DNA of 30,634 bases from a virus (IMGVR_UViG_2563366824_000009); one strand, 5' to 3'; positions 1 to 30,634 are shown, numbered from the stretch's first letter. Numbers and translations are program-made. Notes: generated by a model not told the origin, from the letters alone.

Positions 1-172
1 AACACGAGCAAACAGATAAAAAAAGGGCCAGCCAATTGGCCAGCCCTTCTTAACAGGATGTCGCTTAAGCGAAACCTTAGTTAAGACGCTCCTATTAACA
101 CCCCACAACAAACAAATACTTACCATAAAAAACAACTAGTTAAAGTAATTTTTAATGCAGTGAATTGCAGTG

Positions 173-1222
173 TTATGCAACCTCTGCCGCCACATTGTCG
201 CCAACATACAGCGATAACGGATTGAGGGTTACAGCTTGTTCAAGGTGGTCAGGAGCAAAGTGCGCATACTTCATTGTTTCTCGAATATTGGCATGTCCGA
301 GAATTTTCTGCAGCACCAGTATATTCCCTCCGTTCATCATAAAATGCGCACCAAAAGTATGACGCAAAACGTGCGTCTTCTGCCCTTCCGTCAATTCAAT
401 ATTCGTTAGTTTGAGCATCTTTTTAAACTCCTGATAGCAGGGTTTAAACATTCTGCCTTGACGTACGGACAACTCGTCGTACAGCCATTTAGGAATAGGA
501 ACTGTGCGATTCTTCTTACCTTTGGTTTTGGTGAACGTTAGTTTATATGGAGAAAGTTGAGGTCGGGTCAATCTCTCCGCTTCCCCCCATCGAGCCCCGG
601 TTGCAAGGCACACCTTAACAATCATGGTGAGGTCTTCTTTGCCGTATTGCTCGCAGGCTCGAAACAGCTCCGGGAGCTGAGACAAAGTTAGCCAGGACAT
701 TTCTTTCTCAGCTTCTTTGAATACTCGGATCCCATCAAGTGGATTGGGTAGGCTCCACTCCCCTAACCGGCGGAGCTCATTAAACACTGCTTCTAGGTAT
801 TGTTGTTCGCGATTGACGGTTATAGGTTTGGCGATCCATTTCGAGGGGTCTTTATGATAACCATTGTCTATTTCACCACGTAATCGACGGTCACGATAAT
901 GAGCCCAGTCTTTCGCGGTAAGGCGAGATGCAATCGGGTCGCCAAGTCCATTACATACGATTTGAAGCTTTGCAAACCTCGACTTACTGGCGACTAACGC
1001 TTGACCGTGCAAATTGTGCCAAAGCTGAATAATCTCGCTTAAGCGTCGGCGGTCTTCTTTCTTGCCGAGCCACGGCTTATCTTCACTCTCGCTTTTGGTA
1101 AATGCTTCAAATGCCTCGGCCTCACCTTTGGTATTGAATTGCCGACGTATACGCCGCCCTTCTCGACCATTTGGATAGAGTTCACACAACCATTTTCCAC
1201 TTTTTTGTTTACTTACAGTCAT
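173..1222 (-). CDS. int: Tyrosine integrase (P2/186 type)
   Basis: 349 aa; C-terminal tyrosine-recombinase motifs in translation (HVLRHTFGAHF ... LGHANIRETMKYAHF); position at prophage edge next to repressor. Confidence 0.9.
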   Translation of the reverse strand: MTVSKQKSGKWLCELYPNGREGRRIRRQFNTKGEAEAFEAFTKSESEDKPWLGKKEDRRRLSEIIQLWHNLHGQALVASKSRFAKLQIVCNGLGDPIASRLTAKDWAHYRDRRLRGEIDNGYHKDPSKWIAKPITVNREQQYLEAVFNELRRLGEWSLPNPLDGIRVFKEAEKEMSWLTLSQLPELFRACEQYGKEDLTMIVKVCLATGARWGEAERLTRPQLSPYKLTFTKTKGKKNRTVPIPKWLYDELSVRQGRMFKPCYQEFKKMLKLTNIELTEGQKTHVLRHTFGAHFMMNGGNILVLQKILGHANIRETMKYAHFAPDHLEQAVTLNPLSLYVGDNVAAEVA

Positions 1223-1246
1223 TGCGATACCGAGGCTAAAAGAAAA

Positions 1247-1585
1247 TTAATTACAAAGGGCTGTAGCGGCATCAATCACCGGTGAAATTGAAATTTTAAC
1301 GCCGTCATACTCAGGGTCATCCTTCCATACGTCATCTAAGTTAGACCCCTCCAGCTTTCCTGATTTAACAGCATCTACCGCCATGCCATTCAGAGGATAT
1401 CTATCATCAGTTTTGATGTCATACACAAAAGCATAAGCACGGTTAACACATGATACCTTTGCCTTTTCAAAGGTTAGAGGCCACTTGTCACCATATGCAG
1501 CGCCGTCTATCTCTTTAAACTTCTCAGCGGCTATGACTGAGGAAGAAAGTGCAATGCAGACTATCGCAAATATAAACTTTTTCAT
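1247..1585 (-). CDS. Secreted small protein (signal peptide, two Cys), possibly DUF2511/YebY-like; cargo (moron) gene
   Basis: 112 aa; N-terminal MKKFIFAIVCIALSSSVIAAEK looks like a Sec signal peptide; WPLTF...VSCV...YPLNG...ALC pattern; local sequence visibly AT-richer than flanks. Confidence 0.6.
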   Translation of the reverse strand: MKKFIFAIVCIALSSSVIAAEKFKEIDGAAYGDKWPLTFEKAKVSCVNRAYAFVYDIKTDDRYPLNGMAVDAVKSGKLEGSNLDDVWKDDPEYDGVKISISPVIDAATALCN

Positions 1586-1594
1586 TACTGCTCC

Positions 1595-2440
1595 TTAAAC
1601 ATGCTTTTCCAAAGTAAAAATAACCGCACCTGATGGTGTGATATCTGAAATATTACATTCAAACTCAGCAGACTTATTTGATAACCTGACCTTTCCGCCT
1701 GGCAACCTGATTACGTCAAAAACATCGAGTGCGCCATCAATACCAATAAGCCAGCGACCATTTCCTATCTTCGAGTTAGAACTATCAACAAGCCAAGATG
1801 TGCTCACACCATCAATAAACACTAAATCATCAGTATTTGATGGAACCATAGATATATCAGGAGTCCAGCGTCCGATATCTTTGAGTTCGCCCGCCTCGAG
1901 GCGGCACTTTCTAATCGTTAAAGCATTTGCCGGTTCACCATCATTACTGTTACGCATCTGGCCTTTTCCGGTTGATAACCATTCTAACGATACGCCAGTA
2001 TCAAGGGCGCAAGTGACAACCACGTCACCGGGGAAAAAATCGCGTCTAACCCAAGTGCTTATAGTGCCGGAAGATATGCCTAATAAATCTCCAAGCTCTT
2101 TTTGCAGAGTAAAACCATACGCATCGAGAATCCGACGCAGAACCGCCCTCCCTCCATTTGCCATGATTTCATCATAGAGTTGCTTACCTTTAAGCTTAGT
2201 TTTCACCACTTCAAATCTTGCATTTGCAAGCTCACCATTAATTAGCCATCGCAGGTCAGCTCCAGTATCAAGAGCACACTCAACGAAAACGTTGCTAGGG
2301 ATTACGTTTCTAGCAAGCCAGCTACTCACGTTGTTTGCATGTATGCCAAGCCTTTCGGCTAGTTCCTTTTGCTGCTTAAAGCCGTATGCAGAAAGGACAC
2401 GTTCCAATGCGGCAGACGCATTAACATCATTTTTAGACAT
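1595..2440 (-). CDS. Immunity repressor: tandem 186-CI-type HTH domains plus C-terminal S24 (LexA/CI-like) domain
   Basis: Start placed at ATG 2440 (MSKNDV...), not the ORF-track start at 2629; two internally repeated HTH modules (LERVLSAYGFKQQKELAERLGI... and LRRILDAYGFTLQKELGDLLGI...); C-terminus with DISMVP ... GKVRL resembling LexA Ser/Lys region. Confidence 0.7.
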   Translation of the reverse strand: MSKNDVNASAALERVLSAYGFKQQKELAERLGIHANNVSSWLARNVIPSNVFVECALDTGADLRWLINGELANARFEVVKTKLKGKQLYDEIMANGGRAVLRRILDAYGFTLQKELGDLLGISSGTISTWVRRDFFPGDVVVTCALDTGVSLEWLSTGKGQMRNSNDGEPANALTIRKCRLEAGELKDIGRWTPDISMVPSNTDDLVFIDGVSTSWLVDSSNSKIGNGRWLIGIDGALDVFDVIRLPGGKVRLSNKSAEFECNISDITPSGAVIFTLEKHV

Positions 2441-2461
2441 ATGACACCAACAATAATTTTG

Positions 2462-2490
2462 TTTACAACCAAAATTTAGCGATCTATATT
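2462..2490 (+). promoter_or_regulatory. Putative sigma70 early (lytic) promoter: TTTACA - 17 nt - TATATT
   Basis: -35 TTTACA at 2462..2467, 17-nt spacer, -10 TATATT at 2485..2490, upstream of the Cox-position gene; in switch region between repressor and early operon. Confidence 0.45.
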
Positions 2491-2553
2491 GGTGCTCATC
2501 GACCAAGATGCACACCACTGCACTACATTTCAAACAACAGGAGATAATGCGAT

Positions 2554-2925
2554 ATGTCAGATGCAAAATCAATCTCGACGAATGATTCGCAAAACTCACA
2601 AAATCAAACTGTGCTGTTAGATCCAACACAGTTTGATGCCATCGTTACCGCCATGCTGCCAGCTCTCCAGACAATGATTCGCTCCGCTATGTCAGACACG
2701 ATGACTGTGAAAGACTTCGCCGCTACTCGCGGTGTTAGCGAGCGTCTGGTCTGGCAATGGCTCGATGAGGGAGTCCTTCTCAAAGCTCCGACCAAAGACT
2801 TTTCCAACAAAGAGGAAGCTGCTAAACGAAGCCGAACCCTCGTAAACGTAAAAGCATGGCGCGATAAGCTGACTCAACAAGCGATTGATTGTCGCTACAT
2901 CGACCAGCGCACCGCTCTTAACTGA
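2554..2925 (+). CDS. Excisionase-family HTH DNA-binding protein in Cox/Apl position
   Basis: 123 aa; AGGAGA SD 9 nt upstream; HTH-like segment MTVKDFAATRGVSERLVWQWLDEG; first gene of rightward early operon opposite the repressor. Confidence 0.55.
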   Translation: MSDAKSISTNDSQNSQNQTVLLDPTQFDAIVTAMLPALQTMIRSAMSDTMTVKDFAATRGVSERLVWQWLDEGVLLKAPTKDFSNKEEAAKRSRTLVNVKAWRDKLTQQAIDCRYIDQRTALN

Positions 2926-2957
2926 ATTTGATTATGCAAGTTAGAGGGAATTTAACC

Positions 2958-3467
2958 ATGTTTGATTTTCAGGTTTCCAAACATCCCCACTATGACGAAG
3001 CATGCCGCATTTTCGCACAGCGTCACAACATGGCGAAGCTGGCCGAGCGTGCAGGTATGAACGTTCAAACGTTACGTAACAAGCTCAACCCGGAACAGCC
3101 TCACCAGTTCACGCCACCTGAATTGTGGCTGCTGACTGACCTGACCGAAGACTCAACCCTCATTGATGGTTTTTTAGCGCAGATTCACTGCCTACCATGC
3201 GTGCCGGTTAATGAGTTGGCTAAAGACAAATTGCAGTCTTATGTCATGCGCGCAATGCGTGAACTCGGCGAACTGGCGAGCGGCGCGGTATCTGATGAGC
3301 GTCTGACCACTGCCCGTAAGCACAACATGATTGAAAGCGTTAACTCTGGTATTCGCATGTTGTCATTGTCGGCTCTGGCACTGCATGCACGTCTGCAGAC
3401 TAATCCTGCAATGTCGAGCGTGGTCGATACCATGAGCGGTATTGGCGCATCGTTTGGTCTGATTTGA
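2958..3467 (+). CDS. cII: Phage CII-family regulatory protein (186 CII-like)
   Basis: Start at ATG 2958 (MFDFQVSKHPHYDEACRIF...) with GAGGGAA SD; sequence recalled as close to 186 CII; position after Cox/Apl gene. Confidence 0.7.
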   Translation: MFDFQVSKHPHYDEACRIFAQRHNMAKLAERAGMNVQTLRNKLNPEQPHQFTPPELWLLTDLTEDSTLIDGFLAQIHCLPCVPVNELAKDKLQSYVMRAMRELGELASGAVSDERLTTARKHNMIESVNSGIRMLSLSALALHARLQTNPAMSSVVDTMSGIGASFGLI

Positions 3468-3474
3468 GGTGCGT

Positions 3475-3675
3475 ATGCTGAAAAGTGAACCGTCATTCGC
3501 GTCTCTGCTCGTTAAGCAAAGTCCCGGCATGCACTACGGCCACGGCTGGATCGCAGGTAAGGACGGCAAGCGCTGGCACCCGAGCCACTCGCAGGCTGAT
3601 TTACTGGCTGGCCTCTCTACTCAAAAGCGGGGGGGATCATGGCTATCGAAGCTGTTTCCGCGACTGTTCCGCTAA
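3475..3675 (+). CDS. Hypothetical small protein (Fil/Dhr region of 186-like early operon)
   Basis: 66 aa from ATG 3475, GAGG SD at 3466..3469; overlaps next ORF start. Confidence 0.4.
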   Translation: MLKSEPSFASLLVKQSPGMHYGHGWIAGKDGKRWHPSHSQADLLAGLSTQKRGGSWLSKLFPRLFR

Positions 3676-3977
3676 AAGCGGGTGAACGTCTGGCCGGTCT
3701 CAATCATGTTGCCGAATTGCGCGCGAGATATTGGGGCGATAGCTGGAAAGAGGTTGAACGTTTTGTCGATGATATGCGCGATAAACGTGACCCACAATTT
3801 GAAGAAAATAATCGGGCGCTGGCCGCTATTTTCTTTCTGGCAAAAATACCGGCGGCTCGTCATGAACTCGAATTAAGTGAGCTGACTACTGACGAGAAAA
3901 AGGCGCTTATTACAGCGATGAATCATTTTCGTGCAGTAGTGAGCTTATTTCCCAAACGGCTAACCATGCCGAATTAA
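3639..3977 (+). CDS. Hypothetical early-operon protein
   Basis: 112 aa; G-rich SD immediately upstream; no recognisable motif. Confidence 0.5.
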   Translation: MAIEAVSATVPLKAGERLAGLNHVAELRARYWGDSWKEVERFVDDMRDKRDPQFEENNRALAAIFFLAKIPAARHELELSELTTDEKKALITAMNHFRAVVSLFPKRLTMPN

Positions 3978-4044
3978 TCCAAACAGAAATTTAATGGCGT
4001 AAACCCGCCGGGCATCTTATTGCCCGAAATCAGGAGAGTTAATT

Positions 4045-4272
4045 ATGCGTAATACCGAAATCCGTAGTTTTAACACTGATAGCGATGCGCTGGCCGTATT
4101 GCTGACCGATGCAAAAAAAGAAGAGCGTAAAGACCGCGCGCTCGCTGTTTCCATCCGCCTTGAGGCGCTGGCTATCCATATTACCAGAGAGGGAATGAGC
4201 GGCACCGAAGCTGCCGAACTGCTGCGCCGTGAAGCAACCCGCTTTGAGAATGAATCACAGGAGCTGCACTAA
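4045..4272 (+). CDS. Hypothetical early-operon protein
   Basis: 75 aa; AGGAGAG SD at 4031..4037. Confidence 0.5.
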   Translation: MRNTEIRSFNTDSDALAVLLTDAKKEERKDRALAVSIRLEALAIHITREGMSGTEAAELLRREATRFENESQELH

Positions 4273-4493
4273 TGGCCGACGCAATGGATTTAGCACAACT
4301 GCGCGAGCAGGAAGACCGCGAACGCCACATCAGCAATGCACGCACCCGTATCGCTGCACCTTCCCGTTTTCTTTGCGAGGAATGTGACGCACCAATCCCG
4401 GAAGCTCGCCGCATTGCGATTCCGGGCGTGGCTTTTTGCGTAACCTGCCAGCAAATCGCAGAGCTAAAAAACAAACACTATCGGGGGGTATAA
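4272..4493 (+). CDS. TraR/DksA-family C4 zinc-finger protein (P2 orf82-like)
   Basis: 73 aa; CEEC-x17-CVTC four-cysteine motif; immediately upstream of replication gene A. Confidence 0.75.
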   Translation: MADAMDLAQLREQEDRERHISNARTRIAAPSRFLCEECDAPIPEARRIAIPGVAFCVTCQQIAELKNKHYRGV

Positions 4494-4494
4494 A

Positions 4495-6717
4495 TTGGCT
4501 GTTCAATTCGCTTATCCGTGGAACGTCCCACGGTCGGCAATCTCCAGCCCATACCTTACTTATGAGCAACAGCATCGCCGCGACCGTATGTTCGCGGCTT
4601 TGCTGCATGCGAAAAAGGTGCTTTCTCTCCAGCCCGACTGCGTGCGGTTAGATGTTTATCGCACTGCTGCGGTGCTGGAGCAAAATCAGGGTAGTCAACG
4701 AGCCAATGCATTTTTAATCAGCTTCTGCAAAAAGGCATTGCCGCGTCTTGAACTGGTCGCAAAAAAATACGAATGCGCTGGTATCAACAGCAAGGTATCA
4801 ACCGCTGTTTTTGGAAGTCATTTTGATACTCAGCAAATGCAATATCTGTCGTCACGCATGGTTAATATGGTCGCCCGATATAACCGTCTCCCGGACATGT
4901 CGCGCGCTGATGTTGACCTGTTGGCCGCTGATATTGCTAATTTCATTCGTGGTGAACTTGCCAACATTAATGACCACGGATTCGGCGAGCTTAAAACGCT
5001 GTACACCTGGTATATTCGTGCTGGCTTTATTTCCCTCCAATTCAACGTTATCCCACCACATTGGGAGCGGGTTGAAAAAAAATATGTCGGTGCGGATGAA
5101 ATCGCACCGGCTATCGCCAAAATGTTTAACGATGGGTGGTGGCGCGGTCGTTTGCGCCGTGTTGCAGCTACGTGGCGCGAACACCTGCAAATTGCAGTCG
5201 GCAACGTCAGTAAGAAAAAAAACACTTACGCGAGTAAAAACTGCGTGACTGACTGGCGTGAACAAAAGCGCCGCACTCGTGAATTTCTCAAAGGTCTGGA
5301 TCTCGAAGACGAAGACGGCAACCGTATCAGCCTAATTGAAAAATATGATGGCTCAGTTGCTAACCCTGCGATTCGCCGCTGTGAGCTCATGACCCGCATT
5401 CGTGGGTTTGAAAACATCTGTAATGAGCTCGGTTATGTCGGTGAGTTTTACACTCTAACCGCGCCGTCAAAATATCACGCCACGACTAAAGCCGGTTACC
5501 GTAACAGCAAATGGAGCGGTGCCAGCCCGGCTGACACGCAAAACTATCTAACCGGTATCTGGGCGCGTATCCGTGCCAAACTACATCGGGAAGATGTCCG
5601 TATTTTCGGTATTCGTGTCGCCGAGCCCCATCACGACGGCACTCCACACTGGCACATGCTGATGTTCATGCTGCCGGAAGATGTTGAATATGTTCGCTCC
5701 ATCGTCCGTAAATACGCATGGAAAGAAGACCGCCACGAACTGAAAAGCGATAAATCCAAAAAAGCACGTTTCCACGCCGAGTCCATTGACCCGGAGAAAG
5801 GCAGCGCAACCGGCTATGTTGCTAAATACATTTCAAAAAATATCGACGGTTATGCTCTCGATGATGAAACCGATGATGAAAGCGGTGAGCTGCTGAAAGA
5901 GACAGCCCCCGCCGTTTCAGCATGGGCTGCGCGCTGGCACATCCGTCAGTTTCAGTTTATTGGTGGTGCGCCGGTGACGGTTTACCGTGAGTTGCGTCGC
6001 CTCGCTGATACCGAAACCGCGCACGGTCTGAGCGTTGAGTTTGCCGCCGTCCATGATGCCGCCGACGCTGGTGACTGGGCTGGTTATGTTAATGCTCAGG
6101 GTGGGCCGTTTGTCCGTCGCGATGATTTACAGGTGCGCACACTGTATGAACCGCGTACCGAGCTTAATCAGTACGGTGAGGAAACGGTATGTATTAAGGG
6201 GGTCTACGATTCCTCCATAGGTGCAGGAAGCCCGATTTTAACCCGGCTCACTCAGTGGAAGATTGTTCCGAAGCGTGCTGTTGATTTGGCCGTTGACCTT
6301 CAGGACGGCAAAGCCGTCCCTCGGAGTTCTGTCAATAACTGTACGGGAAGCGAAAGCGATCCACCGATACTGGATTTAACAAAACCACTGAGTCGGCGTG
6401 AAAGACGAGAATTAACCAACCGACTCAGGAAGCAAAAGCCAGCAGCACGGCGAAAATTCATCCACGGAACGGATGAGCAAAACGCAGCTATAGCTAAAAC
6501 TATCGATGAGATACATCTGACAACCGGCATTAATATCAGCCGGGGCGAAGCCCTGCACCTGATGGCCGGTGGTAAAAGTTGTTTTGATGGTAAATGGCTA
6601 CGCGGAACGGCCAAAGGAGAAATATTTTCCGCAGCACCATCGCATGAGGCTAAAGCTCGGAAAATCCTTAATCGTGTTGCGGCGATGGCTGAAGCATCAA
6701 AACCAATACATGAGTAA
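4495..6717 (+). CDS. A: Rolling-circle replication initiator endonuclease (P2 gpA family)
   Basis: 740 aa; TTG start preceded by GGGGGG SD; HUH-like PHWHMLMF and paired tyrosines in YVAKYISKNIDGY. Confidence 0.9.
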   Translation: MAVQFAYPWNVPRSAISSPYLTYEQQHRRDRMFAALLHAKKVLSLQPDCVRLDVYRTAAVLEQNQGSQRANAFLISFCKKALPRLELVAKKYECAGINSKVSTAVFGSHFDTQQMQYLSSRMVNMVARYNRLPDMSRADVDLLAADIANFIRGELANINDHGFGELKTLYTWYIRAGFISLQFNVIPPHWERVEKKYVGADEIAPAIAKMFNDGWWRGRLRRVAATWREHLQIAVGNVSKKKNTYASKNCVTDWREQKRRTREFLKGLDLEDEDGNRISLIEKYDGSVANPAIRRCELMTRIRGFENICNELGYVGEFYTLTAPSKYHATTKAGYRNSKWSGASPADTQNYLTGIWARIRAKLHREDVRIFGIRVAEPHHDGTPHWHMLMFMLPEDVEYVRSIVRKYAWKEDRHELKSDKSKKARFHAESIDPEKGSATGYVAKYISKNIDGYALDDETDDESGELLKETAPAVSAWAARWHIRQFQFIGGAPVTVYRELRRLADTETAHGLSVEFAAVHDAADAGDWAGYVNAQGGPFVRRDDLQVRTLYEPRTELNQYGEETVCIKGVYDSSIGAGSPILTRLTQWKIVPKRAVDLAVDLQDGKAVPRSSVNNCTGSESDPPILDLTKPLSRRERRELTNRLRKQKPAARRKFIHGTDEQNAAIAKTIDEIHLTTGINISRGEALHLMAGGKSCFDGKWLRGTAKGEIFSAAPSHEAKARKILNRVAAMAEASKPIHE

Positions 6718-6791
6718 TTCATATCCATATCATGCACATACAGCAATCGCTCTATTCGTTTTTTTTCTTCCCATCTTTTGCCAATACATGC

Positions 6792-6811
6792 TACTGTATA
6801 AATATACAGTA
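6792..6811. promoter_or_regulatory. LexA box (SOS operator) TACTGTATAAATATACAGTA
   Basis: Palindromic CTGT-N8-ACAG match; candidate -35 TTGCCA at 6778..6783 places the box over the -10 region; 20 nt upstream of ORF 6831. Confidence 0.7.
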
Positions 6812-6830
6812 ACCCTATGGGAGGGATTTC

Positions 6831-7013
6831 ATGGTTGGCGAACATTTCAGCCGAACGCAGCAAAAGTGGGCTTGTGTGCAATTTATTGCCGAGGTATCTC
6901 TGATTGCAAACTGCAAGCCATCAGACTTAAAGCTCGCGCTCACTCTCATTGCAGACCTAGCAAACAGCGAAAATAACGAAACCGAAGATGATAATTTTTA
7001 TAAGGCTGATTAG
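6831..7013 (+). CDS. N-terminal part of Tum-like SOS-induced gene (60 aa), ends at in-frame TAG
   Basis: GGGAGG SD 6 nt upstream of ATG; in the same reading frame as the DinI-like ORF, separated only by TAG plus one codon. Confidence 0.45.
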   Translation: MVGEHFSRTQQKWACVQFIAEVSLIANCKPSDLKLALTLIADLANSENNETEDDNFYKAD

Positions 7014-7016
7014 ATT

Positions 7017-7250
7017 ATGAGAATCAATATCACGTTGGATAAAGAGCAAAAAATTAGTCAGGCAACATTGGATGCACTTGAGGCTGAACTGTACCGCAAT
7101 CTTCAACCTATTTACCCAAAGACTGCTATCCGAATTCGCAAGGGCTCCGCTAATGGCGTTGAACTAAGCGGTTTGAAACTGGACGAAGATAAAAAACGAG
7201 TAATGGAAATCATGCAGCAGGTATGGGAGGACGATAGCTGGCTGCATTAA
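7017..7250 (+). CDS. DinI-family protein (DinI-like domain as in 186 Tum C-terminus)
   Basis: 77 aa; MRINITLDKEQ...DALEAELYRNLQ...RIRKGSANGVELSGLKLDEDKKRVMEIMQQVWEDDSW matches DinI family pattern and length. Confidence 0.85.
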   Translation: MRINITLDKEQKISQATLDALEAELYRNLQPIYPKTAIRIRKGSANGVELSGLKLDEDKKRVMEIMQQVWEDDSWLH

Positions 7251-7252
7251 CA

Positions 7253-7321
7253 AACGCCGCCGGTGCTGAAACTTGCTTTCAGTGCTGGCGGGGTTGAACA
7301 ACTCGCACCGCGAGGCGCTAG
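7253..7321 (+). repeat. Copy 1 of 69-nt structured 3' element (15-bp stem, loop CTTGC at 7257..7291)
   Basis: Begins 2 nt after the DinI-like stop; about 85 percent identical to copy 2; stem pairs fully only as plus-strand RNA (uses G-U pairs). Confidence 0.6.
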
Positions 7322-7445
7322 TTCTTCCTCTCAAAGTTTCTCGATGTTTTATTGGTTACACACCAGTGATGAATGGGACGTTACCTTAGCGGGTTTTATA
7401 GTGGCGCTGTGGCAGCACTAAATAAAATTCATTGAGGGCGATAAT

Positions 7446-7655
7446 ATGCATCGACTACCGGGCGAAATTCCGCAGCACAAAACTAAAAGCATCAAACTGA
7501 TGGCCATCGTTCATCGTCTGCAGCAGATAATGGTCAATGAGAATTTGACACCCGCCGAGCTGGTCGGGTGTGCCGAAATAGTCAGGGATAATTACGGCAA
7601 GCTGGATAGCATCAGCAAGCCGACACATTACTCACCGCCACCACGTCGACCATAG
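7446..7655 (+). CDS. Hypothetical small protein (variable region)
   Basis: 69 aa; GAGGG SD 5-6 nt upstream; followed directly by repeat copy 2. Confidence 0.45.
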   Translation: MHRLPGEIPQHKTKSIKLMAIVHRLQQIMVNENLTPAELVGCAEIVRDNYGKLDSISKPTHYSPPPRRP

Positions 7656-7657
7656 AT

Positions 7658-7726
7658 AACGCCGCCGGAGTTGAAACTCGCTTTCAGGTCTGGCGGGGTT
7701 GAACAACGAGCTACGCGAGGCGTTAG
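7658..7726 (+). repeat. Copy 2 of 69-nt structured 3' element (stem-loop 7662..7696)
   Basis: Begins 2 nt after the stop of ORF 7446..7655; compensatory substitutions relative to copy 1 preserve pairing. Confidence 0.6.
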
Positions 7727-7788
7727 CCGGTCATAGCGTCGCAAATACTTCAACCGTCTGCTGGTTAAATAATTCGAGGTTTTTGGAC

Positions 7789-7983
7789 ATGCAAAATCCC
7801 CTTTCATCGAAAAATGACCCGTTTGCCGATTGGGCAAAGAATCTGACTTTAATGGCTTTAAATAACGACCTGAGCTCTCGCGAGGTGGAAAGCTACACCG
7901 CAAAAATGGTCGAGCAGGCCGGTAAAGATGAGCTATCAGTCGTTATCAAACACCTGTTAAATCACATCAGAATGCGCAAATAA
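7789..7983 (+). CDS. Hypothetical small protein (variable region); possibly distant paralogue of 7446..7655
   Basis: Start moved to ATG 7789 (MQNPLSS...) with GAGG about 9 nt upstream, because the ORF-track start overlaps repeat copy 2. Confidence 0.4.
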   Translation: MQNPLSSKNDPFADWAKNLTLMALNNDLSSREVESYTAKMVEQAGKDELSVVIKHLLNHIRMRK

Positions 7984-7999
7984 GAGGAACTATATAAAT

Positions 8000-8101
8000 A
8001 TGTTATCTCTCGTTTATGAAAATCCGTGGACGACGATTTTTCTGATGATTGTTGCCAGCATGTGCCTCAACAGTGTTATTGGCGCATTGCGCGGTCATTA
8101 A
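8000..8101 (+). CDS. 33-aa hydrophobic peptide MLSLVYENPWTTIFLMIVASMCLNSVIGALRGH (small membrane peptide)
   Basis: Not in ORF track (too short); AAGAGGA at 7982..7988 before ATG 8000; single predicted TM helix; followed by terminator. Confidence 0.35.
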   Translation: MLSLVYENPWTTIFLMIVASMCLNSVIGALRGH

Positions 8102-8122
8102 TCGCGACAAAACCAGACTAAA

Positions 8123-8150
8123 GCCGGCACCCTGAATGCCGGTTTTTTTA
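8123..8150 (+). terminator. Rho-independent terminator (CCGGCA / TGCCGG stem, 7-nt loop, T7 tract)
   Basis: Stem 8124..8129 with 8137..8142 followed by TTTTTTT at 8143..8149. Confidence 0.55.
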
Positions 8151-8309
8151 TGCCATTTTTCCGCGAATTTCCCGTTTTTTAGTCGTGCATGCATCAGGTG
8201 CATGGTTTTGCATGCGTCAGTCTTGCCCGTTCTGTTCGTGCGCCGCCAGAGCTAGCGCGGATCCAGAGTTGTCATGCAACTGCATTAAAACCGCCCCATA
8301 AAGCGGGCA

Positions 8310-8328
8310 GGCGTGGCGGGGAAAGCAT
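8310..8328. other. cos cohesive-end site GGCGTGGCGGGGAAAGCAT (186/P2 type)
   Basis: 19-mer matches the P2/186 cohesive-end sequence as recalled from memory (0-2 mismatches); position between A-side genes and portal Q as in P2 prophage maps. Confidence 0.55.
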
Positions 8329-8532
8329 TGCGCGCCAGCGGTGGTGCGTATTATTAAAAATTATCGTCTGAGAACGTCGTGACGGCGCTGTAGTGGCCGG
8401 GTGTGATCGTGGGCGCGTGGTGCGTCTGTGGCGTGGTGCTAAAGGATGGGATCAGTTGCACAATTTTACGGTTTCGCTTTGGCTAATATCCATATTGAGA
8501 CTTTATGTTCCCCACAACAGTTGGAGGCTTTA

Positions 8533-8757
8533 ATGGATAACTATCATATTACAAAAGATGGCGATAAGTGGAAGTTGCAAAAAGAGGGCAATGACCGCCC
8601 TAGCAAGACCGCGACCACAAAGGCCGAGCTGATTAAAACAACATCTGAGTTTATGTCGAACAAAACAGGCTCGGTCAAAATTCACAAGGAAGATGGGAAA
8701 ATTCAGGAAGAACGCACTTATCAGAGAAAAGATGATCCTAAAAAGTCTAAAGGCTAA
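8533..8757 (+). CDS. DUF2188-like small protein
   Basis: 74 aa from ATG 8533 with GGAGG SD; pattern YHITKDGDKWKL...GSVKIHKEDGKIQEERTYQRKDDP resembles the DUF2188 family. Confidence 0.5.
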   Translation: MDNYHITKDGDKWKLQKEGNDRPSKTATTKAELIKTTSEFMSNKTGSVKIHKEDGKIQEERTYQRKDDPKKSKG

Positions 8758-8760
8758 CAT

Positions 8761-8785
8761 AGCAAAAGCCGCCAAAATGGCGGCT
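8761..8785 (-). terminator. Terminator hairpin downstream of portal gene (8-bp stem AGCCGCCA/TGGCGGCT, loop AAA)
   Basis: Perfect inverted repeat 8767..8785; T-rich on minus strand after the stem; also lies 3' of the plus-strand DUF2188 gene. Confidence 0.5.
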
Positions 8786-8795
8786 TAAAAGGTGA

Positions 8796-9842
8796 TTATT
8801 CCGGGTTGTCGAGTGTGTACTCTTTGAACCTGATGACCTCCATACCGAGCCAGTCGTTTACCTCCCTGAACCTATCCTGCAGGGGTGACAGCTCATTACG
8901 CACAAATACCTTTGCCACCTTCTCAACGTCACCGAGTGAACCGATATTCTCGGGCTTGCCGCCCATGAGCTGGAACGGTACGCGGTGCGCGTCCATCAGA
9001 TCGGCGGCACTGGCCTTCTTGATGTTGAAAAAGTCATCCTTTGTGGCGACCTCGCTCAGTGGCACGATTTTGATGCCGTCCGGTTTTCCGCCGGGAGCGT
9101 AGAAAAACAGGTTCTTAAAGTTGCCGAGCCCTTTTGAGTTGCGCATCGCCTCGCGCAGCGATTCGACGTCGGTCGCGCTCTGCGCCGGGTCAGTCACATA
9201 CATGATGTAACCCGCGTGCGCGCCGTTCTGATAATACTTGCGGCGGAACAGCGTCGCGGATTCATTCAGCCAGGCGGAATTTAGCGCGCTGAGATATTCG
9301 GGCAGGCCGTAAATCTCCTGATTAATGTCGGGCTCCAGCAGGTGAAACACGGTATCAGGCGCGAACTCGTGCGGCTGGGTGAAGTTTTCCACAAACCAGA
9401 AAATCGAATCGTCGACTCCGCGTCGGGTGTATTTGGCTGGCGAGGCCAGCAGTTTGATTAACTGGCCGGTGACACTGTGGCGCTGCTCAAGAAAGGCGTT
9501 ACCGAACACCAGATAATCGAGCGCAAAGCGGCTGAAATCCTGACGGGATAACAACGGGTGCGGAATGTAGGTGCTCGCGAGCACGTTACGCTTAACATAA
9601 ATTGGCGAGCTGTGATGCACGGCAGAGCGCAGGCTCTTTGCCAGCCCTGAGAAGCTGACCGGCGGCTCGTACCATTTGCCGTTACTGATGCACTCGACGT
9701 AATCCAGAATGTCGCGCTTATCGAGTACCGGCACCGGCTCGCCGAAGGTGAACGCTGTCGTTTTTGGCGGTGCGCTGGCGGTCAGTTGTTGTGGTTTGCT
9801 GGCCTTTTGTGCGTTGGCTTTACGGGATTTTTGTTTACCCAT
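8796..9842 (-). CDS. Q: Portal protein (P2 gpQ family)
   Basis: 348 aa (P2 Q about 344 aa); adjacent to and co-oriented with terminase P, divergent from O. Confidence 0.9.
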   Translation of the reverse strand: MGKQKSRKANAQKASKPQQLTASAPPKTTAFTFGEPVPVLDKRDILDYVECISNGKWYEPPVSFSGLAKSLRSAVHHSSPIYVKRNVLASTYIPHPLLSRQDFSRFALDYLVFGNAFLEQRHSVTGQLIKLLASPAKYTRRGVDDSIFWFVENFTQPHEFAPDTVFHLLEPDINQEIYGLPEYLSALNSAWLNESATLFRRKYYQNGAHAGYIMYVTDPAQSATDVESLREAMRNSKGLGNFKNLFFYAPGGKPDGIKIVPLSEVATKDDFFNIKKASAADLMDAHRVPFQLMGGKPENIGSLGDVEKVAKVFVRNELSPLQDRFREVNDWLGMEVIRFKEYTLDNPE

Positions 9843-9843
9843 T

Positions 9844-11613
9844 TTAGTTGAACTCCAGAATAGATTTAGGCTGCATGCCGCTACCGGCAGAAAGCGGTTC
9901 GTTTAACAGGGCGTGCATGGTCGCCCATGCGATATCGGCGTGGCTGGCTTCCTCGGTGCGGCTGGCCTCATAGGTGGCGCTGCGCCCGCTGCTGGTCATG
10001 GTTTTGCGGATGGACATAAACGACTGCGTGACGTCGGTTGCTCCGGCGTCGTACTCCAGACAGCCACGGCGAATGGTGTCTTTCGCCTTGAGTACCATTG
10101 CGGTTTTCATTTCAGGTGTGTAACGGATGCCGCGTGCCGCCGGGTAAAATGAGCGCACCAGCTGGAACACGCCGAGACCGAGGCCGGTTGCGTCAATGCC
10201 GATGTATTCGACGTTGTATTTCTCGGTCAGCTTGCGGATGCCCTCTGCCTGTGCTGCAAAATCCATGCCCTTCCACTGGTGGTGCTCCAGCATGCGGAAC
10301 TTGCCACCAGAGACCACCGGCGGCGCGAGCACGACGCACCCGGCACTGTCGCCGGTGTGTGACGGGTCGTAGCCAATCCAGACAGGACGAGAGCCGAACG
10401 GATGGTCGGCGAACGGGGCAAAGTCCTCCCATTCCTCCATCACATCGACCATGCAGCGCTGCAGCTCCTCGAACGGGAATACCGACGCTTTATCGTCGAC
10501 AAACTCGCACATAAACAGGTTCTTAAAGTCCTCATCACTGTTTTCGCGTTTGAGCTGGTCGAGGTCGAACAGGGTGCAGCCACCCGCAAGGGCGTCCTCA
10601 ATGGTGACAATCTGCCGCCACTGGCCATCGTCGCAGAGCTGGCCACCGGCGAGCGCGCTGTGACTGATGTCGATTTCGATGCGGTCGGCAATCCGGCTGC
10701 GCCCCTTGTTGAACAGCTCGCCAGACCAGAAGGGGTAAGCGCCGTGCGCCAGCGTGGAAGGTGTCGAAAAATAGGTCGAGCGCAGGTGCTTTTGCGAGGC
10801 CATGCCCGAGGCGACTTTGCGCAGTTTCTGAAAATTCGGGATCCAGAATATTTCATCGACATACAGATCGCCGTTATGGCTCTGCGCGGTGTTGGAATTG
10901 GTACCGAGAAAAATCAGTTTTGCGCCGTTGTTACCGATGACAATCGGGTCGCCAGTCAGGTCAACGTCGACCAGTCGCGCAAACTGGATGATGTATTCGC
11001 GGAACACGTAAGCCTGCGTTTTACTGGCTGATAAAAATATCTGGTTATGGCCGGTTTTGAGTGCGCGCAGCAGTGCCTCGCGGGAGAAATAGAATGTCGC
11101 GCCAATCTGGCGGGATTTGAGAATGTCACGAATACGGTGCTCCAGTCCTGCGCGGTACCACTGCAACTGGTACTCGAAAGACTGGTCGAAAAATAATTCC
11201 TCTAGTTTATCGATAGCCTCGTCGCTGAAAAAATTCTTTTTCGGCTTTTTGCGCTCCCCTTTGTTGCGGTTGGCGACGTTGGGGTTAAGGTCGGCTTCGT
11301 TGCCGGTCTGGCTGTAGCGGTTGACTCGCGCCAACCGTTCAATCTGCCGTCCGAGCAGGTCAATCTCTTTGAAATCACCCCCTGTCTTTTGCGGCTTGGC
11401 GATGAGCTGAATCAGCCTAGCCTCAAGGCTGCTTTCAACGCGGGAAATCGGCGCGATGCCGTCCCAGCCGTCGCGCTGCTTCCAGCTCTGCACGGTCGGG
11501 CGCTTGACCTGCAGCATTTCGGCAATCTGTGGCACGGAAAAACCCTGCCAGTAAAGCAGCGATGCCTGCCGTCGCGGGTCATGCAACAAGGTTGTATCGG
11601 TGGAAATGGTCAT
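9844..11613 (-). CDS. P: Terminase large (ATPase) subunit (P2 gpP family)
   Basis: 589 aa; position and length as P2 P. Confidence 0.9.
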   Translation of the reverse strand: MTISTDTTLLHDPRRQASLLYWQGFSVPQIAEMLQVKRPTVQSWKQRDGWDGIAPISRVESSLEARLIQLIAKPQKTGGDFKEIDLLGRQIERLARVNRYSQTGNEADLNPNVANRNKGERKKPKKNFFSDEAIDKLEELFFDQSFEYQLQWYRAGLEHRIRDILKSRQIGATFYFSREALLRALKTGHNQIFLSASKTQAYVFREYIIQFARLVDVDLTGDPIVIGNNGAKLIFLGTNSNTAQSHNGDLYVDEIFWIPNFQKLRKVASGMASQKHLRSTYFSTPSTLAHGAYPFWSGELFNKGRSRIADRIEIDISHSALAGGQLCDDGQWRQIVTIEDALAGGCTLFDLDQLKRENSDEDFKNLFMCEFVDDKASVFPFEELQRCMVDVMEEWEDFAPFADHPFGSRPVWIGYDPSHTGDSAGCVVLAPPVVSGGKFRMLEHHQWKGMDFAAQAEGIRKLTEKYNVEYIGIDATGLGLGVFQLVRSFYPAARGIRYTPEMKTAMVLKAKDTIRRGCLEYDAGATDVTQSFMSIRKTMTSSGRSATYEASRTEEASHADIAWATMHALLNEPLSAGSGMQPKSILEFN

Positions 11614-11778
11614 TGATGCCTCGCCGTAGTGGATTCAGGGCAAGGCTACTTAATGGCCGTCAGTGATTCGCTAAGGTGCTGTTGTGTGGGCGGTTGTCCA
11701 GTCGTCATTGGTGGTCTGGCGTGTCCTGAGTCTGGAAACTGGCGGTGACCAGTAACCTCAACCTCAGGACTCCTGACA

Positions 11779-12633
11779 ATGGCAAAAAAAGTCTCAAAAT
11801 TCTTTCGCATCGGCGTCGAGGGTGACACCTGCGACGGCCGCATTATCAGCGGCAACGATATTCAGGAAATGGCCGAATCGTTTGACCCTCGCGTCTACGG
11901 TTGCCGCATTAACCTTGAGCATATTCGCGGTCTCTTTCCTGATGGCGACTTCAAACGCTTAGGCGATGTGGTTGAACTGAAAGCTGAAATAATTGACGAC
12001 GATTCTGCGCTTAACGGCAAATGGGCGTTGTTCGCCAGAATCACCCCAACCGACGACCTGATTGCGATGAATAAAAAATTGCAGAAGGTCTACACCTCAA
12101 TGGAAATTCAGCCGAATTTTGCCAATACCGGCAAATGCTACCTCGTCGGCCTTGCTGTCACCGATGACCCGGCGAGCCTCGGCACTGAATACCTCGAATT
12201 CTGCCGCAACGCGAAGCACAACCCTCTGCAGCGCTTTAAGGCCAACCCTGAAAACGTTTTTTCCGCTGCCACGCTGGCCGAACTGGAATTTGAAGACGTT
12301 CCCGATACGGTGCTAAACAGCCTGGCAGATAAGGTGAAAGCCATTTTCAGCCGTAAGCAGGTCAGCGACGATGCGCGCCTGAATGATGTGCATGAAGCGG
12401 TGACCACCGTCAGCGAGCATGTGCAGACCAACCTCACTGCGCAGGATAAGCGTCTTTCCGCTATGGAAGCCGCACTTACCACCTTTAAACAGGAACTGAC
12501 CGGCAAGATTGAAGAAACCAGCCAGGCATTTTCCGCCCTGAAAGCCACCCTCGACAAAACCGAAAGTTTCAGCCAGCCGCGACGCACGAAAGCCAGCGGC
12601 GGTGGTGGCGATGAGCTGCTGACCGACTGCTGA
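11779..12633 (+). CDS. O: Capsid scaffolding protein (P2 gpO family)
   Basis: 284 aa, same as P2 O; first gene of rightward late operon. Confidence 0.85.
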   Translation: MAKKVSKFFRIGVEGDTCDGRIISGNDIQEMAESFDPRVYGCRINLEHIRGLFPDGDFKRLGDVVELKAEIIDDDSALNGKWALFARITPTDDLIAMNKKLQKVYTSMEIQPNFANTGKCYLVGLAVTDDPASLGTEYLEFCRNAKHNPLQRFKANPENVFSAATLAELEFEDVPDTVLNSLADKVKAIFSRKQVSDDARLNDVHEAVTTVSEHVQTNLTAQDKRLSAMEAALTTFKQELTGKIEETSQAFSALKATLDKTESFSQPRRTKASGGGGDELLTDC

Positions 12634-12709
12634 TAAACCGCAGACCAGAAACCGGGCGGTAACTCCGCCCGATGCAGTGACTAACCGATAAATTCAAACA
12701 GGAAATACT

Positions 12710-13777
12710 ATGCGCCCGGAAACCCGTTTTAAGTTCAATGCCTATCTGACCCGCGTCGCTGAGCTGAACGGCATCAGCACTGATGACGTCAGTAAAAAAT
12801 TCACCGTCGAGCCGTCCGTCACGCAAACGCTGATGAACAAAGTGCAGGAGTCATCCGCGTTTCTGCAGACGATTAACATTCTGCCGGTCGCAGAAATGAA
12901 GGGTGAGAAAATCGGCGTCGGTGTGACCGGTACTATCGCCAGCACGACCGACACCTCGGGCGATGATGAGCGTAAGACCGCAGACTTCACCGCGCTTGAG
13001 TCCAACAAGTACGAGTGCGACCAGATTAACTTTGACTTCCATCTGAAATATAAAACCCTCGACCTGTGGGCGCGTTTTCAGGACTTTCAGCGCCGCATCC
13101 GTGACGCCATTGTTAAGCGTCAGGCGCTCGATTTCATCATGGCCGGTTTTAACGGTACCACTCGCGCCGCCACCTCTGACCGCACCAAAAATCCGATGCT
13201 GCAGGATGTAGCCGTCGGCTGGCTGCAGAAATACCGCAACGAAGCCCCGACGCGTGTGATGAGCAATATCACCGATGCTGACGGTAAGGTCGTTTCGGCA
13301 GTGATTCGCGTCGGTAAAAACGGCGACTATGAGAACCTCGACGCGCTGGTGATGGATGCTACCAACAACCTGATTGACGAGGTTTATCAGGATGACCCGA
13401 AACTCGTTGCCATCGTTGGCCGTAAGCTGCTGGCCGACAAATATTTCCCGCTGGTGAACAAGCCGCAAGAAAACAGCGAAGCGCTCGCGGCAGATATCAT
13501 CATCAGCCAGAAGCGAATCGGCAACCTGCCTGCTGTGCGTGTGCCGTACTTCCCGGCGAATGCCGTGTTAGTGACAACGCTGGAAAACCTCTCTATCTAT
13601 TTCATGGATGAGAGCCACCGCCGCAGCATTGATGAAAACCCGAAAAAAGACCGCGTGGAAAACTACGAGTCAATGAATATCGACTATGTGGTCGAGGCGT
13701 ATGCCGCCGGGTGTCTGCTGGAAAACATCACCCTGGGCGATTTCACCGCACCTGCAGCACCGGAAAGCGGAGAGTAA
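12710..13777 (+). CDS. N: Major capsid protein (P2 gpN family)
   Basis: 355 aa; position between O and M. Confidence 0.9.
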   Translation: MRPETRFKFNAYLTRVAELNGISTDDVSKKFTVEPSVTQTLMNKVQESSAFLQTINILPVAEMKGEKIGVGVTGTIASTTDTSGDDERKTADFTALESNKYECDQINFDFHLKYKTLDLWARFQDFQRRIRDAIVKRQALDFIMAGFNGTTRAATSDRTKNPMLQDVAVGWLQKYRNEAPTRVMSNITDADGKVVSAVIRVGKNGDYENLDALVMDATNNLIDEVYQDDPKLVAIVGRKLLADKYFPLVNKPQENSEALAADIIISQKRIGNLPAVRVPYFPANAVLVTTLENLSIYFMDESHRRSIDENPKKDRVENYESMNIDYVVEAYAAGCLLENITLGDFTAPAAPESGE

Positions 13778-13781
13778 GCCC

Positions 13782-14531
13782 ATGACGAGCCCCGCACAGC
13801 GTCACATGATGCGGGTCTCGGCCTCTCAAGCCGCGCAGCGGGAACAAGCCCCGCTGCGCCATGCAACCGCCTACGAGCAGATGCTGGTAAAGCTGGCCGA
13901 TGACCGCCGCACGTTGAAAACCATCCGTTCAAACGAACTGAAAGCCGCGAAAAAGCGTGAGCTGCTGCCGTTCTATGCGCCGTGGGTCGCCGGTGTGCTG
14001 GCTGATGGCCGTGGTGCGCAGGATGACATTCTGATGACAGTCATGCTGTGGCGTCTCGATGCCGGTGATATCGCTGGCGCGCTGGAAATTGCGCCATACG
14101 CGCTGAAGTACGGCCTCACCTCTGACTATCGCCGCACGACACCTTACATGCTGGTTGAGGAGGTGGCGCTTGCCGCGCTGCGCCTGCGCGATACCGGTGA
14201 GCCTGTCGACCTCGCATTACTGCTGACCACCCTTAGCCTGACCGACGGCGCTGACGTTCCCGATATGGTGCGCGCTCGACTGCATAAGGTGACCGGTCTA
14301 ACCCTGCGCGATGCCGGTCAGAGCGCCGAAGCACTGGCACAGTTTCAGCGCGCGATGCAGCTCGACCGCAATGCCGGTGTGCGCAAAGAGATTGAGCGAC
14401 TGGAGCGGGCATTGAAGCCTAAGCCCGATGCCGCGCCCCGTAAAACGACTAAACCGCGCACGCGCAAACCTGCCACCAAACCGGCGGCAAAGCGCGGGCG
14501 TCCACCAAAGGCGGTAAAAACCGCCGGTTAA
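13782..14531 (+). CDS. M: Terminase small/endonuclease subunit (P2 gpM family)
   Basis: Start at ATG 13782 (MTSPAQRH...) with GGAGAG SD; 249 aa; basic Lys/Arg/Pro-rich C-terminus. Confidence 0.8.
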   Translation: MTSPAQRHMMRVSASQAAQREQAPLRHATAYEQMLVKLADDRRTLKTIRSNELKAAKKRELLPFYAPWVAGVLADGRGAQDDILMTVMLWRLDAGDIAGALEIAPYALKYGLTSDYRRTTPYMLVEEVALAALRLRDTGEPVDLALLLTTLSLTDGADVPDMVRARLHKVTGLTLRDAGQSAEALAQFQRAMQLDRNAGVRKEIERLERALKPKPDAAPRKTTKPRTRKPATKPAAKRGRPPKAVKTAG

Positions 14532-14624
14532 CTGAACGCTCCCCGAGCCGGGCGGCACGCCGGTCAAAGCGGGTTTTGACCCTGACGGCGACCGGCGTCC
14601 ACCGCCCAACCTAATGAGGTTGTC

Positions 14625-15134
14625 ATGACGACAGTAATACTGAATCAGCCCGACGAACCGCAGGACGTACCGGGCGTGGTGATTCCCGCACCGGAGACGG
14701 GCGACGCAGTGATTAAAAACACGTTCTTTTTCCCTGATGTGGATCCGAAGCGGGTGCGCGAGCTGATGCGCCTTGAGCAGACGGTTTCCGATGCGCGCCT
14801 GCGCAACGCCATCAAGACCGGCATGGCGGAAACCAATGCGGAGCTTTACGACTACCGGCTGCGCCAGATTGTCGCAGGGTTTAAGACACTGGCCGACGTG
14901 CCTGACGCCGAGGAAATCGACGGCGAGAATGTGCGCGTTTTCCACTACCTCAGCGCCGTGACGGCGATGGCGACCGCCACCCTGTATGAGCGTTATCGCG
15001 GGGTTGAGGCCACCGGCAAGGGTGACAAAAAAGCCGACAGCGTCGAAACCACCATTGATGACCTGTGGCGGGATATGCGCTGGTCGGTCTCGCGCCTGCA
15101 GGGTAAGCCGCGCTGCATCGTGGGTCAGCTCTGA
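14625..15134 (+). CDS. L: Head completion/stabilisation protein (P2 gpL family)
   Basis: 169 aa, identical length to P2 L; position. Confidence 0.85.
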   Translation: MTTVILNQPDEPQDVPGVVIPAPETGDAVIKNTFFFPDVDPKRVRELMRLEQTVSDARLRNAIKTGMAETNAELYDYRLRQIVAGFKTLADVPDAEEIDGENVRVFHYLSAVTAMATATLYERYRGVEATGKGDKKADSVETTIDDLWRDMRWSVSRLQGKPRCIVGQL

Positions 15135-15337
15135 TGAAAGTCTACGCGATGCAGGGCGACACCATCGACGCGCTTTGCGCCCGGCATTACGGGCGCACTG
15201 AGGGCGTGGTCGAGGCGGTGCTGCAGGCTAATCCCGGTCTGTCTGAGCTGGGCGTCATTCTGCCGCATGGCACGGCAATTGACCTGCCCGACGTGGCATC
15301 GTCACCCGTAACAGAAACTATCAACCTTTGGGAGTAA
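15134..15337 (+). CDS. X: Tail protein X (P2 gpX family)
   Basis: 67 aa, same as P2 X; position before holin. Confidence 0.8.
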   Translation: MKVYAMQGDTIDALCARHYGRTEGVVEAVLQANPGLSELGVILPHGTAIDLPDVASSPVTETINLWE

Positions 15338-15340
15338 ACC

Positions 15341-15637
15341 ATGACAGAAGGGGAAAAAGGCGTCCTGTCACTGTTTGTGATTGGCGTGATGATTGTTGTC
15401 GGAAAAGTGCTGGCGGGTGGTGAGCCCATTACCCCGCGCCTGTTTATCGGCCGCATGCTGCTCGGCGGTTTTGTTTCAATGGTCGCCGGTGTTGTTCTGG
15501 TGCAGTTTCCAGATATGTCACTGCCTGCCGTTTGTGGGATTGGATCCATGCTCGGCATTGCAGGTTATCAGGTGGTGGAAATCGCCATTCAGCGCCGCTT
15601 TAAGTCACAACAGGGGGATAGCGATGCCGGTCATTAA
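15341..15637 (+). CDS. Holin
   Basis: 98 aa with three hydrophobic segments and charged C-terminus; immediately upstream of endolysin with overlapping start. Confidence 0.7.
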   Translation: MTEGEKGVLSLFVIGVMIVVGKVLAGGEPITPRLFIGRMLLGGFVSMVAGVVLVQFPDMSLPAVCGIGSMLGIAGYQVVEIAIQRRFKSQQGDSDAGH

Positions 15638-16121
15638 TACTCACCAGAATATCGCCGCGTTTCTGGACATGCTGGCCTATTCCGAAGGGACGGCGATGCA
15701 TCCGCTGACGAAAAATCGTGGTTACGACGTCATTGTCACTGGCATTGATGGCAAGCCGGAAATTTTCACCGACTACACCGACCACCCTTTCGCACATGGC
15801 AGACCAGCGAAAGTGTTTAATCGACGCGGCGAAAAATCCACGGCATCAGGGCGTTACCAGCAGCTTTATCTCTACTGGCCGCACTATCAGAAACAGCTCG
15901 CATTGCCTGATTTCAGCCCGTTGTCGCAGGACAAACTTGCGATTCAGTTAATCCGGGAGCGCAGTGCCATTGAGGATATTAAAGCGGGGCGTATTGAGCG
16001 AGCAATTTCACGTTGCCGCAATATATGGGCGTCGCTGCCGGGTGCAGGTTACGGCCAGCGTGAGCACAGCCTCGACAAACTGGTCACTGTGTGGCGCACG
16101 GCTGGCGGGGTGATGGCATGA
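15624..16121 (+). CDS. K: Endolysin (lysozyme-like; P2 gpK family)
   Basis: Start at ATG 15624 (MPVINTHQNIAAFLDMLAYSEGT...), AGGGGGA SD; 165 aa; ORF-track upstream extension rejected. Confidence 0.85.
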   Translation: MPVINTHQNIAAFLDMLAYSEGTAMHPLTKNRGYDVIVTGIDGKPEIFTDYTDHPFAHGRPAKVFNRRGEKSTASGRYQQLYLYWPHYQKQLALPDFSPLSQDKLAIQLIRERSAIEDIKAGRIERAISRCRNIWASLPGAGYGQREHSLDKLVTVWRTAGGVMA

Positions 16122-16531
16122 AAATCCTGATAACGCTGCTGGTGATGGCCGTGCTCGGGCTGCTGTGGTTGCGCCATGAGAACGGCAATTTATCCCGCTC
16201 CTTTGAGACGGCAAACCGCGTCGCAAGCGAACAAAAGACGACGATTGGCATGCTGAAAAATCAGCTCAGTGTTGCCGGTCAGCTTGCCCGACGTAATGAA
16301 TCCGCGCAGGTGGAACTGCGCGAACAGCTCGCAAAGGCCAGCGCAGAGGCCAGCCGCCGTGAGCAGACGATAACGAGGTTACTTAATGAAAATGAAGCCT
16401 TTCGCCGCTGGTATAACGCTGCTTTGCCTGATGTTGTGCGTCGGCTGCACACCCGCACCGCCTGCGCCAGTGCCGGTAATTGTGGTCAGCGGATGCCCGA
16501 GGGTGAGCCTTTGTCCGATGCCGGGAAGTGA
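16118..16531 (+). CDS. lysB: Rz-like i-spanin (LysB-like)
   Basis: ATG 16118 overlaps endolysin stop (ATGA); N-terminal TM helix (ILITLLVMAVLGLLWL) then coiled-coil-like region. Confidence 0.65.
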   Translation: MKILITLLVMAVLGLLWLRHENGNLSRSFETANRVASEQKTTIGMLKNQLSVAGQLARRNESAQVELREQLAKASAEASRREQTITRLLNENEAFRRWYNAALPDVVRRLHTRTACASAGNCGQRMPEGEPLSDAGK

Positions 16532-16676
16532 CCCGAAAACCAATGGTGACCTGAGCGCAGATATCCGCCGTCTTGAGGGCGCGCTGACCGCCTGCGCGCT
16601 GCAGGTTAAAACCGTCAAACACTGTCAGGATGAACTCGATGCAGAAGCACAAAAGCCTGCGCAAAGCGCTGATTAA
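16386..16676 (+). CDS. lysC: Rz1-like o-spanin lipoprotein (LysC-like), overlapping lysB 3' end in another frame
   Basis: 96 aa; signal/lipobox-like LMLCVGC followed by proline-rich PAPPAPVPV; overlapped architecture typical of P2 lysB/lysC. Confidence 0.6.
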   Translation: MKMKPFAAGITLLCLMLCVGCTPAPPAPVPVIVVSGCPRVSLCPMPGSDPKTNGDLSADIRRLEGALTACALQVKTVKHCQDELDAEAQKPAQSAD

Positions 16677-17106
16677 CGCCGTGCCGCAGCTCCGAAATAA
16701 TCCCGATATGCTGCGCCTTTTTGCCGACAACGGCCATACCGATTCCCGACTGGCGAGCTCGCTGTCGTTTGAAAAGGTGTACGTGCTTAACGTGGTGGTG
16801 ACCGACTTCACCGGTGACCTTGATTTGATATTCGTGCCGGTGCAGGCGTGGCTGCGTGAACATCAGCCGGACATTATGACCACCGACGACGGGCGGGAAA
16901 AAGGATTCACCTGGATTATTGATATCAATAACGACGATTCGCTCGATATCAGTATCAGCCTGAGGCTCACCGAGCGCACACTCGTCAAAGAGGTCGACGG
17001 CGCGCTGCACGTCAGCTATGCCCCTGAGCCGCCACTGCCTGAGCCGGTGACGCGCCCGGTCGAGCTGTACGTTAACGGCGAACTGGTGAGTAAGTGGGAT
17101 GAGTGA
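16639..17106 (+). CDS. R: Tail completion protein R (P2 gpR family)
   Basis: 155 aa from ATG 16639, same as P2 R; the ORF-track start at 16630 is an alternative. Confidence 0.8.
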   Translation: MQKHKSLRKALINAVPQLRNNPDMLRLFADNGHTDSRLASSLSFEKVYVLNVVVTDFTGDLDLIFVPVQAWLREHQPDIMTTDDGREKGFTWIIDINNDDSLDISISLRLTERTLVKEVDGALHVSYAPEPPLPEPVTRPVELYVNGELVSKWDE

Positions 17107-17545
17107 ATTAACCGTGCTGCAGGAACGCCTTGCCGGTCTGATTGCCAGCCTGTCACCGGCGGCACGTCGGCAAATGGCGGCTGAGATTGCGAAAAAGCTG
17201 CGTACCAGTCAGCAACAGCGTATCAAGCGCCAGCAGGCACCCGACGGCACCCCGTATGCGGCACGAAAGCGCCAGCCGGTGCGGAGCAAGAAAGGTCGGA
17301 TTAAACGTGAAATGTTCGCCAAACTGCGCACCAGTCGCTTTATGAAAGCCAAAGGCAGCGACAGTGCGGCGGTGGTGGAGTTTACCGGCAAGGTGCAGCG
17401 CATGGCGCGGGTTCATCAGTACGGCCTCAAAGACCGGCCAAACCGTAACAGCCGGGATGTGCAGTACGAGGCGCGCCCGTTGCTCGGTTTCAATAGTATA
17501 GATATGAGAATTATTGAGCGGTTAATAATTGGGGCTTTGGATTAA
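17099..17545 (+). CDS. S: Tail completion protein S (P2 gpS family), C-terminal approx 17 aa encoded by AT-rich inserted DNA
   Basis: 148 aa; conserved body, then divergent AT-rich-encoded tail NSIDMRIIERLIIGALD. Confidence 0.85.
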   Translation: MSELTVLQERLAGLIASLSPAARRQMAAEIAKKLRTSQQQRIKRQQAPDGTPYAARKRQPVRSKKGRIKREMFAKLRTSRFMKAKGSDSAAVVEFTGKVQRMARVHQYGLKDRPNRNSRDVQYEARPLLGFNSIDMRIIERLIIGALD

Positions 17546-17573
17546 TTATGATCTAATATATTATTTTGTGATG

Positions 17574-17602
17574 AGGCTGGATAAACACCAGCCTTGATTT
17601 TA
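17574..17602 (+). terminator. Hairpin (AGGCTGG / CCAGCCT, 7-nt loop) followed by T-rich run; shared 3' end of S and the convergent cassette
   Basis: Stem 17574..17580 with 17588..17594, then TGATTTTAT. Confidence 0.4.
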
Positions 17603-18244
17603 TAGTTTGAAATCTGCGTAATTATCAATAACCTCTAGAACACCGCTGATGTTGTTATCTCTGCGCCAATTCCAATTGCCATGTATCAAATTTGCATTAG
17701 AATAAAGATATCTAAGGAACTGAGATGGTAAGAGTGGTTTGTTGCATAAAAATTCATCATAACTATTACTCATATACCACACATATCCATTTTTAATGTC
17801 AAAACTTAAATTCTCACCTTCAATTTTCTTAAAGTTAATTTCTTTATTTAGAGCATTTTCAAACTCTTGCGTATAATAAACACAGTGTATATGAGCGTGA
17901 GAAATGCACCCTCCCGAACGATCTATATTTTCACCTGCTCCGCTTTCAAAGAAAATTAGAGATCTACCAGATTGGTGGATTATAAATTCATTAAGTTCTC
18001 GCAGAATCTCCTTGCCATTACTCCGGGTATCTCGATCAAGAGCAGCAAAGGAGTTGATATGCCGCTTAGGAATCAGCATCACATGCGAATTATTTAGCGG
18101 GCCAATACTAGGTACAATTAGAAAATCATTTGTTTCTGCAATGATATTTTTCTTGTCATTTACGATTTCATCGTATCCTTTGATAAGGCTAATGCCATTT
18201 ATTTCATCGCATATTCCACAGAACGAATTACAAGAATTATTCAC
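17600..18244 (-). CDS. HIT (histidine-triad) family protein with N-terminal Cys cluster and about 90-aa C-terminal extension; cargo gene
   Basis: 214 aa; GTG start with AGGAGA SD 8 nt upstream; C-x3-C-x2-C near N-terminus; HIT-like HVMLIPKRH and canonical H-phi-H-phi-H-phi-phi motif HAHIHCV (nt 17885..17899); AT-rich. Confidence 0.7.
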   Translation of the reverse strand: MNNSCNSFCGICDEINGISLIKGYDEIVNDKKNIIAETNDFLIVPSIGPLNNSHVMLIPKRHINSFAALDRDTRSNGKEILRELNEFIIHQSGRSLIFFESGAGENIDRSGGCISHAHIHCVYYTQEFENALNKEINFKKIEGENLSFDIKNGYVWYMSNSYDEFLCNKPLLPSQFLRYLYSNANLIHGNWNWRRDNNISGVLEVIDNYADFKL

Positions 18245-18803
18245 GTTTATTGTCTCCTGGTTTTTTAGGGAGCAATTTTTCAGCCCAAGATGCGAGTCGG
18301 CTTAGAACTAAGTCTGAAAAATATCCTAATATAAAACAAATCGAGAATGCAATTTTGGTCTTACCATGCCCTTTAATGGAGGATACAAACGTATCCGGAG
18401 ATAATAGCGTATAAGAACAAAAAGCCACTAAAGCAGCTAAGAACGGAATAAAAATCCTCCAGTAGAACTTATGGGATTCCCAAGGGAAATTATACTGATT
18501 GTTTTTCCCTCTAGCAGTTACTCTATAAAACCATTTTGCATTATACACCCACCCTCCAAAAAAACCGCCAAGAATAGAAAACAAAGATATTTTATTATTA
18601 TATGTCAGCTCAAAAACAAATTGAAAAAGAAAGGCGAGAATGCAACCTATTACAAAAAGAACTATTAAATAAGCAAATTCGAATTTTATTTGTTCACAAT
18701 CGTTATTAAAATAAGGCACAACCTCATCATCGCCTAAGGTTTTTTTTCTTTCAGTCATTTGCCAAACACCTTCATTTTTTACTGTGAGCCAGGGTAATTG
18801 CAT
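18237..18803 (-). CDS. Integral membrane protein (about 4 predicted TM helices), first gene of two-gene cargo operon
   Basis: About 188 aa from ATG 18803 (alternative start at 18761 with AGGTG SD); hydrophobic segments FAYLIVLFVIGCILAFLFQFVF, ISLFSILGGFFGGWVY, YWRIFIPFLAALVAFCSYTLL, KIAFSICFILGYFSDLVL; its stop overlaps the GTG start of the HIT gene. Confidence 0.65.
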   Translation of the reverse strand: MQLPWLTVKNEGVWQMTERKKTLGDDEVVPYFNNDCEQIKFEFAYLIVLFVIGCILAFLFQFVFELTYNNKISLFSILGGFFGGWVYNAKWFYRVTARGKNNQYNFPWESHKFYWRIFIPFLAALVAFCSYTLLSPDTFVSSIKGHGKTKIAFSICFILGYFSDLVLSRLASWAEKLLPKKPGDNKRE

Positions 18804-18934
18804 ATTCAACTTGGCTATTCTAATTAATTCTCACAAGATTTCATAGATGTTGAGTAGACCTCTCAGAAGTTGTTTCATTCCTCACAGAATCCATCTCGAT
18901 TGCCACTAATCTTGCCGGGCGTCATCCTTCCCAT

Positions 18935-19570
18935 ATGAAAAATCTAAATTCTTTGCAAGAAATCGCACGCGCGATCCGAAATCTCATCCGTACCGGCATC
19001 GTTAGCGACGTAGACCTCAAGGAGGGGCTATGTCGTATCCAGACCGGGGGGATGCAAACCACTTGGCTGAACTGGCTGACCACCCGAGCCGGTCGTTCGC
19101 GGACGTGGTGGGCTCCCTCGGTCGGTGAGCAGGTTCTGCTGCTGGCAATCGGTGGCGAGCTTGATACCGCTTTCGTGCTGCCGGGTATTTTCTCCGACGA
19201 TAATCCCGCCCCGTCTGCCTCGGCGGATGCGTGGCATGTGGCTTTCCCTGATGGTGCGGTCATTGAGTACGAGCCCGAAACCGGCGCGCTGACGGTCAGC
19301 GGCATAAAAACGGCCGACGTGACGGCATCGGAGTCCATCACCGCAACCGTACCGCTGGTACTGGTGAAAGCCTCGACCAGTATCACCCTCGACACCCCGG
19401 AGGTGATTTGCACCAATAAGCTAACGACGGCGACGCTTGAGGTGCAGAAAGGCGGCAAGATGAGCGGCAATATCGAACATACCGGCGGGTCACTGTCGTC
19501 TAATGGCAAGGTACTCCACACCCATAAACACCCGGGCGACAGCGGCGGGCAAACGGGGGCACCGTTATGA
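18935..19570 (+). CDS. V: Baseplate spike/assembly protein V (P2 gpV family)
   Basis: 211 aa, same as P2 V; close match to recalled P2 V sequence. Confidence 0.9.
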   Translation: MKNLNSLQEIARAIRNLIRTGIVSDVDLKEGLCRIQTGGMQTTWLNWLTTRAGRSRTWWAPSVGEQVLLLAIGGELDTAFVLPGIFSDDNPAPSASADAWHVAFPDGAVIEYEPETGALTVSGIKTADVTASESITATVPLVLVKASTSITLDTPEVICTNKLTTATLEVQKGGKMSGNIEHTGGSLSSNGKVLHTHKHPGDSGGQTGAPL

Positions 19571-19914
19571 CGGCGCGCTATCAGGGGATGAACCGAAATA
19601 CCGGCCTTGGCATCAGCGATACCGAGCATATCAGCCAGAGCATGCGCGATATTCTGCTGACGCCGGTCGGCTCGCGGGTGATGCGTCGTGAATATGGCTC
19701 GCTTCTGTCGGCGCTGATTGATATGCCGCAAAACCCGGCGCTCAGGCTGCAAATTATGGTGGCGTGCTATTCGGCTATCCAGAAGTGGGAGCCGCGCATC
19801 AGGCTTACATCCATCAGCTTTGAGGCCGGCGACGCTGGCGAGATGTATGTCGATATTACCGGGATGCGTACCGATACCGGTGCGTCAGTTTCAACCACTG
19901 TTTCACTGAGTTAA
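19567..19914 (+). CDS. W: Baseplate wedge protein W (gp25-like)
   Basis: 115 aa; overlapping start with V stop; position. Confidence 0.85.
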   Translation: MTARYQGMNRNTGLGISDTEHISQSMRDILLTPVGSRVMRREYGSLLSALIDMPQNPALRLQIMVACYSAIQKWEPRIRLTSISFEAGDAGEMYVDITGMRTDTGASVSTTVSLS

Positions 19915-19920
19915 ATAACT

Positions 19921-20829
19921 ATGGCAACCGTTGACCTGAGTCAGTTACCCGTTCCCGATGTGGTTGAGGAACTGGACTATGAAACCATCCTTGCGGAACG
20001 CAAAGCGACGCTGATATCGCTCTATCCAGAAGACCAGCAGGAGGCCATTGCCCGGACGCTCACACTTGAGTCAGAGCCGGTTGTTAAGCTGCTGCAGGAA
20101 AACGCCTACCGTGAAGTTATCTGGCGTCAGCGGGTGAACGAAGCCGCGCAGGCGGTGACGCTGGCCTACTCCGCCGGTAACGACCTCGACGTCGTAGCCG
20201 GGAACAATAATACCGAACGCCTGACCATCACCCCGGCGGATGATACCACCATCCCGCCGACACCTGCCGTTATGGAATCTGATACCGACCTGCGACTGCG
20301 CACGCAACAGGCGTTTGAGGGATTGAGCGTGGCGGGTCCGGTCGGTGCATATGAGTATCACGGTCGCAGCGCCGACGGGCGGGTCGCTGACGTTTCGGTC
20401 GCCAGCCCGTCGCCAGCCTGCGTGACGATTACCGTGCTATCGCGTGAGGGTGACGGCACTGCCAGCCCTGAGCTACTGGCGATTGTTGATAAAGCGCTGA
20501 ACGCCGAAGATGTGCGCCCGGTGGCTGACCGGGTGACCGTCCAGTCAGCCGAGATTGTACCGTACCAGATTGACGCGACGATCTACGTTTACCCCGGCCC
20601 CGAATCTGAACCCATCAGGCAGGCGTCAGAGCAGAAGCTGCAGAGCTACATCAGCGCGCAGCACCGCCTCGGGCGTGATATCCGTCTGTCAGCCATTTAT
20701 GCGGCGCTGCATGTTGAGGGGGTGCAGCGTGTCGAGCTGACATCACCGCAGGCCGACATAGTGCTGAGTAAGTCGCAGGCGTCGAACTGTACCGAGTACC
20801 AGATAACTATCGGGGGCTCGGATGAATGA
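19921..20829 (+). CDS. J: Baseplate protein J
   Basis: 302 aa; position and length as P2 J. Confidence 0.9.
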   Translation: MATVDLSQLPVPDVVEELDYETILAERKATLISLYPEDQQEAIARTLTLESEPVVKLLQENAYREVIWRQRVNEAAQAVTLAYSAGNDLDVVAGNNNTERLTITPADDTTIPPTPAVMESDTDLRLRTQQAFEGLSVAGPVGAYEYHGRSADGRVADVSVASPSPACVTITVLSREGDGTASPELLAIVDKALNAEDVRPVADRVTVQSAEIVPYQIDATIYVYPGPESEPIRQASEQKLQSYISAQHRLGRDIRLSAIYAALHVEGVQRVELTSPQADIVLSKSQASNCTEYQITIGGSDE

Positions 20830-21430
20830 CCGGCTATTACCCGTTGGCTCGTCGCCGCTGGAGGTCGCCGCCGCCGCTGCGTTCTCTGAGATTCAGCGCG
20901 TGCCGGTACCGCTGCGCACCCTGTGGAACTGGCGCACCTGCCCGGTAAAGCTGCTGCCGTATCTGGCGTGGGCGCTGTCGGTCGACAGGTGGGATGAGAA
21001 ATGGCCGGAGGCGACAAAGCGCAGCGTCTGCGCGTCCTCGTTTTTCGTCCATCAGCACAAAGGCACCATCAGCGCATTGCGTCGGGTCGTCGAGCCGCTC
21101 GGCTTTCTGATTGAGGTGCGCGAGTGGTGGCAACTCGACGAGGAGCCAGGCACATTCCGCCTCGTTGTTGGCGTCCTCGACAGCGGCATCACTGACGAAA
21201 TGTATCAGGAGCTTGAGCGCCTGATTGAAGACGCCAAACCGGCAAGTCGCCACCTGACCGGGCTGGCTATCAGTCTGAGCTCGACCGGCGAACTGTATGT
21301 CGGCGCGGGATGCTATCACGGCGACGCGCTGACTGTTTACCCCTACACCCCCGAGGAGATTGTCGTCGGCGGTGAATATTACCCGGCCTCGGCCATCCAT
21401 TTGATTGATAACCTGAGAGTAAACGCATGA
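20822..21430 (+). CDS. I: Baseplate/tail protein I
   Basis: 202 aa; LLPVGSSPLE...VPLRTLW...LLPYLAWALSVDRWDE matches recalled P2 I. Confidence 0.85.
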   Translation: MNDRLLPVGSSPLEVAAAAAFSEIQRVPVPLRTLWNWRTCPVKLLPYLAWALSVDRWDEKWPEATKRSVCASSFFVHQHKGTISALRRVVEPLGFLIEVREWWQLDEEPGTFRLVVGVLDSGITDEMYQELERLIEDAKPASRHLTGLAISLSSTGELYVGAGCYHGDALTVYPYTPEEIVVGGEYYPASAIHLIDNLRVNA

Positions 21431-22491
21431 CCGCAAAATATTTTGCCATTCTGACCAATCAGGGCGCGGCGCGGCTGGCGAACGCGGCGGCACTCGGTAC
21501 CAAACTCAACCTGACGCAGATGGCCGTCGGTGATGCGAATGGTTCGTTGCCGACCCCTGAGCCGGCGCAGACGAAGCTCATTAACCAGAAACGCATCGCG
21601 CCGCTGAACCTGCTGACCGTTGACCCGGCCAATACCAGTCAGATTATCGCGGAACAGATTATTCCCGAGAATGAAGGTGGTTTCTGGATCCGCGAGATTG
21701 GTCTCTATGACGATGATGGTATTCTGATTGCCGTGGCGAACTGTCCGGAGACCTACAAGCCACAACTGCAGGAGGGAAGCGGTCGCACGCAGACCATTCG
21801 CATGATTCTGATTGTGTCGAGCACATCGGCAATCACCCTGAAAATCGACCCGGCAGTCGTGCTGGCAACGCGCCAGTATGTCGACGACAAGGTTATCGAG
21901 GTGAAAGGATATGCTGATGACCTGATGAAAAAACATGTTGAGGCCGCCAATCCACACAAGCAGTACCCGTTAATCGCTAATGCTCTGAAAGAAATGGTTG
22001 ACGCGGGACTGGTCGGCGACGTTCTTAAAAACCTTGGTTTGGGAGAAGGTGCTCCAGCTATTGGCGTTCCGTTCTTCTGGCCGTCCGCTGCAATGCCAAA
22101 TACTGTAATCGATAGCTGGTCCAGTATGGTGTTTTTGAAGTTCAACGGGGCGAAATTTTCTGCCTCTGATTACCCTGTGCTGGCAAAAGTGTTTCCTTCG
22201 CTGGTATTACCTGAAGCCCGCGGTGATTTCATTCGTATCTGGGATGATGGGCGAGGGGCGGACAGTGGGCGAGCATTATTAAGCTGGCAGGCAGCAACAG
22301 CTTTATCGCAATTTGGCGGTAATTATCCAGAAGGGTCCGGCCATGCGATTGCTGATTACGATGGAATATCAGCACACCAACCAGGTTTCTCTCGATTTCA
22401 GTACACCAGTAACTCAGTAGGAGATGGTGTTAATTTTATTGCCGTCAGACCACGTAACATTGCATTTAACTTTCTGGTGAGGGCTAAATAA
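21427..22491 (+). CDS. H: Tail fibre protein H; constant N-terminal part plus invertible C-terminal segment (current orientation)
   Basis: 354 aa; crossover site lies inside the gene at 22022..22047; C-terminal variable part downstream. Confidence 0.85.
   Translation: MTAKYFAILTNQGAARLANAAALGTKLNLTQMAVGDANGSLPTPEPAQTKLINQKRIAPLNLLTVDPANTSQIIAEQIIPENEGGFWIREIGLYDDDGILIAVANCPETYKPQLQEGSGRTQTIRMILIVSSTSAITLKIDPAVVLATRQYVDDKVIEVKGYADDLMKKHVEAANPHKQYPLIANALKEMVDAGLVGDVLKNLGLGEGAPAIGVPFFWPSAAMPNTVIDSWSSMVFLKFNGAKFSASDYPVLAKVFPSLVLPEARGDFIRIWDDGRGADSGRALLSWQAATALSQFGGNYPEGSGHAIADYDGISAHQPGFSRFQYTSNSVGDGVNFIAVRPRNIAFNFLVRAK
22022..22047 (+). other. Gin/Hin/Cin-type inversion crossover site (left) TTCTTAAAAACCTTGGTTTGGGAGAA
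   Basis: 26-bp site with hix/gix-like dyad (AAACC-N-GGTTT); inverted partner at 23844..23869 shares 21 of 26 positions. Confidence 0.7.
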
Positions 22492-23084
22492 TGAAACCTG
22501 TTTTTGATGAAAATGGACTGGCTACAGTGCCGGGTGATATGCGTTGTTTTTATTATGATGCAGTAACGTATGAATATACGGGCTGGTCTGATGAATATAT
22601 TAATACTGGTGTAAGTATGCCCGCCTGTTCCACTGGTATTGACCCGGGCGAAAACATTCCGGGAAAAGTGGCAGTATTTACAGGTAAGGGATGGAGCCAT
22701 GAAGAAGACCATCGCAATGAGACTGTTTACTCAATCGAAAATGGTGCTGCTGTTACAGTGGATTATATCGGTGCCATCAAAAACGGTTATGTCACGCTTT
22801 CACCGTTAACGCCATATGATAAATGGGATGGTGAGAAATGGGTGACAGATACTGAGGCACAACACGGTGCCGCAGTAGAAGCGGCAGAAGCACAGCGCCA
22901 GTCACTGATTGATGCAGCAATGGCTTCCATCAGTCTGATTCAGCTGAAATTACAGGCCGGGCGGAAGCTGACGCAGGCAGAAACCACCCGGCTTAACGCC
23001 GTGCTTGATTACATTGACGCGGTGACGGCAACAGATACGAGCACCGCGCCGGATGTCATCTGGCCTGAACTGCCGGAGGCGTAG
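22491..23084 (+). CDS. G: Tail fibre assembly protein (chaperone) for current H variant
   Basis: 197 aa; directly downstream of H; C-terminal ...TAPDVIWPELPEA. Confidence 0.8.
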   Translation: MKPVFDENGLATVPGDMRCFYYDAVTYEYTGWSDEYINTGVSMPACSTGIDPGENIPGKVAVFTGKGWSHEEDHRNETVYSIENGAAVTVDYIGAIKNGYVTLSPLTPYDKWDGEKWVTDTEAQHGAAVEAAEAQRQSLIDAAMASISLIQLKLQAGRKLTQAETTRLNAVLDYIDAVTATDTSTAPDVIWPELPEA

Positions 23085-23496
23085 GCCATTCAATATCTGG
23101 CGCACCGGAAGTATCGACCAGTTCCAGTGCGTCCAGATAATCCAGCCACAAATTATATTGCGCCAGTTCCTCACCTTTCAGGCGACCAATCGCCGCTTTA
23201 CCAGGCCATTGCTTACTGTTTATGTATTCGTTGACCTGATTAATCAATTGCTGCTTTTCCAGTTCGGCTGCGGCAATTTGTTCCTCATGAGTTGGCGGTG
23301 GAATATCAATCCATGCTGGCATTCCGTCGATGACACCTCTGTACTTTCCTTCTGGTGCTTCCTTCATAAATTCAGCGGCAGCAGTGTCGTCAATTTCGAT
23401 TCCATCATCAGGCCATTTCCCCGCTTCCTGATAAGCAATTTTAAGCTCCACAGGGAAAAACGCATTTTTATCAGCACTGAAAATATATTTCTGCAT
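23056..23496 (-). CDS. Alternative tail fibre assembly protein (for inverted orientation)
   Basis: 146 aa, convergent with G and overlapping its 3' end; C-terminus ...SGAPDIEWPTPPAVQAR parallels G C-terminus. Confidence 0.75.
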   Translation of the reverse strand: MQKYIFSADKNAFFPVELKIAYQEAGKWPDDGIEIDDTAAAEFMKEAPEGKYRGVIDGMPAWIDIPPPTHEEQIAAAELEKQQLINQVNEYINSKQWPGKAAIGRLKGEELAQYNLWLDYLDALELVDTSGAPDIEWPTPPAVQAR

Positions 23497-23498
23497 TT

Positions 23499-23852
23499 CT
23501 ACCGTCCTATCGAAATATAACTGAATCTGTATTGTTGAGAGATATCACTGATTGCCACGCGCCACGCTGAATTACTGATATGTTCAAAATTTACAGATAA
23601 AACCAGCGGTGCAGGATTCGACGGTTCTGACTGAACGGCATCAGACATGACACTGACTGAAACAAGCGGTTGATTAGGGAATGGTATAGGGAAGTGTCCA
23701 CTGATAATGCGGGTCGTGTTCCCTGAAAAAGTGCCAAACTGAACAATATATCCACCTGGTAGCCTGAACCATCCCGAGCCAGAAGCGAATGCTCCCATAT
23801 CCGGTATCTGATTTTCCCCTGTCCCCACATTCCTTCTTGCCGCTTCTCCCAA
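23499..23852 (-). CDS. Promoterless alternative tail fibre C-terminal segment (fused to H constant region after inversion)
   Basis: Open frame on minus strand running into the right crossover site; reads in frame with H across the shared GLGE codons; no independent ATG or SD. Confidence 0.7.
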   Translation of the reverse strand: MGEAARRNVGTGENQIPDMGAFASGSGWFRLPGGYIVQFGTFSGNTTRIISGHFPIPFPNQPLVSVSVMSDAVQSEPSNPAPLVLSVNFEHISNSAWRVAISDISQQYRFSYISIGR

Positions 23853-23869
23853 ACCAACCTTTTAGAAAA
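23844..23869 (-). other. Gin/Hin/Cin-type inversion crossover site (right) TTCTCCCAAACCAACCTTTTAGAAAA
   Basis: Reverse complement TTTTCTAAAAGGTTGGTTTGGGAGAA matches the left site over the right half. Confidence 0.7.
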
Positions 23870-23923
23870 TGCAGATATTCCGTTCAGCTGGCATGTTCCC
23901 GACTTTTTACCGGGTTATTTCTC

Positions 23924-24170
23924 ATGTTTATCGGTTATGTACGTGTATCAACAAATGACCAGAACACCGCATTACAGCGAAATGAACTGGAGTGCGCAGG
24001 ATGTGAGCTGATTTTCGAAGATAAAATCAGCGGCAAAACATCAATCAGACTGGCCGGGGCTAAAGAGGTTACTCAGAACCTTGTCAGAGGGCGATACGCT
24101 TGTGGTCTGGAAACTGGATCGCCTCGGGTATCTCAACGCTATACAAACAATTTCCCGCATCCGTTGCTGA
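23924..24170 (+). pseudogene. Serine DNA invertase (Gin/Pin/Hin family) remnant: frameshifted and 3'-truncated
   Basis: MFIGYVRVSTNDQNTALQRNELECAGCELIFEDKISGKTS in frame, then homology (DWPGLKRLL...GDTLVVWKLDRLG) continues in another frame and stops; about 110 C-terminal codons including the DNA-binding domain are absent. Confidence 0.75.
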
Positions 24171-24268
24171 TGTCTCAATGTGTCAGACATCGCCCAACAC
24201 TGACAAATAGCCCCTCAACAGACCAGCCAGGACAATAACACTTGCCCACTAACCACGGAGTTAACCGG

Positions 24269-25447
24269 ATGAGTGATTTTCACCACGGCGTGCAGGTGCT
24301 TGAGATTAACGACGGCACCCGCGTCATTTCCACTGTTGCAACCGCAATCGTCGGCATGGTCTGTACAGCCAGCGATGCGGATGCGGCAACCTTTCCCCTC
24401 AACGAGCCGGTACTGATTACCAATGTGCAAAGCGCCATTGCGAAAGCCGGTAAAAAAGGCACGCTGGCCGCGTCCCTGCAGGCCATCGCCGACCAGTCAA
24501 AACCTGTCACAGTTGTCGTGCGTGTTGCCGAAGGTACCGGAGAAGACGCCGAAGCGCAGACCATTTCCAATATCATCGGCGGCACGGATGAGAACGGTAA
24601 ATATACCGGCATCAAGGCGCTGTTGACTGCCGAAGCAGTCACCGGCGTTAAGCCGCGCATTCTCGGCGTGCCGGGTCTCGATACCAAAGAGGTCGCAGTC
24701 GCACTTGCTTCGGTCTGTATCAGCCTGCGCGCCTTTGGCTATATCAGCGCATGGGGTTGTAAAACCATTTCCGAGGCGATGGCCTATCGCGAGAATTTCA
24801 GTCAGCGCGAGCTGATGGTCATCTGGCCTGATTTCCTTGCATGGGATACCACCACAAACGCCACCGCACCGGCATACGCAACTGCGCGCGCACTCGGCCT
24901 GCGTGCCTATATCGACCAGACCGTCGGCTGGCACAAAACCCTGTCTAACGTCGGCGTGCAGGGTGTTACCGGCATCAGTGCGTCAGTGTTTTGGGATTTG
25001 CAGGCATCCGGCACCGATGCTGATCTGCTCAACGAGGCCGGGGTCACGACACTGGTGCGTAAGGATGGCTTCCGCTTTTGGGGTAACCGCACCTGCTCTG
25101 ATGACCCGCTTTTCCTGTTTGAGAACTACACCCGCACCGCGCAGGTGCTGGCCGACACGATGGCCGAGGCGCACATGTGGGCGGTCGATAAGCCCATCAC
25201 CGCATCACTTATCCGTGACATTGTCGACGGCATTAACGCCAAATTCCGCGAGCTGAAATCAAACGGCTACATCGTGGACGGTGAATGCTGGTTCGACGAG
25301 GAATCGAACGATAAGGAAACCCTCAAGGCCGGGAAACTGTATATCGACTACGACTATACACCGGTTCCACCACTGGAAAGCCTAACCCTGCGCCAGCGTA
25401 TCACCGATAAATATCTGGTGAATCTGGCCGAATCGGTCAACAGCTAA
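24269..25447 (+). CDS. FI: Tail sheath protein (P2 gpFI family)
   Basis: Start at ATG 24269 (MSDFHHGVQVLEINDGTRV...), ACGGAG SD; 392 aa; close match to recalled P2 FI. Confidence 0.9.
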   Translation: MSDFHHGVQVLEINDGTRVISTVATAIVGMVCTASDADAATFPLNEPVLITNVQSAIAKAGKKGTLAASLQAIADQSKPVTVVVRVAEGTGEDAEAQTISNIIGGTDENGKYTGIKALLTAEAVTGVKPRILGVPGLDTKEVAVALASVCISLRAFGYISAWGCKTISEAMAYRENFSQRELMVIWPDFLAWDTTTNATAPAYATARALGLRAYIDQTVGWHKTLSNVGVQGVTGISASVFWDLQASGTDADLLNEAGVTTLVRKDGFRFWGNRTCSDDPLFLFENYTRTAQVLADTMAEAHMWAVDKPITASLIRDIVDGINAKFRELKSNGYIVDGECWFDEESNDKETLKAGKLYIDYDYTPVPPLESLTLRQRITDKYLVNLAESVNS

Positions 25448-25462
25448 GGAGCCTGAAACAAC

Positions 25463-25981
25463 ATGGCACTACCCCGCAAACTTAAATATCTGAACATGTT
25501 CAATGACGGCCTTAGCTACATGGGCGTTGTTGAATCCGTGACGCTGCCGAAGCTGACCCGCAAGCTCGAAAACTATCGCGGCGGCGGCATGAATGGCGCG
25601 GCGGCGATTGACCTTGGTCTCGACGATGATGCGCTCACCGTCGAATGGTCTGTCGGTGGCCTGCCTGATGTGGCGCTATGGGCGCAGTACGCCGCGCCGG
25701 GTGCTGACGCTGTGCCGTTGCGTTTTGCTGGCTCTTACCAACGTGACGACACTGGCGAAATCGTGGCGGTCGAGGTGGTCATGCGTGGCCGTCATAAAGA
25801 AATCGACGGCGGCGAGAATAAGCAGGGTGAAAACACCTCGACCAAACTGTCGACCGTATGCACCTATTACCGCCTCACGATTGATGGTAGCGACGTCATC
25901 GAAATCGACACCGTCAACATGGTTGAGAAGGTGAACGGCGTCGACCGTCTGGAACAGCACCGCCGCGCAATCGGGCTGTAA
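25463..25981 (+). CDS. FII: Tail tube protein (P2 gpFII family)
   Basis: 172 aa, same as P2 FII; position. Confidence 0.9.
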   Translation: MALPRKLKYLNMFNDGLSYMGVVESVTLPKLTRKLENYRGGGMNGAAAIDLGLDDDALTVEWSVGGLPDVALWAQYAAPGADAVPLRFAGSYQRDDTGEIVAVEVVMRGRHKEIDGGENKQGENTSTKLSTVCTYYRLTIDGSDVIEIDTVNMVEKVNGVDRLEQHRRAIGL

Positions 25982-26044
25982 TTCCCTGACCGGTCAGCAC
26001 TGCTGGCCGGTTATTAATCCCCATTCAGAGCAGAGAAAAACATC

Positions 26045-26380
26045 ATGGCAAAAGCACCACGTAAAACCGCTGAATTTGTTGATATGGCTGGCAATGAAAT
26101 TGACACCGTAAACCCGAACGTCGTGACCCTCGACAAGCCGATTAAGCGCGCCGGTCAGACGATTGATAAAGTCACCCTGATTGAGCCGAACGCCGGTACC
26201 CTGCGCGGTGTCAGTCTGGCGGCGGTGGCGCAGTCCGAGGTCGATGCGCTGATTAAAGTGCTGCCCCGCATGACCTATCCCGCGCTCACCACGCAGGAGC
26301 TAACCGCGATGAACCTGCCCGATATGCTTTCGCTGGCCGCTAAGGTGATTGGTTTTTTGTCACCGGCTTCGGCGGAGTAG
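26045..26380 (+). CDS. E: Tail assembly chaperone E
   Basis: 111 aa; between tube and tape measure genes. Confidence 0.8.
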   Translation: MAKAPRKTAEFVDMAGNEIDTVNPNVVTLDKPIKRAGQTIDKVTLIEPNAGTLRGVSLAAVAQSEVDALIKVLPRMTYPALTTQELTAMNLPDMLSLAAKVIGFLSPASAE

Positions 26381-26527
26381 ATTTTCCGCCCGACCTGTCG
26401 ACCGATGACCTGATGGCGGATATTGCAGTGATATTCCACTGGTCGCCATCAGAGCTCTATTCCCTGAGCCTGACCGAGCTCATCACATGGCGCGAAAAGG
26501 CGCTACAGCGTAGCGGAAACCACAATG
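26045..26527 (+). CDS. Tail assembly chaperone E+E' (-1 programmed frameshift product)
   Basis: Slippery run GGTTTTTTG at 26351..26359; -1 frame continues ...DLMADIAVIFHWSPSELYSLSLTELITWREKALQRSGNHNE to a TAA at 26525..26527 that overlaps the T start. Confidence 0.7.
26353..26359 (+). other. Programmed -1 ribosomal frameshift slippery site (T TTT TTG)
   Basis: Heptanucleotide near the 3' end of E; conserved position of the E/E' (G/GT-like) frameshift of long-tailed phages. Confidence 0.65.
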
Positions 26528-28969
26528 AGTAATAACCTGAGGCTTGAGGTATTGCTGAAAGCGGTCGACCAGGCGACCCGACCGCTTAAATCCATCCAGA
26601 CCGCGAGTAAAACCCTCTCGGGTGATATTCGCGACACACAAAAAGGGCTGCGTGACCTGAACGGTCAGGCATCGAAAATCGACGGCTTTCGCAAGGCAAG
26701 CGCTCAACTGGCCGTGACCAGTCAGTCGCTTGAGAAAGCGAAACGCGAAGCCGGTGAACTGGCCGTGCAGTTTAAAAACACCACCAGTCCGACCCGGGCG
26801 CAGGCGCAGGCACTCGACGCTGCAAAGCGTGCCGCCTCTGAGCTGCAGACGAAATACAACAGCCTGAGAGCGTCGGTACAGCGTCAGCGCTCCGAGCTGA
26901 TGCAGGCCGGTATTAATACCCGCACCCTGTCTGCTGATGAGCGTCGGCTCAAAACCTCCATCAGCGAAACGACGGCGCAGCTTAACCGCCAGCGTGAGGC
27001 ACTGGCGCGCGTCAGTGCGCAGCAGGCGAAATTAGGCCGGGTGAAAGAGCGATATAAATCAGGCAAGGAGCTTGCCGGTAACATGGCCGCTGCAGGTGCT
27101 GCCGGGGTCGGTATTGCGACAGCGGGAACGATGGCCGGGGTTAAATTGCTGATGCCCGGTTATGACTTTGCGCAAAAAAACTCCGAGCTGCAGGCTGTGC
27201 TCGGGGTCGATAAGCAGTCGCCAGAAATGCAGGCGTTACGCAAACAGGCGCGCCAGCTCGGTGACAATACAGCCGCTTCTGCTGATGATGCTGCCAGTGC
27301 GCAGATTATCATTGCAAAAGGTGGTGGTGATGCGGCGGCTATAGCGGCCATGACACCTGTGACTCTCAACCTGTCGCTTGCAAACAAAAAAACAATGGAG
27401 GAAAACGCGCAACTGTTGATGGGGACAAAAGCCGCCTTTCAGCTTTCTAATGACGCGGCTGCGCATATCGGTGATGTTCTTTCAACCACGATGAACAAAA
27501 CCACCGCTGATTTTCAGGGACTAAGTGACTCATTAAGTTACCTTGCCCCTGTTGCGAAAAATGCTGGGGTGAGTCTTGAACAGGCGGCGGCGATTACCGG
27601 CACACTTCATGATAATAACATCAGGGGGTCAATGGCTGGGACTGGCGGCGCTGCTGTTATAACGAGACTACAGGCACCCACAGGCAAAGCATACGATGCT
27701 CTCAAAGAGCTGGGAGTTAAAACCTCAGACAGCAAAGGCAATACGCGCCCGCTATTTACCATCCTGAAAGAAATGCAGGCCAGTTTTAAGCGCAACAATC
27801 TTGGTACCTCACAAAAGGCCGAGTACGTGAAAACGATATTCGGCGAGGAGGCTATGAAGTCTGCAAGTGTCCTTATGGCGGCAGCGGCAAGCGGAAAACT
27901 CGATAAGCTAACTGCCACGATAAAGGATTCAGACGGTAAAACAGAGGAGCTGGTCAAGGTTATGCAGGATAACCTCGGCGGCGACTTCAAGGAGTTCCAG
28001 TCAGCATATGAGGCGGTCGGCACTGACCTCTATGACCAGCAAGATAGCTCATTGCGTCAGCTAACTCAGACAGCAACACGGTATGTGCTAAAGCTTGATG
28101 ACTGGATCAAAGACAACAAGGAGTTAGCGGAAACTATCGGCATCATCGCCGGTGGTGCGCTGGCGCTGATTGGTATCATCGGCGGCATTGGTCTCGTTGC
28201 GTGGCCGGTTGTCATGGGGATTAATGCAATTATCGCCGCTGCTGGCGTGCTGGGTACGGTCTTTACTGTCGTCGGTAGTGCCATTGCGACAACGCTCGGT
28301 GCGATTACCTGGCCGATAGTGGCCGTCGGTGCGGCGATTGTGGCGGGGGCGCTACTCATCCGTAAATATTGGGAGCCCATCAGCGCATTTTTCTCGGGAG
28401 TGATTGAAGGCATCATGAGTGCCTTTGCCCCAGTCGGGGAAATGTTAGCTCCACTGGCTCCCATTTTTGATGGTCTCGGCGAGAAACTGCGCGGCGTCTG
28501 GCAGTGGTTTAAAGACCTGATAGCACCGGTTAAGGCCACGCAGGAAACGCTTGATAGCTGCAAAAATGTCGGCGTCATATTTGGTCAGGCACTGGCCTCT
28601 GCCTTGATGGCTCCGCTCAATGTTTTTAACAAGCTGCGCAGCGGTGTCGACTGGCTTCTCGAAAAGCTCGGCATCATCAACAAAGAGTCGGACAGCCTCG
28701 ACCAGACCGCCGCCAAAACCAATGCCGCCACACAGGGTAATTCCTACATCCCGGCAACCAGCACATATGGCGGTTATCAGGCTTATCAGCCAGTTACCGC
28801 ACCGGCGGGGCGCTCTTACATTGACCAGAGCAAAAGCGAATACAACATCAATCTGCCGGGAGGTGTTGCGCCGGGGCATCAGCTTGACAGACAACTACGC
28901 GACACGCTCGAACAGATTGAGCGCGATAAACGCGCCCGCCAGCGTGCCAACATGACCCACGACTATTGA
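26525..28969 (+). CDS. T: Tail tape measure protein (P2 gpT family)
   Basis: 814 aa; coiled-coil-rich N-terminus, Gly/Ala-rich hydrophobic segments in C-terminal half; position. Confidence 0.9.
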   Translation: MSNNLRLEVLLKAVDQATRPLKSIQTASKTLSGDIRDTQKGLRDLNGQASKIDGFRKASAQLAVTSQSLEKAKREAGELAVQFKNTTSPTRAQAQALDAAKRAASELQTKYNSLRASVQRQRSELMQAGINTRTLSADERRLKTSISETTAQLNRQREALARVSAQQAKLGRVKERYKSGKELAGNMAAAGAAGVGIATAGTMAGVKLLMPGYDFAQKNSELQAVLGVDKQSPEMQALRKQARQLGDNTAASADDAASAQIIIAKGGGDAAAIAAMTPVTLNLSLANKKTMEENAQLLMGTKAAFQLSNDAAAHIGDVLSTTMNKTTADFQGLSDSLSYLAPVAKNAGVSLEQAAAITGTLHDNNIRGSMAGTGGAAVITRLQAPTGKAYDALKELGVKTSDSKGNTRPLFTILKEMQASFKRNNLGTSQKAEYVKTIFGEEAMKSASVLMAAAASGKLDKLTATIKDSDGKTEELVKVMQDNLGGDFKEFQSAYEAVGTDLYDQQDSSLRQLTQTATRYVLKLDDWIKDNKELAETIGIIAGGALALIGIIGGIGLVAWPVVMGINAIIAAAGVLGTVFTVVGSAIATTLGAITWPIVAVGAAIVAGALLIRKYWEPISAFFSGVIEGIMSAFAPVGEMLAPLAPIFDGLGEKLRGVWQWFKDLIAPVKATQETLDSCKNVGVIFGQALASALMAPLNVFNKLRSGVDWLLEKLGIINKESDSLDQTAAKTNAATQGNSYIPATSTYGGYQAYQPVTAPAGRSYIDQSKSEYNINLPGGVAPGHQLDRQLRDTLEQIERDKRARQRANMTHDY

Positions 28970-28982
28970 GGGGGATTAAACG

Positions 28983-29468
28983 ATGATGCTTGCTCTCGGA
29001 ATGTTTGTGTTTGAACTTCGCACCCTGCCTTACCAGTCGATGCAGCATTCGAAAGATTATCGCTGGGTGTCCAATGACCGGGTGGGTAAACCACCTGCCT
29101 ATCAGTTTCTTGGCGAGGGGGAAACCTCTATACAGCTTGCTGGTACGCTATACCCCGCTATCACTGGCGGTTGGATCTCACTTAAGGCTGTAGAGGTGAT
29201 GGCCAATGAAGGCAGAGCGTGGCCGTTGATAGAGGGAACCGGAAATATCCTCGGGATGTATATCGTCGATAAAGTATCGACTACACGCACCGAGTTTTTC
29301 AGTGATGGTGCGGCCAGAAAGATTGATTTCACGCTTTCGCTAAAACGGGTTGATGAATCGCTGACAGAGATGTTTGGTGACCTGAATAAACAGGCCAGTG
29401 AGCTTCTCGGCTCTGCCGGTAATTTGACAGATAAACTGCAGGGTATGCCCGGAGGTTTCACTGCATGA
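28983..29468 (+). CDS. U: Tail protein U
   Basis: 161 aa; GAGGGGGA SD; position after T. Confidence 0.85.
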   Translation: MMLALGMFVFELRTLPYQSMQHSKDYRWVSNDRVGKPPAYQFLGEGETSIQLAGTLYPAITGGWISLKAVEVMANEGRAWPLIEGTGNILGMYIVDKVSTTRTEFFSDGAARKIDFTLSLKRVDESLTEMFGDLNKQASELLGSAGNLTDKLQGMPGGFTA

Positions 29469-30634
29469 TAACGGGGATGGCAATTGACGCCGGTGCCAGC
29501 CTTGCACCGGCATTTATGTTGACGCTGAACAGCCAGGACATTACCAGCAATTTTAGTGACCGATTGATTTCTCTCACCATGACCGATAACCGGGGTTTTG
29601 AGGCTGACCAGCTCGATATTGAGCTTGATGATACCGACGGGAAAGTTGAGTTACCCCTGCGCGGGGCAGTGCTGACGCTGTGGCTTGGCTGGCAGGGCTC
29701 GGCGTTGCTGAATAAGGGGGATTTTACGGTCGATGAGATTGAGCACCGGGGAGCGCCTGACACCCTGACCATCCGGGCGCGCAGCGCGGACTTTCGCGGC
29801 ACGCTAAATTCCAGGCGTGAAGAGTCATGGCATGACACCACCATCGGAGAACTGGTCAGCACCATCGCAAAACGCAATAAACTGACGGCCAGTGTCGCTG
29901 ATTCACTGAAAAAAATCCCGGTACCGCATATCGACCAGTCGCAGGAGTCCGACGCGGTGTTTCTGACCCGGCTAGCTGACCGAAACGGAGCTGCGGTGTC
30001 AGTGAAAGCGGGGAAATTGCTGTTTCTGAAAGTCGGTAGTGCGATGACGGCCAGCGGCAGACCCATCCCGCAAATGACGCTGACCCGTAGCAATGGTGAC
30101 CGTCATCAATTTGCTATTGCCGACCGTGGGGCTTATACCGGCGTAACGGCAAAATGGTTGCACACCAAAGACCCGAAGCCGCAAAAGCAAAAAGTGACGC
30201 TGAAACGCCAGCCAAAAGAGAAACACCTACGCGCACTGGAGCACCCGAAAGCAAAACCTGTCAGCAAAAAGACAAAGGCCAAAAAAGAGCAGGAGGCTCG
30301 CGAGGGTGAGTATATGGCCGGTGAAGCCGATAACGTGCTGGCGCTGACAACGGTCTACGCATCAAAGGCGCAGGCGATGCGTGCCGCTCAGGCTAAGTGG
30401 GATAAACTGCAGCGAGGCGTTGCGGAGTTTTCAATCACACTGGCGCTAGGGCGAGCGGATTTATTTCCTGAGACGCCTGTACGTGTGTCGGGCTTTAAGC
30501 GCGTCATAGACGAGCAGGCATGGTTAATCAGCAAGGTGACCCACAACCTCAATAATAACGGTTTCACGACGGGCTTAGAGCTTGAGGTTAAACTCTCCGA
30601 TGTGGAGTACAGCTCAGAAGAAAATGAGGAGTGA
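29465..30634 (+). CDS. D: Tail protein D (late control D family)
   Basis: 389 aa (P2 D about 387 aa); last gene of tail cluster; stop at window end. Confidence 0.9.
   Translation: MITGMAIDAGASLAPAFMLTLNSQDITSNFSDRLISLTMTDNRGFEADQLDIELDDTDGKVELPLRGAVLTLWLGWQGSALLNKGDFTVDEIEHRGAPDTLTIRARSADFRGTLNSRREESWHDTTIGELVSTIAKRNKLTASVADSLKKIPVPHIDQSQESDAVFLTRLADRNGAAVSVKAGKLLFLKVGSAMTASGRPIPQMTLTRSNGDRHQFAIADRGAYTGVTAKWLHTKDPKPQKQKVTLKRQPKEKHLRALEHPKAKPVSKKTKAKKEQEAREGEYMAGEADNVLALTTVYASKAQAMRAAQAKWDKLQRGVAEFSITLALGRADLFPETPVRVSGFKRVIDEQAWLISKVTHNLNNNGFTTGLELEVKLSDVEYSSEENEE

Follow-up and report, generated by a model that had tools for sequence, protein, structure and literature searches.

The C segment of phage P1 (invertase Cin, cix sites, sis enhancer), the G segment of Mu (Gin) and the P segment of e14 in E. 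coli K-12 (PinE) are switches of the same class, which depends on Fis and on DNA supercoiling. In this class, the invertase gene contains, in its 5' coding part, a cis-acting enhancer located about 100 bp away from one of the crossover sites (PMC3798978). The P1 record annotates the crossover of cixL between the two T's, and the enhancer at nucleotides 19–90 of cin. The e14 element, a defective lambdoid prophage, has a segment of 1797 bp which holds two convergent tail-fibre C-termini and Caudo_TAP chaperones; its invertase, the intact 184-residue PinE, reads away from the segment, whereas that of P1 reads towards cixL. PinE and PinQ, the latter from a different prophage, Qin, both invert e14 at TTGGTTTGGGAGAAGG (PMC12529663). 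The same article cites cases in which Fin, PinE and PinQ act on segments other than their own, including that of Fels-2, a P2-family prophage whose Fin services a switch located elsewhere in the genome, the Salmonella H segment.

Such switches also occur in P2-like phages. Phage pro483, the prophage called 'P2' of strain O157:H43 T22 and prophages of EPEC E2348/69 have the gene order I-H-G-(G')-(H')-invertase-FI, which is also that of the locus described here. The inversion of P2-like H/G segments was demonstrated by whole-genome sequencing in EPEC cultures (PMC4272514).

The sequence analysed (hereafter the window, the whole stretch of 30,634 nucleotides of IMGVR_UViG_2563366824_000009) is a complete P2-like E. 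coli myovirus prophage, 99.98% identical to a prophage of E. coli AST217 except for a segment that is inverted in the latter. Its genes follow the P2 order from int to D, with H-G and then FI-FII-E-T-U-D, and the annotation of the AST217 counterpart lists int, CI, CII, the replication endonuclease, portal, terminase, scaffold, capsid and lysis genes, V-W-J-I-H, sheath, tube, tape measure and D. The place between G and FI, where P2 has fun(Z), is occupied by a decayed switch, as a first, sequence-only reading of the locus had claimed and as the comparison with P2 confirms. It is proposed here, with a probability of about 0.8, that this switch is a non-autonomous ('orphan') host-range switch of the Gin/Cin/Pin type, carried by an otherwise complete P2-like E. 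coli prophage. The features of the locus are collected in Table 1.

Table 1. Features of the switch and of its surroundings, with positions counted from the first nucleotide of the window
Feature	Position	Strand	Description and basis
Tail-fibre gene H, current assembly	21427..22491	+	354 aa; ORF; Pfam PF12571
Left crossover site	22022..22047		outer half TTCTTAAAAACC 22022-22033, core TT 22034-22035, inner half GGTTTGGGAGAA 22036-22047
Invertible segment	22035..23856	.	1822 bp, core-dinucleotide centre to centre; comparison with AST217
Assembly chaperone for C-terminus 1	22491..23084	+	197 aa; Pfam Caudo_TAP, E = 1.8e-27
Assembly chaperone for C-terminus 2	23056..23496	-	146 aa, convergent with the first chaperone; Pfam Caudo_TAP, E = 2.7e-34
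Alternative H C-terminus 2 (Gp53-like_C)	23499..23856	-	promoterless; Pfam PF21882, E = 2.1e-9
Right crossover site	23844..23869		on the + strand: inner half TTCTCCCAAACC 23844-23855, core AA 23856-23857, degenerate outer half CCTTTTAGAAAA 23858-23869
5' remnant of Pin/Gin/Cin-type serine invertase gene	23924..24128	+	codons 1-67; Pfam, translations, alignments
Recombinational (Fis) enhancer homologue	23942..24013	.	nt 19-90 of the invertase gene, wholly inside the remnant; identity to the P1 element
Candidate 15-bp Fis cores (putative assignment)	23945-23959; 23994-24008		GTATCAACAAATGAC; GCGCAGGATGTGAGC
4-bp tandem duplication ATCA/ATCA (frameshift)	24040..24047	+	missing in intact invertase genes and in the clades of EC12 and E1535
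Deletion junction, then surviving invertase 3' tail	24126..24210	+	GG/GGG microhomology at 24126-24128; tblastn, nucleotide alignments
Late-promoter (pF) region, retained	24173..24271	+	includes an activator-binding-site homologue and the FI start; alignment to the P2 region and P2-T22

The constant part of H extends from 21427 to the crossover at 22034/22035, outside the segment, and is 100% identical to that of AST217; the Phage_tail_fib N-terminal domain (PF12571) covers residues 1–150 of the protein (E = 5.5e-63). In the current orientation, H is completed by C-terminus 1 (22036 to 22491). Inside the segment, the two C-termini and their cognate chaperones are oppositely oriented, the organization of a cassette switch of the G, C or P type. 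When the segment is flipped in silico, H is fused in frame across ...LKNLGLGE/AARRN..., which gives a product of 321 residues identical to the annotated H protein of AST217 (WP_142438010.1). The in-frame fusion of the alternative C-terminus to the H constant region, anticipated by the sequence-only reading, is therefore borne out, and so is the likeness to the Mu G, P1 C and e14 P architecture, with its constant H N-terminus, alternative C-termini and chaperones, 26-bp sites and adjoining serine invertase gene. The switch is ordinary in kind, of the Gin/Cin/Pin/Hin class, and reveals no new mechanism.

The same reading had described two 26-bp inverted sites around the segment, and both are present. 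They are in inverted orientation, each with 12-bp half-sites and a 2-bp core which is TT at both when read towards the segment: the left site is TTCTTAAAAACC TT GGTTTGGGAGAA and the right one, as reverse complement, TTTTCTAAAAGG TT GGTTTGGGAGAA. The window has exactly two copies of a 14-mer common to both, TTGGTTTGGGAGAA, one on each strand; 100 shuffles yielded 0. The alignment with known invertase sites, whose failure had been named as a refutation, supports the assignment. Indeed, the sites align with P1 cixL (10 of 12 positions of the left inner half, and the same core TT), and the core and inner half of both are identical to those of the two e14 pix sites, CTCTCGAAAACC TT GGTTTGGGAGAA and TTTTCATAAACG TT GGTTTGGGAGAA. 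The 16-mer at which PinE and PinQ invert e14 is found at the left site of the window, at positions 22034–22049. The e14 chaperone region is partly 88.5% identical to that of the window and the invertase genes of both read away from the segment, but each outer half-site departs from that of e14 at 3 of 12 positions, and the two elements have different C-terminal cassettes.

A third crossover site was sought at the locus with up to 2 mismatches to the half-site, and only the two sites were found. The only tyrosine recombinase of the window is the prophage integrase. A shufflon, which has multiple sites and the tyrosine recombinase Rci, was rejected on these two grounds.

Unlike P1 and Mu, which encode their own active invertases, and unlike e14, the window retains only pieces of such an enzyme. 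The reading frame that starts at 23924 has a 41-residue match to the Resolvase N-terminal domain (Pfam) and contains the catalytic-serine motif VRVSTNDQ. Once the 4-bp duplication is removed, the remnant aligns to PinE residues 1–67, and the invertase homology of this 5' part stops at 24128; downstream of the duplication, GDTLVVWKLDRLG is read in frame 2. From 24127, a third frame, out of frame with the 5' part, encodes GISTLYKQFPAS...TDK and a stop, in which the last ~12 codons are kept. In tblastn, positions 24127–24162 match PinE 171–181 and Cin 172–182, and the tail as a whole aligns at the nucleotide level to the 3' ends of pinE, cin, the JX21 invertase and the P2-T22 invertase. Since 24127–24210 encodes the C-terminal tail of the invertase itself, the main lesion, as judged from these alignments, is an internal deletion of ~310 bp in which PinE residues 68–170 were lost. 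A first MAFFT alignment had suggested that the gene breaks off early and is continued by ~50 nt of unrelated filler; this was rejected because tblastn and pairwise alignment show that the 'filler' is the 3' end of the gene. The description of the invertase as frameshifted and truncated has to be amended accordingly: the enzyme is dead and the frameshift near 24048 is real, but the loss is internal and spares the 3' end of the gene.

Three secondary states are found among the carriers of the deletion: the 4-bp duplication, a 1-bp deletion, and no frameshift. The last one characterizes a clade of 7 genomes, including EC12, in which residues 1–67 are in frame. The frameshift of the window is therefore a later, clade-specific secondary lesion. 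An intact small serine recombinase consists of a catalytic domain, helix E and a C-terminal HTH, whereas codons 1–67 with the 4-bp duplication and an out-of-frame tail are found here, and a conserved arginine is replaced by W (GAC TGG CCG). The resident invertase is unquestionably non-functional. Of 5426 complete E. coli genomes, 35 share the identical deletion, as do one isolated phage and 12 metagenomic or viral contigs, which rules out the sequencing error that had been considered as a refutation. RefSeq already labels the gene as a pseudogene.

An exact-match scan of species-representative genomes with the deletion junction found no match; the lineage shows up only among individual strains and among metagenomic or viral contigs. 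A search for a closer intact ancestor of the invertase found none, the best matches being JX21CE33 (88%, itself frameshifted) and the pinE of PEC178 (~80%). In the P2-like switches with an invertase next to FI, most copies are full-length and about 76–78% identical to the remnant at the DNA level. The T22 copy is out of frame after about residue 127, so the window holds one of several decayed copies and is not unique in this respect. In the window, annotation comparison and tblastn revealed no second serine recombinase besides the remnant.

Around the lesion, the two crossover sites are intact, and so are the initial 201 nt of the invertase gene and the late promoter of FI. In P2, the region that corresponds to this promoter bears the annotation 'activator binding site; activation of pF promoter'. 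The tail-sheath gene FI of the window, which has the Pfam sheath domains, starts with an ATG at 24269. The 5' fragment of the invertase gene contains a homologue of the enhancer, at the same place as in P1: 59 of 72 positions (82%) are identical to the P1 cin enhancer, with no gap. The second candidate Fis core is identical to that of P1, and the proximal one is centred ~95 bp away from the middle of the right site. The retention of this putative cis-acting element in the 5' fragment is probably what would allow an enzyme supplied in trans to act on the orphan switch. The enhancer homologue was absent from the sequence-only reading.

The orientation of the segment was compared among the carriers, that is, the 35 genomes with the deletion and one isolated (induced) phage. 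Five cassette types each occur in both orientations among prophages that are 99.9–100% identical and all have a dead invertase, a precise inversion being the sole difference. Between the window and AST217, the flanks are in the same orientation (3100/3100 and 3399/3400 identical positions) and the segment is inverted (1822/1822). Identity is 100% throughout between EC12 and EC15 (2130 + 4430 + 1869 nt), between the clonal isolates CH423 and CH425, whose genome lengths are 5 bp apart, and between strain 103 and phage vB_EcoM-613R3 on one side and FDAARGOS_1280, 98210 and 98192 on the other; it is 99.9% between E1535 and E1739. For two of the five types, the orientation differs between clonal isolates from the same hospital. 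Both orientations are found inside each of the three secondary lesion states, and the junctions are base-exact in every compared pair. These genome comparisons show inversion of the segment in natural E. coli populations, at a time when the invertase was already dead. The sequence-only reading had considered the switch as locked unless a related invertase flips it; the 'unless' clause is probably what happens, and the five sets of inverted prophages with a dead invertase contradict a locked default state.

At least one further PinE-type or PinQ-type DNA match was found on 33 of the 35 carrier chromosomes, a count of matches, some of which may be pseudogenes. On the chromosomes of AST217 and ESBLEC_MG48, no PinE-type or PinQ-type DNA match was found beyond the remnant, and AST217 bears the flipped copy. 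When the remnant, pinE and pinQ were combined in one query, at least one part was matched in 5089 of 5426 E. coli genomes. The helper counts were obtained with shorter queries; the chimeric query ranked P2-like prophages with an intact sheath-adjoining invertase above the carriers.

The two carrier chromosomes with no detectable helper could be taken to favor an inversion that does not depend on any invertase, by RecA-dependent or replication-associated recombination between short inverted repeats, and the sites do form an inverted repeat that is perfect over 15 bp (21 bp at 90%). The usual substrate of efficient homologous recombination is far longer than 15 bp, yet inversion has taken place in 5 of the 11 cassette types of a small sample. 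The exchange can also be located. Indeed, between E1535 and E1739, a SNP of the inner half (site position 23) moves with the segment, and the outer halves, whose differences extend to position 12, remain in place. The exchange therefore occurred within positions 13–22, core included; these 10 bp surround the central dinucleotide of what is a canonical invertase site. In addition, PinE and PinQ flip the same sites experimentally (PMC12529663). This explanation is improbable.

It is less likely still that the switch is a locked relic, frozen when the invertase died, and that the two orientations seen today are ancestral states which predate the decay. The non-functional invertase, the lack of another one in the window and that of a helper on the AST217 chromosome would agree with this. 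However, the orientation differs, in five independent cassette types, among prophages that are 100% identical over 6.5–8.4 kb and share even the secondary lesion, and the lineage with the deletion has meanwhile accumulated a divergence of up to about 2.5% in the remnant, together with at least 11 cassette combinations.

Assemblers give a single consensus orientation, and several metagenomic and viral contigs stop before the left site, so that the orientation of each deposited genome might be an arbitrary choice of the assembler. This is very unlikely, since an assembled orientation requires reads that span the unique flanks, and the junctions are base-exact in all cases; besides, an arbitrary choice would imply a sample that contains both orientations, and such a mixture is in its own right evidence for inversion. 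Finally, it is hardly credible that the surviving 67-residue peptide is functional, for example as a dominant-negative partner of resident invertases: it is in frame in the clade of seven genomes, but the frame is broken in two other clades by different lesions, W replaces the conserved arginine in all copies, helix E and the DNA-binding domain are missing, and the pattern is that of neutral decay.

If the switch is an orphan, as proposed, the catalyst would be a Pin-family serine invertase from another prophage or from a plasmid of the same cell. The borrowed enzyme would bind the two sites, assemble with Fis on the retained enhancer, cut the central dinucleotide and rotate the strands. The inversion would swap the C-terminus and the chaperone expressed from the late V-operon transcript and thereby change the receptor specificity. 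Host-range switching would thus be conditional on the invertases present in the host.

These genome data alone show that a phage host-range switch can remain active after the loss of its own recombinase, so the label 'frameshifted recombinase' does not imply that the adjoining tail-fibre genes are fixed. This affects the prediction of prophage host range and strain typing, because the H proteins of clonal isolates can differ purely by inversion. It also bears on the sharing of recombinases between prophages of one cell, and would add a natural recipient to the cross-reactivity already known for Pin, Gin, Cin, Hin and Fin: Fels-2 is the donor of an enzyme, whereas the phage of the window would be a recipient.

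A further possibility, which is rather unlikely, is that the 5' stump has been kept by selection for the enhancer, and that this lineage of P2-like phages, viable in other respects, has outsourced the enzyme and depends obligately, for host-range switching, on the Pin-family invertases of its host, encoded by prophages or plasmids. A deletion of pinE in the Keio collection is reported to lock the e14 segment despite the presence of pinQ. The compared remnants show no substitution in nucleotides 1–115 of the gene, but a test of enhancer conservation has no power, with ~6 variable events in 433 nt and 0 in the first 115 coding nucleotides versus ~1.6 expected. The three independent invertase lesions in P2-like switches (the present lineage, P2-T22 and JX21CE33) are all downstream of nucleotide 90. 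If the enzyme was indeed outsourced, the switch would be non-autonomous in the way that a MITE is with respect to transposases.

The window is a complete P2-like (Peduoviridae) prophage of 30.6 kb. In E. coli AST217 (NZ_AP043630.1), a prophage located between yfiB and rplS, and annotated from integrase to gene D, gives a 99.98% alignment to it; the sole structural difference is that the invertible segment is on the opposite strand in AST217. The sequence-only reading had described a switch between G and FI, at the position of fun(Z) in P2, made of two 26-bp sites, the parts of the tail-fibre gene H, convergent chaperones, an in-frame alternative C-terminus and a piece of invertase. Comparison with P2 bears out the position, and all the elements are present: Pfam recognizes the N-terminal domain of H, two convergent Caudo_TAP chaperones, a Gp53-like_C alternative C-terminus and the start of a resolvase. 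A 14-mer common to both sites has exactly two occurrences in the window, one on each strand (0 in 100 shuffles). In silico inversion of the segment gives an in-frame H fusion at ...GLGE/AARRN..., and the 321 aa product is identical to the H annotated in AST217.

Positions of the features in the window
Feature	Position	Remark
DUF2511 protein gene	~1250-1590	from correspondence to comparison locus L010, 7996-8334
Two-gene low-GC insert	17600-18809	minus strand
Left 26-bp site	22022-22047	TTCTTAAAAACC-TT-GGTTTGGGAGAA
Right 26-bp site	23844-23869	other strand reads TTTTCTAAAAGG-TT-GGTTTGGGAGAA
e14 inversion sequence	22034-22049	TTGGTTTGGGAGAAGG, exact
Segment inverted in AST217	22034-23863	
Resolvase N-terminal match	from 23924	41 residues
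Enhancer homologue	23942-24013	59/72 identical to P1 enhancer, ungapped
Candidate 15-bp Fis cores	23945-23959; 23994-24008	
4-bp tandem duplication	24040-24047	ATCA/ATCA
End of 5' invertase homology	24128	PinE Gly67
Match to 3' end of invertase	24127-24162	residues 171-182
FI sheath gene	from 24269	

In their core and inner half-site, the window sites are identical to the two pix sites of K-12 e14. The core is also that of P1 cixL, for which the P1 record annotates the crossover between both T's. The 26-bp sites align with known invertase sites. A 2025 study reported that PinE, the e14 invertase, and PinQ, from another prophage, invert e14 at a sequence that is found exactly in the window (PMC12529663).

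The invertase had been described as frameshifted and truncated. The frameshift exists (alignment with intact invertase genes assigns it to the 4-bp duplication) and the enzyme is dead, but the gene is not truncated at its 3' end. This end was detected by tblastn with PinE and Cin, and confirmed by nucleotide alignment to the corresponding ends of two P2-like invertase genes and of pinE and cin; a first alignment had suggested unrelated filler after the 5' part, which these results reject. Since the 3' end resumes where the 5' homology stops, the main lesion is an internal deletion of about 310 bp, in which PinE residues 68-170 are lost, with GG/GGG microhomology at the junction. The last invertase codons are still in place, as is the pF late-promoter region downstream of them. 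In serine recombinases, the deleted stretch forms the remaining catalytic domain, helix E and almost the entire DNA-binding domain; an active enzyme is therefore impossible.

Of 5426 complete E. coli genomes, 35 share this deletion, as do the induced phage vB_EcoM-613R3 and 12 contigs of metagenomic or viral origin, a recurrence which excludes sequencing error as the cause of the broken invertase. According to match lengths, which agreed with every locus fetched, 14 of the 35 carriers have the 4-bp duplication, 14 have lost 1 bp from a run of G's, and seven show neither change. All remnant copies share the deletion, and a W at a conserved Arg codon, while these secondary states differ; thus the deletion is the primary lesion, and the frameshift stressed in the sequence-only reading, although real, is a later event in one clade. 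The left site is missing from nine of the 12 junction-bearing contigs (L026-L033 and L035, metagenomic and IMG/VR), and in several of these the fetched stretch starts only 250–1300 bp upstream of the right site. This might result from assembly breaks due to mixed orientations, or from the limits of the stored flanks.

Fifteen carrier loci, all taken from complete E. coli genomes, and the phage record were each cut at the centres of both cores and compared. Both orientations were found for five cassette types, in otherwise essentially identical prophages. CH423 and CH425 come from one hospital and their chromosome lengths are 5 bp apart.

Prophages that differ by inversion of the segment
Compared	Flanks	Segment (inverted)
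window vs AST217	3100/3100 and 3399/3400	1822/1822
EC12 vs EC15	2130 and 4430 nt, 100%	1869 nt, 100%
CH423 vs CH425	100%	1865 nt, 100%
strain 103 + phage 613R3 vs FDAARGOS_1280, 98210, 98192	100%	1542 nt, 100%
E1535 vs E1739	100% and 3438/3439	1804/1806

Within each inverted pair even the secondary lesion is identical, and the inversions therefore postdate the death of the invertase. The switch is not locked. It had been proposed to be locked unless a related invertase flips it; the five inverted sets contradict the lock, and the helper remains as the proposed route. Between E1535 and E1739, an A/G difference at site position 23 moves with the segment, while the outer half-sites, with differences up to position 12, remain with the flanks. 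The exchange thus occurred within positions 13-22, central TT included, which is the signature of site-specific core exchange and not of homologous recombination over the 15-bp repeat.

At least 11 cassette combinations (segments of 1542–1869 bp) are found between one site pair, in one prophage backbone with one dead invertase (L001, L003, L005-L009, L015-L018, L022-L025, L034), which implies frequent cassette replacement via recombination with other prophages.

The P1 record places the enhancer at nt 19-90 of cin, and the homologous stretch of the window is wholly upstream of both invertase lesions. Judging from sequence, the two elements that this class of enzymes requires in cis, sites and enhancer homologue, appear to be present. 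Deletion of pinE is reported to lock the e14 P segment although pinQ is present (PMC12529663), which is in line with the stump mattering in the window. Removing pinE also removes the enhancer in its 5' end, a loss which that paper does not discuss. Three independent invertase lesions near P2-like tail-fibre switches (window, T22 and JX21CE33) are all downstream of nt 90, past the enhancer. It is possible, if rather unlikely, that selection has kept the stump, making the lineage obligately dependent on an invertase supplied by the host.

The window encodes no recombinase other than the integrase. These invertases have long been known to act on one another's segments. Work cited in PMC12529663 describes action of Fels-2 Fin on the Salmonella H segment, and of PinE on both the H and the G segment. 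Using queries built to rank the 35 carriers first, the matching places were read off each chromosome: 22 of 35 carriers have one or more additional 5' regions of the PinE/Gin/Cin type, and with a PinQ fragment added, 33 have at least one further match, each match being a locus with PinE- or PinQ-type DNA. The chromosomes of AST217 and ESBLEC_MG48 (NZ_CM132639.1) have no PinE- or PinQ-type DNA match beyond the remnant. Of the 5426 genomes, 5089 match one or more parts of a query that combines the remnant with pinE and pinQ. AST217 has the flipped prophage despite the lack of a helper match on its chromosome; either the helper came from a plasmid or was a more distant recombinase, or the flip occurred in an earlier host.

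We propose that both sites are bound by an invertase of the Pin family, supplied by another prophage or by a plasmid, which would form a complex with Fis at the retained enhancer homologue and exchange strands at the TT core. H would then alternate between 354 and 321 aa, each form with its matching chaperone, and receptor specificity would change. Recombination independent of any invertase could also flip the segment, and the AST217 result keeps this idea alive; the position and the frequency of exchange disfavour it, and we consider it very improbable. A relic frozen since the invertase died is contradicted by the five inverted sets, and there is little support for an assembly artefact as the source of the orientation differences or for a functional N-terminal peptide.

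In the way it operates, the switch is a standard one for tail fibres, of the Gin/Cin/Pin/Hin type. The closest known system in site sequence is the e14 P segment; in context, the closest are P2-like prophages whose invertase adjoins FI (pro483, T22 'P2' and EPEC prophages), and the EPEC segments were shown to invert by whole-genome sequencing (PMC4272514). With no intact invertase next to it, the switch lacks one of the features that define autonomous systems, and is best regarded as a non-autonomous representative of this class. Such decay is not unique: the 164 aa 'DNA invertase' of the T22 'P2', from E. coli O157:H43 T22 (NC_041848, L012 4175-4669), is out of frame past about residue 127, and the copy of E. 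coli JX21CE33 (L011 3567-4120) is annotated as frameshifted. As a type, the system is ordinary; in the carriers, RefSeq already labels the gene a recombinase pseudogene, frameshifted or incomplete. What is added here is genomic evidence that an orphan switch continues to flip, the corrected nature and order of its lesions, and the enhancer homologue carried by the surviving stump; the original observation holds, its interpretation in part.

The two-gene insert has a GC content of 32–38%, compared to about 58% in its flanks, and is located between a tail-completion gene (end 17545) and the baseplate gene V (18935). One of its genes codes for a HIT-family protein of 214 aa, with weak Pfam matches to HIT, DcpS_C and CwfJ_C_1, the other for a hypothetical protein of 190 aa; PADLOC gave no match for either. 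The insert resembles cargo in one of the known hotspots for P2 accessory genes, and might represent an anti-phage module not yet characterised. The DUF2511 gene, between the integrase and CI repressor genes, likely occupies a further accessory-gene slot of this prophage.
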